DNA of 64,000 nucleotides from Pelomyxa schiedti. Lineage: Eukaryota > Protista > Evosea. The notes below the pieces were generated by a model, which worked only from the letters and a program-made list of their open reading frames with translations, searched no databases and was not told the origin of the DNA. Below are positions 1-64,000 of this stretch, piece by piece (within the stretch, counting starts at the first letter, position 1; each line of letters starts with the position of its first letter). The stretch lies in assembly GCA_020536535.1 (NCBI GenBank), contig JAHLWZ010000870.1, forward strand, positions 1,156 through 65,155, read 5' to 3'. The translations under genes and the position numbers were made by a program.

Positions 1-1180
1 ATCGCCTGCACTTGTTTAATCACCACTTGAAATTGCAGAATTTGGATCTATTCCTGAAATGTTCTTTTTCCCACCTGGTTCGGAAGACGAGGATGAAGAC
101 GATGACGACGACGACGAAGAAGAGGATGAGGAGGATGTCGGACACAAGGGAGGCAAAAAAATGACTTGGGAGCAAATAGAACAAATGGCAAGGAAAATCA
201 AGACATGGAATTTGAAAAAAGCACTTGCTTTTATCAAGGAGATTGGCCAAGGTAGTATTTTCCTTCCTAGAAACTACCATTTTTATTCTGACATTGCGCA
301 ATAAAGAACGCTCCGCGACCTATCTGTCCAGATTACTACCCATCATGACACAGTCAATGAGCACTGAGGACACAGCTTTATTCATCTATGATTTGGCTGG
401 CAGGAATCCAAAATTATTCGCTAGTATGGTTGATGGCTGTGATACAAGTACAGTTCCTTTCTCATTATGGTGTTGTCTAAAGGGTCACAAAAAAGAGAAG
501 CCCAAAAATAAAAACTTCGTCTCGATATTTGGAGCAACACGTAAAGCACTCGAAAAAGTTGCCACACTGATACTCACTATCATGTAATCACGGTTACAAA
601 TTTACATTCTTGTTTACAACGACACAGTGAACTGGAGTCCTGGGAGTTTGCAGAAACTTGCAGTAATATAGAGGCTATTTTCCAGCAGTGGAGAATGACT
701 TTTGATGATCCAGCATGCCCAGTTATCATTGGAAAGCTTATTGAGGCTTGGCCTTTTGACCAGGTACGTTCCCTTTCCATACTCATTTCGTAAGAAACTC
801 TTCAGGCGCTACTGTTTCTCTATGGGCTGAGTCGCAACGAAAACCCTTCCTCATGGAGTCCTGCTCTAGACAATTTCTTCTTCAGGTTTTGTTGATGAAA
901 TCTTATCCCCCTCGATAACTGTTTTGCTTAGGCTGACCGAATCATGGAGTAGTGCGGAGAGGGCCACACTGGCCAAAGATATCAAAAAGAAGTGGCCGTG
1001 GAAAGCAGCCGTAACTGACAAGGCTTTTGAAGTACTATCTAAACCACAGACAAAGAAACCGGCCCCAGCCCCTCCAAAGAACGCTGTAAGCTCTCCTTTG
1101 GGGCTGTAAATACTTTTAACCTTTTACTTCCAGAAGCCACCCCCTCCAAAGAAACCGGCAACAAGAAAACGCAAGTCGTA
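1..1180 (+). CDS. Hypothetical protein, 5'-truncated by the window edge, multi-exon
   Basis: ORFs 59-304, 225-587 and 924-1109 can be joined by short GT-AG introns. Acidic tract EDEDEDDDDDDEEEDEED; basic tail KKPATRKRKS ending at TAG 1178-1180. No family recognised. Confidence 0.6.
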
Positions 1181-1279
1181 GTACCACAAATAGAGCTAGT
1201 TCCGCCAACCCTAAAGCAAGTCTAAAATCTAAAGGTCTATCTTACTGCAAAAGAAAATAGAAAGAAAAAAGGAAAAACA

Positions 1280-3284
1280 ATGAGCGGAAGGAGAAGGGGC
1301 CGGCAGCAGCCACAAAGATACGGCAGGAACGACGACCGTGCAACCAGAGGATCTCGACAGTCGAGATCCAGGAGCACTAGTACCGACGGCGACGCCTTCG
1401 GGGGCTGGTCGTTTAACGCCACCAGTAGTGGTACAACTGCAACGTCGTCGACTGCGCCTTCGTCGTCGTACGGCGATCTGCCGCCGGCGGAGGCGTTTGG
1501 CTTTGGGACAGAGTGGAACAGCGATTGCGCGAGCGCGACGGGGAGAGACGGCTCTGGCGATGCGTGGAGCACGTGCGGGGGGATCACGGCGTGGAACACT
1601 TCGTGGGACGTGGAGGAGGACGGCGCCGATGCACTGGGAGGAGGTGTGGTGAAGAAAGAGCGCGTAGACGACGACGGCGGCGCGTTTGGCGGCACCCGCG
1701 GGTTCGCGGCGGCGCCGCCTCGGCTTGTGGACTCTGGGATTAAGATTGAAAAGACTGGACAGTCTCCTACGCCTGTGGTTGTAGGGGCTACGCCGATAAA
1801 AGAATGTGGGGGGGACTGCGTGGGGAATACGGCTGAAGGGATGCCGAAGAAGGGAGTGGTATCTGGTGTAGTGGAGGGAAGCAGCTGTGCGCGCTCTAGT
1901 CTTGGTATTGGAATGACATCAACGGCGGCCTTTGCTCCTTTTGCATATGAAAGATATTCTGAGACTCATGACGAATTGGCAATCAGAAACGATATGTTGC
2001 ACAATGCTTTTTCCGCGGTCTCTGGTGTGCCCTTTTTCTTTTTCTTCGTCCTTCCTCATAGCTAACGCACAACCCTCAATTTTTCTTCTTACTCAAGAAT
2101 CTATGGCTCAATAGAGTTGGAGCATATTCCCTTCTTTGGGGTTAGCTGCCACATTGCATACCGGACACAGGGTAAATTCGAAGTTAAATATTATTATTAT
2201 GTTGTCCCATACAGTCATTACTTTATTTCCTCTTAACCGATCCGTACATAGCTGGGTACATTCCAATCGAAATTGGGATATGTGCATTCACTATAAGTAA
2301 AGAGTTAGAGGAAGAGCCCCACCACACCTTTTTTTCCTACATTCCCATCAAGTCTTCACACTTGTCAGAAAGGTAATTTCATTTAATTGTGTGAATCTAA
2401 GGAACTCTCACATTAGGCAAAACGCAAGTTTGGAGGGGAGATCACGCAGAGTTCATGGGATTCCCATTAAAGAACCGTTACCTTCCCCTCCTTTTTTCTT
2501 TTGTTACTCAACCTGATTTAGTGCTGCAGACAACTATAAACAAATTTGGAATAGGTTAACTGACTTTCTTCAGGAGTTTACCTGCAAAGATGGCCTCAGA
2601 CCCGTTTTTGTGGCTGTATGATGCAAAAAATTTGTCATTGATTAATGTGATTTCCCAGGCAACACTTTTCCCTGATGTATACCCTGAGCAATCTGCCCCA
2701 GTATGCGAGTCCTGTATTTCGTGGCTTGCAAGGCAAGCAGGAGAAGATTCAAATACTTTTCAAGGTTACTTGTTTAAAACAATTTTATTTCACTAACATC
2801 TGTCAAAGGTTCCTTTTTCTCCATCGATGAAGTAATATACACAATATTACATGTACGAAAAGTCTCGATGACAGGAGAGCAGGTTCGAGTTTCTGTCAAC
2901 TCATCTGTTAGACAAACAGTACAATAGATCGAGTGGGAGACTGAAAACCACATTAGCGTAAGTAAGAAGACCGATTTGGTGGGTGCATGTGACCTGCATC
3001 TTCGATGCAAGAAGCCATGTGCACTGTCACGAGCCAACAATGTTGCGCAAATTGTGTATTCCCTCTTGGCACAGTACCCAGCACCTCCCACATTGGATAT
3101 AGACAACTTGGCTTCAGCAGTCATCCAGCAGTATAACCCAGAGCTGGCTATAAACAGTATCAACAAAGAACGAGAAACAACAACAGACCAACCCAGACAC
3201 AATACCAGAGACAGGAGTAGAGATAAGGGAAGAGACAGATCAAGAGATAGTGACAAAGAAAGAGGGGGACCCCACACAGGTTAG
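1280..3284 (+). CDS. Maelstrom-domain protein (piRNA-pathway MAEL-like, DEDDh fold)
   Basis: Spliced translation: LEHIPFFGVSCHIAYRTQAGYIPIEIGICAFTISKEL...HHTFFSY...SRRVHGIP...NYKQIWNRLTDFL...ESCISWLARQAG...GACDLHLRCKKPCALSRANNVAQIVYS. This matches MAEL hallmarks PxEI, HxIP and C-x2-H...CAL (ECHC zinc site). Termini are low-complexity and R/S/D-rich. Confidence 0.75.
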
Positions 3285-3371
3285 ATGAGTTTTGTTGTAC
3301 AGAAAAACATGTGAATCTTTTCCTTTGTAAAAAAAAAACGAAGAAAATAAGCACAAAGCAGTTTCTCTTTA

Positions 3372-4365
3372 ATGAGTACGACGATCAAGGCACTGGTGTT
3401 TGATGTTGGGGGAGTCCTTGCCCCCGACCTGAATACCACTGTTGGTGGCATGATTAATCGCTTCCCTGTAATCACTGAACCTGAGGTGTTTGTCTGTCAT
3501 TCACATACAACGAACTTTTTTGTTTGTTGTACCACCTGTGCCATAATCTAGCATAATAAGGCAATATTGTGAAACCAACACACACGTATAGCTTCTGTTA
3601 TGGCTGCGTGAGGCATGGATTTTGTTTGATAGGAGTGGGAGTGATGAATTGGCACAGGAGCAGGAACTAGCCTTCTGGGCTACCTTTACGAAAAAGTTTG
3701 CATCCCGTTTACCTGGAACTGCTCCAGGTTCGGATTTACTTCGTGCCTGACACACTTATTAAACCATTCTGTATCTACAGGAGACATGGTTGGTGCTCTG
3801 GAGCCATATGTGGTATTTATTGATGGAATGGAGCAACTTTTAGACCTAATTCAGACCCGCAGGCCTGACCTCTTGTTGGGGGTATGGTCCTTTATATCTC
3901 ATTCTCCGGATTTTGTTGCCTTCTTTTTTCTCGCGTCATCGTTTAAAATTAATCTTTACATACTTTCACCACTTTCTACCATACGGTGTTGATGAAATAT
4001 AAAAAGATTTGTTCTAACAATGCATCATTTACCTGGCTTAGAACGAAAAATAAACTTCATCTCACCAAGTGGTTCCCACAATCCCACTGCGTTCTTTCCC
4101 AAGAAGTATGCCAAGTACCTTTTTTTCTCCTACTGATTTTCACACTGCACAGGTAGGGGTAAAGAAGCCATCACCTGACATTTACCAGATTGCCCGTACA
4201 TGTTTCCCTGGCATTTCCGGACCAGAAATATTGTTCATAGATGACAAGAAGCTCAATTTAGATGCTGCTGCAAACACTGCCAATTTTCAAGTGTTCCAGT
4301 TTCCTACATTCCAGAATGGAGCCCAGGCTCTGCAATCACATCTTGAGGCACTTCATGTTCTCTAG
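3372..4365 (+). CDS. HAD-superfamily hydrolase (YihX / HAD-IA-like)
   Basis: Motif I ALVFDVGGVL at the N-terminus, motif III GVKKPSPDIY, motif IV LFIDDKKLNL; about 4 introns. Confidence 0.85.
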
Positions 4366-4461
4366 AGAACAACAACCACTCTAACTCGTACTAAAAAGAA
4401 ACAATTAACTATACAAATGGTTTTTTCGTTACTATGTTTACAGTTGGGGTTATGGAGTTTT

Positions 4462-5950
4462 TCAAAAGTGAGGGTCTGTGAGAGTGGGAGAAGGAAGTAT
4501 GGAACCAGCAAAGAGGCAACCAACACTCTCGGGGGGGATTTCTATGGAGGAGGTGGGGCCAAGATAGAGTGAGCAGAGAGCTTCAAAGTTGCATTGTGCT
4601 TGGAAACAGTCATCTTGGTTGGTGTCCTGTGGTGTTTGTGGCACTGATAAATGAAGCGGAATTGGAAGTGGTGAAGGGAGTGACGGCGTTGAAGAAAGGC
4701 GCGGTGATTGGCGTGGTGATGGTAGTGGAGTAAGCAGCGGAATTTGGGGTGTATTTGGACCGGAAATAATGGTGCTCTGGGTTTGCGCCATTTGATAGAC
4801 TTGGAGTGGTGGAGCACATGGCCGAGGAGATGGCGGCACCGCGTATGAGACAGAGGATGAGGTGGCAAGAGGAGGTATTGGTTGTTGTTGTGTCTTGGTT
4901 GACTTGGCTTTTTTGGCGTTGGGTGCATTTTCAGGCGGATCGAATTTTACGGAAGTTCTCCCAAACAGTGTGCTCTCTAGTACCCATACTTGCCCTGGAG
5001 CTCCCTGATTGAAAATCTCCTCAGGGAGTTGAATGACCTAATTTTGGTGAGATTTAAAGCTGTTCTAGGAAGACTAGAATCTCTTGTACCTTGAGATGGT
5101 CCAAACTACAAGTCTGTTTCCTTCTCGAGTGCCTTGAAACTGTTGTATTGTGTTTAATTTCCCCAAGCGGTAGCTCTCGTATTCCTCGCATCTCTAAACA
5201 GTTCCATAGTTCTTCCGGGGTTTTGGGAGGGGCAGTTCCGCACATCTGGTTGGATCTCTCAGTGATATACCTGGCCTCACCCTCAAGAGCGGGACCAGCT
5301 GAAGAACAGCTGGCTGCTGCTTGGGATTGCATCATTGAAGTTACTTTCGCCACAGTTTCCTCCATTTTCCTTGAAAATACGATATAGTCATCACATGCTC
5401 GGAGCAAAACTCCCAACGCCGGGCAGCAACCATAAGTTTCTTGGTGTCTCACCAAGTTAGCAGCAAGTCCGTCATGAGTCCTCTTGTGGCACTCGAGATC
5501 ACTCGCCAAAGACTGGACCAGCATCTGCAATGAGCTGGCCTGCGTTTCGTAATTGTTTGTAGCATAACACAAGTTTGAAGGAGAGAGCGCAGTTGCATTG
5601 GTTGATACTGAAGGAGAGAATGAGGCCATCAAAGCGGCACAACTTACAACCGAGTCATCTGTGTGATAGACTCTCCTCGTCACTGGTATTCCCACAATTG
5701 AGTTATTTACATTGTTGCTGGTGGTTGTGGTTGTGGTTGTGCTGCTTCCGTTGGTACAACTAAGAGGGGACGGCTCGTAAATAGCGGCGAAAAGTGAACC
5801 GTCGGCCGCAACGTTGTAAATTACGGGACGGCGGTATTTCTTGACCGCAGGCGATCTTGAAACGAGACACGTATCCGAGATCTTGTTGTTAGTCTGAACC
5901 CCGCACGTAGGACCGCTGTCGCCACGTCGCTGTTGCTTCCCGCGCGGCAT
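4462..5950 (-). CDS. Hypothetical protein with helical middle region and P/S/Q-rich C-terminus; exon junction uncertain
   Basis: 298-aa ORF 5054-5950 and ORF 4462-4839 are in the same frame, separated by two stops that are probably intronic. No family recognised. Confidence 0.45.
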
Positions 5951-6242
5951 CTCGCCTCTGATTTTCCTATTTCCTTGTATGTTTTTTGTTTGCTGTTGTC
6001 AAGCAAGTTGGTTTCCGAACCAGAATGTCGTTATTTGAAAGTTCCAACGCAAGTTGCGTTTGCCAAAGGTTTTTTTTTCCCTTGGCGGTGCAGGGTGTAT
6101 CGTGTTGACGCTTAAGAAGACTCAAACCGATTCAAACGGAAAATCAATTTTGGGATTAGCAAGTGGTGATTTGTCTTACGCATGGGAGGGGCATGGAATC
6201 GTGGAGTAGGCAAGTCATTTGAGAAAAATCGTGCACTGAAGA

Positions 6243-6981
6243 ATGGCATTCAAGGTTAGAAACCTATGAAGTGACTGCAGTTGATACCCATAATGCTTGC
6301 AGAAAGTTCATGCAATTGCGGCTGCGTTGGGCGTATTGGCCGTGTTGTGTGGGATTGTTGCCCTCTGTTCTCATCATTGGATGATTCACAAAGATGAAGG
6401 AAAGTGCGTACTGATGCTTCACTCTTCAGCGGTCAATTAATTTCTAACATTCTCTGCTTTCTTTAAGAGTGTCATACCTTGGTCTTCTTCGAGTCAAAGA
6501 GTGTACAAGTGAGGGGTGCAAGAAAATAGGCATATCCAAGAGCGAATATTCTTCCTTCAGTCACGCTGGAAAGGTAATACGAACTAAACCACTAATAGTA
6601 TCATATAATTCACGTCTGCGTACTTTGTGAAACAAAAATACTGAAAACAATCCCATAACTCAGATTGCATTCCCGCTACTTCTCATTGGAATTCTCATCA
6701 CGCTGTTGGCAGCAGGCTACTACGCGCTCAACGCTTTTGGATCTCGGATGACCAGCCCCGGCGCCCACATGTGCCTCAGTGCTCACGGAATAATAGGGGC
6801 CGGCATCATGCTCCTCGCGTGGGTATTATGGGTGGCGGTGGCACCCCACGGAGGAGGCTGGAAGCTAGGGTTCTCGTTCGTCCTGGCCATCGTCGCCTCT
6901 CTGATTGCTGCGGCCTCGTACGGTGTTTCAATGCTCAAGGCAAAGCAAACCCCTGCGGCCCTCCTGGGCTCCCAGACTTAA
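6243..6981 (+). CDS. Four-TM claudin/PMP22-like membrane protein
   Basis: Spliced: MAFK-KVHAIAAALGVLAVLCGIVALCSHHW...SYLGLLRVKECTSEGC...IAFPLLLIGILITLLAAG...GIIGAGIMLLAWVLW...WKLGFSFVLAIVASLIAAASY. Four hydrophobic helices, a W..GL..C..C first loop and a GxSF motif before TM4. Confidence 0.65.
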
Positions 6982-7063
6982 CCCCGAAACACCACAGCGC
7001 CCCTTGAATTTATTGAAAAGTAACTTTCTGTCATTCTTGGAAAGGTTATTAGTATCAACGAAC

Positions 7064-8457
7064 ATGGGGGACGAGGTGCCCAAGCAACCTAATGAGCCTA
7101 AAAGAGCCCGTCGCGTTTCAAGTTGTGTTGCGGGTGTTGGGCTCACTTCTCTTCCTGCCATGGGTGTGTATTTACATTATGGGAGGTGGGACTTAACCCG
7201 GGTGTGGTTGTGACAATACTCAATTAGAAAGAGTGGCTTTGTTTCTGAATCCAGTTGATCTAGTGAATATGGTTAGAACATGTAGCATCTGGAGGAGGGC
7301 TATGCTGAGACCAGACGTACTACCTTGATATATCCTTCTTCCCCTCTGAACGATTTTTACTCTTCAGTTGAATTGTGTCAAGGATTTGATGGCCCCATCC
7401 ATTGATTTAGTCAATGTTGGTGTACTGGCAAAGGCTGAAAGGTTGTGGCAGTTCAACGCGGGGCAAGGATGGTACCTTTTTTGGTATTACTTTATGCTCA
7501 TATGTTGCAGGTTTGTGTTTATGTTGTACTACGTATATAGACTACCTAAAATCAAGGACACTCATTTAGCAGAACCAACATCGTTTGACGCTTTAGTGAT
7601 CACTCTTTTGACTGAACTCGAGGTGACTACTTTCTCTAAATAAATAAAATAAAAAACTTTTTTAAAAAGGATGGTTCTTTCGAATATACTGACATTTTAA
7701 AATCCATTGCAAATGTGATGGCACACAGGTTTCTGCTACATTCTAAATATTTTATGCTCAACAAGGTAGGCTTTACATGAATCAGGAGTTGAGGCTGCTG
7801 GAAATTCCTCCTGCCGATCTCCCCATTGTAAGGGATATTATACAGTCTGTGAAAGTGTACTCTGTGGAGCACAATATTGCCTGTAAGTGAAGCCCATTTC
7901 TTTTTTTTTTTACCATTCTAATATTTCAAGTTATTGATGACCATGGTGGATCCACAATGACTGCCATTCTATCACTGGAACGCAACTCGAAGAGGGTTTT
8001 ATTCCGACAAGTATTTGAATGTGCCATGCCACCAACCACTTACCAAAGCAGTTTTATTACAACAACAATGAAAACCAGGAGAGATACTGCTATTTTGAGA
8101 TAATAGAGCCTGTTGATTACGGACGCAAGTACCGGTTGAAATTCGCCAAAATCGCAGCCGCGCTCTTTTCTACTTTGTTTGATGGTCAATGCCCGGCATC
8201 TGAGAATACCCAGGTACTCTCAAGCACAATAAAAATAACACGGTTTCCTCACACTTCACCAGAACAAAATACTCCGTGCAATCATATGGCCTTGGGGCAG
8301 ATATAATGAAGGATATTCCGATCACTACACAATCATAGACGCAGGAGGGGACGCAGGAGCAAAGGTAATACCCAAGGGTGGCGATGGTGATGGTGATGAT
8401 GAAGATGAGGACAGTGATCACGAGGATGATGACATCAAGTTCCATCTGGACCGCTGA
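7064..8457 (+). CDS. F-box-like protein with unknown C-terminal domain and acidic tail
   Basis: Spliced N-terminus LTSLPAM-ERVALFLNPVDLVNMVRTCSIWRRAM fits the F-box pattern (LP...L...DL.....C..WR). Ends GDGDDEDEDSDHEDDDIKFHLDR at TGA 8455-8457. Confidence 0.5.
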
Positions 8458-8812
8458 AAAAAGATCCACAAAACAAAAACTCCCCACTTGCAACCACCAC
8501 ATCCCCAAAATTTCTACCCCAGGATCTAGTGAAAAAATCCGTCACCTATGAAGCCCCGCGAAAAGGAAGGAGGAACTTTTTCAACGAATTGTACTTCCTG
8601 ATCATCATTTAACCCTTCCTAACTTCTTTTGTCGCTTCGTGCTCTCACCGTCACAAGCCTCGTTGTTGGGGTGGAATTTCTTAAGAGCTCGCAGTTGTGT
8701 GCGGTTGGGTGCTCATTAGGGGACAGAAACAAAAAAACCGCGCTTGTAGAACGGGGGGAAAAATATACAAACAAGAAAAAGAGGACTAAAGCAAGGACCC
8801 CAAAATAAAAGA

Positions 8813-10087
8813 ATGTGTATTTGTGATCCGGCGTATAAGGATGGCTATGCTGCTGTTGATTGGATTATGACTGCGTTCCATGACTGCGTCTACACCCCAA
8901 TGGACGAGGCGGCTTTCTTTTTTGGTCTGGCCAACATTGGATTCTGGTTGTTTGCTCAAGTACTTTCCGACTTCACTCTAAATGTGTTTACTTCTGAATA
9001 AAATTTGCCCATTACTCGTTTTTGTTGTCTGATATGGATAGGTTCTTCCCGCTTCTAAAAATTGTTTACTTGTAGATACCACAAATCATAAGAACTTTCA
9101 TGGTGAGCAGTGCTGAGGCTATCTCTTTCATTTTCATTTTCACTTGGTTGACTGGAGATATCACAAACCTTCTTGGATGTGTCCTGACTCAACAATTACC
9201 AACGCAGACCTACACTGCAGTTTACTTCTGCATTGTGGATAGCATCATGATGTCACAATGGACCTTCTATAACATCCGTGACTGGAGAAGAAAGAAAAAA
9301 GCTGCTGCAGCTGGAAACGATGGCAAAGGAGGCGACCCCCCAAAACCTGAACCAACACAAAAAACCCCACTCCTCCTGATCCTACTATTTGGCATGGTTG
9401 GTCTGAGAATTGTCTCCTCAATCGCACTCTCTCCGCATTCTCTAGCAACAGCAACAGCAACAACCACATCATTCATTTCCCACACACAACCAGTAGTGCA
9501 TCAAACCAGAACAATTCTCGGACTGGAATTTGGTGCAGCTGCCAGTGGCGTAAGTTCAACTTTGCAATCCGCATTATCAAGCATTTTCAGCAATAGCAGC
9601 AGCACTGCAGAAGACATCTGCAATGAGGACGTCACTCTCGGTCTCACACGCCGCATCCTTGGGGACATTTGCGCCTGGACTTCTGGATGCTTGTACTTCT
9701 TTGGGCGTATTCCTCAGATTTACCATAACTGGAGGCGGAAGAGCGTGGAGGGGCTGTCCCCGTTTATGTTCGCTACTGCGGCTTCGGCAAATATGTGTTA
9801 TGGATTGTCAATCGTACTCATGAAGATGGATTGGACCTCTGCCGAGTTTTGGGAGAATGTTTTCCCGTATGTAACAAAACAAATACTAGATAGCAATGAA
9901 GATATAAAAAATAAATAGTGGAACAAAATGTGGCGAGAATTACTTTCTAACCAAAACAACTAGATACATCCTTGGGAGCTGGTTCACAATGATTTGGCAA
10001 TTGGTGGTTCTCTGCCAGTATATCTACTACAGTGTATGGCTGAAACGCCGCAAATACAAACAACTCCAAGTAAATCCAGATTGCTAA
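8813..10087 (+). CDS. PQ-loop lysosomal/vacuolar cationic amino-acid transporter (PQLC2/Ypq family)
   Basis: Two PQ repeats: FWLFAQ-IPQIIRTF..SAEAIS..FIFTWLTGDITNLLGC..QQLPTQ and YFFGRIPQIYHNWRRKSVEGLSPFMF. Last exon YILGS..QYIYY. Confidence 0.9.
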
Positions 10088-10562
10088 GAACCCCCACAAG
10101 GAATAAACTATTTTTATGTTGCCATCAACACAATACGAAAGTACTTCGTTTGTTTTCACACCCCAAGCCAGGCTCTAAATTTACCTTTTTCTCCTTGTCG
10201 CGTCTACTAATGAGAAGGAAAATCCCGTAAAGTACTGTAATCGCGTGTCACTTGTGCACATTTTTTGGCAGGCCGACGTTTCTGTGGAACAAAGATGCAG
10301 TCTTAGAAGCTTCTCAAAAATATTTTTTTCCTTTATAACTTTTGAACGGTAGGCAGTCAAAATATTTAAAAAATAAAACAAAGAAAAAAATCCCGATAAA
10401 GAAAAAAAGTAGGCAGACACCGAGGTAGGCGGTCGTGTTTTTTTCTCACACTTGCGTTGGCAAAAAAAGCGCGTTTATGTTTTGTTGTGATATCGTTCCA
10501 TGTGTATCTTATTTGTTTTCCTAATGCCCCTTGAACAGGTTTTGACTTGATAGACAACGTAA

Positions 10563-13180
10563 ATGGCATCCACAACTAGAACACCTGAGTTCGATTGCAT
10601 TGTGTTGGCTGGTCTTTGCAGGTTTGGAATCTTGCTTTGCTCACACACTCTGTTTTTTTGTGCCTGACTCCTACACCACAGTGACGCTAGTGACGTGGCC
10701 GGTGCTGAGTTCAGGAAGCATGGAATGCTCTATGTCGGTGTGTAGTGTTAGCCCAAACAATGTGATCGGTCCTCTAATGGTAACGATGTAGACTCATACC
10801 AAGCTTCGATCCCGTTTTTGCGTGAGTACTTCAGAATGCACAGAGACGCTGGAAAAGCAGCAGAGGCCGCTCATCACACTCAAGAAAAGATGATGACCCT
10901 CGCTGGTCCTTATTTACAACAGTTCTTGCAACGTGCTGGGTATGGCTGTCCTTTTGTTTTCTTTTGGTTCGTGATTGACGATATGCGCAGTTACAAGACT
11001 GCTCTGGTGCCACACATGGAGCCTGGTTACTTCCAAGAAATTAAGGACCTTCTGCTGCGTGGAACCAAGTACGTGATCATATCTACTTCGTTTGTGTATG
11101 CCACAGAGCTCCTGGGTATGCCGGCCACACTTTCTGGTGATTCATTGATTTAACTTTTCTTAGCAATGGTTGCTGGATTTGTGAAGCAAATTGCCCCTGA
11201 AGTGACCATCATTGCTGGTGGAATCTTTGTAAGTTCCCATCTGCAATTATACCGCACTTAATCTTTGTCAGATATACAAGTCCTACAGAGTGAAGTTGCT
11301 TGTCGATCAAGGTGAATACAACATGGATTACATCCAGACCTACGATAGTGAAACGCAGCAACTGTTCATGTACGATAAGCATCTCCCAGTGGACATCTAC
11401 GTAGTAAACATACGAGGAGAGAATACACTCCTGCAAGTTCTCGCCAAGCTCAACGCCAATCAGCCGTGGAATACTCTGGACAACCTTGCCTGGTACGAGA
11501 ACGGTTGGCACTTCTCCAATATCCAGGAGGAGCCCTATGCGCCTATGGTCATGGACTGGAGCAGAGTGGTTACCAATGACTGCAGGTGCTTCTTACCGGT
11601 TCAAGTCGCTCAGGTATCTCGGATTTCCTCATTAATTCCTGGCTCACAGCTGATTTCGCATTTTCCCAGGGGTGCCCATTCCAGTGCATGTTTTGCGATT
11701 TTGGAGATTTGCACTCTAAGAACTTCCGCCACAGCATCGAGAGCGTTCTAGCTGTTTGTGCTACAGTGCCTCTTGTTGATGGATACAGGCGAATTTTCTT
11801 CACTGATGACAAGTAACCACCCATCAATCTTACCAATCCCTCTCACCAATGACACTAGCCTGTTTATGACAAAGAAATCCGCCAAGGAGATTTGCCAGAT
11901 GTTCATCGAGGTACCTCCTTTCCCAATCCCACCTTCAAGAAATCTTATCAAACAACAAAAAACCACCAGTCCGGGTTGCACCTTCGCTGGCAGTCTTTCC
12001 TCCGCGCCAATTCCATCGACGATGAAGTGGCCGAGCTTATGGCCAAGTCAGGGTGCATCAAGGTGCTGATTGGTGTGGAGTCTGGGCACGACGACCAGCA
12101 GCGCCGAATTGGCAAGTACATTGGCAGGTCGCACCTTCTGTCGGCCCTGTCTGCCCTCAACAGGAATGGAATTAGCACATTCATGACATTCTTGTGCGGC
12201 TTCCCTGGTGTGCCAGTGGCTTGCTTCCAAATGTCAATTGAGGGGAACTAACACCACTCCCATTTTCTCTCAGGCGAATGCGCCGAGACCGTGCAGGCTA
12301 CTATTGATGTGCTCAATGACGTGCCTTGCGACGGACCTGCTGTGAATGAATACTGCGTCTTCAAGTTTGCAGCTCTGCCGTTGTCTCGCATTTCTCTGCC
12401 AAAGAACCGCGCAAGGTACAACCTCCAAGGAGGATTCCTCACATGGAAGCACGACACAATGAACTCGGACGAAGTTGGCGCATACTTGGTAACATATATC
12501 CGCTTCGATTCCTTGCGCTGTATTAACACCCTTCCAGAACCAGATTGCAACCTCAGTCAAGGTTCAAGTCACTCCCCACTATGGAGATGAGTCATACTTC
12601 TTGGAGGATCCGTTCCTCACAATGGAGCAGCACAAAGTGAGTGGATTTCTTTTCTTTCTTATCCTGCTCACCTTGTTGTGTAGCAAGTTGTGCAGCTGAG
12701 AAACAAGATAATGAGGGTTCGCGAAGGCCGCCTTACAGAAGATGAAGGAAGGCTGTGGGATGAGTTGGAAGCCGTGTTTGTGGCCTCTGGCGGTCGAACA
12801 TCACCTCCACCAATGCTTCCTCCCTCTGGATCCCCTGACCCTGTGGTGGAAGAAGCTCCCGTTTCCACAGATTCCGCTTCCGCAGCCCCCCCTGGTGGTA
12901 AGAGGTACATGAGGCTGAAGCCAAAGGAGCTGCAAATGCTGATGGCAGATCCTTCTGTTGCTCTGAAGATCAAGAAGGATCCCCTTGTTTGGAAGAAAAT
13001 CCGCAAACCCCGCACACTAGGAAAGCTTATGCAGGCTGCTCTTGGTACCAATCTCATTCTCATCCCTTTATCCACAACCCCAAACCTAACACAAAACTAG
13101 ACCCAAGCCGATACGAGAGGGACCCACAGTTGGCTGCTCTTGTGGAACGCCTCAAGGAACTCACAGGGATTGGTCTATAG
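10563..13180 (+). CDS. Cobalamin-binding (class B) radical SAM enzyme, bacterial type, about 12 introns
   Basis: B12-binding-like N-domain (TLAGPYLQQFLQRAGY..YVIISTSF..VKQIAPEVTIIAGG..RGENTL). CxxxCxxC in GCPFQCMFCDF at 11673-11696. Further motifs FTDD, SGCIKVLIGVESG, FLCGFPGE and WKHDTMNS. Confidence 0.88.
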
Positions 13181-13338
13181 TCCTCAAACAATTTTGTAAG
13201 AAAAAAAAGGGAATAAGAAAATTACTTTTTATTTATTATATTTTTCTTCACAAGTCTTTCTTTGGTTTTCCTTGTTGTGTGGTGCAATAATGGAGATGAA
13301 GTGAGAGGAAAAAGAACGCTGGCAACAGCAGATGGTGC

Positions 13339-14189
13339 TTAGGTACGGAAAAGAAATTCCTCAAACTCAGCCACAGAAGAAAATACTCCATCGCAGTTTG
13401 CTGCCATGTATTGTTTGATTGTTGGTATGGAGTGTGCCCACATGGCGCCGGCAGCCCAAGCACCTGCTGTTTTGGCCATGGTTATCCCTGGTGAGAGGTC
13501 ATCTAGAACACAGACATCCGCTGGGACAACATTGAGTTTGGCACACAAGTCGTGGATGGGCCAAGGATCTGGTTTATTCTTGCCGGAGGTAAGGTAGGCA
13601 TAGACTAAATCAGGTTTAAATCCCACAGAGTCATAGTGGCGGCGTATCTTTGGGAATTTTATGAAATTAGATGCAGTTGGTAACCAGTTAATTGGGAAAC
13701 CTGGTCCTCCTCGCTGTGAGAGGAAACAACAATGTAGCCTCCCTTCTCTCTAAATTTTCTAAGCATGTCCAGGAAACCGGGGAAGAATGATGGAGTTAGC
13801 CTTGTTGTGTAAGATCTCCATATCTCGTATTCCAGAACTTTTTCCTCTGTTGAAGGTTAGTAGAGGGAATGTGAGATTGACCCCAATATATATAATGTGC
13901 ACAATATATTCAAGCTGTTCAGTGCAAACCGTTTTGTTACGAACCAGGTGTCATGTTTAGGCTGTTCAGGAAAACACTGATGCCAGGACTGTGATTCTGC
14001 AGAAACCATTCTTCGAGCGTAGTGCAGTGGTCAGCAGGCCTCGCTTTGTTCTGTAGAAACTCAAAAACGAGAAAAAAAGGGGGGAGGAAAAAAAACCATG
14101 AACTCCACGTGAGCTGGCCAATGAATGTGAGTAGTACTGTCGACTGCCGTATCGTCGTGGTCCACAACAAGGACTTTAAACCGCAGCAT
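13339..14189 (-). CDS. HAD-superfamily phosphatase (DHDDT motif I variant)
   Basis: N-terminus MLRFKVLVVDHDDTAVDSTTHIHWPAH; motif III KPDPWPI; motif IV VLDDLSPGITMAKTAG; about 4 introns. Confidence 0.85.
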
Positions 14190-14426
14190 CTCCGGTGCAC
14201 TGACACCAACAAAGAAAACCAGATCGGCAAAATAAACAGGAATCTACAAAACCGGAGATCTGATGGAACACACAACAACCGACCCCTTCAAGTTGTGACA
14301 AGTACTTACTAGTTCACTGCATTTTTTCTTGCTTTGTTCTTTAAGTGTAATACCACTTGGCATAATTGACAACCGAAGAGGAGATCTTTTGGCGATCGCC
14401 ATTTCATTACTAATAACATAAAGGGG

Positions 14427-16256
14427 ATGCGCATCCTTGTGGCGACAACTCCACCGGCCCAGCCTGCTTCATCTGCGTCCAGCACAACTACTTCGGGCTT
14501 AATCTCTGATGTGAACAGCCAACGACAGCAGCAGATGCCCCCTGTTGGGAATGGCGCTCCTTCGACTGTAACAGCTGTCGAGATTCCAACTACTACTACT
14601 TCTACATCAACCACCACTTCTACATCCTCGAGCGTCGTTGGTTCACAACAAGCAGCCGACGGCGGGACGAACAATTATGATGCTCACACTGTGCGCCTTG
14701 TAAACCCATTCATTGTGAATACTCACAGGCAGCAACAAACCAACTCTGCTCCACTTCCGAGAACTACTATGAACAACTCCATTGCAAACAATGTAAACAA
14801 TGTCTTCATTAACACACCTTCAATCAGTCCTCCACATGTTGTTAACACTAGTGCATCCTCGGCGGCACGTGGATCTGTTCCTCCAGCTCCAAATGTTTTG
14901 CCAAGGATATCTCCACTTCCCGGAAACGTTGCTCCTCCACCGATACCCTCGCAGCACATAGCACCACAAGAACTCCCTTGCATATCGCCTCAATCTACTG
15001 AGCGGTCTGCAGCTCTTCATCACCCCTATAAACGAACGGTACCCTACCCCTAAAAACTATTTGAGTGACTCTGTAAACCTCTATAATGAACTAAATCAAG
15101 ATACAACATCGCCAACCACACAATTGGTCACAGGAGGAAGAGGAGGGCCACAATAGTGATGATGAAGTGCAAGGTGCTGGGCGTGTAGCTTCCACGCAGC
15201 TTCAGGTGCGTATCTTTACTCAATTGTACTGTAACGTGCTCACTTCTACAGATGGATGAAGAAGGATACGAGGCAATTATGAAAAAACATGGTTTCATTG
15301 TTAGAAAAATGATAGGCGATGGCAATTGCCTTTTCAGAGCTATAGGTTTGGAACGAGATCTATATAACGAAGAGGACTCATTTTCCTGTAGCTGATCAAG
15401 TTTACGGTGACCAAGATTTTCATGAATTTGTGAGGGAGCAATGCATGAATTACCTCGTAATTCTCTTGTAATGCTCTTCATTGCTTATAGAGCCATTTTT
15501 TCCCTCCAAAGGAAGCTGAACGTGATCACTATTCACAGTATATCACTGAAGATTTTTCGGAATATATCCGCAGGAAGAGAAAATTACATGAGTTTGGAAA
15601 TCACATAGAGCTTCAAGCATTTGCTGAGATGTATAATAGACCCATTGAGCTTTTCTGTTACAGCACTGGTAAGGAAAGCCATTGTAAGGTTATGTGACTT
15701 TTTTTTTAGAGCCGATCAACATTTTTCATGGAACTTACACCACTGAGAACCCTCCTATGCACCTCAGCTACCACTATGGCTGCCACTTCAATTCCGTGTT
15801 TGATCAAGCAAATCCTGCTGTTGGTGTCGGACTCGGCCTTCCGGGTTACAACCCCGCTGTATGCTAATACGATCTCCACAGCACCTCTAACTTCCTCTAT
15901 AGGAAGATGACAAAAAGTTGATGGCTTCCGTGGCAACAGCCAGTGAGCAAGACCACCTCGAGTCACTTCTTGTGCAGAACACGCTAAAGGCATCAGAGCT
16001 GGACTCTGTGGACGACGATATCGAGACAATGGCCAAGACACTATCCCGGGAGCAGTTCATTGCTGACCTATGCAGCCACATCACTGTCCCCTCACACCTC
16101 CAAACTTCTTCTTCTTCTGCAGCACCCACAACACCATGCACAAACACCAACACAACTTCCACAACAGACCCCAACCCTACTACTCAGTTTGATGCGGACG
16201 CAATTGCGAGACTTGTTGCTGCATTCACGTCGGCTCAAGGCTCGAACCGCTCCTGA
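14427..16256 (+). CDS. OTU-domain deubiquitinase (OTUD5-like)
   Basis: [21 protein letters not shown] (catalytic Cys), [31 protein letters not shown] (His), [10 protein letters not shown]-terminus is low-complexity. Confidence 0.9.
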
Positions 16257-16362
16257 GTCACAATTCCCGCCCCACAAATCGCGTTTGTGCAAGTAAATCT
16301 GGAGATCTGTCCGTGGAGTTCTTTCGTTTTTCGAAAGAGTGATCAAAAAAAATTAAAGAAAA

Positions 16363-17487
16363 ATGGGGCACAAAACCGCGTTTGTGTCCGTTGTGTGCTC
16401 GGTGCTGGTTTTCTGTTTTGTTTCCTCAGTGAGTGGAGGTGCGCCGGCCCACAATCCTTTTTGGGGCCTTACTGAAACGTTGTTTATGATGTTATTGCAG
16501 AGTGCCCTGATTCCTGCCCCTCATGGTATGTTGGTGACGACTATTGTGATATAGTCTGCTGGAACGAGGAATGCGATTGGGACGGTGGAGACTGCAGTAT
16601 GTTTTTCTTTCCTTGTTTGTTGCTATGGTTTGAATAACTAACACCTACACCTTCAAGCACACGATGACATGTGCGATTTTCGATGTTTGGAGGCTATGGT
16701 GGGCAACGGCGTGTGCGACTATTTTTGCATGATTTCGTCCCTGTGCAACTGGGATAACAGTGACTGTGGTCAGAACTTGAAAGTTTATCTAGAAGACACC
16801 TAACTGTATGCCAGTGTGTGATATCAGCGAATGTCCCACGAGCTGGCCCGGCGATGGCTTTTGCGATCACAACTGCGATGTGCCCGAATGCCAATACGAC
16901 GACAACGACTGTATTTCTTTATTTTTACTAGCTGCCGCGCTTACCTGAAGAAAAACAGGTTGTTACGCCTGCCCTACAGATTGGATAGGCGACGGGCTCT
17001 GTGATGAAAGCTGTTTTGTTCCCGAGTGCTCCTACGATTCTTTCGACTGCCGTATGTACCAAAACAAATACACTTACCTCTGTGTACTTTTTTTTTTTTT
17101 TAACTCTCTCACATTGCCACAACCAGAATGTGACTCTTCGTCCTGTCCAATACATTGGCTTGATGATGGGATGTGTGACAGTGCATGCAATAATGTTGGG
17201 TGCATGTGGGATATGGGAGATTGTGGATACCATGGTTCTGGTACTGTATAATCTATCATTCCTCCCTCCCTGCATTGGGATATTCTAAACGCTTTACAGA
17301 CAACACGGCAGCACTGGGAATAGGACTAGGTGTTACCTGTGCACTCTTGGCCGTATTTGCCATTTGTTTGGCACTCTTTATCATGACAAAGTAATGTTCC
17401 TTCACGACCTGTAATACTTTTAAATTCTGCTTCAGGTACAGGCGGCCAACTGCTGAAATGCTACCAGCATCTGAAACGATAAATTAA
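16363..17487 (+). CDS. Type I membrane protein with five LNR (Lin-12/Notch) repeats
   Basis: Signal peptide, five C..GD/NGxCD..C...C.(W/Y)D..DC repeats, TM helix ALGIGLGVTCALLAVFAICLALFIM and short tail KYRRPTAEMLPASETIN. Confidence 0.85.
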
Positions 17488-17520
17488 GTTAATGTGAATT
17501 GTTTTTTTCTTTTTTCTTGT

Positions 17521-20500
17521 TTACAGTGTTTGTAACATAATCCAAGAGACGGTTGGTTTATCCAAGTCTCTTCCATACCACTGATACTGATAAATTGGTT
17601 CCCTATGTGACCTTGGCTTCTGTGCCGTTTTAGGGTCCTTTGCCACAACCCTAACAAGCAGCCTCCTTCTCAAAACAGGTTGTTCTTGCTGCACCTGATA
17701 AGCAATATTCAGCTTTGGAAGACTGAGGTCAGGCCTCCACTGAACAAGCATGTCACAAGGGAAAAGTGATGCCATTGTGCGCTCTAGCTGAAAAGGAGGC
17801 TCTGTGACCCTAATGGCACTTTTGGGAAAATCCGGGTTGATGTTGAAGCTGACTGAGGAAACTATCTGGCCGGAATAAGGACCCCGTCCCACAACGCTGA
17901 GGAACGCGGTGATTGCATACCGGCCTACGTCGTCGGCCCGCTTTGCGGTGTTACCGAATTCCAGAATCAGGTGGAATTCGCCGGGAAGAAGCGGCCGTGG
18001 AAGGGGTACTTTTGTAATTGTGGTCGTGCTAGTGCTTGGTGTAGAATTCGTAGTTGAAGATGATGTTGTGGTTGTGGGATTGTTTGATGTTGAAGGTGAG
18101 GGAGCTTCCAGAGACTGAATGTGAGGTTGGGGACAGAGGGCAACGGGACAGTCCTTTGGATTTATTCCGAGGGACCACAGGCCGCACTTTGCACATAGTA
18201 AGTGCCGGCAGGGGCTAAGTCTGAGCCAAGGGGAAAATTCCACTGGGCTGATGGCTGTGGTTGTGGGGGATTGTGTGTTTTTCTTGGGTGGAATTCTTTG
18301 TTCTGTGGGAATTCCAGTCCGCTTTGGTGGATTCGTTACGGGTTTGGAAGTTGAAGTGGTGGTAGTGCCAGATTTTAAAGGTGGAGCTGTAGGCTTGTAA
18401 GTTGGTATTGGGTTCCTGGACGATTCAGTGTTGGTTGTTTGGGAAATGTATCCTGGTAATCGGGCAGCGATTTCCTTTCCACAAGCGTGGCAATGAGTTT
18501 CTGCAGCTTCAGCAACGAGTCTATTTTCTCTCACTTCTTCACTCTCTACGTCTTCCTTTGTTTCCTCCTCAGCAAACAGGTCAACTTCCCTGCATTTCCG
18601 CAATTCCTCAGCTGCAGCTCTTTCACATTCAACTTGAAATTGGAATGCACTACAATCCGGAGCATTAAGCCCGGATTTTCCTTCTTGAATCGGAGCCCAT
18701 TGGTCATTATACGGCCACTCTCGGTCGAACGGTGTCATCCACGCCAGTATACCACCACAATCTTGCACAGTAGCAGGTAAAGTGGCTTGTTCAGAGAAAG
18801 AACAACTATCGTGTTCCTGAAACATTTGGAGTAGAATTTTCCATAAATTCTGTCCGTTCCAGTACGGCTCTCGGGATCTTGTATATTCGTAGTAATGGCA
18901 GCAAGGTAAAATCCTTTTTACAACTCTCCCCACGGACACAGGATGGCCGAGATCATCTGTATCATAAACGAGTAAGGTCGGTTGTTGTATTACCGAGAAT
19001 CTCTTTGGATCATGTGTGACAGGGTCCATACCAGCAAGATACTTGGTTATGGCAGGGAACTCTACTACAGCGTTGAAAGAAGAAGCCGTTCCCTGTGATG
19101 AACCCATCAGCAGGTGCGCTTTTTTGTGTCCTGTGGCCGCAAGACATTCGGTAAGAAATAATCCAGGATAAGATCGTATCGTTTGTCTATTTCCTGGTGA
19201 CCTCCCATAACCGGGGCAGTCTATCTGTACAATGCAAAAAGGTAAAGTTTTTCTGTATGCCTCCAGGAGCTGAAGTGAAAGTTGGTTCCACCAAATTGAC
19301 GAATTTTCAGGCCCGGATCCATGAATGAAAAGAAGTACCGGATTTGCAAGGTCCCCTGCCACTCGGGCAAAAACTTTCCCGTAAGACGATGTGGAAATCC
19401 AGCATGTTCTTCTCCTCCAAGCTACCTCTGGGTCAGGATAGTCTCCAGAGACTTGACCAACATCAAGCTCCTCCACTCGCTCAATGGAAGTGAGTGAGGT
19501 TACGTTTTTTATTGCTTTTGCAGCTGAAGCTCTTAGCAATGTACTATACGTCTCAGCGGTATTCTCTATGGCCGGACTAACATGCGCAAAGAAAATTGTG
19601 TGGGAGGAACCCCCCAGTGAATCTTGCAGGAGCCTAGTAAGCACAGAGTCCCGGTATGGAATGAAAGATTCACCCTTGACAATTGAGTCAATGACTCTGT
19701 GCAGAACAAGAAGATCGGAGTTTATCTGCACCGCTTGCGTGAAAGTAACGCCGGTGGCATGCGACCTATTTACATCCTCACTTCCTGCCAAATCCACCAG
19801 ATTGATCTTGCTGATGAAGCACTTAACCCTCCCTTTTACTCGGCGTGGGTCATTGCTTCCGTCCGTAGCAGCGACGGGAATTGGTACTCGCTTCTCCACA
19901 TGAAGAGTGAAAATGGCGTGAGAGCGTGAGCTGTATTCGTTCAAATCAGTTGATGCCGTGGCTCTCTGTTTCACTCCTTTGGAAATAGCATCCAGAACTT
20001 GCTCAGATGTCTCCACAACAATCTCAGTTGCTCCAACAATCTTTACTGCATTCCCAGAAGTCGCACTAGCACCAGATTCGTGATCCGCGCAAATCTTGAG
20101 CTTGGAACGGGATTCCTTTCGCGACAAGAGATCAAACACTTGTCCGTTGTAAATCTCCACAAAGCTGGCTCTGACCTGAAACTGCACATTGACATTAGCG
20201 GCAGCACTAGCAGATTTTGACCCGGTCCCAGTCTCAGGTACATGCGAACTAGATTGGGCTAGTGTAGATTCGTGAATGAGAGAAAAAAGTAGCCTGGCGG
20301 AGCGCGGAATCACTCCCATCATTGCGGGATGCAGGCTCAGGGTGCCACCGGGGCCCAGCATCGTGTGAGTTTTCCCGCTGGCGGTTTGCCCATAAGCGAA
20401 TAACGTCGCGTTGTAGCCTTCGACTGCACGGCGGACGAGGTGAGCCACGTGAGAAAACACAACAGACTGAGTGGCCTCGGGCCCAAAGGCTCGATCGAAA

Positions 20501-20688
20501 GTCCATTCAAACGACGATGAAGACGTTGAGGAGGAGTGAGTTGTGAGGGAGGGCCTGAGGCCCGGGGCGCTGAGAGTCACAGTGTTGGACGACGGCTCTA
20601 CTACAATTGTGGGAGGGCCCACACTGCCCTCCGCGAGTGGTCTCACCCTCACAAAACACTCTACACTGCAAACGTTCCCTTGCTTCAT
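17521..20688 (-). CDS. Kinesin motor fused to alpha/beta-hydrolase, RING-like and YEATS-like domains; intronless
   Basis: Single ~1055-aa ORF. Kinesin: GQTASGKT, NEYSSRSH, DLAGSE, IPYRDSVLTRLLQDSLGG. Hydrolase: LFIHGS, IDCPGYGRS, GSSQG. RING-like: CHAC...CRHLLCAKC..CPVALC. YEATS-like: VSSVSFNINPDFPKSAIRVTEPPFQL. First ATG is at 20688. Confidence 0.9.
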   Translation of the reverse strand: MKQGNVCSVECFVRVRPLAEGSVGPPTIVVEPSSNTVTLSAPGLRPSLTTHSSSTSSSSFEWTFDRAFGPEATQSVVFSHVAHLVRRAVEGYNATLFAYGQTASGKTHTMLGPGGTLSLHPAMMGVIPRSARLLFSLIHESTLAQSSSHVPETGTGSKSASAAANVNVQFQVRASFVEIYNGQVFDLLSRKESRSKLKICADHESGASATSGNAVKIVGATEIVVETSEQVLDAISKGVKQRATASTDLNEYSSRSHAIFTLHVEKRVPIPVAATDGSNDPRRVKGRVKCFISKINLVDLAGSEDVNRSHATGVTFTQAVQINSDLLVLHRVIDSIVKGESFIPYRDSVLTRLLQDSLGGSSHTIFFAHVSPAIENTAETYSTLLRASAAKAIKNVTSLTSIERVEELDVGQVSGDYPDPEVAWRRRTCWISTSSYGKVFARVAGDLANPVLLFIHGSGPENSSIWWNQLSLQLLEAYRKTLPFCIVQIDCPGYGRSPGNRQTIRSYPGLFLTECLAATGHKKAHLLMGSSQGTASSFNAVVEFPAITKYLAGMDPVTHDPKRFSVIQQPTLLVYDTDDLGHPVSVGRVVKRILPCCHYYEYTRSREPYWNGQNLWKILLQMFQEHDSCSFSEQATLPATVQDCGGILAWMTPFDREWPYNDQWAPIQEGKSGLNAPDCSAFQFQVECERAAAEELRKCREVDLFAEEETKEDVESEEVRENRLVAEAAETHCHACGKEIAARLPGYISQTTNTESSRNPIPTYKPTAPPLKSGTTTTSTSKPVTNPPKRTGIPTEQRIPPKKNTQSPTTTAISPVEFSPWLRLSPCRHLLCAKCGLWSLGINPKDCPVALCPQPHIQSLEAPSPSTSNNPTTTTSSSTTNSTPSTSTTTITKVPLPRPLLPGEFHLILEFGNTAKRADDVGRYAITAFLSVVGRGPYSGQIVSSVSFNINPDFPKSAIRVTEPPFQLERTMASLFPCDMLVQWRPDLSLPKLNIAYQVQQEQPVLRRRLLVRVVAKDPKTAQKPRSHREPIYQYQWYGRDLDKPTVSWIMLQTL

Positions 20689-20754
20689 TTGCACCGTTTT
20701 TTCGTTCTTGCATCTGTTCGCCGAAATGATTAGAAACCGTTTTTTTTTGTGGCA

Positions 20755-22013
20755 ATGAGGAGGCCAGAGAACTTTAGTGAGAGCGAATGGAGGTCAGTGT
20801 TAGATGCCGTAACGGCGGCGGATGAGACAGAGATAATGTCTTCGGTTGGTTCGTCCACTACCACTACATCCAGTCGGCGGGGAGGAGGTCGGGGGGGTAG
20901 TCGAGGCAGGCGGGGACGACGAGGAGGAGGAGGAGGAGGAGGAGGAGGAGGCAGCAACAATTATGGGCACCCATCAGACTACGATTACCCCGACGACTAC
21001 GACCCAGACTCTGAGCTTGTGTTCTTTGACGAGAAAAGAGGCGGCGGTGCAATGGGCAAGAAGGCCAGCTCGGCGGCGCTATCTGTCAACGACTTTGAAG
21101 GTGTTGGGGTAGACTGGGGGCGCAGGCCTGGGAAGGGCAAAGGAGGCGGAAAGAGGCGCCCGATTGTCAAGGAATCGGACTCGATGTCCATCAAGGAGTG
21201 CTCTGCCTTGGCTGACCAGGTATTTTCGTGGATGGAAAAAATGATACATAGTGTACATGTGGGTTCTTTGTTTGTTCTTTGTTTGTTGTTTGTTTGTTTC
21301 TTTGTTTCCATTTAATGACAGAGGTCCTAAGTACCCGTTGGAGCTAATTATGGAGGCCGACCCTACTGCATTTAAAGCAAGGATGTCTGCTGCCAGAATT
21401 CGCAGTGCTTCCAATGGTATCTATCACGCTGAATCTCTACAATCAATATATTATTTTCCAAGAATACTTGCCAACATATATCCTGTTGCCAGCTATGTTA
21501 ATGGGTCGGACCTCCTATGGAGGATATGGTTGCCAAAATAACAAAGGTATTTAGCACAGCTTGATGCTACAACCAGTGGAGCAGCTCGTGAAATTCTGGG
21601 TTTACTGTATGGCCATTTTGTGCTTATATATGACAGAGATCTCCTCCGGCACTCTTGCTTGGCAGGCAAGAAACTTCGTGTGTGCATTCCACCAGATAAA
21701 CATATATTTTGCAGCCAGGAATGTGGAGTAATCCACATTGGCTCCAGTATCATTAGTGATATGACAGCCGGCGACACAAGCCAGTATGTTTTGTTATTCA
21801 TTAAAACACGACCTGGCACTTATTGACAAACCCAAAACCAGATACCAACTGGAAAGGGAAGCCTTGGAGGCACATGTAAAGGACAAAGAGGGCCTGCTAA
21901 TCTGGTTTGGCATTCATGAATTCGTACACCTCTTTATCAGGCCCCACACCAAGGAATTCTTTGCGTCCGTTTGCACTTACGCAGATTCACACCCCTTCCT
22001 CTTTGGAGAGTAG
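20755..22013 (+). CDS. RGG-rich protein with C-terminal HExxH zinc metallopeptidase-like domain (YgjP/WLM/SprT-like)
   Basis: N-terminal RRGGGRGGSRGRRGRRGG tract; C-terminal IHEFVHLFIRPHTKEFF (HExxH-x4-H); 3 introns. Confidence 0.65.
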
Positions 22014-22128
22014 AAACTTGAACTTTGTACGCACTACCACACCGAGGAGGAGAACAAAAAAAAACCTGCTACCTCAGAGATCCTTTTCTACGAAGTCCCA
22101 TCACGAAGATACAGTAAAACCATTTTAA

Positions 22129-25022
22129 ATGCAGCGGGGAGGGGGAGTAGCGGTAGCGGGGGTTGTAAACCAATACGGAGTTGTGGGATCTTGCGATGCA
22201 GTTGTACAGTTGTTCTTAGATGTATGTGTATGTGCTTCGAACTTGCCGAGGAAGTTGACGAGAGGCGAAGATATGCTCAAGAGACTGGAGCACACGAAGG
22301 TTTTTATTTGTGATTGCCCTTTTTGTTTATTGTGGGTCTTAACTCCAAGAAGGATACTTTTGTGAGCCAGAGGGGTCAATTTTCGGTTTTTTTGTCCAGC
22401 CCACAAGTGCAAGACGGGCTGCGGTCTATTTCACAAATACTGGCAAAAATCAGGGAGTTACTCGTAAGGTTTGTCCTTTTGAAGTGGGGTTGATATCGTG
22501 ACTTTTGCAAGTGTAGAGAAGAAGAAGTTCTTTGTCAATTCGACCTACCAAAAGAAAGTTGAGCACCTGATTAATGACTTGGTCACAGATAGCACTCAGC
22601 TTGTATTTTGAATGCCCCAAGCTTTGAGTATAACAAAACCAATAAAAGGGGGTCACTGTGTCCATACTTGCCTCGGCACATGCTGAAAGGGAGGCAACAA
22701 AACGATACAAAGAACTATCAAAGACCCAAGCCAAAATGGCCAATACCTTGATGAACAGTACTCTTCCTCATCAAGCCCTACCAGAAAATTCTGCTGAAGA
22801 ACCTCAGGATTCTCTTAATGAAAGCGGAGAGTGGAATGCTGAAAATGATGGTGACAGTAATGGCCAAGCAACCCCTGACAAAAATGGAAGTCAAAATATT
22901 AGCAACAATCAGACCCCACTCCAAACCCATAGCCCTAGTCGTAGTAGGAGCCATAGTAGAAGTAGAAGTGCTAGCAGGAACAGCAATAGGAGTGTCAATG
23001 GGAGTGATGAAGAGGCAACTCACACAAGGGATGAAAATGAAGAAGATGAGAGTCAAGAAGAAAGTGCTGCATTAAGCTTGTCTCTTACTGAAGAAGAGCT
23101 ATCCAGTTTGTTCCAGAGAGGAATGTGCCTGCTTCATGGTGTAGGAACTGATAGAGACTTGCCACAAGCATTTTCTTGCTTTCTAGTTGCGCTTCCACCA
23201 AAAACAACTTTGAATTATTATCAACAAAAAACCTTACGTAACTATATCTAGGATGCCGCTCAATGTGATTACGCCCCAGCAAAGAACATGGTGGGTCGTA
23301 TGGTTTTGTTCAGCATTGGCACACGAGACGATCCAAATACTGCTGTGATATGGTGATCTTCATTCCTTGTCTTTTTTTTTTTTCTTGTCTTTGTTCTTAG
23401 CTAAGTGTTTGCACCAGGTTTAGAGAAGCCGCTGAGCAAGGTGATACAGATGCTACTAATGCTATGGGACTGATTTTCGAGCTCGGGGCATGTAATGTAT
23501 CTTCCATAAGTTTTTACTACATTTGACGTGATATTAGGTGAAACCAGACATGTCAACTGCCGCACAGTATTACCAGGTAGCAGCTAAAAAAGGAAATCAC
23601 GAGGCAATGACAAATCTTGCTTATTTTTATGAGAAGGGCTTGGGAGTACCTCGTAATTTTAAGGCCGCCTATAATTGGTACAAGCTTTAATAATCTCTCT
23701 TACTGTCCTTGGTTAATTTTCAACAAGGTATTTACAAGCAGCCCAATTGGGGAATCCAAGGGCTATGAATAACCTTGGGACTATGTACTTACAAGGTAGG
23801 GGCATTACTGTGATGGAAGACGAAGCATTCCACTGGTTCTTACAGGCGGCTATCCAGGTGCCTTTTTTCCGAATCTTTCCCAACTCACTAGTGCTTGCAG
23901 AACCATACCATAGCTATCATCCATTTGGGTTTCATGTATGAGGTTGGTTGTTTTGTTGATGAGAATTTAGACATGGCCTGTGACTTGTACAGTAAAGCTG
24001 CCTCCTTAGGTACTAAATGACGCCGGAGTACTTCCTTCTACTCTCTCATTTTTCTCATTGATGCCTAAGGTGACACAAATGGTAATTTGCAACTTGGTCG
24101 GCTTAAAATAAAAACGGTAAGCTAGTGGAAGCATTCTTTGAACTTACAGTCGAAGGGTGAGCAGAGAGAAGGAATTGATGTACTTAATAAGGCATGTCTT
24201 AATGGAAAGTATGAGTGGCTCGTTGCCTACGATTACTAAACAAAACTATAAGTTACGAGGCACACCTTATCCTTGGTGAATTGTACCAGAGTGGTTGGCC
24301 AGGAACCCAACCTAACCTCGAAATTGCACGAAGCCATTTTCTAGAAGCAGCCCAAAATGTAAGTCCAAGCAAGCATGTCCTTTACAAAACCTCACTTTCT
24401 GTTCCTGGTAGAATATCCCCAAAGGTCTTGTTAGACTTGGAGTTTTGTGTTATACAAGTGGCCTCGAAAATGAAATACCGCTGGCGTTTTCATGTTTTTC
24501 CCGTGCTGCAACAATAGTAGAGTTTCTTTTCCACGTGATATGAGAAACATTTGCTGAAAGTTGCCAGGGTGACCCAGAAGCACAAGTTATACTTGGGGAA
24601 CTCTATCGAGACGGTATTGGCACTGAACCGTCACAAGCTGAAGCTGAGAAATGGTTTTCTCTTGCGGCAGGACAGGTACTACCCCTTATTTCCTGAATCT
24701 AGCAGGCACTCATTCACCACAGGGAGAACCATGGGGAATGTACAACCTGGGACAGATGTATGAGAACACCATCTGCCCAGACCCGCAACAACATGCGGAC
24801 CTCTTGAAAAAAGCCTGGCTCTGGTACCGCCGGGCCTCTGATGCAGGCCACCAGCCGTCTCAGGACAAGCTTCAAATGTGGCCACACCCCCCAGTGTGGT
24901 TTCTGCCCTCATCCACTACAACAACACCACTTTCCGGAACAGCTAAAATTAGTGGGGAGGCACTATGGCCGAACACCAACAAGACGCCTACATCATCCCG
25001 TTCTTCAGCTGGTGAATTGTAA
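22129..25022 (+). CDS. Sel1-like repeat protein
   Basis: Repeated A..NLG.MY..G.G....A..W...AA units, e.g. AMTNLAYFYEKGLGV, AMNNLGTMYLQGRGI, GMYNLGQMYE. The 5' exons are less certain. Confidence 0.85.
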
Positions 25023-25587
25023 AAAAAAAAAAATCATGTAGCAAAATATAAGTAAATAACCAGCAAAGAAAGGTTTTCTTTCTGCCAAAAAGGGAATGCA
25101 CTTGGAAAACAGAAGGTTGTGTGGGGAATGTGTGCATCCAAAGCGAAGACCAAGCCAGATGTTGGCTCAACAACTCCTATCTTGCCTTCCTTGTTACTCC
25201 AAACAAAAATCCTCTGACCCCAACAACCAGTGTCAAGCAATGATCTTTTCTTGAGATAAGGCAGATTGGTGTTGGTGCTGTAGTGGTCCCACAATGACTA
25301 TCAGGTACTGAGTAGCTGACCTGTGTCAGGATCCTTCCCGATCTGCTTGACATTCCTGGTGGTGGATTCAACACCACCCAAGGGCGAAGGTGCTGGTCAT
25401 TGGTGTTCACGGGGGGAAGAGTTGAGGAAGGTTGCACCATTTACGATTCTAAGAACTCAATGTTTCTGAAAACACAGGCGCTCTTTTGGCTCCTTCCTTG
25501 CTTACTGTGGGTTGCACTCAGGTACTTTTTTCAGCGAACTTTTCTGGCCGAGGAGAAGACTGGAAAGCACGAACAAACAAAAAAAAA

Positions 25588-28500
25588 ATGTTGGGTGCCG
25601 CGGCCAACAATGCCGGGATGCTGTCGTCGGGCAACCTCCACGCAGCTGACACGTCGCAGCAAATGCCACTGCCCGCCGCCAACGACGCCGAGTTCCCCGT
25701 CCCCGCGCGGCCCCCCACGGCCACGGGCGCCCTGGGGCCCGCCACCTCCGCGTCGTCGTTTGGCTCCGCCGCGACCGCCGCCGCCGCCTCGGCGTCGTCT
25801 CTGTCGTCGTCCGCCCCTGCCACCACCACGGCCACCACCAGCACAAGCACCTACGGCCCGACGAGGAGCGGGGGGCTCGGGGAGGCGGGGTCTGGGGGCC
25901 TCTCGCTGTCGACATCGAGCTCGGGGCTTGTGGGAGCGGGCGGGGCAGGGGCCGGGGCAACAGGGGACGCGGGGGCTGTGGTTTTGGTCGTGGAGGTGAG
26001 GGAGGCGCGGGGGCTTCCCGTAATGGATTTGCTCACTTCCAGCGCCGACGCATTTGTCGAGGTGAGTTGATGTACGTGTTTGTTTGTTTGTTTGTTTGTT
26101 TGTTTGTTTGTTTGTTTGTTTGTTTGTTTGTTTGTTTGCTTTTTGGTGAATGTTTTTGTTTGGGTTCCTTTTTGTTAAGATAGTTTTGTGCAAGGTCAGA
26201 TTTGGAGGCAGCTGGAAGAGGGAAACATCAGCAGTGAAGTCCTTGGAACCAGTTTGGAAAGAAAAATTCGAGTTGAATGTCCCAAAGGCACGAAACCTAA
26301 GAACAGTACCCCTGGAATTTAGGTATCTGTGCCTCCCTTCTGTTGTATTGCCTTTACATTAATTCCACTGTTGCACTCATCAGAGCTTGGGACAAAGATC
26401 GCCTAAGGTTGTTTTTTTCCCTCTAGTTGTTCCACTTCTTACCTCTATTCTAGTGCGAACGATGTAATCGGAGCTGTTTACTTGGACTTATCTGCACTAC
26501 TTTTCCCAACATCACCACAGCAGTTATCTGCCTGGTTTCCCCTGTATGACTCCCTTAGAGGTATCCATCAATACTTACCTTGAGAGTCAACTTATGTGTT
26601 GAAGGGGTCCAAGGTGAACTGAAGCTAAAAATTTCTCTGAAGACCCCTCTTGACAAGGATAAAGTGCTTTTCTTTTCATGTATGGCTAATTTTATTTCTG
26701 CAAAGTTGATGGTTTAAATAGGTAGCATCCCTGAAAATGTGCGAATTGTGACTTTGAATGGCCTTGTAGATGAACTCCTTGTAGAAGATGATCCAGAAAA
26801 CAAATGGGTTGACAACTTCAGAAAGTCGAGAAGCTCGAATGACGCACGCCAAGCATTGTTGACTTCCCACACTGGGTTAGCATTGCAACACTATCACCAC
26901 CTCTTAATCTGTATTTAGTAGAGTGAGACAGCACATTGCCAAGAAAGTGGAGGCACTCAACTGTAATGCTGTGTTATGTTACCGGCAACACTTGGACTTA
27001 GAGGGGGACTATATTGCTGCACGGGGCTATGGAACTGCGGCAAGGATTGAACTGGTGTGTAGCACATCATTTTTTTATTAACAAAAAAAAGCAAAATTAA
27101 GCCTGGCTTTTTACCGACGTAGGTGGAAACTCTCCCTTCAATTTCTCTGTCACAAAGTAGGAGTCCACCTTCCCCATCATGCCCAGTGCACCAACGAGCC
27201 ACAGTTTCCTCTGTTTCAATACTCACAATGACTACTTTTGCTCCAAACACAATTCAGTGTTTCGGTGGTGTTGTGGCAGTAAGTTGACACCTGCATGCCA
27301 TCATTCATTCACTTCTTACCTACAGGCAAGGTTAGTGAAACTGGGGCGAAAAGAAAAACTTACAGGGGCGAGGGATGGCTGGTGGGATGAAGCAAGAGAA
27401 GAAATCCGAAATAATGCTGCATCCTTGATGTGCTCGCATGTTGTTGGTTACACTGAAAGTATGACCATACAGGAGGGTGGTGGTACGCTTTCTTGCCCTA
27501 TGTTTCCTCCTATCTGATTATTGTAGATGTTTGTATTTTATCTGCGCAAGGTACAGCAGTAGTATTGAACACCTTTGGTGTATGTTAATCATTAAAGTTT
27601 ATTCCGTTTCATAGTCCTACACAGGTTGGATGCTCTGAGCTGCCAGCACGTAATGAAATCTAAATTTTCCATTTTCTTAATCACAAAAAAGTCCCTTGTA
27701 CTATCTGCCATGTGCCATATGAAAAGCTTCTGCCAGATAAAACACCCCTCCCTGGGGCATTTTCAATGTGTGCATTATGCACGTCTCAACATGTCCCCGA
27801 GATTTTGCTCTCCACAACCGATTTGCCCCCAAATGTGGTTTACCACATCTTTCATCCCAAATTCCACTAACTTTAACCTAGTCTCCTTGTTGTGGTGCAC
27901 CCAAACATTGTGAAGCGAAAGTCTGTAGGATAAAGAAAAAAACTTCGGTATAGCTTCACCCCTGTTGTCAACAATTCTTAAATATGAAAGGGTGAAGCAA
28001 ATGCTATACAAATTAGTGAAATTCTCCCTTTTATAGAGGACGAGTTGCACAGACAAATCATTCTGAAAGTTAAGTTACAGGTTGAAGTTAACTTCATCGA
28101 ATCTAGCTCTAATTACCCACCATTTAGGGTATGAATGCTCTTTTTGGGTATCGCATCTCAATTAGCATAAATGAAACTATGATTGCGGGTATTGCTTCTG
28201 GAACCGCGGTGAGAAGGGATGAATATTAAGGTTTTCTCAAGTATTGATAGGTGTTCCTGCTTCCACTCTCTCCGCCTCAATTTTTGCGGTTTGCTGGTGG
28301 TATGACCCCTCCGAGACAACAAATTGAAGCAACTTCCACTGAAAATGTTTGCTTCGATTTGTTTCTTTGTCTCTTAATCGTTGAAGGTTAATAACTCCTT
28401 AGTACTTCGAAAGGAGTATGTAAAGCACCATCGGGAAATCCACCAATTGCCACCAATTGATACCCATCAAGAACGGCAAGACACAGGGCATGCCAAAAGA

Positions 28501-29942
28501 GAAAAACGGAAGAAGAAGAAAAAAGAGTTCAGCTTGGATGCTACAGAAACTAATTCCCGTGATAGAGGCCATGGCACTGGACTGGAAGTCGTAACCGAAA
28601 AGATTTCCTCAGAGCACACACGCAGTCGCTCTACTAAAGAACCAAGGGATAGGGAAAAATCTGAGAAGGAGCGAGGAGATCAATCAGACAGAACACCTAA
28701 GCTAAGCAAAAGGAACCTGGAAGACTCCATTACAGAAGTCAGTGGTACTCAGCCATTGTCTCCAATGGGCTCAAATTCACCACCACCTCCTATTTCTGCA
28801 ACTTCCTCATTTACCAAGATGTCAACCGATAAGCCGGAAGTAGAACCACACAAGAAAAAGAAAAAGAAAAGACCGCCTACAAGCTCCAGCGCGGCCACGA
28901 CTACGGAAGAGGTGAATCCTGAAGGAGTTCTAAGACGAAGTGCTGAAGTAGAGAGTACGAAAGTTCCTGCACAGGAAGACAGTACAACACTGTACACTGA
29001 ACACATACGTAGCTTTCAGTTGCGTTCTCATTAAACAAGGGAAAGTGGACATTCTAAATTGGAGATTGATGAGGACTTTGATGAGCTACTATTAGAGCAA
29101 TACCGTTGCCTTGGTGTGAGCTTGTCAACACTCGATGTGTGATTCATTCCTTTCCTGTCGCTTTTGCTCATTGAATGACAGTCTCAGTTTTGTTGGAAAC
29201 ACCATAAATGTAGCACATATTTTTTTGCCATGATAAAGCGAGTGAAAATACGTGATACAGCAGAACCAACAAAGCAGTTCCACGAGTCATTGAAATCAAT
29301 TTACTCCACATTAATTCTGCATGTACACCTTGTAGTTTACTTTGGGTATCCTAAATTCACTTCAAGTTGGGATTCCTATGGCCTAAAGGCTGTCTCTGCC
29401 GACTCAGCAGTGACTTGAAGCTCGTTAGTGAAAATCAATTGGAAATCAGTATAACAGGAACTGCCGTTGGCAAGTTCCACACAGCCATGTGTGCAAGCAG
29501 TAGAGGTATCAGATGTTGTTCACACCTTTTTTTAAACTCAACATGCAATGCAGATGTTACTTTCACACCCGCTTCACACATTCCAGGAAGAACAATCGCG
29601 AAGTATGTGAATACATATAATTTCTTAATAACCTAGAGGCAACAAAGGTACCTTGGATACTTAAATGTTCACTTGGTGCGTGAGACTTTCTCCCTGGACC
29701 ACGCCTGCACTCTTGGAGATTTCACACAGCTATTTTTGCATGAGCTATTCTCAGTAGTTCGTGCACAATGCCGTGCCAGGGGTGCCAACACACTGTTAGA
29801 TTATTGTTTGGATATATGTACAATCAAATCAGAAAAAGATGAGGTTTTAAGCACCCCAAAACACAACAAAGCTCATTCCATATCCTAGGCATATTGTCTG
29901 TTCTCCATCAGTGGGGATACTGCTCTTTGTGAGTCTGTTTAA
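25588..29942 (+). CDS. C2CD5: C2 domain-containing protein 5 homolog (C2 plus YbjQ-like repeats)
   Basis: VEVREARGLPVMDLLTSSADAFVEV-RFG, AWDKD..SANDVIG, WFPLYDSLRG, LVDELLVEDDPENKWVDNFR..RSSNDARQ, RDGWWDEAREEIR, VRAQCRARGANTLL. Confidence 0.85.
26078..26137. repeat. (GTTT)15 microsatellite in first intron of C2CD5
   Basis: Perfect tetranucleotide run read directly. Confidence 0.95.
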
Positions 29943-30342
29943 AACTGTACAATTAGTATATTCTTTGAAAGCAGAAACAACCACAGCACCAACTCACTCT
30001 TTCAGTGATGAACACCCGCAGCGAAAAGAAAAAAAAAATAAAATCAACTCCCAATCTGTTCCTTCTCGGGCTCACCCGTTTGCGGCAGTTGATCTCTTTC
30101 TCTCTTCCGCTGTTTTCCACCATCGTGAAAACTCGGGAAGAAAAAAGCCAAACACAGGGCATCGACCTCGACTCCTTCCTTCGTCGTTTTCTGTGGCACA
30201 TCAGTGAGGAGCAAAGAAACAATTGGGATAGGCAGATCGTGCACCCCACGTTCCCTACACCTACTGCTCATACAAGCACCCCACGGCCTCATAGGATACC
30301 GCCACAGAACAGGGGCAACAGCAACCAACAAACCAACCAAAA

Positions 30343-33300
30343 ATGAGGGACGGGGGGCAGGGGGAGGCGGCGGCCGCGGCGGAGCAGCAGCAGGGGGACG
30401 GGGAGGAGCCCCGGCCCGCGACGCCGCCCCGCAGCAGGCACAGGCACAGGCACTCCACCGCCGCGTCGTCGTCGGCATCGCCCTCCTCGGAGCCGCAGCC
30501 CCTCTCGCTCTCGTCGTCCACCGACGGGCTGGAGCAGCTCCTGGCCCTCCACGTCCACAAGCAGCAGCAGCGGCTGCTGCAAGAGGAGCAGCAGCAGCAG
30601 CAGCAGGGCGGCGAGAGGGCGTCGCGGCACCGGCACCACAACAAGGCCGCGGCCCCGCTGGATCCCAGCGACGAAATCGAGCAGGACCAGCAGCGGCACC
30701 ACGGCCACCGCCACCGGCACCAATTGCAGCAGCAGCAGTTGGAGGAGCAGCCGCAGGAACAGCGGGAGCAGGAGCAGGACCGGGACCAGGAGCGAGAAAG
30801 AGAACGGGAGCGGGAGCGAGAAGAACAACAGAATAATATGAAAGCGCCGGGACGGAGGGGGCATTTCTCGCCGGCTATTGTTGTCACGGGCACTGACGCT
30901 GATCCTGATGTGGATTCCAGTGTCAGTTGCTCCACAACCCAACTTATATCGGAAACTGCACCCGTTGAGGAAACACAACCCTCAGAGGCATCCACGCCTA
31001 CGTTGGAATCACAAACGGAATCACAATTGCAGTCACTGTCTGCATCTGCACCTGCATTATCATCCTCACCACCAACATCAAATATCACACCAGCATCAAT
31101 GTTGTCTGTTTCCGTGCAGGCACATTCAGAGGAGAGAGGTTCTGCACTGTCAACACCTTCTGACATGATAAATCCAGTACCAGCGAGCCCTTCCCCAGTA
31201 CTATCTAATTTCAACACACCAACCCCATCACAATTACCCAACCAACTGAGTAGGGTGGTGTTGGGATTAGGTAACTTACCACTGGCACTTCTCCCTGGAG
31301 AGGAATTAATCACATCTGTGACTTCGGTCTATGACCCTCGCCACTCTGCCCCTACTATTTCTCTCCTTAATCTTTCCAATCTCTCTACAACACCTACACT
31401 TATTTCACCTCGTCTATCTAACCACCCACCTCCACCAAGTGGACCCGCTCCATCACCCTCCCAGCTGAATATGTCACCTAGCTCTCGTACACATCTTGTG
31501 TCACCTCCACCAACCTCATCCACCCCGCCAATATCACCATCCTCGACATCTTCAACGAGTAGTTTCGTAATAGCACCACCCCCTGGTTCTGTGTCTACTC
31601 CACCCCAACATCATCATAAGCACCTCAGTGCAACTTCATTTCTCTCTGCCTTGACTAGAGATACTGCACCCAAAAAAACGGGCACACTTTTTATTACAAA
31701 CTTCAGGCTGAGTTTTGTTTACTCTCCAGAATCGTATGGAGCCACAGCAGTTGCATCTGTTGTAGCTAGACTGAAGCTTGAAAAAAAGACCAAAAAATCA
31801 ACAGCGGAGCCTGCATTAAACAACAACATTGGTTGTGTGAATATGAATAATGGAGGCGTTTGCACCTGTGGTGCCCAGAGAGGGGACAAGCCAAAGGGGT
31901 GTCATGTAGCAGTTACCATTCCCCTTGCAACAATAAGTAGTATGAAATGGACTTGTTCCAAAGGATCCAGAACTTGTAAAATTATATGCAAAGACATTAA
32001 AATTGCTTCCTTTAGCTTTACTACACAAGATGGTACGAGTTTTTTGTGTGTTTTTACTTGAACCTTCTCTACTAGATTCTGCTGATCACATAGAAAAATT
32101 ACTTGACAAACTTGTATTTGTTACCTCAGTGACCCGCCTATTTGCTTTCTACTACCGTCCAACATTCAATGAGAATGGCTGGAATATATATGATCCACTA
32201 CGTGAGTACAGGCGTTTAGGCATTCCTGACTCCAGTATGTTTGTCAAATTCAATTTGTATGCCAGAAATGGCAATAAAATAATACCTATGCAGCATGGAG
32301 AATATCAGAAGCCAATATGCGTTATACACTGTGTCCCTCCTATCCAACGCTACTGGTTGTTCCTTATGAGTGCGATGATGAATTAATTCGGTGTGGAAGA
32401 ACTGTGTGGAGAAAAAGCTCACTCTTTTAGACAAGCTGCTCAATTTCGTACATCCTCGCGATTTCCTGTTTTTTCATGGAGGCACATTGAAACCGGTGCT
32501 GTGATTATGAGATCTTCCCAGCCAAAGGTTTGTTTTGGAATGTGTATAATATGAGTGATATTCTTTTATACAGGCTGGTTTGCTTGGAAACAGAAATTCT
32601 GCAGAAGAAGACATGCTCCGGAAAGTTACAAAAATAAGAGGAAAATTGGTATTTATTGATGCCCGACCAAAGTAACAGATCTGTTACGATTACATTCGAC
32701 TGTCTAAATTCCCAAAGGGTTAATGCTGTGGTCAACCAAACCAAGGGGGCTGGGTTTGAGGATCCTCTATTTTATGACAATACTGTACTTCATTTCCTTG
32801 GCATAGGTAGTTCCCTTTTCATTTCTCTATTCATACTTACAGACTTTAGAGAATATTCATGTTATGCGTGAAAGCTTCAAAAAAGTACGGGAGGCCAGTA
32901 TGGGTGGAAGTGACCAAATGTACTATTGTCTATGTGGAAAATCCTTAATTTCTTTCCAGTTTTCCCCAAATCACAGCTTCAGGGTGGTTCACACATCTTC
33001 AAGCACTTCTGCAAGGTGCTTCAAAAATTGCGGGTTTTCTTGCCACAGGTACATCTGTACTTGTGCATTGCTCTGATGGTTGGGACAGGACACCTCAAGT
33101 AAAGTTTTTCTTCGTTGTTGCGCTACTTACATCTCCATCAAAAAGCTTACCTCACTTGCTCAAGTTCTCCTTGATCCATTTTCTCGTACAATTCGCGGCT
33201 TTGAAATTCTGATAGAAAAAGAATGGCTATCCTTTGGACACAAATTTTCCTTTCGGTACCAAATGCCACGAAGTCCTTCACTCACTGATCACAAGAATTG

Positions 33301-35646
33301 GCCATGGGCGAAAAGAAGACAACGAGAGATCTCCCACGTTTTTGCAGTTTCTTGGTAGCAACGTCTTCTAGTATCATTACTTATGTCTTGTCCCCAGATT
33401 GTGTTTTCCAGATTTCTCTGCAGTTTCCTGTGGCGTTCGAGTTTAATGATTCTTTTCTTCTTGCAATAGTCGATTCGCTGTATTCTTGCAGGTAGAAACA
33501 ACAACAAAAAACCCACAAAATAATTTGCTTTCTGAGGTTTGGTACTTTTTTGGCTGACTGTCAATTTCAACGGACAGCTCTCCAACTTGCTCTCAATACT
33601 GTTTCCTTGTGGTATTTTCTTTTCTTTCTTGGTGTTGACTAAGTTTTCCACTTTTGTAAAGGTCTGAAATCAATTCCAATTTAGATCCATTCTTGAATAC
33701 CTTATATTCACCGGTATCAGGCTTTTTTCTTTTCCATGTCTTATGTCTCTTAGACAGATAAAGTAATCTGGCCAAAAACAGATATAAGATATCTGTGCTA
33801 TTGGCAAGGGTGTGATTTCCACTGTAGGTTTGCGCATGTGTAACCCAAAAAAGTTGTTACCAGAGATATCCTGTGGAGTATGTATTTGACTCCCTTGGTT
33901 GGCGTGAGGAAAGGAATAATGAAACCTCTTGCATAGAACAGTACTCAACCCTATGCTCACAAGTATAACAACTCCCGTGGAAGAAATATAGGGAATTTAG
34001 TACCTGTTTAGGAACCTAAAAATCGCATCACTCAAGCCATAGTGTTAAGTGAATACGACAGCCAAGACGGTATTATAATCGATGTAAATTCCTTCTTACC
34101 GAGTGCAGATGAGCAAATGTCCATTTCAGCTGCAGTGATAAATCTACCTGCAGGAACCCGAGTCATAGTACTAGATGCCACAAACGAAAACTTGTGGATG
34201 GTAGCAATGGAAAGTGATCCCACAGCGAAAGGCTATTTCCCTCGTTTCAATCTTCAACCAATCTCCACTGTGCCTGGTAATTTCTAGGATGTCTTCACAA
34301 TGTGGGCCTTACTATAAAAAGATGAAGCAAAACCTGAGAGCGTTCTGGAAGAAAAAAGCAAAGACCCAGAGAAATTAGAAAAGGCGGAAAAGCCAAGCCC
34401 CAAGTTAGAAAAACTGTACAAAAGTAAGGTAGGGTCTTTCCGAGCTAAGACTCTGCTCTCACGATAGAGAATTCACAGATGAAGAATGTATTTTCTATTT
34501 CTGCGCCATCGCGATTTGTCCACGTTGTACATGTCGGAGCAGATACACAGGTGATATTGTAGGGAATAAAAATTACTTAATTTGTTTAGCAGCCGGTATC
34601 TAGTGCACCGCCAGTAGCTCCTTTGACGTTCACACCTACAAATCCCACCAAACCAACAGGGAAACAAACAGTATGGATCTTCTTTAAATTTTTCCAATCT
34701 AATCTGTCCACACAATTCAAAAGAGATGGGCAACAATGTACAACCACTTTCCTTCTTTCGTTTCTTATTTACGCCTTTCACACTTATAGAAGACAAAAAA
34801 AAATTGGTGGAAAACGGCAGACAGAAATGTAACCTACTCCTTTGGGAGAAGTGAAAGAGCATTCTAATTGCATCTAGGGTTTTTGATTCTGAATCCCTCA
34901 CAACTGTGTCTGTTGCCACATACCACAAAGCTCCCATGAGTCCTCGTCCTGGGCTCACCGTGCCTGATGAACCCAATCCCAGCCCACGGCTTACCCCAAG
35001 CCCCGTGGGTGATCCCAATGACAGTGACAGTGGAAAAGAAAACACCATAGACAACGACCCCACGGCCGACGACAAAACTCTGGACACCTCAGTGGTCGGG
35101 GGTGAGTCCAACCCCGAACTCGGGGAAAAACCCACCAACACCACAACGGAGGAACCAGATGCTCAACAACACAAGCCCAATGGCACCACCATCAGCAACA
35201 ACACCCAGTACAACACTGACCCATCTCTGGATCCCGCACCCAGCAGAGCCAGGACACCACCACCGGCCCAGCCCCCGCTTTCACAACTGGGCTGGGAGCA
35301 GCAGAAGATAATGCACGGCTTGGATAGGAAACCACCCAAGCCGCAGTTCCGCCCCGAGACTCACAAGCCCTGCTCACCACCTCTCTGGGCCAACGCCGAT
35401 TTCCATGTACTATTGCGCAAGGCCAAGCCACCAAGAGGCGGCTGCGGGGTTGCACCCTTGTCACTAGCAACCTGCTTCTCAGTTATATCTTCTTCATCAA
35501 CTCCACTCACACCTACTACACCTACTACACCCACAACACCACTTTCACCATCACCAACACCAAGTACAATGCACAGGCGCAACACTTCATCCTCATCGGC
35601 AGATCAAACAAACAAACCACTCCCAAAACTACCACCAAAATCCTAA
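30343..35646 (+). CDS. Myotubularin-family PI3P/PI(3,5)P2 phosphatase with PH-GRAM, SH3-like and CRIB motifs
   Basis: [10 protein letters not shown] (GRAM); [16 protein letters not shown]; catalytic [12 protein letters not shown]; [13 protein letters not shown]; QFPVAFEFN; then SH3-like segment and [14 protein letters not shown]. Confidence 0.9.
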
Positions 35647-35753
35647 CCACCTACCACCCCCCCTTATACTATTGACTTTTGGCCTTCAACAAAGGCTACT
35701 TTTTTTTGGTAACAGAAACTAACAACAAACAAGAAAAATCTTTTTTTCTCAGT

Positions 35754-36868
35754 TTAAGAAATCAAACACCAAGAAGGGGTAGGTGGTGGTTTTTGTTCTT
35801 CTGTGCCCAGAACGCGGTAATGCTTTTTAGCAAGAGCCATCCAAAATTTTGGTACCATGTCACATACCGATTTGTAGTCATCTGAAGGCTTGGAAACAAT
35901 TCGGAGCTCAAATGGGGCATTCCCCATCAGCACTGCAATATCATCACTCCAGGAGAATAAGCACGCACCGGTCCAGGATTCATAGGAATTGAGTTCTATA
36001 ACCTTAATGTGGGGAGTTTGGCCCTGGTCAAAGGCATCCACATCCACAAAAAGGTCAACAATGTAGGTATCTATGTGAGAGAGTCGGTTCTTCAACTCAG
36101 AGTCAAAGAATGAGTGGAATAGATTGCAGAGGTCGGCGTGGTGCTTTGCAATCTGAGGGTAGTAGCACAAGTGGTCATACTGGCTTACAGCTGTGAGCTT
36201 ATTCCCTTTGACCCAAGCCCGGAATTCGTAGTGTTGCTTTTTACAAATTTCGTGGTCCCATTGGCGGAGTGCTATGCAGGTTCTGACATACGGAAAGAGA
36301 GTTTGAATGCTATTCAAATCCTCGCGCACGCGCCAACTTTTGCACAACAATTTGAGAACATCAGTTCCATTCCTTACGGCCAGTCTCTCCTGCAAAGCGC
36401 GCATTAAGCCATTGAGTACATCTTGCGGAGTTACAATTGGAAGAGAGGAGGGGTCAGTCGGAATTGGCTCTTGCGGTACTTGCCTTTCCGTTTGTGTCGA
36501 GTATTCCAGGATGAATTTGATTACATCTTCTTGAAGCTCTGGATCAGAAGTGTTTGACACAATAGCATCCTTTGGGCTTCTGCTGTCCAGCTTAACAAAT
36601 GCAACCCTTTCGGAGGCCAGAGCTCTGTTCACCGCCTCGTCCCCTCCCTTCCCGGAAGCAGAACCCTTCACCGAATCCGAACCCGGATCATACAGCTCCC
36701 TCAGCGCCGAGTCAATTCTCCCAGCCAACGCCACCAAAGTGGCCAAATGCACTTCCTCAGTCCCAGAACAACTCGCGTTCTCCCGCGTCGACGACGACAC
36801 TGACGATGACGCCCCAGAAGACGTTGCCGTTGTTATTGATGAAGAAGAAGAAGATGATGATGAGGACG

Positions 36869-36933
<65 letters not shown>

Positions 36934-37528
36934 GAGCTCGCTGTTGCCGCATTCGTGGCATCGCAACTGGAAGAAGGAGAAGGGGGAGGGGGAGGGGGCG
37001 AAGCGGCAGGCGGGGCGGCTGCGAGGCGCGAGAGCAGGGGGGACTCGGCCGGGGACGCCGCGAGGATGCAGCCCATGTCGGGCTCGTCGAGCCACACGAA
37101 CCGCGAGNNNNNNNNNNNNNNNNNNNNNNNNNNNNNNNNNNNNNNNNNNNNNNNNNNNNNNNNNNNNNNNNNNNNNNNNNNNNNNNNNNNNNNNNNNNNN
37201 NNNNNNNAGGGGGAGGGGGCGAAGCGGCAGGCGGGGCGGCTGCGAGGCGCGAGAGCAGGGGGGACTCGGCCGGGGACGCCGCGAGGATGCAGCCCATGTC
37301 GGGCTCGTCGAGCCACACGAACCGCGAGGGCGTGGTCACCCCGCGGAGGTGGGGGTCGACCGACGAGACGGAGAAGGCCAGGCGGTACCTCTGCTGCACG
37401 TAGTGTCCCATAAGCGAGTCCGGCACCCCCGCCGCCTTGCCCGCGTCCACCAGCCCGCTGATCAGCGGGTGCGTGAATTGAGCCTGTGGCCGTCTGGTCG
37501 TCGGCTGCTCTCGTGTTTCGGTTGACAT
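35754..37528 (-). CDS. CDC123/R2K-clade ATP-grasp protein; intronless once the gap overlap is collapsed; C-terminal CLIS
   Basis: FVKLDSRSPKDA, LRQW, EFRAWVKGNKLTAVSQY, YIVDL, VIELN and GACLFSW are D123/R2K motifs. Start is MSTETREQ at 37528. Confidence 0.8.
36868..36933. repeat. (GTT)22 trinucleotide repeat encoding poly-Thr in the CDC123-like gene
   Basis: Perfect run read directly. Confidence 0.95.
37108..37207. other. Scaffold gap (100 N) flanked by a duplicated 121-bp overlap
   Basis: 36987-37107 is identical to 37208-37328. Confidence 0.95.
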
Positions 37529-38073
37529 GGTTTTTGTTTGTTCGAAAAATGAACATTTCAGTTTCCACAAAAAGATTAATACACCGATTTGATGAACCAA
37601 CAGTACGAGAACGAGGAGTCAGAACAAGGCGTTGGGGCACGTGACCTGTGCGGGAGGCTCGTGGATTCCGCCATGGGGGAAGCCTGGGTGACGTGACGTG
37701 CTTTGTCTCAGTTTTGCTGCTATCTCTCAGAAGTTCTGTGGAGTGCTTCAGTTCCCCCAAGTTAAATATCAGCTGGTGACACAGTTCCATCTTCTGGCGG
37801 AACACCCCAATTTGAACAAGAATTTGGTGCTCTACGATGAACAAAATTGAATTTTGGATCGTCAATGGCTTTGTTCAAGTATTCCCATCTCTCTTCATAA
37901 TTCCTTCCTTCTCTCTCCACCAATATCCTTTTAGCTGGAATGTAACTTTATTTACAATGTAAACTAAAGTCCGTGGTAAACTCGCCAAAAACAACGTTCG
38001 AAAAAATCTGCACGCCTTCCACTGCGGCAGCAAATTGGTGTTTTTTTTGTGGTAATGTGATGAAGGCAATAGA

Positions 38074-41000
38074 TTAGGGTGACTTTGTGGCCTGAATGAA
38101 GGAATTTGCGGCATCGAGGATGTGTTGCCTCTTGGAGGGGACGTCAGTTAGGGAAGATGATGATAGTACTGTGCCTATCCATCGCTGGGCTTTGTTGGAG
38201 AGGAGAAGCCACTGCGTTTGCTGAAGTGGGAAGCGCTGCGCGAAGATAGATATGGCTGTGGCGGTGGCCCATACTTCCTTGGCAAGAGAGGGGTCCGGAA
38301 CCCACTCGCTGAGTTGCGGTGGGATGGATTTGTAGAAGTTGTCCATGTCTAGTTGCAGCACCTGGCCAAACTGCGCCGAGGGTATCCATGACCCATTGGC
38401 AGTTTGCAATAATATCTTTTTGTTTGTTGTTAGTGCGGTTTATTTAAGGTGTTTTTAATGGAGTGCATAGAGTACCAACTGCTCAAGGGGCCCAGAGTGC
38501 GCCAATGAGGTCACTTTGGGGGTTACAGAACTCAAGGGCTTCACGGATGTTATACTCGGAGGAGGGATATGTGGTGCTGAGGGAACAACAGATGCTGGCG
38601 GGACTTCGGAGGTGGGGAGATTCGAGCGCAAGTTTACACCCGTTTTAACCACTGATCCACTCATGATGTCAGCAAGAGAAGTCTTCCCAACACCCATATT
38701 CCCCAAGAAAATCACTGCACGTATTTCATTTTGAATAAATGGAGATTGACAGAACCTTTCAGATCAGAACCCGGATACTCAGACGAAAAGTCTACAAGAA
38801 TTTAGTTGTAATTAGATAAATGAAGCTTACTGGGAAAAAAGGCCTGTATAGCCTCTTTTAGGTTACTCAAAGTTTTGACGGACACCTCAAATATCAGAGC
38901 TTTGTACTTTTCACTTAGAGTTGCAGCTTCTTGATGGGAAACCTATAAAAAAGTAAGGTAACCAATCCAATAGTGTCGTGTTAAGAAAACCTCTCGGTTG
39001 CCAATGAGGTCTAGTTTATTCCCAAGAATAAGGAATGACACCTTTGTTTGCACTGTGGACATCACACTCTTTATCCACAATTCAGCTGCAGTAAAGCTCT
39101 CTCTAGAGGTAATGGAATACCTTTAAAACAGAATTACCTACAGGTTTCGCAAGTATATGGGATAAAACATGACTATGGCCCCCTGTGCTCCCTGAGATAA
39201 TGTGAAAAATATTGAACAACTGTGGAGCAAAGAGGAATTACCCTGTAGTACATTGGAGCCAGTGCCCCATAGCGCTCTGTGGAAGGAAAGTGAGTACCCC
39301 GCAAAGGAGTTCTAAATACCTTGGCCTGCAGTATCCCATAGTTGTACAGTACGGTCAATTCCATTAGACTGCAAGTTCATGGTATGGAAGTTGGCCCCAA
39401 CAGTACACTTACAGCTTTCAGCAAATGTCCTCCTTCCGAATTGGACTGACACGTCAGAGTTTTGTGCTACCTCCTCAGGTTGTATTGAACTTGGAACACT
39501 GGGTGATCGCGAGAAAAGCGAAAATGAAGGAAAGGATGGCAGCATGTTCCGTAACGAGTCAAAGAAGGAGCCACCAGAGTATCTTGAGGCAGAGGCAAGT
39601 TCTGATGTACCCATGCTTACATTGCACGCTGCTGCTGAAACGTGGCCATTTAAACATTCAATCGCTGCGGACTGCTCCTGGACCATGCTATTCATGTCTT
39701 GCATGGCTTGTTGTAAAGTTTCAATGTCCTCTTTTTTTTCGTTTGAGTGATAGTGGAGCTTGAATGAAGATACTCTGTAAGCTCTCAATACTCTCGTCTT
39801 CCGTTGGTGGGGACTTCACTGCATTACATGCAACCAAGTTCATGGAACCTGTAGAAATCACACATGACATACAAAAGAATAGGAAAACCTGAGACTGGTG
39901 TTTCTTGTTTCTGTACAGCAACAAAGCTTGTTTCAGAACTCAGTAAACTGTATCTAGGAATAATAGTGATACCAAAAAGAGAATGTAAGGCTCCAACCTT
40001 AGAGCAATTTGAGTTATTTCCTCGGAATTACGGGGAGATGCCAATTCAAGAGCTCTGGAAAGGATAATGAAATTACAAAGAAAGTTAGCAGAATTATACT
40101 TTATTCTCGATTTTGCAGCAAGGCGGGCAACCACATGCTCATCTTGCGCCGGGTGTGTGCCCAACCTTCAAAGACAATAAAAATTGATGGAATAAGGGGA
40201 TATGGGACATGCGTGATCTTGTGATCGTAAGAGCGAGAGTGGGCACTTGTGGTGTGCACCCTGACAACAACTGTATCTGGTACTGTGGCACCAGTGGGAA
40301 ATATCCCATAGCCTTTCTCCCATAAGATTTTGTTTCCATATCTAGAAGAAATACATATAACAAGGTCTCCATAGGAAGAAGCCATTTCTTCTGGTACCTG
40401 GATGACACCTGGGACCCCCCAAAGTATTTCCACTTTGATAATCATCGGCTATGAGAGTGTGTCAAGGTGGTGCTGGACAAAGTCAATGAAACCTGCAAGC
40501 AAAACTTCAACTGGAGCATAACTTTCTCTTCAATCACTTCTTCAGATGACACAAATTCTGCCTGGGCCGGCAAATGGTAAGGTACACCCAAACCAAAATG
40601 AAACCTTTCCATGTCCAATACTGGCCAAACCTAAGTTTTTCAATGGTCAAAAATCTGAAAACACAATAGAAATTCACAACCAGTCATCAGAGTGGCACTG
40701 GCATCAGCCCCAATGCCGAAGGTGAATATTCGGCTGTCTCCTTCAATGTTGTGAGAAGAGTAAAGATTCTTACTACACACCACAATGTTGATAAGCATAG
40801 TGAAGTAATTCACTCTCAGGGCACTCTCCATCTGTCTAACCAACGAATTAAAAATACTCAACCTAAAAGAGAGAAGACCAAGACAAAAATTTGACGAGGG
40901 AAAGTTGGGTGACGCTTTGATCCAAAAATAAACTTAAGAGGTGACAAAAGGTCTGTACCACCCATGTCAGCACTCATGCTGTCAATGTGAGAACATGCTT

Positions 41001-42381
41001 TAGCAAAACTTTTTTTTTTTTTGATCAGTAGGGTGCTGGTGAATTCATCAACTTTGTATCATTATATCTCTGAGAATCCGAGAATAGAGGTTTATACTGT
41101 GACCCAAATCCAATAACTATTAAAAATGGGAAAAACTTAGGCTAAATCTGAGCCTACCATTAAAAAGAGAGCCAACTGGCAAACTCCGTAAAAAAATTTG
41201 CAGGGCATTTTTGGCTTGGTTCATCCTAAAAGAAAGGTTATTGTATCCTTTAGGTAGAGGATTACTTAGATCCTGCCATACTTCCACTCTGATCCACAAT
41301 AAATACGATTTCACTCAGAGATTCATCATCAAGACTTCCTTCAATGTCATGCAAAAAATGAACAACAGCAGTGTGGTTCCCATCAGGGTCCTGAAAGTGA
41401 TCATTACGTATTTCCACAAAAAAACATAGACATACTATTTCCAGAAAAGCAGATGAAGGCACATCCATATGTGCAAAAAGAGCCAAATACTTTTTTAACT
41501 TGGCTAATGTGAGATTCTACGAATTATGGCTTCTGAAGAAACGACCTTATTACAACTAAAGGAGACCCTAGCAGAATTTCCCGAAATGGAGGGTATAACA
41601 GAAATGTCTTGATTAAATGTAATTGCCTGGATACTGGTTGCCATATTCAGTCTTATATCAGCAGAGAACCTTGCAGTGGGCCCCTAGGTAGTGTGAAAGG
41701 GATGCAGGGAGTAAGGTGAAAACAGGAAGTTTGTGTGTCCAAGGAAAGACGAGTTTCATTCTGCCACCAGCTGCTTGTAGTTCAGTGACATATTTGAACC
41801 ACACTTTGCAGCTAGATCCTGCTGGAAACCTGCCAATGCTGAGGCTGATAACACCCTGTTATTTAATGAGACAGCACTTCTCTTGTCTTGTAAAAGAGAA
41901 ATACATTGGTACTCTGTTCCATTAACACAGCTGTATGCCCAGCAGAAACAGCATCATCATATGTGTTTACTGCCTAATTTGAAATAGTTAAAAAAAAAAT
42001 AGAATGGAAGACTTCAAATGCAAACTTTTTCCCGAGCCTTGCACTGTGCCACAATTATGGGCTGATCAGCAACTTGCACTTCCACATGATACAGTGCACT
42101 TCGAGACTCCTGCCAAAATTGATACCTGTTTGACAGAAAGCGCCAATTCAGAAAGTCAAACCCAAAAAAAAGCCCCTCGCTCACTTGGCTTCAATGTCCA
42201 ACGCCGTGTCATTTACGAAACGTTGCTCCACACAGCACAACGCCGTAGCTCCCCTAATTTCACAAACAAGGCTCGACTCGGCCAACGGGAAAAACGAACG
42301 TTGGTTGGTGTTAGATCTCAGACCAGACACTTCCAACGGCAGATCCGTGTCGTACGCCTCGGAACCCTGCCTGCCAAACAT
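38074..42381 (-). CDS. VWA5A-like protein (VIT + vWA + C-terminal domain) with inserted SNARE motif and circularly permuted Rab-like GTPase
   Basis: VIT-like VEQRFVN..DIEAK; MIDAS FIVDQSGSM; QAKNALQIFLRSLP; RIFTFGIG. Then a SNARE heptad, [14 protein letters not shown] and GNMGVGKTS. C-terminal LQTANGSW..VWATA..QWLLLSNKAQRWI is typical of VWA5A. Confidence 0.85.
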
Positions 42382-42631
42382 TTTGTGATTGTCCCTTCAC
42401 CAACGAAAAGAGGAATATCTGTATCTCGAATGCACATCGCGCATTCAAACTAATGCTCATGGCTAGGAAGCTTTGTACGACCAGCGGTGGGACCCTTCCC
42501 CCCACTGTACCAGTGATCATCAGATCGCTAAACTGGTTCAGCAAAATTTCCTTTCGGTGAACCAGTTTATTTTGCCGTGAAAAACCAGAAGCGGAACGCC
42601 ACAGAAAAAAAAAAAAAAAAACCGGCAAGAG

Positions 42632-45422
42632 ATGGGGGACAGGGAAGACGCATCGCCGCTTGTTATCAACTCGAGAAGGGAAAAGAAGCAAAGAAACACG
42701 ATGATGTTGGTAGTTGCTACAATCGGTGCCGTGTCAGTGATCATGATCACCGCTCTCGCCATCGGCTTCGCTGTTAGCGACGTGGTTCTCAAACAAGAAG
42801 TACGTGCCTGTGCCTGTTCGTTTCGTCATTGTGGGTCGGTCGTTTGAGGTCTTGCTGATCTTCAACTCACTCCGCGATCTTCACAAGATTAACGACATTG
42901 GGACTGTGCAAGAGACCATTCCTTCATCTTACGGTGTGCCTTTTTACGCCATTACACCTGTCAAAGATCAAGGACACCGTGGGACGTGGTACTGCGAGAT
43001 CTCTTTTATATTTTGTTGAGATTGCTAATTGTAATACTAGTTGGGCTTTTGCAACAATAGGTCTGTTGGAGGCACAGTATAGGGCTTATGGGTTAGTTTC
43101 TTCTTGTTCGTAAAAAAAAGTCACAAAAAAAAGTTATCTCGCTGGTTTGCTTGATGATGACGAATATGTGAGCTTCTCTGAGCAAGCTTGTATATAAGTT
43201 TTGTCTATTTCCTTCAAGTAACTACTTAAGATGCCTTGGGGGTAACGGAATATTGCACTCAACACCTAGACGATCCTTACTGTTTTGGTGGTCCGCCAAC
43301 GGTATTTCTCTTTGAATTACTGGAAGTTCACTCCGTTTCAGAACGATACAAGTGATGGTGAAATTGAATGGCTGTATTACATGCGCAACTACGAAAACGT
43401 AGCCAAAGTTATACCTTACACACTATGCCCCTATTACATTGATGAAGTTGACCAATATAACTGCCCCAACCGGGAGGAAAACGTTGCAAATACAGCTCTT
43501 TCCTTCACAGTCAATTCCATCGGTATAAAACTTCCCCTTAGTACCGAATTATTTTGAACTCCATCAGAATCCGCCTACACAATCTCTGGCATGAAATCTC
43601 TGTTGTACAAATATAAACTCCCTGTTGGTTGGTCCCATGCAGTTTTTGAAAGGTTTTTTCTTTTAAATGATGGGGGAGTAACCAAGTTAGAACATACACT
43701 CTCCCTTGTGATGATCCACAGTCCTATCTGTATGCCACATCTCAGTGCATAGGTCTCACGTTTTGAGGCACCGTTTTGAAGATAACTAAATGTAGAGTGT
43801 TCACACCCATGTACCACCAGTGGTGATGGCTGCTGTGCACAACTCATCATTCCTGGTTACACAACCGAAGGTAACGTGCAAGAAAAAAAAAACCTTATTG
43901 ATGCTCTTTAGGGATTTTTCAGCTGGAAAATCAAGCTTATCAATCTGGAGGCCATGCAATGCTACTGGTTGATTCTTGCCCACTTTCATTTATTTGTATA
44001 AGGTGGGCTGGAATGATGAATATAGAGTGGATCGTGGACTTTTTGGCCAACTGAATCAATTCACCACTGGTAGTTTACTGTTTCTACGCCTTTTTCCTTA
44101 CTCTTAATTATAGGAGGGTTCATTTTAAAGAATTCGTGGAATGCTGCCCTTGGACATACTATTGAGTATCCATATTCCTTCGAGTTTTCCTTATCCTTAG
44201 ATTGTGATAGATACTGGCTTCAAGGGCACTCTATTCTTGAAGAAGATTTGATATGCCCGTGCACTAAGAGTTCGCTCAAATGGCTCCCTGTACATACATC
44301 TTCCGTACTAAAGTTTTCTCTCATTTCTACTTCTAGGCAAATGCAACTTGCATGATGCAAAATCCCGACCCCATCTATTGCAGTAACGGGGCAGAGAAAC
44401 ATGCTCGGAATGTTACTCTGAAGGGTGCAACTGTGCTCAAGTGCTCTGATAATGGTTTGACTTTTTCCCTTTGCTTGGTTCTGTACATAACAAACATTCA
44501 GCACTGACTTCTCTTGGAGCTCAGTACGGCTTTTCAAATTGTAATGCTAGTAGACTGTATACTCTGGCACTAGTTCCATACGTCCCGGAGTTGAAGTATC
44601 AACCTAGCGGAGTTTGGACAGAGGTACCGGCGGTCTCTGATGTATGTATGGTGCACTTGGTTTACACACTAAAGATTGAACAGGGTACACTCCACTTTTA
44701 CTTGGTTGAATGGGATCCCCTCACATTGTCCACTTCAATAGTGAAAACTAACGCAACCACTTGGTACAGCCCAATTCCTTATTTGTATTGGCTATATCCA
44801 AATGCCACACCAGGTGGGGAATCGAGAAGTTATTCATCCCAGTCGAATACGTTGAGAACGATCCTAGATGTGGGTTTTTCTTCTGGCCATATGAGACCCT
44901 AACTGAAGGTACCATTCGGTACCCCGTTGGCGGCCATGACACTCCAAGCGTTTCCGCTATAAAAGTAACTGTATGTACCAACTACTTCCTCACTAGCCTT
45001 TAACCTCTATTCCTTCAGTGGTCCAAGTCAAGCTACCTTGCTGGTTCACGAACTGCAGGGAAAGACTATGACAGTGTCTCTGACTCTACATATTCTTCCA
45101 AGCAAATCATGTATGAATTTCGCAACTGTCACTTTTNNNNNNNNNNNNNNNNNNNNNNNNNNNNNNNNNNNNNNNNNNNNNNNNNNNNNNNNNNNNNNNN
45201 NNNNNNNNNNNNNNNNNNNNNNNNNNNNNNNNNNNNCAGTGGTCCAAGTCAAGCTACCTTGCTGGTTCACGAACTGCAGGGAAAGACTATGACAGTGTCT
45301 CTGACTCTACATATTCTTCCAAGCAAATCATGTATGAATTTCGCAACTGTCACTTTTCCTCACCACAGACATTCAGCTTCCATGGTCCATTCGACTTTGA
45401 TTGGGCAACACACAACCAGTAA
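42632..45422 (+). CDS. Papain-family (C1A) cysteine protease with N-terminal membrane anchor
   Basis: ITPVKDQGHRGTC|WAF (Cys codon split by an intron), SFSEQ, GGHAMLL-VGWND, GFILKNSW. Hydrophobic helix MMLVVATIGAVSVIMITALAIGFAV near the N-terminus. Confidence 0.85.
45137..45236. other. Scaffold gap (100 N) flanked by a duplicated 121-bp overlap
   Basis: 45016-45136 is identical to 45237-45357. Confidence 0.95.
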
Positions 45423-45574
45423 CCACCAACAAAAAAAGCAAACATCCCTGTACCCTTACATAAGAGAAAGAAATTTGGTTTTTTTTAAGGTCCCAGTTTA
45501 TTCCCACACCGTGACAATAGTCACAGGGAGAAGATTAAGTAACGTGAGATAGTGACTGTTCTGTGAGAGGTGTC

Positions 45575-47051
45575 TTATTCTGACTTCCTTTTTGCGTCAT
45601 TTTTTTTGGCAAGATCTTGGGCTGTTGGTGGAACAAAGAATGCTCTTATGTTCAAGAAGCTAGTCATCTGCCACACTATAAGAGTACCAAACATGAGCTC
45701 TTGGGCAAGTGTCACAATAAATACAAGCCACAGAATAGTGGTATGGTGCTGAGCCAGGCAGGGTAGTGCGGAAAGTGGTAATAGTAAATACACGTCAAGG
45801 ATGTGATACCACAGTTTTACACCTTCTTTGGCCAGATGTTGCACCAGCAACCGCTGTTGGAGGTAGGCAAACACAATTGTAATAGTCGCAAATACAATGT
45901 ATGGGCTTTCCACTAAGACATATGGTGCAAGTAGAAGCCACAAAACTGTGGTTCCCATAAAGAAGCCAAATGGAAAGAGGACAAAGAAGGCTCTGAGAAT
46001 ATTGGCATCTGAGGTGAAGACACTACGGATACTCTGAAGAGTTGCCAAGCTGGGCCCAATAGATGCAAAAACTTTTTAAGGTTACTGTTTTTCCAGGTCT
46101 TTTATTGATTTCATTTTACATAAAATCTGGGAGTGATATTTAAGAGAAAGCTTACTCCAAAAGATTGTTCCAAGGCTGATCTTATGAAATAAACGCAGTT
46201 CCCATACACTTTCGCCAAAAATAGCTGAAATTAGTTCGGTGGCAATAAGGGCAAGTTGGGACTATATTCCAGTTAGAAGGACGAAAGTTCCAAAGGAAAC
46301 GAACCTCAACAATTGGAGTTAACTGAGAGAAATAGGTGAGACTGGTGTGGTAGGCTTCCCAATGGCAAGCGTAGAAACAGATAAGGCTTATCAAAAACAT
46401 GGGAACTGAAAGCCACATTCTAGAAGGAACCGCACACATGAGAGGAACCAAAATCAGTCCCATAACTGGCGGATCGCACTTAGTTCGGATTGCAGTAGGA
46501 CATCCGGCATACCAATAGCATCCAGGCCGTGGTCGAATAATTCACCAAGAGGGGAGCTTGTTCCAGTTCGGCGAGCTTGCTTGCCATCTACATTGTCAAA
46601 TAGTTGATACAAAAACACCCCAATTGCACTGTAAGTCACTCAGAAGGACAGAAGCCAATTATGAGGAAAAACCTCAAAATGTGAACCCAAAAGAGACTTC
46701 GGTGGCATTGCACGCCAGGGCACAAGAACGCGCACAATAGGTACGACGCAACAACAGACAGCATAGCCGCCGCAGTGATTAAATTCGGAGCCACCCACCA
46801 TGGCGTAACACCAGTCGCCCACTCCCACAAAGGTGTCATGGCGTCACACATTGGTGTACTCCCTCCCACTCTATAACGGTAATTCTACGTTGTTTGTTGT
46901 AAGCTCACAACAAAAGCTAAACTAAAAAAAAACAAACCTTCAAGGCGGCAACACCCGAATTGCTTATGTAGTAGTACCACGGAATGACTGTGTGTGGGAC
47001 ATAGATCTTATTGGCGTTCTGTTCGCTCGACGTGTGCCCCCCTCCCTTCAT
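45575..47051 (-). CDS. Choline/ethanolamine phosphotransferase (CDP-alcohol phosphatidyltransferase, CEPT/EPT family)
   Basis: [10 protein letters not shown]; [26 protein letters not shown]; HWEAYHT; multiple TM helices; basic C-terminus KRKSE. Confidence 0.92.
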
Positions 47052-47116
47052 TCTCGCGATCTGTCACTCACGGTTTTATTTTCTTTTTTTTTTACGAGTA
47101 ACTGGGTTGTCAACGT

Positions 47117-50100
47117 TTACTTTTTGCGTTGACAACTGAAAAAGTTCTGACTCACATCAGGCAGGTGGTTGATATCAGCTACGTTGACATCCAAGATCTC
47201 GATCTCTCCTTGTCCTTTCTTATTTCCATCCGTTTTCCAATTTTCTATTCCACGTTTCCAACTGTACATGTTTGCAATTGTGTCAATCAGAAGACTTAGC
47301 AAAGGGAGCACCCAGTAAATGACGGACGGATGAGATCCTCTTGGGCGTAGAGGGCGAGGCCACGGTCATGGAATTAGAACTGGAACTGGGGTTGGAATCT
47401 AGTGGTGCAAGGCCGCCGGGTGGGAAGGACGACGGCATCACTGTTGTTGTATTTGGTGATGCTGCCGGCGGTGCTGTGTCGTTATGGGAGGTGGCTGTGG
47501 TGCTCAGTTGTGGCGCACTGTTGGTTGCATTGGTGTTTATTGACCCTGAGAATGGACTAATCACGCCCGAGCCCAAATTGCTAGGCGATGTAGACGTAGT
47601 TGATGACGACTGGGGCTGGTTCTCGATTATGGGGGCCGACGCTGCTGAAGTGGAATTCAATTGGCTCTTGGTTATGCTGCTGGACAAAGCGTGGGCATAT
47701 TTCCGGGCAAGCTGTGTAATATTGTCAATTGTCGTGAACGAGATAATTATGGGAGAGAGATATATTGCCTTGGGCCACTTGGTCTCGCACTCTTGGAAGG
47801 CATCTGCCAACGACAGTGAGCAGTCCCACTTGTAGATCCTTCGTGGATGTTAATTCGCGGGAAATCAAGGGGAAAAAACCCGAGAGAGGACTCGGGGCTT
47901 ACCAGAAAGCTTTTACGAGAAGATCGGTGTGCTCGTTTGGAGGGGGCTCGTTAGCTTGAACGGTTTTCTTGTAGCAAAGTTGGAGAAGCATTTCGCGGTT
48001 GCTTTCAGTAAGTTTCGCAGGGGAGTGGTGTGTGTCTTGTATTTGCGAAGAGATGCGCTCGGCTTCGCCGGAAATTCCCTTTTGTGAAAGGATCATTTTA
48101 GCTCGAGTGAGTCATTCACCAAGTGCCAAAACATACTTTCGATAAGGTATTCTCCAGTGCGTCGAAAAAAGGGTCCTTCAACTTGGCTACGGTGTTAATC
48201 ATGGTGCCCAGCTTCATGAACTCCCTCTGTCGGCACAGTAATCGAGTAAATTGCAGACCATACTTTCTTAAGTAGTATTTGTTGCCACCACAGCGAAATA
48301 CCGGGAGGTAGTATGCAGCTGCGGGAGATTCCCATTTGTTTACTGTTATTGGAGCAATGAATGGTTGAAGGACTGGTTCGTTCTCCACTGGGCAAGCGAA
48401 AGCAAAGTTGGAGATTGGTGGAGCTTCTGTGTCTACTGTCAGAATTTGACTGAAGTATTGATAGCTTTCTTTAGGATTGTTCCGTATCAGTGCAATATAG
48501 GCAAACTATGATAATTCAGTCTACAAGCGAACTGCGTGACAAACCTTGAAAAATGCTTTATAAAACGGGATCAAAGATTTCATGGCATTAGCAATATCCT
48601 CAAGTATTGACTCCCTCCACTTGGATTTGTCTTCATGCTCCCGAAGCTCTGTTTTTTTCATAAGTAAACAACAGTGATGAAATCAAACCTTTGAAACGGA
48701 ATTCTTCAAGGAAGTCCAGCTTCTTTTTGTTCATTTTGTTTGTGAAGAAGGGGAAGGGGTTTACTCACGTGCCCAGATTGGGAATTGAGTAGGACTTTTA
48801 GGCGCAAGGAGTGCAAACGGTACAATATGTGTTTGGTCTTTTCAGGAGATTCCCTTTCACTTCGCCAGTAGTTGTAGTACCATTGTAATGCTTCCTTCAA
48901 GACATTTATTTTCACTTCTTGAAAGATTTTTCAACCTTCGGGTCTTGGGATTCTCGCTCTAATAGTCGCCCATACAGAAGAACATAACTTGGATGATGAA
49001 GGAAAGAACAAAGGGAATAAACGAAAAACAATCAATGAGAGGTAGGGAAATTTCGATGATACAACCAAGGGGAGTTCTGAGAATCAATAACAGTCTTCAA
49101 TAAGGAAGAGGAAGTTTGCCAACACTGTTTCCGTTTAGCGGGATCACTTAGATGTCTGTGAACCACTGTCAGTGCGAATTTTTCAGATATCTCCATACCT
49201 GCCATAAAGGTAGTGTACAACAGCAGCTTCAGCATAGGCTAATTCTTTGTGGAATCCAGCCTCGGTTGCTCGCAAAAAGCACTTACTACACACCTAGTAG
49301 ATATAAACAGCAATTGACACGTGGATGACAAACCTCAACGCAGTTGCTGAGAAAGTCAATGAATGATATTTCACATTTCATTGAGTAGCTATGTTGCTTT
49401 GCAACAGTAATTAGAAGTTTTTGGTGGAAAAACCCCAAAAGGAACCAGCCTTCCCCATCAGTTGGGTGAAAATACAAGTGCATCTAATTTTTATTAATCA
49501 TTTAACTGGAATAAAGGTCCTACTTTGAGCAGTTGAATTCTGTCGATGTCGTTCACAAGATCAGACTCCATGCTAGCAAGGGTTTTATAAAGGAAATTGC
49601 GGACATCTGAGAATAGACTCGATGAGTTTCAATAGGCAGAGGACAGCATACATGCAAAAACTGGGTCGCTGAGGGGCCCAGCTACAGGATCAAATTTCAC
49701 TGAGGAGACACGGCTCGAGAGTGTTGAGTCGTATTTGAGAAGACTGGTGGAAGAACTGAGTACTGTTATTTCGGAGCTACCCAAGAAAGCTTCAACAGTG
49801 CGTTGAGATTTACGTTCTAATGCACAGGAATTATACAAGTAGAAGAGGAAGAAATCTTACGAAATCGCGGTATTTCCCTGAAAGCAACAAAGACATCAAT
49901 GAAGAACTTGTTGACTGTTGGTTTGTCTTGAAATTTTTTTGTCCTCCACAACTGGTGAATGAAAACAAAACTTGATGCATGTGCAAATCTCTGACACCAC
50001 CACAGTCCAAACGGGCAGGGGCCTGCTGGTTCAACAGATTCCACAGAAAAAACAGTAGTAGGACAGCAATGCAATCGCACCAGTAAAGTTTGCATACACT

Positions 50101-53100
50101 CTTCCCATTCAGCACGTTTTACTCGCAGAAGTTTGGTAAAAAAAATATCATTAGAAGCAAGCACCGCAATATTAGTAGAGGCCTGTTTTTCCATGTGAAT
50201 GTTAATGGTATTGCTTAGATGTTAGCAACTTACCTCAACAATGGGGCTGAGAAGGACCTTGATACTAAATATAATGAAGGACTCTTATGTATATGTTAGG
50301 TGGAGGTTTTTCCCACAAGATTATGTTTATCACTGCAACCACAAAGAAACTTGACAAGGCACAAAAAAGATGTCAGGAGCAAACCATTGGCATTTGATTG
50401 CCCAAGCAGCTTTGCAACAGCTGATATGAAGCCATACAGTACAAATGGTGTGAAACATTTCTTTTGGGTTGGAGAGGAGGTCTGCTTTTGCATTATTTGA
50501 CATGCCACAATCCAAGTAATCTAGAACTGTTACATTTTGTAGTTTTATAAACATCTTTCAGATACAGGAAATGTTAATGAAAAATCTGTATGTTGCAGCA
50601 GTGCTCCAAGCCCTCGCTTGAGAGAGAGAAGAGTGTCTGTATCCACATCTTTATCCCCCCACCCAATATTTGTTGGGTCTGCTGGATGGCGACAAAAAAA
50701 AAAAACCTGAAGTCTGTTCTAATACACATGATAGACACTCAAAAAGTGATTGCCGCTGGAAAAGAGTTAATGATGTTCAAGAAAGATAATAAAGTTACAT
50801 AGTGTGAAGGTGTGGATTGGCCAACTCCATGAAGAAGTTTTAGTATCACTTGCAAACTACTTGTGAAATTGCCATCCTGGGAATAAGCCTGCAATAAATC
50901 AGAAGCAAGTAATTAAAACTAGTGCTGACTTGAGCTAAAGCCAGTTGAAATCGCGTTTTCTGGCAGAAATTGAATGGCATCAACAAATTTACAGACGCTC
51001 ACCTGGGGCTCATCAACAATGGGTATAATCTTTTCCAGTTCCTGTATTACCACAGGCATGTTCCCATTTAACTGAGCAGCAAGTATAGTCATGCATTGAC
51101 TGAGATGTGCATATTGTGCTTCAAGAACCTCTCGGTCTATACATGGACAAGAAGAACTTCAAAGTTCAAGGGGTCAGAAAATGTTCCATGCTGGAGATAT
51201 ACCAATGGGGAAGAACAATCCTTGGAGGGTCAAGAGTTGCTAACTGTTTTTTGCACTCATAGAGAAGGAACTCGGCTTCATGTAATTCTCCATTGCACTC
51301 ACAGATCCTGTGCCTCATCCAAAGAAATCTGTGATATTATAAGGGAAACCTCAAGAAACATAACAAACCGAAAAGAATAAACCCTGTTCGAGGTAAAAAG
51401 CTCTTCACAGACAGGAGATGATTGTAAACAGAAAACAATCGTCGAGCAGCGCACAAGGTGAACTTTTTCCGCGCCTTGCCCGTCTCTCAGAGCTTGTTCC
51501 AGAGATAATTCAGCCATACCAAGAAACAGCTGGAAAAATTGAGAATCACAATGAAAGAAAACTACTTCCACACTTTTAAGTGATCACCAGGGTCTAAATG
51601 TGGAGAAATTAGATCAAATAACGAGACTGCGTCCAAACGGAGCTTTTCTGGCCAAGCCACGTGGTCAGGAAGCGGTGCTGAAACTGAAGGAGACAGTGGA
51701 ATTGCATCCACATTAAACAGCTTACTCAAGAGGTTTGGGAGATCCATGTTTGTCACGGGAGGTAAAAAGCATGGTCCCTGGACAAAAAGTGATCAGATAG
51801 ATTCACTGGACTGCATTACCTCTTTACTTGAATCTGGGTCAGCAGGGGCAGCTTCACGCCTTAATAGAAAGTGATTCTTGGTCCAGAAACCAGGAACACA
51901 CCTTGTGTCTTGAAAGAAGCCATATTCTAAGAGTAGTTTAAAAGTGGACTCAAAATTTTTCTGCTGCTCTGGGGTGCGTGCTGACTGTCTTTGTTTGCGT
52001 GTAGCTTTGCGAGAGAAATAGGCTCCTCTCCTTAGAATTTATGAGAGATACTAGATAAGAAAGGAGTTACCAGGATTTCCCACATGTAGACTCTTGAGTC
52101 ACAATGTGGATTGATTGTGTAATGCTACGGTAATTAAAAAAAAAATCTACATGAAATGTAAGTTACCGAGTGGTATCAAAGTTTTCAAAGGCTTTCAGAA
52201 GTGCTGGTAAAAGTAAACTCCATAGTGGTTTTTCAATAACAATTTCAATAGTGTTGCTTGTGCCCTTTTGGCCTTTTAAAGTGTAAACTACAGCGAATGG
52301 AAGGGAGAACGAACTTGGAACCAGTGGGAAATCAGCATCCTCTTTTTGGGAGTTCATCCATGACATCTGCTCTTTTTTTAGTTTTGAGAGGTAAACTCTC
52401 AAATGGGATGGGTTTTTTTGTTGGAGGGATCTGTTGTAGCAGTGAGAGGCACATCAATAAGTGAATGCATGTACTTAGGAGATGTTTCTATGTTAATTTC
52501 ATTTCTAAGAACTGTCGCTTCAGACCAGTTTGGGTCAATGATAAGTGCTCTTTCGAGTGCTTTCATACAACAAGGATAATCTCCGATAACATACAGCAAC
52601 TGCAAACCTGAGTCACAGAGTGCAAATATGCAGTACATACTTCAGTCATCATTTTAAGTGTTGGCCAATATGTGGGATTCAACATCAATGCCGTTTCCAA
52701 ACTCCACCTGCCTAGAGTCATGTTCCCATCTTCACGAGCAACTTGTGCTAAGTTCAGCAAGACCATCACATCTGTGTTGTCTAGTTGAAGTGCCTGAGGT
52801 TTTTGTCAAAGCCCAAATAGGATTAGGAATTGCTAGCTAGTACATTTAAAAAACAGTTAATAGAACCCTCATTGTCACCCTGTCTATGCAAAACTGCACC
52901 AAGGTTTTTGTATCCTAGATACTTCAACTTCAACATCTTGGTCTTTAATCCATGTTCTCCACCAGTAAGAGCTACCTACAGAGGGTTTATTGGTGTGATA
53001 ATTCATAATATGCGTCTACATTTTTAATGCACTCTTGCTCAAGCAATTTGATATACTGAACTGTTGCAGCACTGAAATTTTCTTGTTGGTGTAAATCTAG

Positions 53101-53857
53101 TGCAGTCCTGTACAGTGACATACATAGAACTTCCTTCAAAGCCCAAATGTTAGCTCAAAAAAAAACCAAAAAAAAACCAAAAAAAATTTGCCTGTTTTTC
53201 TTTGTCATGGGCCATATCCACCCTCCTCCTCTTGGGCGCCTTTGGTTGCACCTGTTCCCCCACTGCACCCTGGGCGCGGGAGGGGGAGCCCGCATCCGCG
53301 GCTCCTTGCCTCGGCCTGTGCTGCTGCCTGTGTGGCACGTGCCGCCCCCGCGCTGCCCCCCCCTTGGCTCCCCCGCCCCCGCCGCCAGCAGACAGGCTCA
53401 GGGGCGTTGGGGGTCCCCCGCTCCCACCCCCCTCGCCCTCGCCCTCCCCCTCCCCGCACCTGCCCCCCCCCAGTGCAGGAGACAGCGTGGGGGGCAGCGG
53501 GGAGCTAGGGTCAGTGCCCGTGGCCGTGGCTGTGGCTTCGCCGCCCCCACCTCCGCCTTCCCCGTCGGCCTTCCCGTGCTCCTTGTGCTTGTGGCCGTGG
53601 CTGTGACTGCGGCTGCGATCGTGGCGGCCTCCTCCTCCCCCTCCCCCTCCCCCTCCCCCCCGCTCCCGCTCCTCCCGCTGCTGCACTCCTCGCCTGTGGT
53701 GGCCCCCGCCGTGGTGCTGGTGGCGATGGCTGCTGGCCGAGGGCGAGTCGTTGTGCCCGCTGCTGCCTGCGTCGCTAGGAGTGCTCGTCGTAGCAGTCGT
53801 CGTGTGGTCTCGTGCTGCCGACTGGTCTTGGCTCCTCTGCAATAGTCGCCGTCTCAT
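47117..53857 (-). CDS. CABIN1: CABIN1/Hir3-like TPR protein (HIRA histone-chaperone complex)
   Basis: YLGYKNLG; GRWSLETALMLNPTYWPTLKMMTE-LLYVIGDYPCCMKALERALIIDPNW; ILYRLHSLRLKVLL. These are CABIN1-like segments spread over many exons. The 3' end (47117 or 47283) is uncertain. Confidence 0.7.
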
Positions 53858-53936
53858 TCCCCTCCACTGCCGGTATGTTTCGCAAAAAAAGGGGACTTTG
53901 TAGCTAGTTGTAGGTGGTCATAGTTCTCTTAATTCA

Positions 53937-56836
53937 TCAAGTCTTCAGGGCAAAAGGCACGACTGTCGAGGGAGTGAGCACGATGGGGAGTTGTGCTACA
54001 AGTGTGCCGGGAGGTGCCTGGGTCTTGGTCCTCAGTTGGCTGACTGCACCATCAGACTGTGAGTGTCTCAGTCTGGTGGAAGTCGGTCTGGTGGAGTTAG
54101 TTAGAGCAAAAAGCAAGGTGGGTATTGGCATATTAAGAGTTAGGTAGGAGGAGGAAGCTCACGAATAGCTGGGATATGTGCAAGGAGCATGGTGCACGTG
54201 CATCTGTATGGAGTAGGTGACATGCAAGTTGTTGTGTTCCAGGGTGGAGAGCAGTATTCTATTTGAAGGTGGCTGCCACACAAACGCCGTGTTGAGAACA
54301 CCTCCGGGGCCAATCGGATCAGCTGGAACTGTGGTTCCGCATATGCAGCGATTCCAATTTGTTTTGTACCCTGGCGCAATGCCTTTAACGGTGCAGCACA
54401 GCTGAACTGACACACGAGAAATACATAAATTGGGAGTTCGGTTGCACAACCTGCTGGTTGTTTACAGCTAGGAGGGAGAAGATTATAGTACCTGATACTG
54501 ATCACAAAGCTCTCTCCAATTTCGAAAACTGACTTCTGAAGGAATGCTAGCAGGTAAAGGCAGCCAACTTCGTCTTGACCTCCATCTGTGATTGTGCCTT
54601 GTTGACGAAGGGCGGGTGTTGCACCGCTGCATAACAAACATTGGGAATTGAAGTAGGAAGTCAGACGGGCAACTGGTGCAGGCCTACAGAGTACCGAAGT
54701 TGGCAGGAAATTTTGTGAGCTTGGGTTCCACATGGTGACATAACATAGCTTGTTTATCTGCAACTATTAGTAACTAGAACTTCCAAGTGAGGAGGGTACA
54801 CGCTCAAGTGAGGACTGTTGTTTAACTGTTCCATAAACGGAAACCCAGTAAGTGACCCGCACCGTGCCGCCTGTAGAAGATGATAAAACCGTCGGAATCA
54901 TATGGGCAGGGATGGGAATTTTGAATGGAAAAGCATTCAAGCCCATTTTTGGGGTGGTTTCATTGAGAAGATTGGTTGGTTCGGACACAAGAAGTTCGTC
55001 TAAAAAGGCACCACTTATTCCACGTGTCAAGTAGTAGCCATATATCGTCCTCACCAAAGCACTACCACATAGCGCAACTACAATTAAGTGAACAAATTTA
55101 TGGAGGCAAAAGATAAAACCATGAAGAGCATGCAACTTTGTATGGGGGGTCTCTTCCCAAAACACTGTTCCAGAGCAGGTGGAGCCCGATGTTAAAATTC
55201 TGCGCAGAGGATGAGGACTGGAAAGTATGTGCAGTAATGCACTTGTTTTGGACATCCAAAAGCAGATTTGGGCAATCCGTTTCGTACATCACCGGGTACT
55301 TTGGAATGTCCAACTTTGCTTGAGATTTGGAGCCAATAGTTTCGTGAGGATATCTCTCAACAGGTAAAGGAAGGGACAGGTAGCAGGAAGAAGAAAATAG
55401 GATACAACACTACACCAGCTAAGCCTTCAGGATCACCCACAAAAACTGTAGGAAGTTTTGCCACACCAACACCTTCCTTGGGTTCTGTGCGAATTTTGAA
55501 GCTGGGAAACAACTTCATCACTTTGTTTATAGTGTAAGGCATTAATTACCTTAATCGTAAAAAGCACGCATTGCATACTTGGTGCTGTTGTGTGTTAGGT
55601 TGAAGCTGAAATCGATTTATACAGCAAGTTCTACAAAAATTGTGTCGGCATAGTCTGGCATGGGTATCAGCTTTTCACGTGCAATAAAAAAATGAAAGAG
55701 AATTACGTAGATGTACCGGCATTTCAAGCGTTGACGAGTTAAAAGTAAGAAGTAGGCTCCACACCCATAACACATATTGGCATCTTCATTGGAGCATGAG
55801 TTGCCAGAAAATAGCATTAAGAAAGTTTACCATCCTTTTCATCACCAAGATGCGCGCCTAGAAGCTCAGTTGATAACGAAATCCATTGACTGTCACATCC
55901 AAGGTCATCAAAGTCCTCTGTAGCAGTAAAGGAAGTCTCATTTCTAGACGGGGCACCAGAATCGCTTGCACAAGAGAAACTTCCGAGCATGTTGATATTC
56001 CGAGCATTTCGACTATGAGCGAGGCGTTCTTGCGGAAGCCGTATACCACTGAAAGTAGCAGACATGAAGGAGTTGTAACTAGGTTGTGTACTACACACAT
56101 CAGATATGGTTCCAGGCACTTTCCTCGGAATGTGGGAGCTATATCCAACGGGGTGTTTACGAGGCAGTCTTCTTCCAGTGGCAGTGTTATGGAAGGCATA
56201 CGAGGGCTTCGATTTCGCCGGCTCGGCATCGCTGTCAATGTCTCCCCTGTACCCGTCGCTCCCGCTCCGCTTGCGATTTGTAAAGGTAACCGCCGCCGCC
56301 GCATCGCCCGTCTCCGAGTCGCCACAGTCACTCACATCAGCATCGCTCACGCTCTCGCCTCCACTCGCGTCGCTCTCGCTGCTGTCCGTGGAAGAACACA
56401 GGGGGTCGCCGCGCTCCGCTCTTCTCGTGTTGTCACGCGTTGGCGTCGCCGTCGCCGTAGCAGTCGAGTAACTGTCCGCGCCGCCGAGCTCGTGTGCGTT
56501 GCTTTCGCTGGTTTCGCTCCCTTCGGTGGTAGGCAAGCACGGAGGAGACGACGGAGGCGTCGAAGCGGCCACGTTGCCGTAGCTCGTGGGGCGGCTGATT
56601 GGGTAGATTTCACAGGCGGCGGGGGGGGTCTGCGCCGTTCGCGCGGGGACGGTGGCGTCGGAGAAGCGCTGAAATTGGGCCAAAGAGCTCTCCACAATGG
56701 CGAGGCGCGCCTGGATCGCCCTCATCTCGCGGTGCAACAGATCTTCGCGGTTGTGAACCAAAACCGATGACGACACCATTACGCCCATCGCTGTTCGCCC
56801 ATCTAGTGGATGTCGTTGGTCCGGCTGCATGATCAC
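53937..56836 (-). CDS. FYVE-like zinc finger plus arrestin-fold protein
   Basis: CYGCGAYFLLLTRQRLKCR-LCRHNFCRTCC...VCNACF is FYVE-like. GLNAFPFKIPIPAHMIPT...VRVTYWV and HLQIEY are arrestin N/C-like. The 3' end is approximate. Confidence 0.65.
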
Positions 56837-57010
56837 AGACAGCGTTGTTTTACGGGACGCACCTGCTCTTCTCCGAAATCAAGAGATCTTCCATCGGTGT
56901 ACCCAGGCAATCCTCTGAGCATGTATACCTGCGAATAGTGCTCAGGCTGGAATATTTACAATGTATGAATTGGATCCTCCACACAGGCGGCCAGGACATT
57001 CACATAAACA

Positions 57011-60000
57011 ATGATTCACCTCGTCTTTGATCTTCAAACTTTTCAGGCTCATTCATTGCGACATCTACACAAATGCACTCAAGTGCTCCGAGACGTCAAG
57101 TCCCCAGACCCAGGTAGGTTTCCATCAAAATCCGCAACACCCCCCTTTTTTTTTTCGCCCCCTAATGTTCCTTGTGTGTCACTCATTTTATTTATGGGGG
57201 GGGATAAGGCTTTATGCAGACACAATTCGGGCGTGTGTGCGCAGGGCAATAAGCACCATCAATGGCACAAGCGGCGGAATTGGCGACAGTGTTGTCAACA
57301 GTAACATTGGCTCCAGCGTCGGGGCGGTGAAGTATGCGCCGACCAGGTGGTGGCTGTTTGGCGTCGCGTGCCTGGCCGTCGTGGTGGCGGCCCAGTGCCT
57401 TGGGCTGGCACACTTTGTCAGGGGGTTCTTTCCTTCTCTGTCAACTTTTGCTTTGAACCCGCAGCCGGCGTGTGGTGGTGATGACCCTGCAATGTGCGCT
57501 GCAACACAACAGTTTTCCAGTGGCTCTTATGAAATGCAAATGGTTTGTTTGCTATACTATCACTCCTCTTTTTTTTTTTTTTTTTTTGGCTTTTTTGGGG
57601 GGTAGCTATTGCTTACAATGTGCCTTAACACAAAAGAATCAAAATGAACCTGCTTTTGATAGAATGGTGTTTATGGTGGTTGACGCTCTGAGGTCTGACT
57701 TCCTGTTCAATCCTAAGTCTAAAGTGAACTTGTGTTTTTATTTTTTTTTCTTCCATTTCTTTTATTTTTACTGACAAGGTCTCTAGATGTCTTTCACACA
57801 TTCATTGATATCATCAGGCAATGGATACTCGTACGTAGCACACGCACAGCCACCCACAGTTACCATGCCACGCCTCAAGGCACTCACTGGAGGAGTTGTT
57901 CCCATGTTCATGGATGTTTTACTGAACTTGGACTCCCCAAGTATGACATCACCAAACTGGGTAAATGAACTGGCTGCAAGGCACAAGAAAGTTCTCTTTT
58001 ATGGGTGTGTTGCTGTTAAGAACCTTTTTTTTTTATCTCATGTATCACCAGGGATGACACTTGGCTCAGACTTTTCCCGGGTACCTTTACTCGTTCAGAG
58101 GGTACCACAAGTTTTTTTGTTACTGTATGTGATGGTGTCTTCACTGAGACTCCTGTAATTTTTTCCCTGTAGGATTACAAGACTGTTGACGATAATGTGA
58201 CACGCAATGTGGTTTCAGAGCTGTCACATGATGATTGGGATGTTATGATTCTGCATTACCTTGGTGTTGATCACATTGGGTATGAATTCCTTTCTCCATT
58301 GAACCTAAATTAAGACACTTCTTTTTCAGGCATTTGCAAGGACCAAACAGGTTCAAACCTGAGTTTTTTTTTCCCCCTGTTACTAAATTCTCAAAAGCCC
58401 TTTAATGGGACCAAAGCTCATGGAAATGGATGATGTTGTGAAAACAATTTACGAGGCGATCACCGAGCAAGATAAGCTCCACTGTAATGCTTCAAAATGT
58501 CCACACACGTTACTGGTTCTGGTTTCAGATCATGGCATGAATGAGGTTCGTCTTCCACTTCTTCCGTTACTCTGATTTGGCTCTGAAGATTGGCAATCAT
58601 GGTGGGACATCACTAGGCGAAGTCTCCGCTGTTGCGGTCTTTCTCAGTGATCTCTTCAGCTCTTCTCCCCTGCTATCAAGGGGGATCTCACCTTCTACAA
58701 TTCAACAAGTTGACATATGCCCTACTGTGGCTCTTTTGTTGGGACTGGGGATTCCAAAAGAAAATGTGGGCACCATAATTCCTGATCTATTTTGCGGTAT
58801 ACTATGTTTCCATTCCAGATCCTCTCTAACACTGTCCTAATAGACCCCAAAGTGTTACTACAGGCACTTGAAGTAAACGCAGCCCAGCTAGCTTCACTCA
58901 TACAGAAGAACAACTTGTGGGATTCTCCATGGGGGAATTCTCAGCGTAACCAATTGTCCATTGCAAGGCTGCATCACGCACTTTACAATTCTACCTTGCC
59001 TGCTGGGCCCAGTGAGGGGGATGAAGAATTTCATGCAGAGAAAGCAAAAGAGGCTTATCTAATAGTGTGCAATTGACTTTTATTTCGAAATAACGTGAAA
59101 TACCAGTTCTCTCGTTCTGTATTTGATGAATTTGTCCGTGCGCTCGAACGTCCAGATTACTACACAATGGGAGTAGGAGTGGGAATGCTTTTTGCTGCCG
59201 CCTCTGCAGCAGTGATAGTATTCGTTTACAGTGTCTTCGGGACCAAACCTTTCTTTTCGCAATGTAAGCTGACATTTACTCAAATCTCAGATTGTAACTC
59301 TGAAAAAGTTCCCTCTATTTGGAGCTGTCTCCAGTTACTTATTAGTGCCACAGTTGTTTTAATGTACCCTTGCACTGAGGAGCAAGTGACATTTTTTTAC
59401 CTCTCATAGGTGCATAAATTGGTTGCATTGTTCATCCACAGTTACTGGGGAGACTGGTACTGGCACTGACTCTGTTTTATGTAAGGTGTGTCCCTTCCAA
59501 TCCAAATCACTTCCCCAAATGACTTCTTGAAGGGGACACCTATTGGCTATGGCCTGGCCCTCATGTCAGCGTTGTGTGTGGCTGCTTGTTTACTTCCAGT
59601 TATGGGAGTACAAACGATACGTTATGCGTTGAGCTTCCCGTTTTGTGATCCTCCCTCACCTCTCGATGCCCCACGCTTCCCAACTGTGGCTATGAGCTCT
59701 GCAAGTCATAGCCATGCCCACCAACATGGGCGACGTCCTAGTGACGGCTCTCCTGTGCGGCGTCCTAGTGACGCTGACAGTAGTACAACAAATGCCAATG
59801 TAGCGCCTCACAAACTAGTCACACCAAAAATCATGGTGGGATTGATGTGTATTGGCTTCACCTTACATTTCTGTAGCATGTTTAGTACGCCTCCCCTCTG
59901 TCACAATCCTTTATTATTCCTGTTAACCCTTGCACAGGCAGCAGTCTCATAGAGGAAGAACACAGAATATGGTTTTTCCTTTCAACAACATTTTTGATTA

Positions 60001-61586
60001 TCTTGTTCATAGACGCACTCTTATCAAATGACCCCAATTTATCAGCTCTTGTGTGTTTTATGCTTCAAGCCTGATTGCTAAGTAGTTCCCTTTTTTTCAT
60101 AGGGGTGGATATCCAGTACCCTCTTAATCACAAGAGTAATTCAAGCTTGGAATAACACTGGGGCCCAGGCAAGATGGAGTGAAGGTATGACACGAGCTCT
60201 CTGATAATGTGGCAAATGTCAACAAGGTGATATCGCTGGCATACTTGTTGGCACGCACTTCTACTCTCGTGCTGCACTGTTAGTATGCAATGGTTTCGCT
60301 GTGTCAATAATGACAATGTACACCCACTCTTTCACAAAAAGGCATGTATTATGCCTTGGAAAAATGGTTGCTTCTTTTCTATCGATTGAATACCTGTTCA
60401 CAATATCTTCCAGATGGGCAGTACCTTCGAGCTTGTTGTTATCATTGCTAGTTGCCTTGTTTGGGTGTACCACTCTCATATCGGCAGTTCACTAGCAGGT
60501 GGCAGCTCACACTTGATCTTAGCAAGGTGCACTTTCTGCTGTGTTGCTATGTTGGTTGTTATGTCAGTCTTATGGCCATTGCAAAGAAAGGTAACACCAA
60601 GTTTTCCTACTGAGCTAACACGTTTTCAGAAAGTACAACATTGGTCCTCAACACTTAGAGTAACACCAACCCTGATTTCCATATCTCTACTTCCCCTGTT
60701 ATTGGTGTCGTTTCCTTCTTTCTCGCTACTTCACCTTTTTAACTAAGATAAGATGCTTAATCGCCCTCACAATATGCTTTTGATAATTCTCATATGTATG
60801 CAAGCAATATCTTTCATGCACTTCTCCACAGGTTAGTTGTCCCAAAACCAAAAAACCGGTTGTGCCTAAGTTATTTTAGCTGATCCGAGTGTAACGTCAG
60901 TATTGCCCACTACAGTGCTGTCCAGGCTATGTGTTTTGTATAGCTTTGGAAAGTGCGCTTTTTTTGCGCTAGGGAATTCCAACAGTATTTCCTTCATTGA
61001 CCTCAGTGGTGCCTACACAGGTAAGGTCGATTTTTCAACGAGTTGCGGTTGATAATATTTTTAGGTCTTCAGGGCTATCATCCCGCTTTGGTTGGACTGC
61101 TTGCGGCGTTGATTTTATACACAGGGCCACTTATGTATCTACTAGCATCTATCGTTCTTTTATCAAGGCTCGCGAGTCTGGTCACACGGTTTTTTAATTG
61201 CAAATTTTCCGGTGTACAAACTCATCTTTTCTCTAAAAGAGTTTCTGTCACACTTGCCCAAGGTGTTCTGTGGCACTGCTGTATGTGAACATTAAATTTT
61301 CCCTCACTGACTTGCTTTAGACTTAATAACCGCACATCAAGCAACAAGCTTATTTTTGATGAGCCTTATTGTTATTGTATTCAGAAATCACCTTTTTGTG
61401 TGTTCTCCCATTTCCCTCTATCCCCTAACAACAAACCACCACAAGATATGGTCAGTATTCGCACCGAAGTACATCTATGAGGTGTTCCACACTGCTTTCC
61501 AAGTTTTTGTATTCGGCGTGCTTTCATTCACTCCTAGAATTCTTGTGTTTGTTGCCACCCTCACAGCACCGCCTGCATCTCCCTAA
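57011..61586 (+). CDS. PIGG: GPI ethanolamine-phosphate transferase 2 (PIG-G/GPI7)
   Basis: FDRMVFMVVDALRSDF, PPTVTMPRLKALTGG, GDDTWLRLFP, TVDDNVTR, ILHYLGVDHIG, SDHGM..GNHGG, LGNSNS, RNHLF-IWSVFAPKY. Start codon uncertain. Confidence 0.88.
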
Positions 61587-64000
61587 TCTTTTTGCAAATA
61601 GCACATTTTTACAATAGAAAAATCAATTTCACGGTTCTTGTCTGCCGAGATAGAGCAGTTGCTTCTAGTCTGTTATTTCGCTACAACAGAATCTTTTGTT
61701 TCTGCGACTTACGCAAAGGGCTGCCTCTTCGTTCCTTGTTTTTAGGGTTGAGTCATTTTGTTGATCCATGTGAAGCCGTCACAGAGGCCATAGCCGGTTT
61801 TGGCGGAACAGGCCCGCACTTGACAAGGGTGACCGGTCAAATGAAAAGTAAACTGCTAAGTCCTGTGGGCTCATGCACCCTGGTAAGTCACACTTGTTGG
61901 CTGTTGGTTTTCTTGGAGTTAGATGTATGCTTCAGCTTTGAACTTGCTGGGCTTCCTGTTCTTTTGTTCGGTATTTGTTGTATTCAAAGCTAACAACTGT
62001 GTGGAATTCGGGGATTTACAAGGCAGCCTTACATGGGACTCATATTGGCCACACCTCTCACTATCGCTATCCTCTTGATGAATATTAAGTACCTCGCATG
62101 TAGTTTAATTTTCGTATCTGTATCTGCCGTGTATATATACGTAGGTAGTATCTCTTCTCCCTTGTATATCTCTGAGGGTCTTTAAGGTCCAATCAATGCT
62201 GTTCTCAACAACAGTGTCGATGCCAACTCACGGAGTAGAGCCATGAGGTACAATTCTCATATGCTCTATAAATATTTGACCAATTTCCAGCCTTAACCTA
62301 CTAATTGTAAACTCCTGTGGGTCTTCATATAGCTCTGCTGTTGTGGTATCAACCACTTGCAGTGTTTACAACACTTTAATTCACCTGCAATAGGGAGCAA
62401 TCTCCGATTCTACCGGGAAACTCGACATGGCCCTTTTAGTTGTACCGATTATGTTCTTCCTGGCCTGTGTGATATGGATTGTAGCATGGCTTGGGTGAAA
62501 CAATCCACAGCTGTCAATGCGATTGTAACGCCGCAGCGTCCTGTCACCTGCACTTGGAGACCGCACCAACAAGGGTTGCCAGCCCAACAATGGCCACCAG
62601 TCTGTGTGGGTGTGGTATAGACGCCATGCGCCAGACCGACACTGTCACTCCCGTAGAATGCCACACAAGTGCTTGAAGTGCACCAGCAACCGACGAGCAC
62701 ACCGAGAATGTGTCAGCATGCAGGGGGAAGGTCAAACGTAGTGCGCCCATAGGAAAGAACTAGTCTCGTGCTACCACTCTTGTGGTGAGGGGTCGCGTAT
62801 GATCAAGGGGAAGCGCTATTCTATTATTTTTATCTGTTGTTTAGCACTCTAGCGGCTATTAGGCACCATTAGTGCTTTAGCCTTCACCACACACCAATTT
62901 GGTCGCGATTCTAATGATCAACGGAAGTGGATCAAAGGTGCACACCAAAAGGGAAACAAAATCCCACAATTCCACTCTCTTGTTGTGGGGGTGTTGTGTG
63001 AGGGTGCTGAGAAGAAAACAAAATTCCCAAGCTCCTCCCTCTGTGTGCTTCTGTGGGATGTGTAGTTCATGGTGATGGCAAAGCAGAGAACAAGAATGAG
63101 ATCAAGAAAGAGATTCTCCTAAGAGCTGAATTCAAGGTAACTAGTAATCCTCATTTCTGTTGTTCTAATGACAAGATATGATCAGGTGTGATATGGAACA
63201 TCTTTTTTTTACCTGGGTGGAACTTTGTGTGTACTAATTCAAAGAAATTGGCATACCTTGGGCCAAGGCCACAAGGTTGTGCTTATCAGGACTTGAAAAG
63301 TGGCTCTCGTTGTTCGCACACTTTTGTGTGGAGAATAAAACATTTCCCTGTTCAAATGGCACATGGGGGAGGGGAGGTGACACTGAGGCAGTGGTGTTGC
63401 ATTGCAAGTGGGGAAGTGCCCCAACTGAAAGGATCACCATCAGTGGAAAGTGCAAGAGTGTGAACCAGCTGCCACCTTCGCAATCTTCATTGTGTCTTGG
63501 AAACAACAGGGCCTAGCCATTTCAATGTGTGGCCTGTGTGCAGATTATGAAGTTGGAAAAGGGGACTCTTCACACCATGGAGAGATTATATCATCACCAA
63601 TGCTGCACTGGCTGAAAGTATTTGTCCCAAGGGATGCCAATGCATACAACCCTGCTTCAGTAGATTGAATCAATAAATGTTTGGCACCAAAGCCAGATAG
63701 TTATACATTTTGGGTGTGTTTGTGTTTGTGTTGAGGTTTTTGTATTTGTGTTTTTGTATAGAAATGAGATGAACTTGGTGTGCGTTTATAAAGGATTCCA
63801 AAGCCAAAGGTCTTGGGTATATCGATGATCTTTCTCTGAACTTGATTTCCGAACTTGGTAAGTGATGACTCCGAGACTCGCCTGTTGCACCAGCTTGTAC
63901 TGCTTGGCTTGCAGATGCACAGATCCACACCCAAATGTAACTATTAGTTCTAGAGACTGCCCACACGGTAGGTACTTCTTCCACAAGCTAGGCTTTTGTT

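Follow-up and report, generated by a model that had tools for sequence, protein, structure and literature searches.

Kinesin tails are usually built from coiled coils and cargo-binding modules, and a tail that carries two enzyme-type domains together with a chromatin-type reader fold is unusual. In canonical C3HC4 RING fingers the first loop comprises 9-39 residues and the last ligand pair is spaced C-x2-C. MID1/TRIM18 is a microtubule-associated RING E3 ligase, which is attached via its COS box. Among the hydrolases, ABHD14B has been reported as a lysine deacetylase (PMC9270251) and is recognized by an S-x-S-x-S nucleophile motif and an H-x4-D acyltransferase motif with His188 (bioRxiv 10.1101/2023.07.30.551196). 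A published description of a kinesin-hydrolase-RING-YEATS architecture was not found in the literature searched, including the text of Wickstead et al. 2010 (PMC2867816).

Here we describe a protein with this architecture, encoded in a 64-kb stretch of Pelomyxa schiedti DNA (the window). As judged from its sequence and domain architecture, the protein is almost certainly a member of an old kinesin family with a conserved tail. We consider it fairly probable that this old, uncharacterized family acts as a microtubule-bound RING E3 ligase, in which the hydrolase is accessory and the YEATS domain has been repurposed for recognition.

Results

Gene Structure and Transcription

The positions of all features are compiled in Table 1. 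The reading frame contained no stop codon across all four domains, so that the single uninterrupted ORF described in a sequence-only reading of the window was recovered. The first ATG encodes residue 3 (window position 20688) and is the likely translation start; the public protein P0001, annotated as "Kinesin motor domain [Pelomyxa schiedti]", begins at the same codon. P0001 is identical to the ORF except for a gap of 38 aa, which results from the excision of an in-frame GT...AG stretch as an intron. Because the dropped residues contain the invariant HGSG/NSS/W block, this stretch is coding and the intron call is false. A contig from the RNA library over 19154-19282 ran unspliced through the supposed acceptor site, and contigs of this library matched four parts of the ORF with 100% identity, although the library was made from a single cell and possibly includes genomic DNA. 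In the hydrolase core of the public protein model 38 conserved residues are missing, and the model should be corrected.

An ORF of this length might also arise by the merging of neighboring genes, or as a product of assembly or contamination. With 3.2 kb and no intron it is conspicuous in a genome that is otherwise rich in introns; in the 64-kb window, only 12 ORFs reach a length of 250 aa or more. However, the frame is free of stops across four domains, a 9.6-kb contig from a second run spanned the whole stretch with one difference, and the composition of the ORF agreed with that of its flanks. In addition, more than 40 orthologues exhibited the same domain order, among them complete transcripts of other species. 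A gene-fusion artefact was rejected on these grounds, and an artefactual origin of any of these kinds is extremely improbable. A second copy of the gene was looked for in the P. schiedti genome, and none was found. The gene is real, single-copy and intronless.

Table 1. Features of the P. schiedti kinesin-hydrolase-RING-YEATS locus (window coordinates; residues are numbered from the mechanical start of the ORF)
Feature	Position	Strand	Residues	Remarks
Whole ORF	17521..20694	(-)	1057 aa	Length includes mechanical GTG start; stop codon at 17521-17523
Kinesin motor domain	19504..20670	(-)	~9-397	P-loop, switch I and switch II intact
Cap-less alpha/beta-hydrolase	18730..19428	(-)	423-655	Pfam, alignment, AF2, structural matches
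In-frame GT...AG stretch, 114 nt	19225..19338	(-)	453-490	Excised as intron in public gene model
Acidic helical linker before RING	18496..18627	(-)	~690-733	~45 residues; read from sequence and AF2
RING finger, C3HC4	18133..18492	(-)		Ligands C735, C738, C829, H831, C834, C837, C849, C854
P/T-rich low-complexity insertion, first RING loop	18229..18462	(-)	~745-822	AF2 pLDDT <50
YEATS-like beta-sandwich	17524..17988	(-)	~903-1057	Pfam, PDB profile, Foldseek, AF2

Conservation of the Architecture

The order motor-hydrolase-(WW)-RING-YEATS-like was preserved in nearly all of 46 homologues, which included sequences from Adineta, Rotaria, Cymbomonas and Symbiodinium as well as complete MMETSP/EukProt transcripts. 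The same held for the series of motifs HGSG, GSSQG, D-x-G-H-P, the C3(H/C)C4 RING and F-[DN]-I-N-P, which followed one another in this order in nearly all of the 46. The identities of the domains, their conservation and their order are direct observations. The WW domain follows the hydrolase in many lineages and is missing in Pelomyxa and the rotifers. The family is spread over amoebae, rotifers, green algae and dinoflagellates, that is, over several eukaryotic supergroups. The protein had previously been treated as a singular fusion; with this conservation it has to be regarded as one member of a family. In a feature search of the ESM Atlas, the best match was a 75-member rotifer cluster named "Kinesin family protein", with a score of 0.78 that lies under the evidence level and is thus no more than consistent with the other results. 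The common model organisms do not have the family, which is probably why it has escaped study.

Motor Domain and Linkers

The kinesin motor was matched by PF00225 over residues 49-395 (291.3 bits, cut-off 29.3; E 1e-86) and by Microtub_bd with an E value of 1e-20. The P-loop G-Q-T-x-x-G-K-T (~101-108), switch I SSRSH (~255-259) and switch II DLAGSE (~301-306) could be read directly in the translation. The best PDB match was KIF4 (2.4e-53), with kinesin-5 and kinesin-1 within about one order of magnitude; over kinesin-4, -5, -1 and -12 the values ranged from 2e-53 to 4e-48. Because these values are nearly tied, the motor has no clear family assignment. Automatic annotations of the homologues suggest kinesin-4 (KIF4/21/27); the motor itself was compared by PDB E values.

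Motor and hydrolase are only ~30 residues apart. Together with the acidic linker before the RING, in which AF2 predicted a helix at model residues 2-11 (pLDDT >90), this spacing leads us to conclude that a long stalk is absent. The intact motor and the absence of a long coiled-coil stalk had both been noted from the letters alone, and both observations hold.

Hydrolase Domain

The second domain exceeded the Pfam cut-offs of Abhydrolase_1 (7e-8) and Abhydrolase_6 (1e-6). Its translation contains an oxyanion loop H458-G-S-G, a nucleophile elbow G531-S-S533-Q-G and the motif D-x-G-H-P at residue 581. Of the expected alpha/beta-hydrolase elements, the G-x-S-x-G elbow after beta5, the H-G oxyanion loop after beta3 and the catalytic acid after beta7 were present. 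The AF2 model (pLDDT 89.3) placed a strand-turn-helix at G531-S-S-Q-G. The top fold match was 3bdi, a "CIB-like hydrolase" (Z 22.4, 191/207 residues aligned), and human CIB/ABHD14B (1imj) aligned over 188/208 residues with a Z score of 18.6; with these two structures the domain shares the cap-less fold of ~200 residues that characterizes the ABHD14B family. The family profile also matched 1imj at an E value of 1.6e-4, and the match ended at chain residue 162, which is the catalytic Asp162 of CIB. The earlier assignment to a cap-less, CIB/ABHD14B-like hydrolase is borne out by these profiles, motifs and structures.

The alignment of 30 sequences comprised 32 invariant columns, among them Ser533, Asp581, His584 and the oxyanion H-G. 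The acid Asp581 follows beta7 and aligns with Asp162 of CIB and with the E-D of HsaD, whose acid we take to be Asp241. The canonical catalytic His of the beta8 loop (residues 605-611 in Pelomyxa) was absent in all 30 aligned members, and the position aligned to the G-H-W of HsaD was variable (D, N, F, Y or C). A missing C-terminal catalytic His had already been pointed out as a caveat; the invariant His584 of D-x-G-H-P is located on the beta7 loop, three residues past Asp581. Because the beta8-loop His is lacking throughout, hydrolase activity is uncertain.

The same absence would be expected if the domain were a pseudo-enzyme with a structural or ligand-binding role like that of the NDRG proteins; the protein would then simply be a RING E3 ligase, or a scaffold, anchored by its kinesin motor. 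The non-catalytic NDRG1 and NDRG2 were indeed among the structural matches, with Z scores of 18.5-18.9. Against this explanation, Ser533 of the elbow, the oxyanion H-G, Asp581 and the His three residues on are invariant across several eukaryotic supergroups, for which catalytic selection is a simpler explanation than pure scaffolding. We regard a pseudo-enzyme as unlikely.

The motifs that define ABHD14B were not present in the domain. The S-x-S-x-S motif is replaced by an invariant G-S-S-Q-G, and neither His188 nor H-x4-D has a counterpart, the beta8 loop being without a conserved His. By sequence, the nearest hydrolases were the C-C bond hydrolases HsaD and BphD and not ABHD14B. A complex prediction of the hydrolase with the YEATS-like domain, run without family alignments, returned a score of 0.00 ("no answer") and is evidence in neither direction.

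RING Finger

The split RING previously placed at 18492-18133 was recovered at the same coordinates with all eight ligand positions occupied. These positions were kept in 25 sequences; the seven Cys are invariant and the fourth ligand is either His or Cys, with Cys in the alveolate-type members (C4C4). In the Pelomyxa protein 90 residues lie between the first Cys pair and C-x-H, and the last pair is spaced C-x4-C. The canonical spacing is therefore departed from in Pelomyxa and is present in most homologues. The P/T-rich insertion is common only to the Pelomyxa protein and its closest relative, P0002. Pfam RING scores of the Pelomyxa domain were 14.6-17.7 bits, which is under the cut-offs. Homologues gave full-length RING matches (E 1.4e-5), with 24.1 bits for P0132 against a cut-off of 21 and 25.3 bits for P0017 against 27. 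A beta-beta-alpha RING core was predicted by AF2 with a pLDDT of 80-89.

YEATS-like Domain

PF03366 (YEATS) matched residues 942-987 above its cut-off of 22 bits, with scores of 23.4-23.6, and 18 of the 27 family members were matched by the Pfam model. When the family profile was compared with the PDB, all 38 matches were YEATS chains (best 5.7e-5). The best 50 Foldseek matches were likewise all YEATS domains (E ~4e-7, TM 0.55-0.71), and the AF2 model of the domain had a pLDDT of ~95. Judged by these profiles and the predicted structure, the C-terminal domain is a true but divergent YEATS fold, as had been proposed. Only 198 of 1.84 billion cluster representatives matched the YEATS-like domain at E <= 0.001. 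The alignment exhibited six invariant columns, and the family is marked by the motifs Y/F-G-N-T, I952-N953-P954 and M974-A-x-x-F/Y-P-C980 and by two extra C-terminal strands.

The aromatic cage for acyl-lysine (His, Ser/Thr and Phe in loop 4; Trp/Tyr and Phe in loop 6) was not found in the domain. The cage His is replaced by Asn953 in 27/27 members, the Ser by Gly, Asp or Ser at position 955, and the Trp/Tyr by Ala975 in 19/27, so that the degeneracy of the cage suspected at first sight extends through the family. Only the aromatics F/Y956 and F/Y978 are retained. The pocket residues are unlike those of every characterized reader. Given the invariance of the remodeled residues, this pocket has probably lost the canonical reading of acetyl- or crotonyl-lysine.

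The sequence-only reading had combined these domains into a microtubule-tracking module of an acyl-lysine reader (YEATS), an ABHD14B-like eraser and a RING ligase. Acetylated tubulin or its partners might be the substrates of such a module. The four domain calls of that reading stand, and part of the evidence is in keeping with such a function: the YEATS fold was confirmed with two cage aromatics in place, the hydrolase is cap-less with a CIB-like protein as its best match and CIB/ABHD14B itself within reach of both structure and profile comparison, and a deacetylase activity has been reported for ABHD14B. However, the residues that define the two activities are absent, on the one side S-x-S-x-S and His188/H-x4-D and on the other the cage His and, in most members, Trp/Tyr, and the closest hydrolases in sequence are others. 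A reader/eraser/ligase function is thus improbable, and this part of the interpretation was not upheld.

Discussion

The reading we prefer is that of a kinesin family whose tail couples a microtubule-bound RING E3 ligase to an accessory hydrolase and a repurposed recognition domain. The motor would position or carry the protein on microtubules, where the RING would recruit an E2 and ubiquitinate a microtubule-associated target. This target might be picked by the YEATS-derived domain, together with the WW domain where present, through the remodeled pocket, which would probably have ceased to be a canonical acetyl-/crotonyl-lysine reader. With its invariant elbow, oxyanion loop, acid and nearby His (Ser533, Asp581, His584), the hydrolase-like domain may act on this target as a serine hydrolase of a non-canonical kind, or it may serve as a ligand-binding pseudo-enzyme. 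Taken alone, this mechanism, for which we infer motility, E3 activity, substrate and hydrolase chemistry from the domains, appears to us evenly poised between right and wrong.

A more far-reaching proposal would make this a pan-eukaryotic family whose motor brings an enzyme set of its own to microtubules, composed of a serine hydrolase with a rearranged catalytic center, a RING E3 ligase and a retuned YEATS reader. The catalytic His of the hydrolase would come from the acid loop and not from the beta8 loop, and the YEATS domain would recognize a modification other than acetyl- or crotonyl-lysine, for instance one of tubulin or a MAP. Such a machine would read, remove and ubiquitinate on the cytoskeleton. 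Both this machine and the assignments of His and target that go with it are speculative, and we hold them to be improbable.

If the domains of the preferred reading are active, ubiquitination and hydrolytic activity would be delivered directly along microtubules, and the family would contain the first YEATS-derived domain that works away from chromatin and whose pocket is both different and conserved. Bdelloid rotifers, Symbiodinium or a recombinant fragment would make the family testable.

In comparison with the kinesin superfamily, of which KIF4 (kinesin-4), Eg5/Klp61F (kinesin-5) and kinesin-1 are the nearest solved members, the Pelomyxa protein shares the N-terminal motor and the full set of nucleotide-binding and switch motifs but lacks the coiled-coil stalk, and for its hydrolase, RING and YEATS-like tail domains no counterpart was found in any characterized kinesin. 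CIB/ABHD14B (1imj) and the archaeal Ta0194 (3bdi) share with the hydrolase the same minimal cap-less fold of ~200 residues at near whole-chain coverage. The Pelomyxa domain differs in that it has a GSSQG elbow in place of S-x-S-x-S, lacks the beta8-loop His and H-x4-D, and carries an invariant His three residues past the acid. The YEATS readers AF9/ENL, GAS41/YEATS4, YEATS2, Taf14 and Yaf9 have the same beta-sandwich and are recognizably homologous in sequence, including the N-terminal Y-G-N motif and the pocket-flanking strands. Their pocket loops, however, read L-H-x-S-F and G-W/Y-G-x-F, whereas I-N-P-[GD]-[FY] and M-A-[RS]-x-[FY]-P-C are found here, together with two additional C-terminal strands and a cytoskeletal instead of a chromatin setting. 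With the C3HC4 RING E3 ligases the protein shares the eight zinc ligands, the end motif C-P-x-x-x-C / C-P-x-C and a helix before the RING, and it departs from them in the 90-residue first loop and the C-x4-C spacing of the last pair in Pelomyxa. From microtubule-associated RING ligases such as MID1/TRIM18 the Pelomyxa protein would differ in being attached to microtubules by a built-in motor and not by a COS box.

Gene model

The ORF proved uninterrupted, as the sequence-only reading had it, and the positions which that reading gave for all four domains were correct. Called mechanically, the ORF begins at a GTG. Residue 3 (window 20688) is its first ATG and also the start of the public Pelomyxa schiedti protein P0001. 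P0001 (1017 aa, annotated as "Kinesin motor domain [Pelomyxa schiedti]") was near-identical to the ORF in a word-based search, and the two are identical except that residues 453-490 are absent from P0001. The corresponding stretch was evidently removed as a predicted intron. Residues 453-490 hold the H-G-S-G oxyanion strand, an N-S-S block and one Trp, and none of these varies among the 30 aligned homologues. These 38 residues are conserved in all homologues and lie within the hydrolase core; their conservation is enough to show the stretch to be coding and the intron to be false. In a single-cell RNA-seq run belonging to the same study, one contig spans 19154-19282 and passes unspliced across the supposed acceptor site; it may be genomic carry-over. 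The whole ORF also lies within a 9.6-kb contig of run X2, with a one-base difference inside the ORF (window 19394 G>A) that may be allelic or due to assembly.

The gene is present as one copy in the genome of Pelomyxa schiedti, an anaerobic archamoeba, and the base composition of the ORF matches that of its flanks. Long ORFs are scarce in the 64-kb window (12 of at least 250 aa), which makes a 3.2-kb intronless gene conspicuous. Its intronless state could reflect a retro-copy or a recent acquisition. The RGG-like ORF next to it may be a divergently transcribed neighbor.

Features of the kinesin ORF and its surroundings (window positions, or residues for the RING)
Feature	Position	Strand	Details
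Kinesin-hydrolase-RING-YEATS ORF	17521-20694	-	1057 codons, stop-free
Stretch absent from P0001	19225-19338	-	114 nt, in-frame, GT at start, AG at end
RING zinc ligands	C735, C738, C829, H831, C834, C837, C849, C854	-	25-sequence alignment
Neighboring ORF, long Gly/Arg-rich runs (RGG-like)	20749-21315	+	188 aa, immediately upstream, opposite strand

Motor domain and family

The kinesin motor read from the sequence alone is intact: Pfam Kinesin matched residues 49-395 at 1e-86 and Microtub_bd at 1e-20, with P-loop, switch I and switch II all present. KIF4 was the best match among solved structures (2.4e-53), followed within a few orders of magnitude by kinesin-5, kinesin-1 and KIF15; these scores are too close to resolve the kinesin family of the motor.

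With the tail as query, 46 homologous proteins were retrieved. Nearly all carry H-G-S-G, G-S-S-Q-G, D-x-G-H-P, the RING and F-[DN]-I-N-P in identical order, and the fusion, which had been taken for a singular one, therefore represents a family. The named sources of its members are the bdelloid rotifers Adineta and Rotaria, the green alga Cymbomonas, the dinoflagellate Symbiodinium, and MMETSP and EukProt transcripts flagged complete; with Pelomyxa, the family takes in Amoebozoa, Opisthokonta, Archaeplastida and Alveolata. The complete transcripts indicate that the single-chain design is transcribed as such outside Pelomyxa. Set against this recurrence, an artifactual origin of the four-domain ORF is very unlikely.

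In databases the family proteins are named only "kinesin-like" or "kif4," their Pfam labels cover the kinesin and the hydrolase, and the YEATS relationship is absent from precomputed annotations. No description of a kinesin with a hydrolase-RING-YEATS tail was found in full-text literature searches or in the text of the main kinesin phylogeny paper (Wickstead et al. 2010, PMC2867816). The analysis shows that the ORF truly belongs to a kinesin family that is old, conserved and undescribed and whose tail consists of hydrolase, RING and YEATS-derived domains; we rate the protein as a kinesin with a conserved, uncharacterized enzymatic tail.

A quick maximum-likelihood tree united Pelomyxa and the rotifers in one clade (SH-aLRT 100). 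After the closest relative, P0002, the bdelloid rotifer proteins P0003-P0016 are nearest to the Pelomyxa protein; either vertical inheritance in Amorphea with widespread loss or acquisition by bdelloids through horizontal transfer would fit this grouping. Many members have a WW domain between hydrolase and RING (Pfam WW was recorded for P0033), which the Pelomyxa and rotifer members lack. In the metagenomic proteins P0046, P0110 and P0132, the RING/YEATS-like part precedes the hydrolase and no kinesin domain was detected. Tandem genes that were merged, faulty gene models or a real permuted form lacking the kinesin could each explain this order.

RING finger

The C3HC4-like RING was borne out at eight ligand positions. 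The seven Cys positions are invariant, and the fourth ligand is His, or Cys in alveolate-type members. C-x-C replaces C-x-H, giving a C4C4 finger, in a clade that includes Symbiodinium and Cymbomonas (P0021, P0023-P0025, P0027, P0028, P0031, P0032, P0034, P0035, P0039 and P0040). Most homologues have canonical spacing and align end to end with RING models; the RING was matched in P0017 at E 1.4e-5 and in P0132 at 24.1 bits (cut-off 21). As had been noticed, the Pelomyxa RING is split: in this protein and P0002 the first loop holds a long low-complexity insert, and both share a C-x4-C ending with the rotifers. In the AF2 model the insert is disordered and the beta-beta-alpha core is retained (pLDDT 80-89).

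YEATS-like domain

The C-terminal domain exceeded the Pfam YEATS cut-off (23.4-23.6 bits against 22), and 18 of 27 members of the family matched the model. Searched with a profile built from the 27 domains, PDB gave 38 sequences at E ≤10, every one a YEATS protein; the top match, TAF14b (5.7e-5), covered almost the entire domain, and the N-terminal Y-G-N motif was part of the alignment. The AF2 model (pLDDT ~95) had exclusively YEATS structures among its top 50 Foldseek matches (E ~4e-7, TM 0.55-0.71). An exhaustive profile search with this domain reached E ≤0.001 for only 198 cluster representatives out of 1.84 billion; the matches listed lay mostly at the C-terminal end of proteins or were fragments.

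In known YEATS readers, the acyl group is sandwiched by the cage His and Trp/Tyr. The cage had been called degenerate, and in the profile alignment both residues are indeed replaced, and two aromatics are kept. L-H-x-S-F of TAF14b/Yaf9 becomes I-N-P-[GD]-[FY] (I, N and P invariant), and G-W-G-E-F becomes M-A-[RS]-x-[FY]-P-C (M in 26/27, C in 27/27). The invariance of the replacement residues suggests that the pocket has been repurposed and has not decayed.

Hydrolase domain and proposed role

Abhydrolase_1 and Abhydrolase_6 both exceeded the Pfam cut-offs. An AlphaFold2 model from a 30-sequence alignment (pLDDT 89.3) has the canonical beta-alpha-beta core and no insertion following beta6, in line with the cap-less fold proposed from the sequence. 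Its best structural match was 3bdi, a "CIB-like hydrolase" of 207 residues (Foldseek E 1.6e-10, TM 0.80; by VIA, Z 22.4 over 191 residues at 2.2 Å); 188 of 208 residues aligned with human CIB/ABHD14B (1imj; Z 18.6). By sequence profile, C-C bond hydrolases were closest among solved proteins (HsaD 4.7e-10, against 6.9e-7 for 3bdi and 1.6e-4 for 1imj).

Elbow Ser533, oxyanion-loop His458-Gly, Asp581 and His584 are invariant in 30 homologues; Asp578 and His561 are almost so. Asp581 aligns with the catalytic acid of HsaD. The HsaD catalytic His (G-H-W) aligns with a variable position just ahead of conserved Trp612, and no aligned family member has a conserved His in this loop, so the classical triad is incomplete family-wide. 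The missing His had been anticipated, as had a His in DDLGHP instead, namely invariant His584, three residues after Asp581. A pseudo-enzyme is a fair rival reading, if an unlikely one. We favor a microtubule-bound RING E3 ligase, whose targets would be selected by the YEATS-derived domain, plus the WW domain in members having one, and to which the hydrolase-like domain may contribute a non-canonical catalytic or ligand-binding step.

The sequence-only reading had suggested that a YEATS acyl-lysine reader, an ABHD14B-type eraser and a ubiquitin ligase could form one microtubule-tracking module. Three features define the ABHD14B family: an S-x-S-x-S elbow, the triad Ser111/Asp162/His188 and the motif H-x4-D (bioRxiv 10.1101/2023.07.30.551196). 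Failure in these motif tests weakens the reader/eraser model, which we consider improbable, more so than a pseudo-enzyme. In contrast to the ABHD14B family, the Pelomyxa hydrolase has neither the elbow motif nor H-x4-D nor the triad His, and its resemblance to ABHD14B is solely one of shape.

What the first reader, a model, noticed from the sequence alone, without database searches (positions are those of the whole stretch)
38656..39446. Circularly permuted Rab5-like GTPase with motif order G2-G3-G4-G5-G1
Seen: removing 6 short GT-AG introns gives VQFGRRTFAESCKCTVGANFHTMNL(G2)..[33 protein letters not shown](G3)..LILGNKLD(G4)..FEVSVK(G5)TLSNLKEAIQAFF-PNFSSEYPGSD-LKVIFLGNMGVGKTSLADIMSG. The beta1 strand and P-loop (38677-38703) come after helix alpha5, joined by a linker of about 11 aa. 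No P-loop precedes G2; the upstream sequence is S/P-rich. Known: LAPMYYRGA is a Rab5/Rab22-type signature. The permuted GTPases I know of (YlqF/YawG/RbgA family and cpRAS) have the order G4-G5-G1-G2-G3. Inference: this is a different permutation, with the chain break in helix alpha1 just before switch I. G1, the switch-I Thr, the catalytic Gln and NKxD are all intact, so it may be a functional GTPase whose switch I is tethered directly to the upstream SNARE linker.
Basis: partly seen in the sequence, partly recalled or inferred. Interest (0 to 1): 0.93.

Follow-up and report, generated by a model that had tools for sequence, protein, structure and literature searches.

The report
Rab switch with P-loop moved last
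An expressed gene of the amoeba Pelomyxa schiedti contains a Rab5-like molecular switch whose phosphate-binding loop sits at the end of the domain instead of the start, an arrangement shared by two sister genes and four environmental sequences and not found in the papers searched; whether it still binds GTP is untested.

Summary
Confirmed. The minus-strand gene (Pelomyxa schiedti KAH3745480.1, 1026 aa: VIT, vWA, Qa-SNARE motif, G-domain, C-terminal domain) carries a Rab5-like domain in the order G2-G3-G4-G5-G1. One spliced RNA contig covers all six introns in that order, and there is no upstream P-loop. Two Pelomyxa paralogues have the same order and the same 122-aa spacing from G3 to G1. Four intron-free metagenome contigs carry a Rab1-like version on the CPRas zinc-finger/vWA scaffold. 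AlphaFold places the C-terminal strand and P-loop where YlqF/RsgA have them. This appears to be a third natural permutation of the G-domain. Most likely it folds and binds GTP, perhaps with fast exchange because switch I has lost its alpha1 anchor (inferred, not tested). The scan noted this order before on three other pieces of this genome; the metagenome family, the fold tests and the cut site were worked out here.

The parts
38074..42381 (-). Host gene, vWA5A/PARP4-type VIT-vWA protein of 1026 aa (P0001 = KAH3745480.1, Pelomyxa schiedti)
   Evidence: RNA covers only the 3' part, about 38014-40570
41790..42276 (-). VIT domain (aa 36-144)
   Evidence: PF08487 E 5e-21; mapping; no RNA cover here
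40553..41312 (-). vWA domain (aa 260-412) with MIDAS-like residues (DxSxS at 266, Thr near 337, Asp near 364)
   Evidence: PF13768 E 3e-30; motif positions
39579..39798 (-). Qa-type SNARE motif (aa 577-635), no transmembrane anchor; split by intron 39773-39731
   Evidence: syntaxin-17 E 1.2e-6, syntaxin-7 E 1.5e-3; Pfam does not detect it
39435..39578 (-). S/P-rich linker (aa 636-683) between SNARE motif and switch I; holds no P-loop
39339..39434 (-). New start of the G-domain: guanine-stacking Phe687, switch I with G2 Thr694, strands beta2-beta3
   Evidence: switch I has low pLDDT
39275..39335 (-). G3 (DTAGQE, catalytic Gln intact), split by intron 39319-39277
39009..39020 (-). G4 (NKLD)
38874..38882 (-). 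G5, SVK (Val at the position of Ras Ala146)
38763..38861 (-). Helix alpha5 and the short loop that joins it to beta1 (permutation junction); includes intron 38830-38792
38680..38762 (-). Strand beta1 (split by intron 38755-38715) and P-loop G1 (GNMGVGKT, 38703-38680)
38656..38685 (-). Helix alpha1, new end of the G-domain
   Evidence: model helix 173-180 = aa 844-851, pLDDT about 92
38479..38655 (-). S/P-rich linker (aa 854-912); no second G2 or G3 follows the P-loop
38077..38478 (-). C-terminal domain (aa 913-1026) of the vWA5A-like type; intron 38475-38416
   Evidence: RNA joint; paralogous tail elsewhere in the genome; no Pfam hit; family assignment partly from own knowledge and PMC10539598

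Best explanation
A true circular permutation of a Rab5-like G-domain, opened in the loop between helix alpha1 and switch I and closed by a short alpha5-to-beta1 loop, inserted in the low-complexity region of a cytosolic VIT-vWA scaffold. SHOWN: motif order, splicing, seven natural copies. PREDICTED: the C-terminal beta1, P-loop and alpha1 complete a normal GTP pocket. INFERRED: it binds and probably hydrolyses GTP; because switch I no longer hangs from alpha1, and G5 has Val for Ala, nucleotide exchange should be faster and need less help from an exchange factor, so it would be mostly GTP-loaded. Both new chain ends lie at the nucleotide-sensing face, so the domain can act as a built-in switch or as an unprenylated Rab5 mimic next to a soluble SNARE motif. 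Likely origin (inferred): tandem Rab-Rab duplication with loss of the outer halves, then copying among scaffold proteins.
For: RNA joints on one contig. Single G1 hit, downstream only. Paralogue P0007 (PARP-VIT-vWA, 38-41% identical in the domain) and L074: all three have 122 aa from the G3 Trp to the first G1 Gly and share introns at R[EQ]^VS and K^V; two share the alpha5-end intron. Four metagenome contigs have the same order at 126-128 aa. Gly, Gly-Lys of G1 invariant in the six aligned copies and present in L074. AlphaFold: pLDDT 85, pTM 0.83, beta1/P-loop/alpha1 above 90; aligns to Rabs over 9-159 (Z 14.7, rmsd 2.5) and to permuted YlqF (49-186, Z 9.8, rmsd 3.1), RsgA (63-186, Z 9.4, rmsd 2.4) and YjeQ. 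A control with only natural permuted rows gives the same YlqF match (Z 9.0, rmsd 3.0). A natural tandem Rab-Rab protein exists (P0006).
Against: No biochemistry. The good model used canonical Rab pieces split into two rows, which favours the Ras fold; the unbiased control is weaker (pLDDT 65, pTM 0.68). Switch I is unresolved in both models. The domain is on a long branch (2.4 changes per site) and deviates at G5. The flanking linkers are long and probably disordered (48 and 59 aa), which weakens any lever action. The RNA comes from one sample, as contigs rather than long reads.
Confidence: 0.7

Rival explanations
1. Folded permuted domain that works mainly as a decoy or binding surface: it mimics Rab5 for exchange factors, effectors or microbial effectors, and nucleotide cycling is weak or irrelevant.
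For: No prenylation site inside the protein; neighbours in the three Pelomyxa genes are bait-like modules: Qa-SNARE, R-SNARE (PF00957 E 1.4e-7) and WH2 (E 9e-4); L074 has Asn for the catalytic Gln; long branches and different Rab signatures among copies.
Against: G1, G2, G3 and G4 residues are kept in all seven copies, which suggests selection on nucleotide binding; six of seven keep the catalytic Gln.
Confidence: 0.17
2. Relic of a tandem Rab-Rab duplication: a P-loop-less pseudo-GTPase followed by a leftover P-loop that does not pack into it.
For: Tandem Rab proteins exist (P0006); the G1 piece is short; Pelomyxa has well over 100 Ras-superfamily matches.
Against: Identical spacing in three paralogues at about 40% identity, exactly complementary pieces with nothing duplicated, four further copies in other samples, and both models place the strand in the sheet.
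Confidence: 0.05
3. The C-terminal beta1/P-loop completes the pocket of a second molecule (domain-swapped dimer), making a GTP-dependent dimeriser.
For: The alpha5-beta1 loop is short; swapped G-domain dimers are reported for Roco proteins (own knowledge).
Against: The monomer model accommodates the loop at pLDDT 81-94, and YRG proteins close the same junction within one chain.
Confidence: 0.06
4. Assembly or gene-model artefact.
For: Single-cell assembly in 5337 scaffolds; the DNA run laid here may be the source of the assembly.
Against: Independent spliced RNA contigs, two paralogues on other contigs, four copies in unrelated samples.
Confidence: 0.01

Closest known systems
cpRAS / CPRas proteins (Elias and Novotny 2008, PMC2430557)
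   Same: Permuted Ras-superfamily domain with alpha5 joined to beta1, inside large vWA proteins of protists. The metagenome copies L045-L048 sit on what looks like the same scaffold (similar N-terminal motif, zinc finger, Sec23-trunk vWA; N-terminal and scaffold likeness to the published sequences judged by eye).
   Different: cpRAS is RAS-family, order G3-G4-G5-G1-G2, cut between beta2 and beta3. Here the domain is Rab-type, G2 comes first, the cut is after alpha1, and the host in this window is VIT-vWA.
YRG / YlqF-YawG-RbgA-RsgA circularly permuted GTPases
   Same: G4-G5-G1 run is continuous and superposes on the model; a switch region is left attached to a neighbouring domain.
   Different: Order G4-G5-G1-G2-G3, ribosome-associated, about 11-20% identity in the structural alignments, often without the catalytic Gln (PMC2848588).
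Rab5 / Rab22 / Rab21 subfamily
   Same: Best solved relatives are Rab5A/B/C; switch II signature; several intron positions lie at or within one base of those in canonical Pelomyxa Rab5/22-like genes.
   Different: Permuted, internal to a 1026-aa protein, no prenylation tail, SVK at G5; orthology not resolved by the tree.
VWA5A / Dictyostelium Vwa1 / PARP4 (VIT-vWA) family (PMC10539598)
   Same: VIT, vWA, variable region and C-terminal domain; cytosolic.
   Different: Carries a SNARE motif and a permuted Rab in the variable region.

Membership tests
cpRAS | Motif order G3-G4-G5-G1-G2 | tested here: not met
   G2 precedes G3 and nothing like switch I follows alpha1
cpRAS | RAS-family domain with TIE-type G2 | tested here: not met
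   Best hits Rab5A; G2 reads TVG(A)NF
cpRAS | Zinc finger plus Sec23-trunk vWA, or alpha-2-macroglobulin-like host | tested here: not met
   Host is VIT-vWA; met for the metagenome relative L047
YRG (YlqF/YawG) | Order G4-G5-G1-G2-G3 | tested here: not met
YRG (YlqF/YawG) | alpha5 joined to beta1, P-loop in the canonical place | tested here: met
   Model-based:
Rab GTPases | G1-G5 motifs and Rab-type switch II sequence | tested here: met
   PF00071 E 2e-38; Rab5A E 6e-30; G5 is SVK
Rab GTPases | Canonical motif order and C-terminal prenylation motif | tested here: not met
Rab5 subfamily | Groups with Rab5 in a tree after re-permutation | tested here: inconclusive
   Long branch, no starred placement; reference set was mostly Rab5/22 and Rab44/46
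Active GTPase | GTP binding and hydrolysis | not testable with these tools
   Residues present; needs biochemistry
VIT-vWA (VWA5A-like) | VIT followed by vWA | tested here: met
Single origin of all G2-G3-G4-G5-G1 domains | Monophyly | tested here: inconclusive
   Not recovered, not rejected: p-AU 0.31 for all seven, 0.41 for the three Pelomyxa copies

The most novel reading that the evidence does not exclude
A third natural topology of the GTPase domain ('cpRab') forms a mobile, exchange-factor-independent GTP switch that protists plug into vWA scaffolds beside trafficking baits, and the CPRas scaffold has accepted three interchangeable forms (cpRAS, cpRab, canonical Rab), so the position of the chain ends tunes how nucleotide state is passed to the host protein.
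Probability: 0.35. Interest if true: 0.88.

Novelty: new variant of a known kind. Interest (0 to 1): 0.78.

Why it matters
Two natural permutations of the G-domain are described in the papers I could search, and a 2006 survey argued that others were unlikely (as reported in PMC2430557; the survey itself was not available). This one cuts between alpha1 and switch I, the link that positions the element reading the gamma-phosphate. A natural, conserved and expressed example makes it directly testable whether switch I needs that anchor for nucleotide binding, exchange and effector recognition. It also gives a handle on the uncharacterised CPRas and VIT-vWA proteins, and shows a class of GTPase that standard annotation reads as a truncated Rab.

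Tried and rejected
Hidden upstream P-loop exon: none in six frames or RNA. A second DNA contig sharing two 19-20 nt words looked like a donor gene; the exact 19-mer match elsewhere in the genome is an ordinary Rab7-like gene, so no close donor was found. Protein searches found only P0007 as a further permuted copy among the listed hits; they are limited by length window and by canonical Rabs filling the lists. Pattern scans of viral contigs and of prokaryote genomes were blank; they need intron-free, exact matches. Atlas searches gave only generic Rab clusters. Ten paper searches found no description of this order; the exact string was never matched, and the Anand 2006 paper was not held. Derivation from cpRAS by a shifted cut was considered: the P-loop segments look Rab-type rather than RAS-type, which argues against it, but 23 residues cannot settle it. 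Two Pelomyxa loci with Rab next to vWA proved not permuted (L019, L075). The tree could not resolve origins. No typed or joined spliced model was sent to any search tool: exons were searched by reference, and later steps used the database protein P0001; spliced models of L074 and canonical Rabs stayed inside scripts.

Full report
Observation. The stretch is part of a minus-strand gene running from 42381 to 38074. My exon model of the C-terminal half equals the database protein. Pfam finds VIT (36-144), vWA (260-412) and a Ras-family domain that lacks the first 13 profile positions (677-818). The missing strand and P-loop follow helix alpha5, at residues 832-845.

Is it real? RNA run X1 has one 1353-nt spliced contig that carries the end of the vWA-side region, the SNARE exon, all six introns of the G-domain and the last exon in this order; runs X2 and X3 confirm the joints on both sides of the P-loop exon; the DNA run spans the locus in one piece. 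Limits: the three RNA runs are one sample, they are contigs, X2 retains some introns, and the 5' half has no cover. A profile of beta1-G1-alpha1 built from canonical Rabs scores the downstream segment 17.8 bits against at most 4.5 in 1000 shuffles, and finds no upstream P-loop. The alignment to Rab5A is crossed.

Where is the cut? In the alignment with split canonical Rabs the C-terminal segment covers beta1, the P-loop and the whole of alpha1, and the N-terminal part begins at the aromatic residue that stacks on guanine (Phe in five of seven copies, Tyr or nearby Phe in the others).

Relatives. P0007, a 1636-aa PARP-VIT-vWA protein of the same genome, ends in the same permuted Rab5-like domain. 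A third gene (contig C1277, locus L074) has a Rab1-like version after an R-SNARE motif, with Asn for the catalytic Gln. All three have 122 residues from the G3 Trp to the first P-loop Gly. They share a phase-0 intron before the G4-G5 helix region and a phase-1 intron after the beta1 Lys, and two share a phase-1 intron at the end of alpha5. Caveat: one canonical gene has an intron one base away from the beta1 position (L013), so that intron is suggestive only. A DNA pattern for G3..G4..G1 found four intron-free metagenome contigs. Each encodes a Rab1-like G2-G3-G4-G5-G1 domain followed by a zinc finger; the longer ones continue into a Sec23-trunk vWA domain. By eye this is the scaffold of the published CPRas proteins. 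Pelomyxa also has this scaffold with a canonical Rab (L075). The organisms behind the four contigs are unknown. After re-permutation the tree is unresolved; a single origin is neither shown nor rejected.

Fold. AlphaFold with six natural permuted rows, one tandem Rab and split canonical rows gave pLDDT 85 and pTM 0.83, with beta1, P-loop and alpha1 above 90 and part of switch I below 50. Sequential structure alignment matches Rabs up to the end of alpha5 and matches the permuted YlqF, RsgA and YjeQ through the C-terminal P-loop and helix, which shows that the model puts this segment in the canonical place. A control from the six natural rows alone is weaker (pLDDT 65) but gives the same YlqF match. 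These are predictions and lean towards a very familiar fold.

How it probably works. Shown: all nucleotide-binding residues except the G5 Ala are present, and the order is conserved across divergent copies. Inferred: the domain binds Mg-GTP like a Rab. From general knowledge of Ras-family proteins, exchange factors act by pulling switch I and its Phe away from the nucleotide, and Ala146Val speeds exchange (A146V is listed as an activating KRAS mutant in PMC10322706; the kinetic effect is from my own knowledge). A switch I without its alpha1 anchor, plus SVK, predicts fast intrinsic exchange and a mostly GTP-bound state. The permutation is not needed merely to insert a G-domain, since the normal termini are already close; what it changes is that both ends now leave from the nucleotide-sensing face. 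That allows nucleotide state to be passed to the host, as proposed for YRG proteins, but the 48- and 59-aa S/P-rich linkers make a rigid lever unlikely. A soluble Rab5 mimic displayed beside a soluble Qa-SNARE motif is the simplest cellular picture; a decoy role is the main rival, since the sister genes pair the domain with an R-SNARE or a WH2 motif.

Comparison and novelty. It works like a Rab and is built like cpRAS and YRG in having alpha5 joined to beta1, but it fails the defining order of both families. Ten searches of the paper library found no G2-G3-G4-G5-G1 GTPase (among them); subscription papers, including the 2006 survey, were not covered. I rate it a new variant of a known kind. 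Earlier notes of this scan report the same order on three other pieces of this genome; I confirmed two paralogues myself before seeing them, and could not check a possible fourth copy or the 'related amoeba' that one note mentions.

Method note. 

Noticed in passing
window 17521-20694 (-): Single 1057-aa open frame joining a kinesin motor (PF00225 E 1e-86), an alpha/beta hydrolase-like region (E 1e-5), a Cys/His-rich stretch and a weak YEATS match (E 6e-4).
   Followed up: partly
window 35754-37600 (-): D123-family (ATP-grasp) gene (PF07065 E 4e-19); an N gap at about 37108-37207 is flanked by two copies of the same roughly 100-nt stretch, probably an assembly artefact.
   Followed up: partly
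window 9100-9918 (+): PQ-loop repeat transporter-like gene (PF04193 E 3e-25).
   Followed up: no
window 39676: RNA contig of run X1 differs by one base, changing Glu603 to Gly next to the central Gln of the SNARE motif; allele or error.
   Followed up: no
L075 (G000:C852): Canonical-order Rab fused to the zinc-finger/vWA body of CPRas proteins.
   Followed up: partly
   Followed up: no
L074 (G000:C1277): R-SNARE motif upstream of a permuted Rab1-like domain with Asn at the catalytic Gln; after alpha1 it shares a short DLS..L..YP motif with the metagenome copies.
   Followed up: partly
L019 (G000:C676): Canonical Rab1-like domain that seems to run straight into a VIT-like region and a vWA match, another Rab-vWA fusion.
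   Followed up: no
P0006: 379-aa metagenome protein of two near-identical tandem Rab domains lacking the G3 Ala-Gly-Gln; the kind of intermediate expected for permutation by duplication.
   Followed up: no
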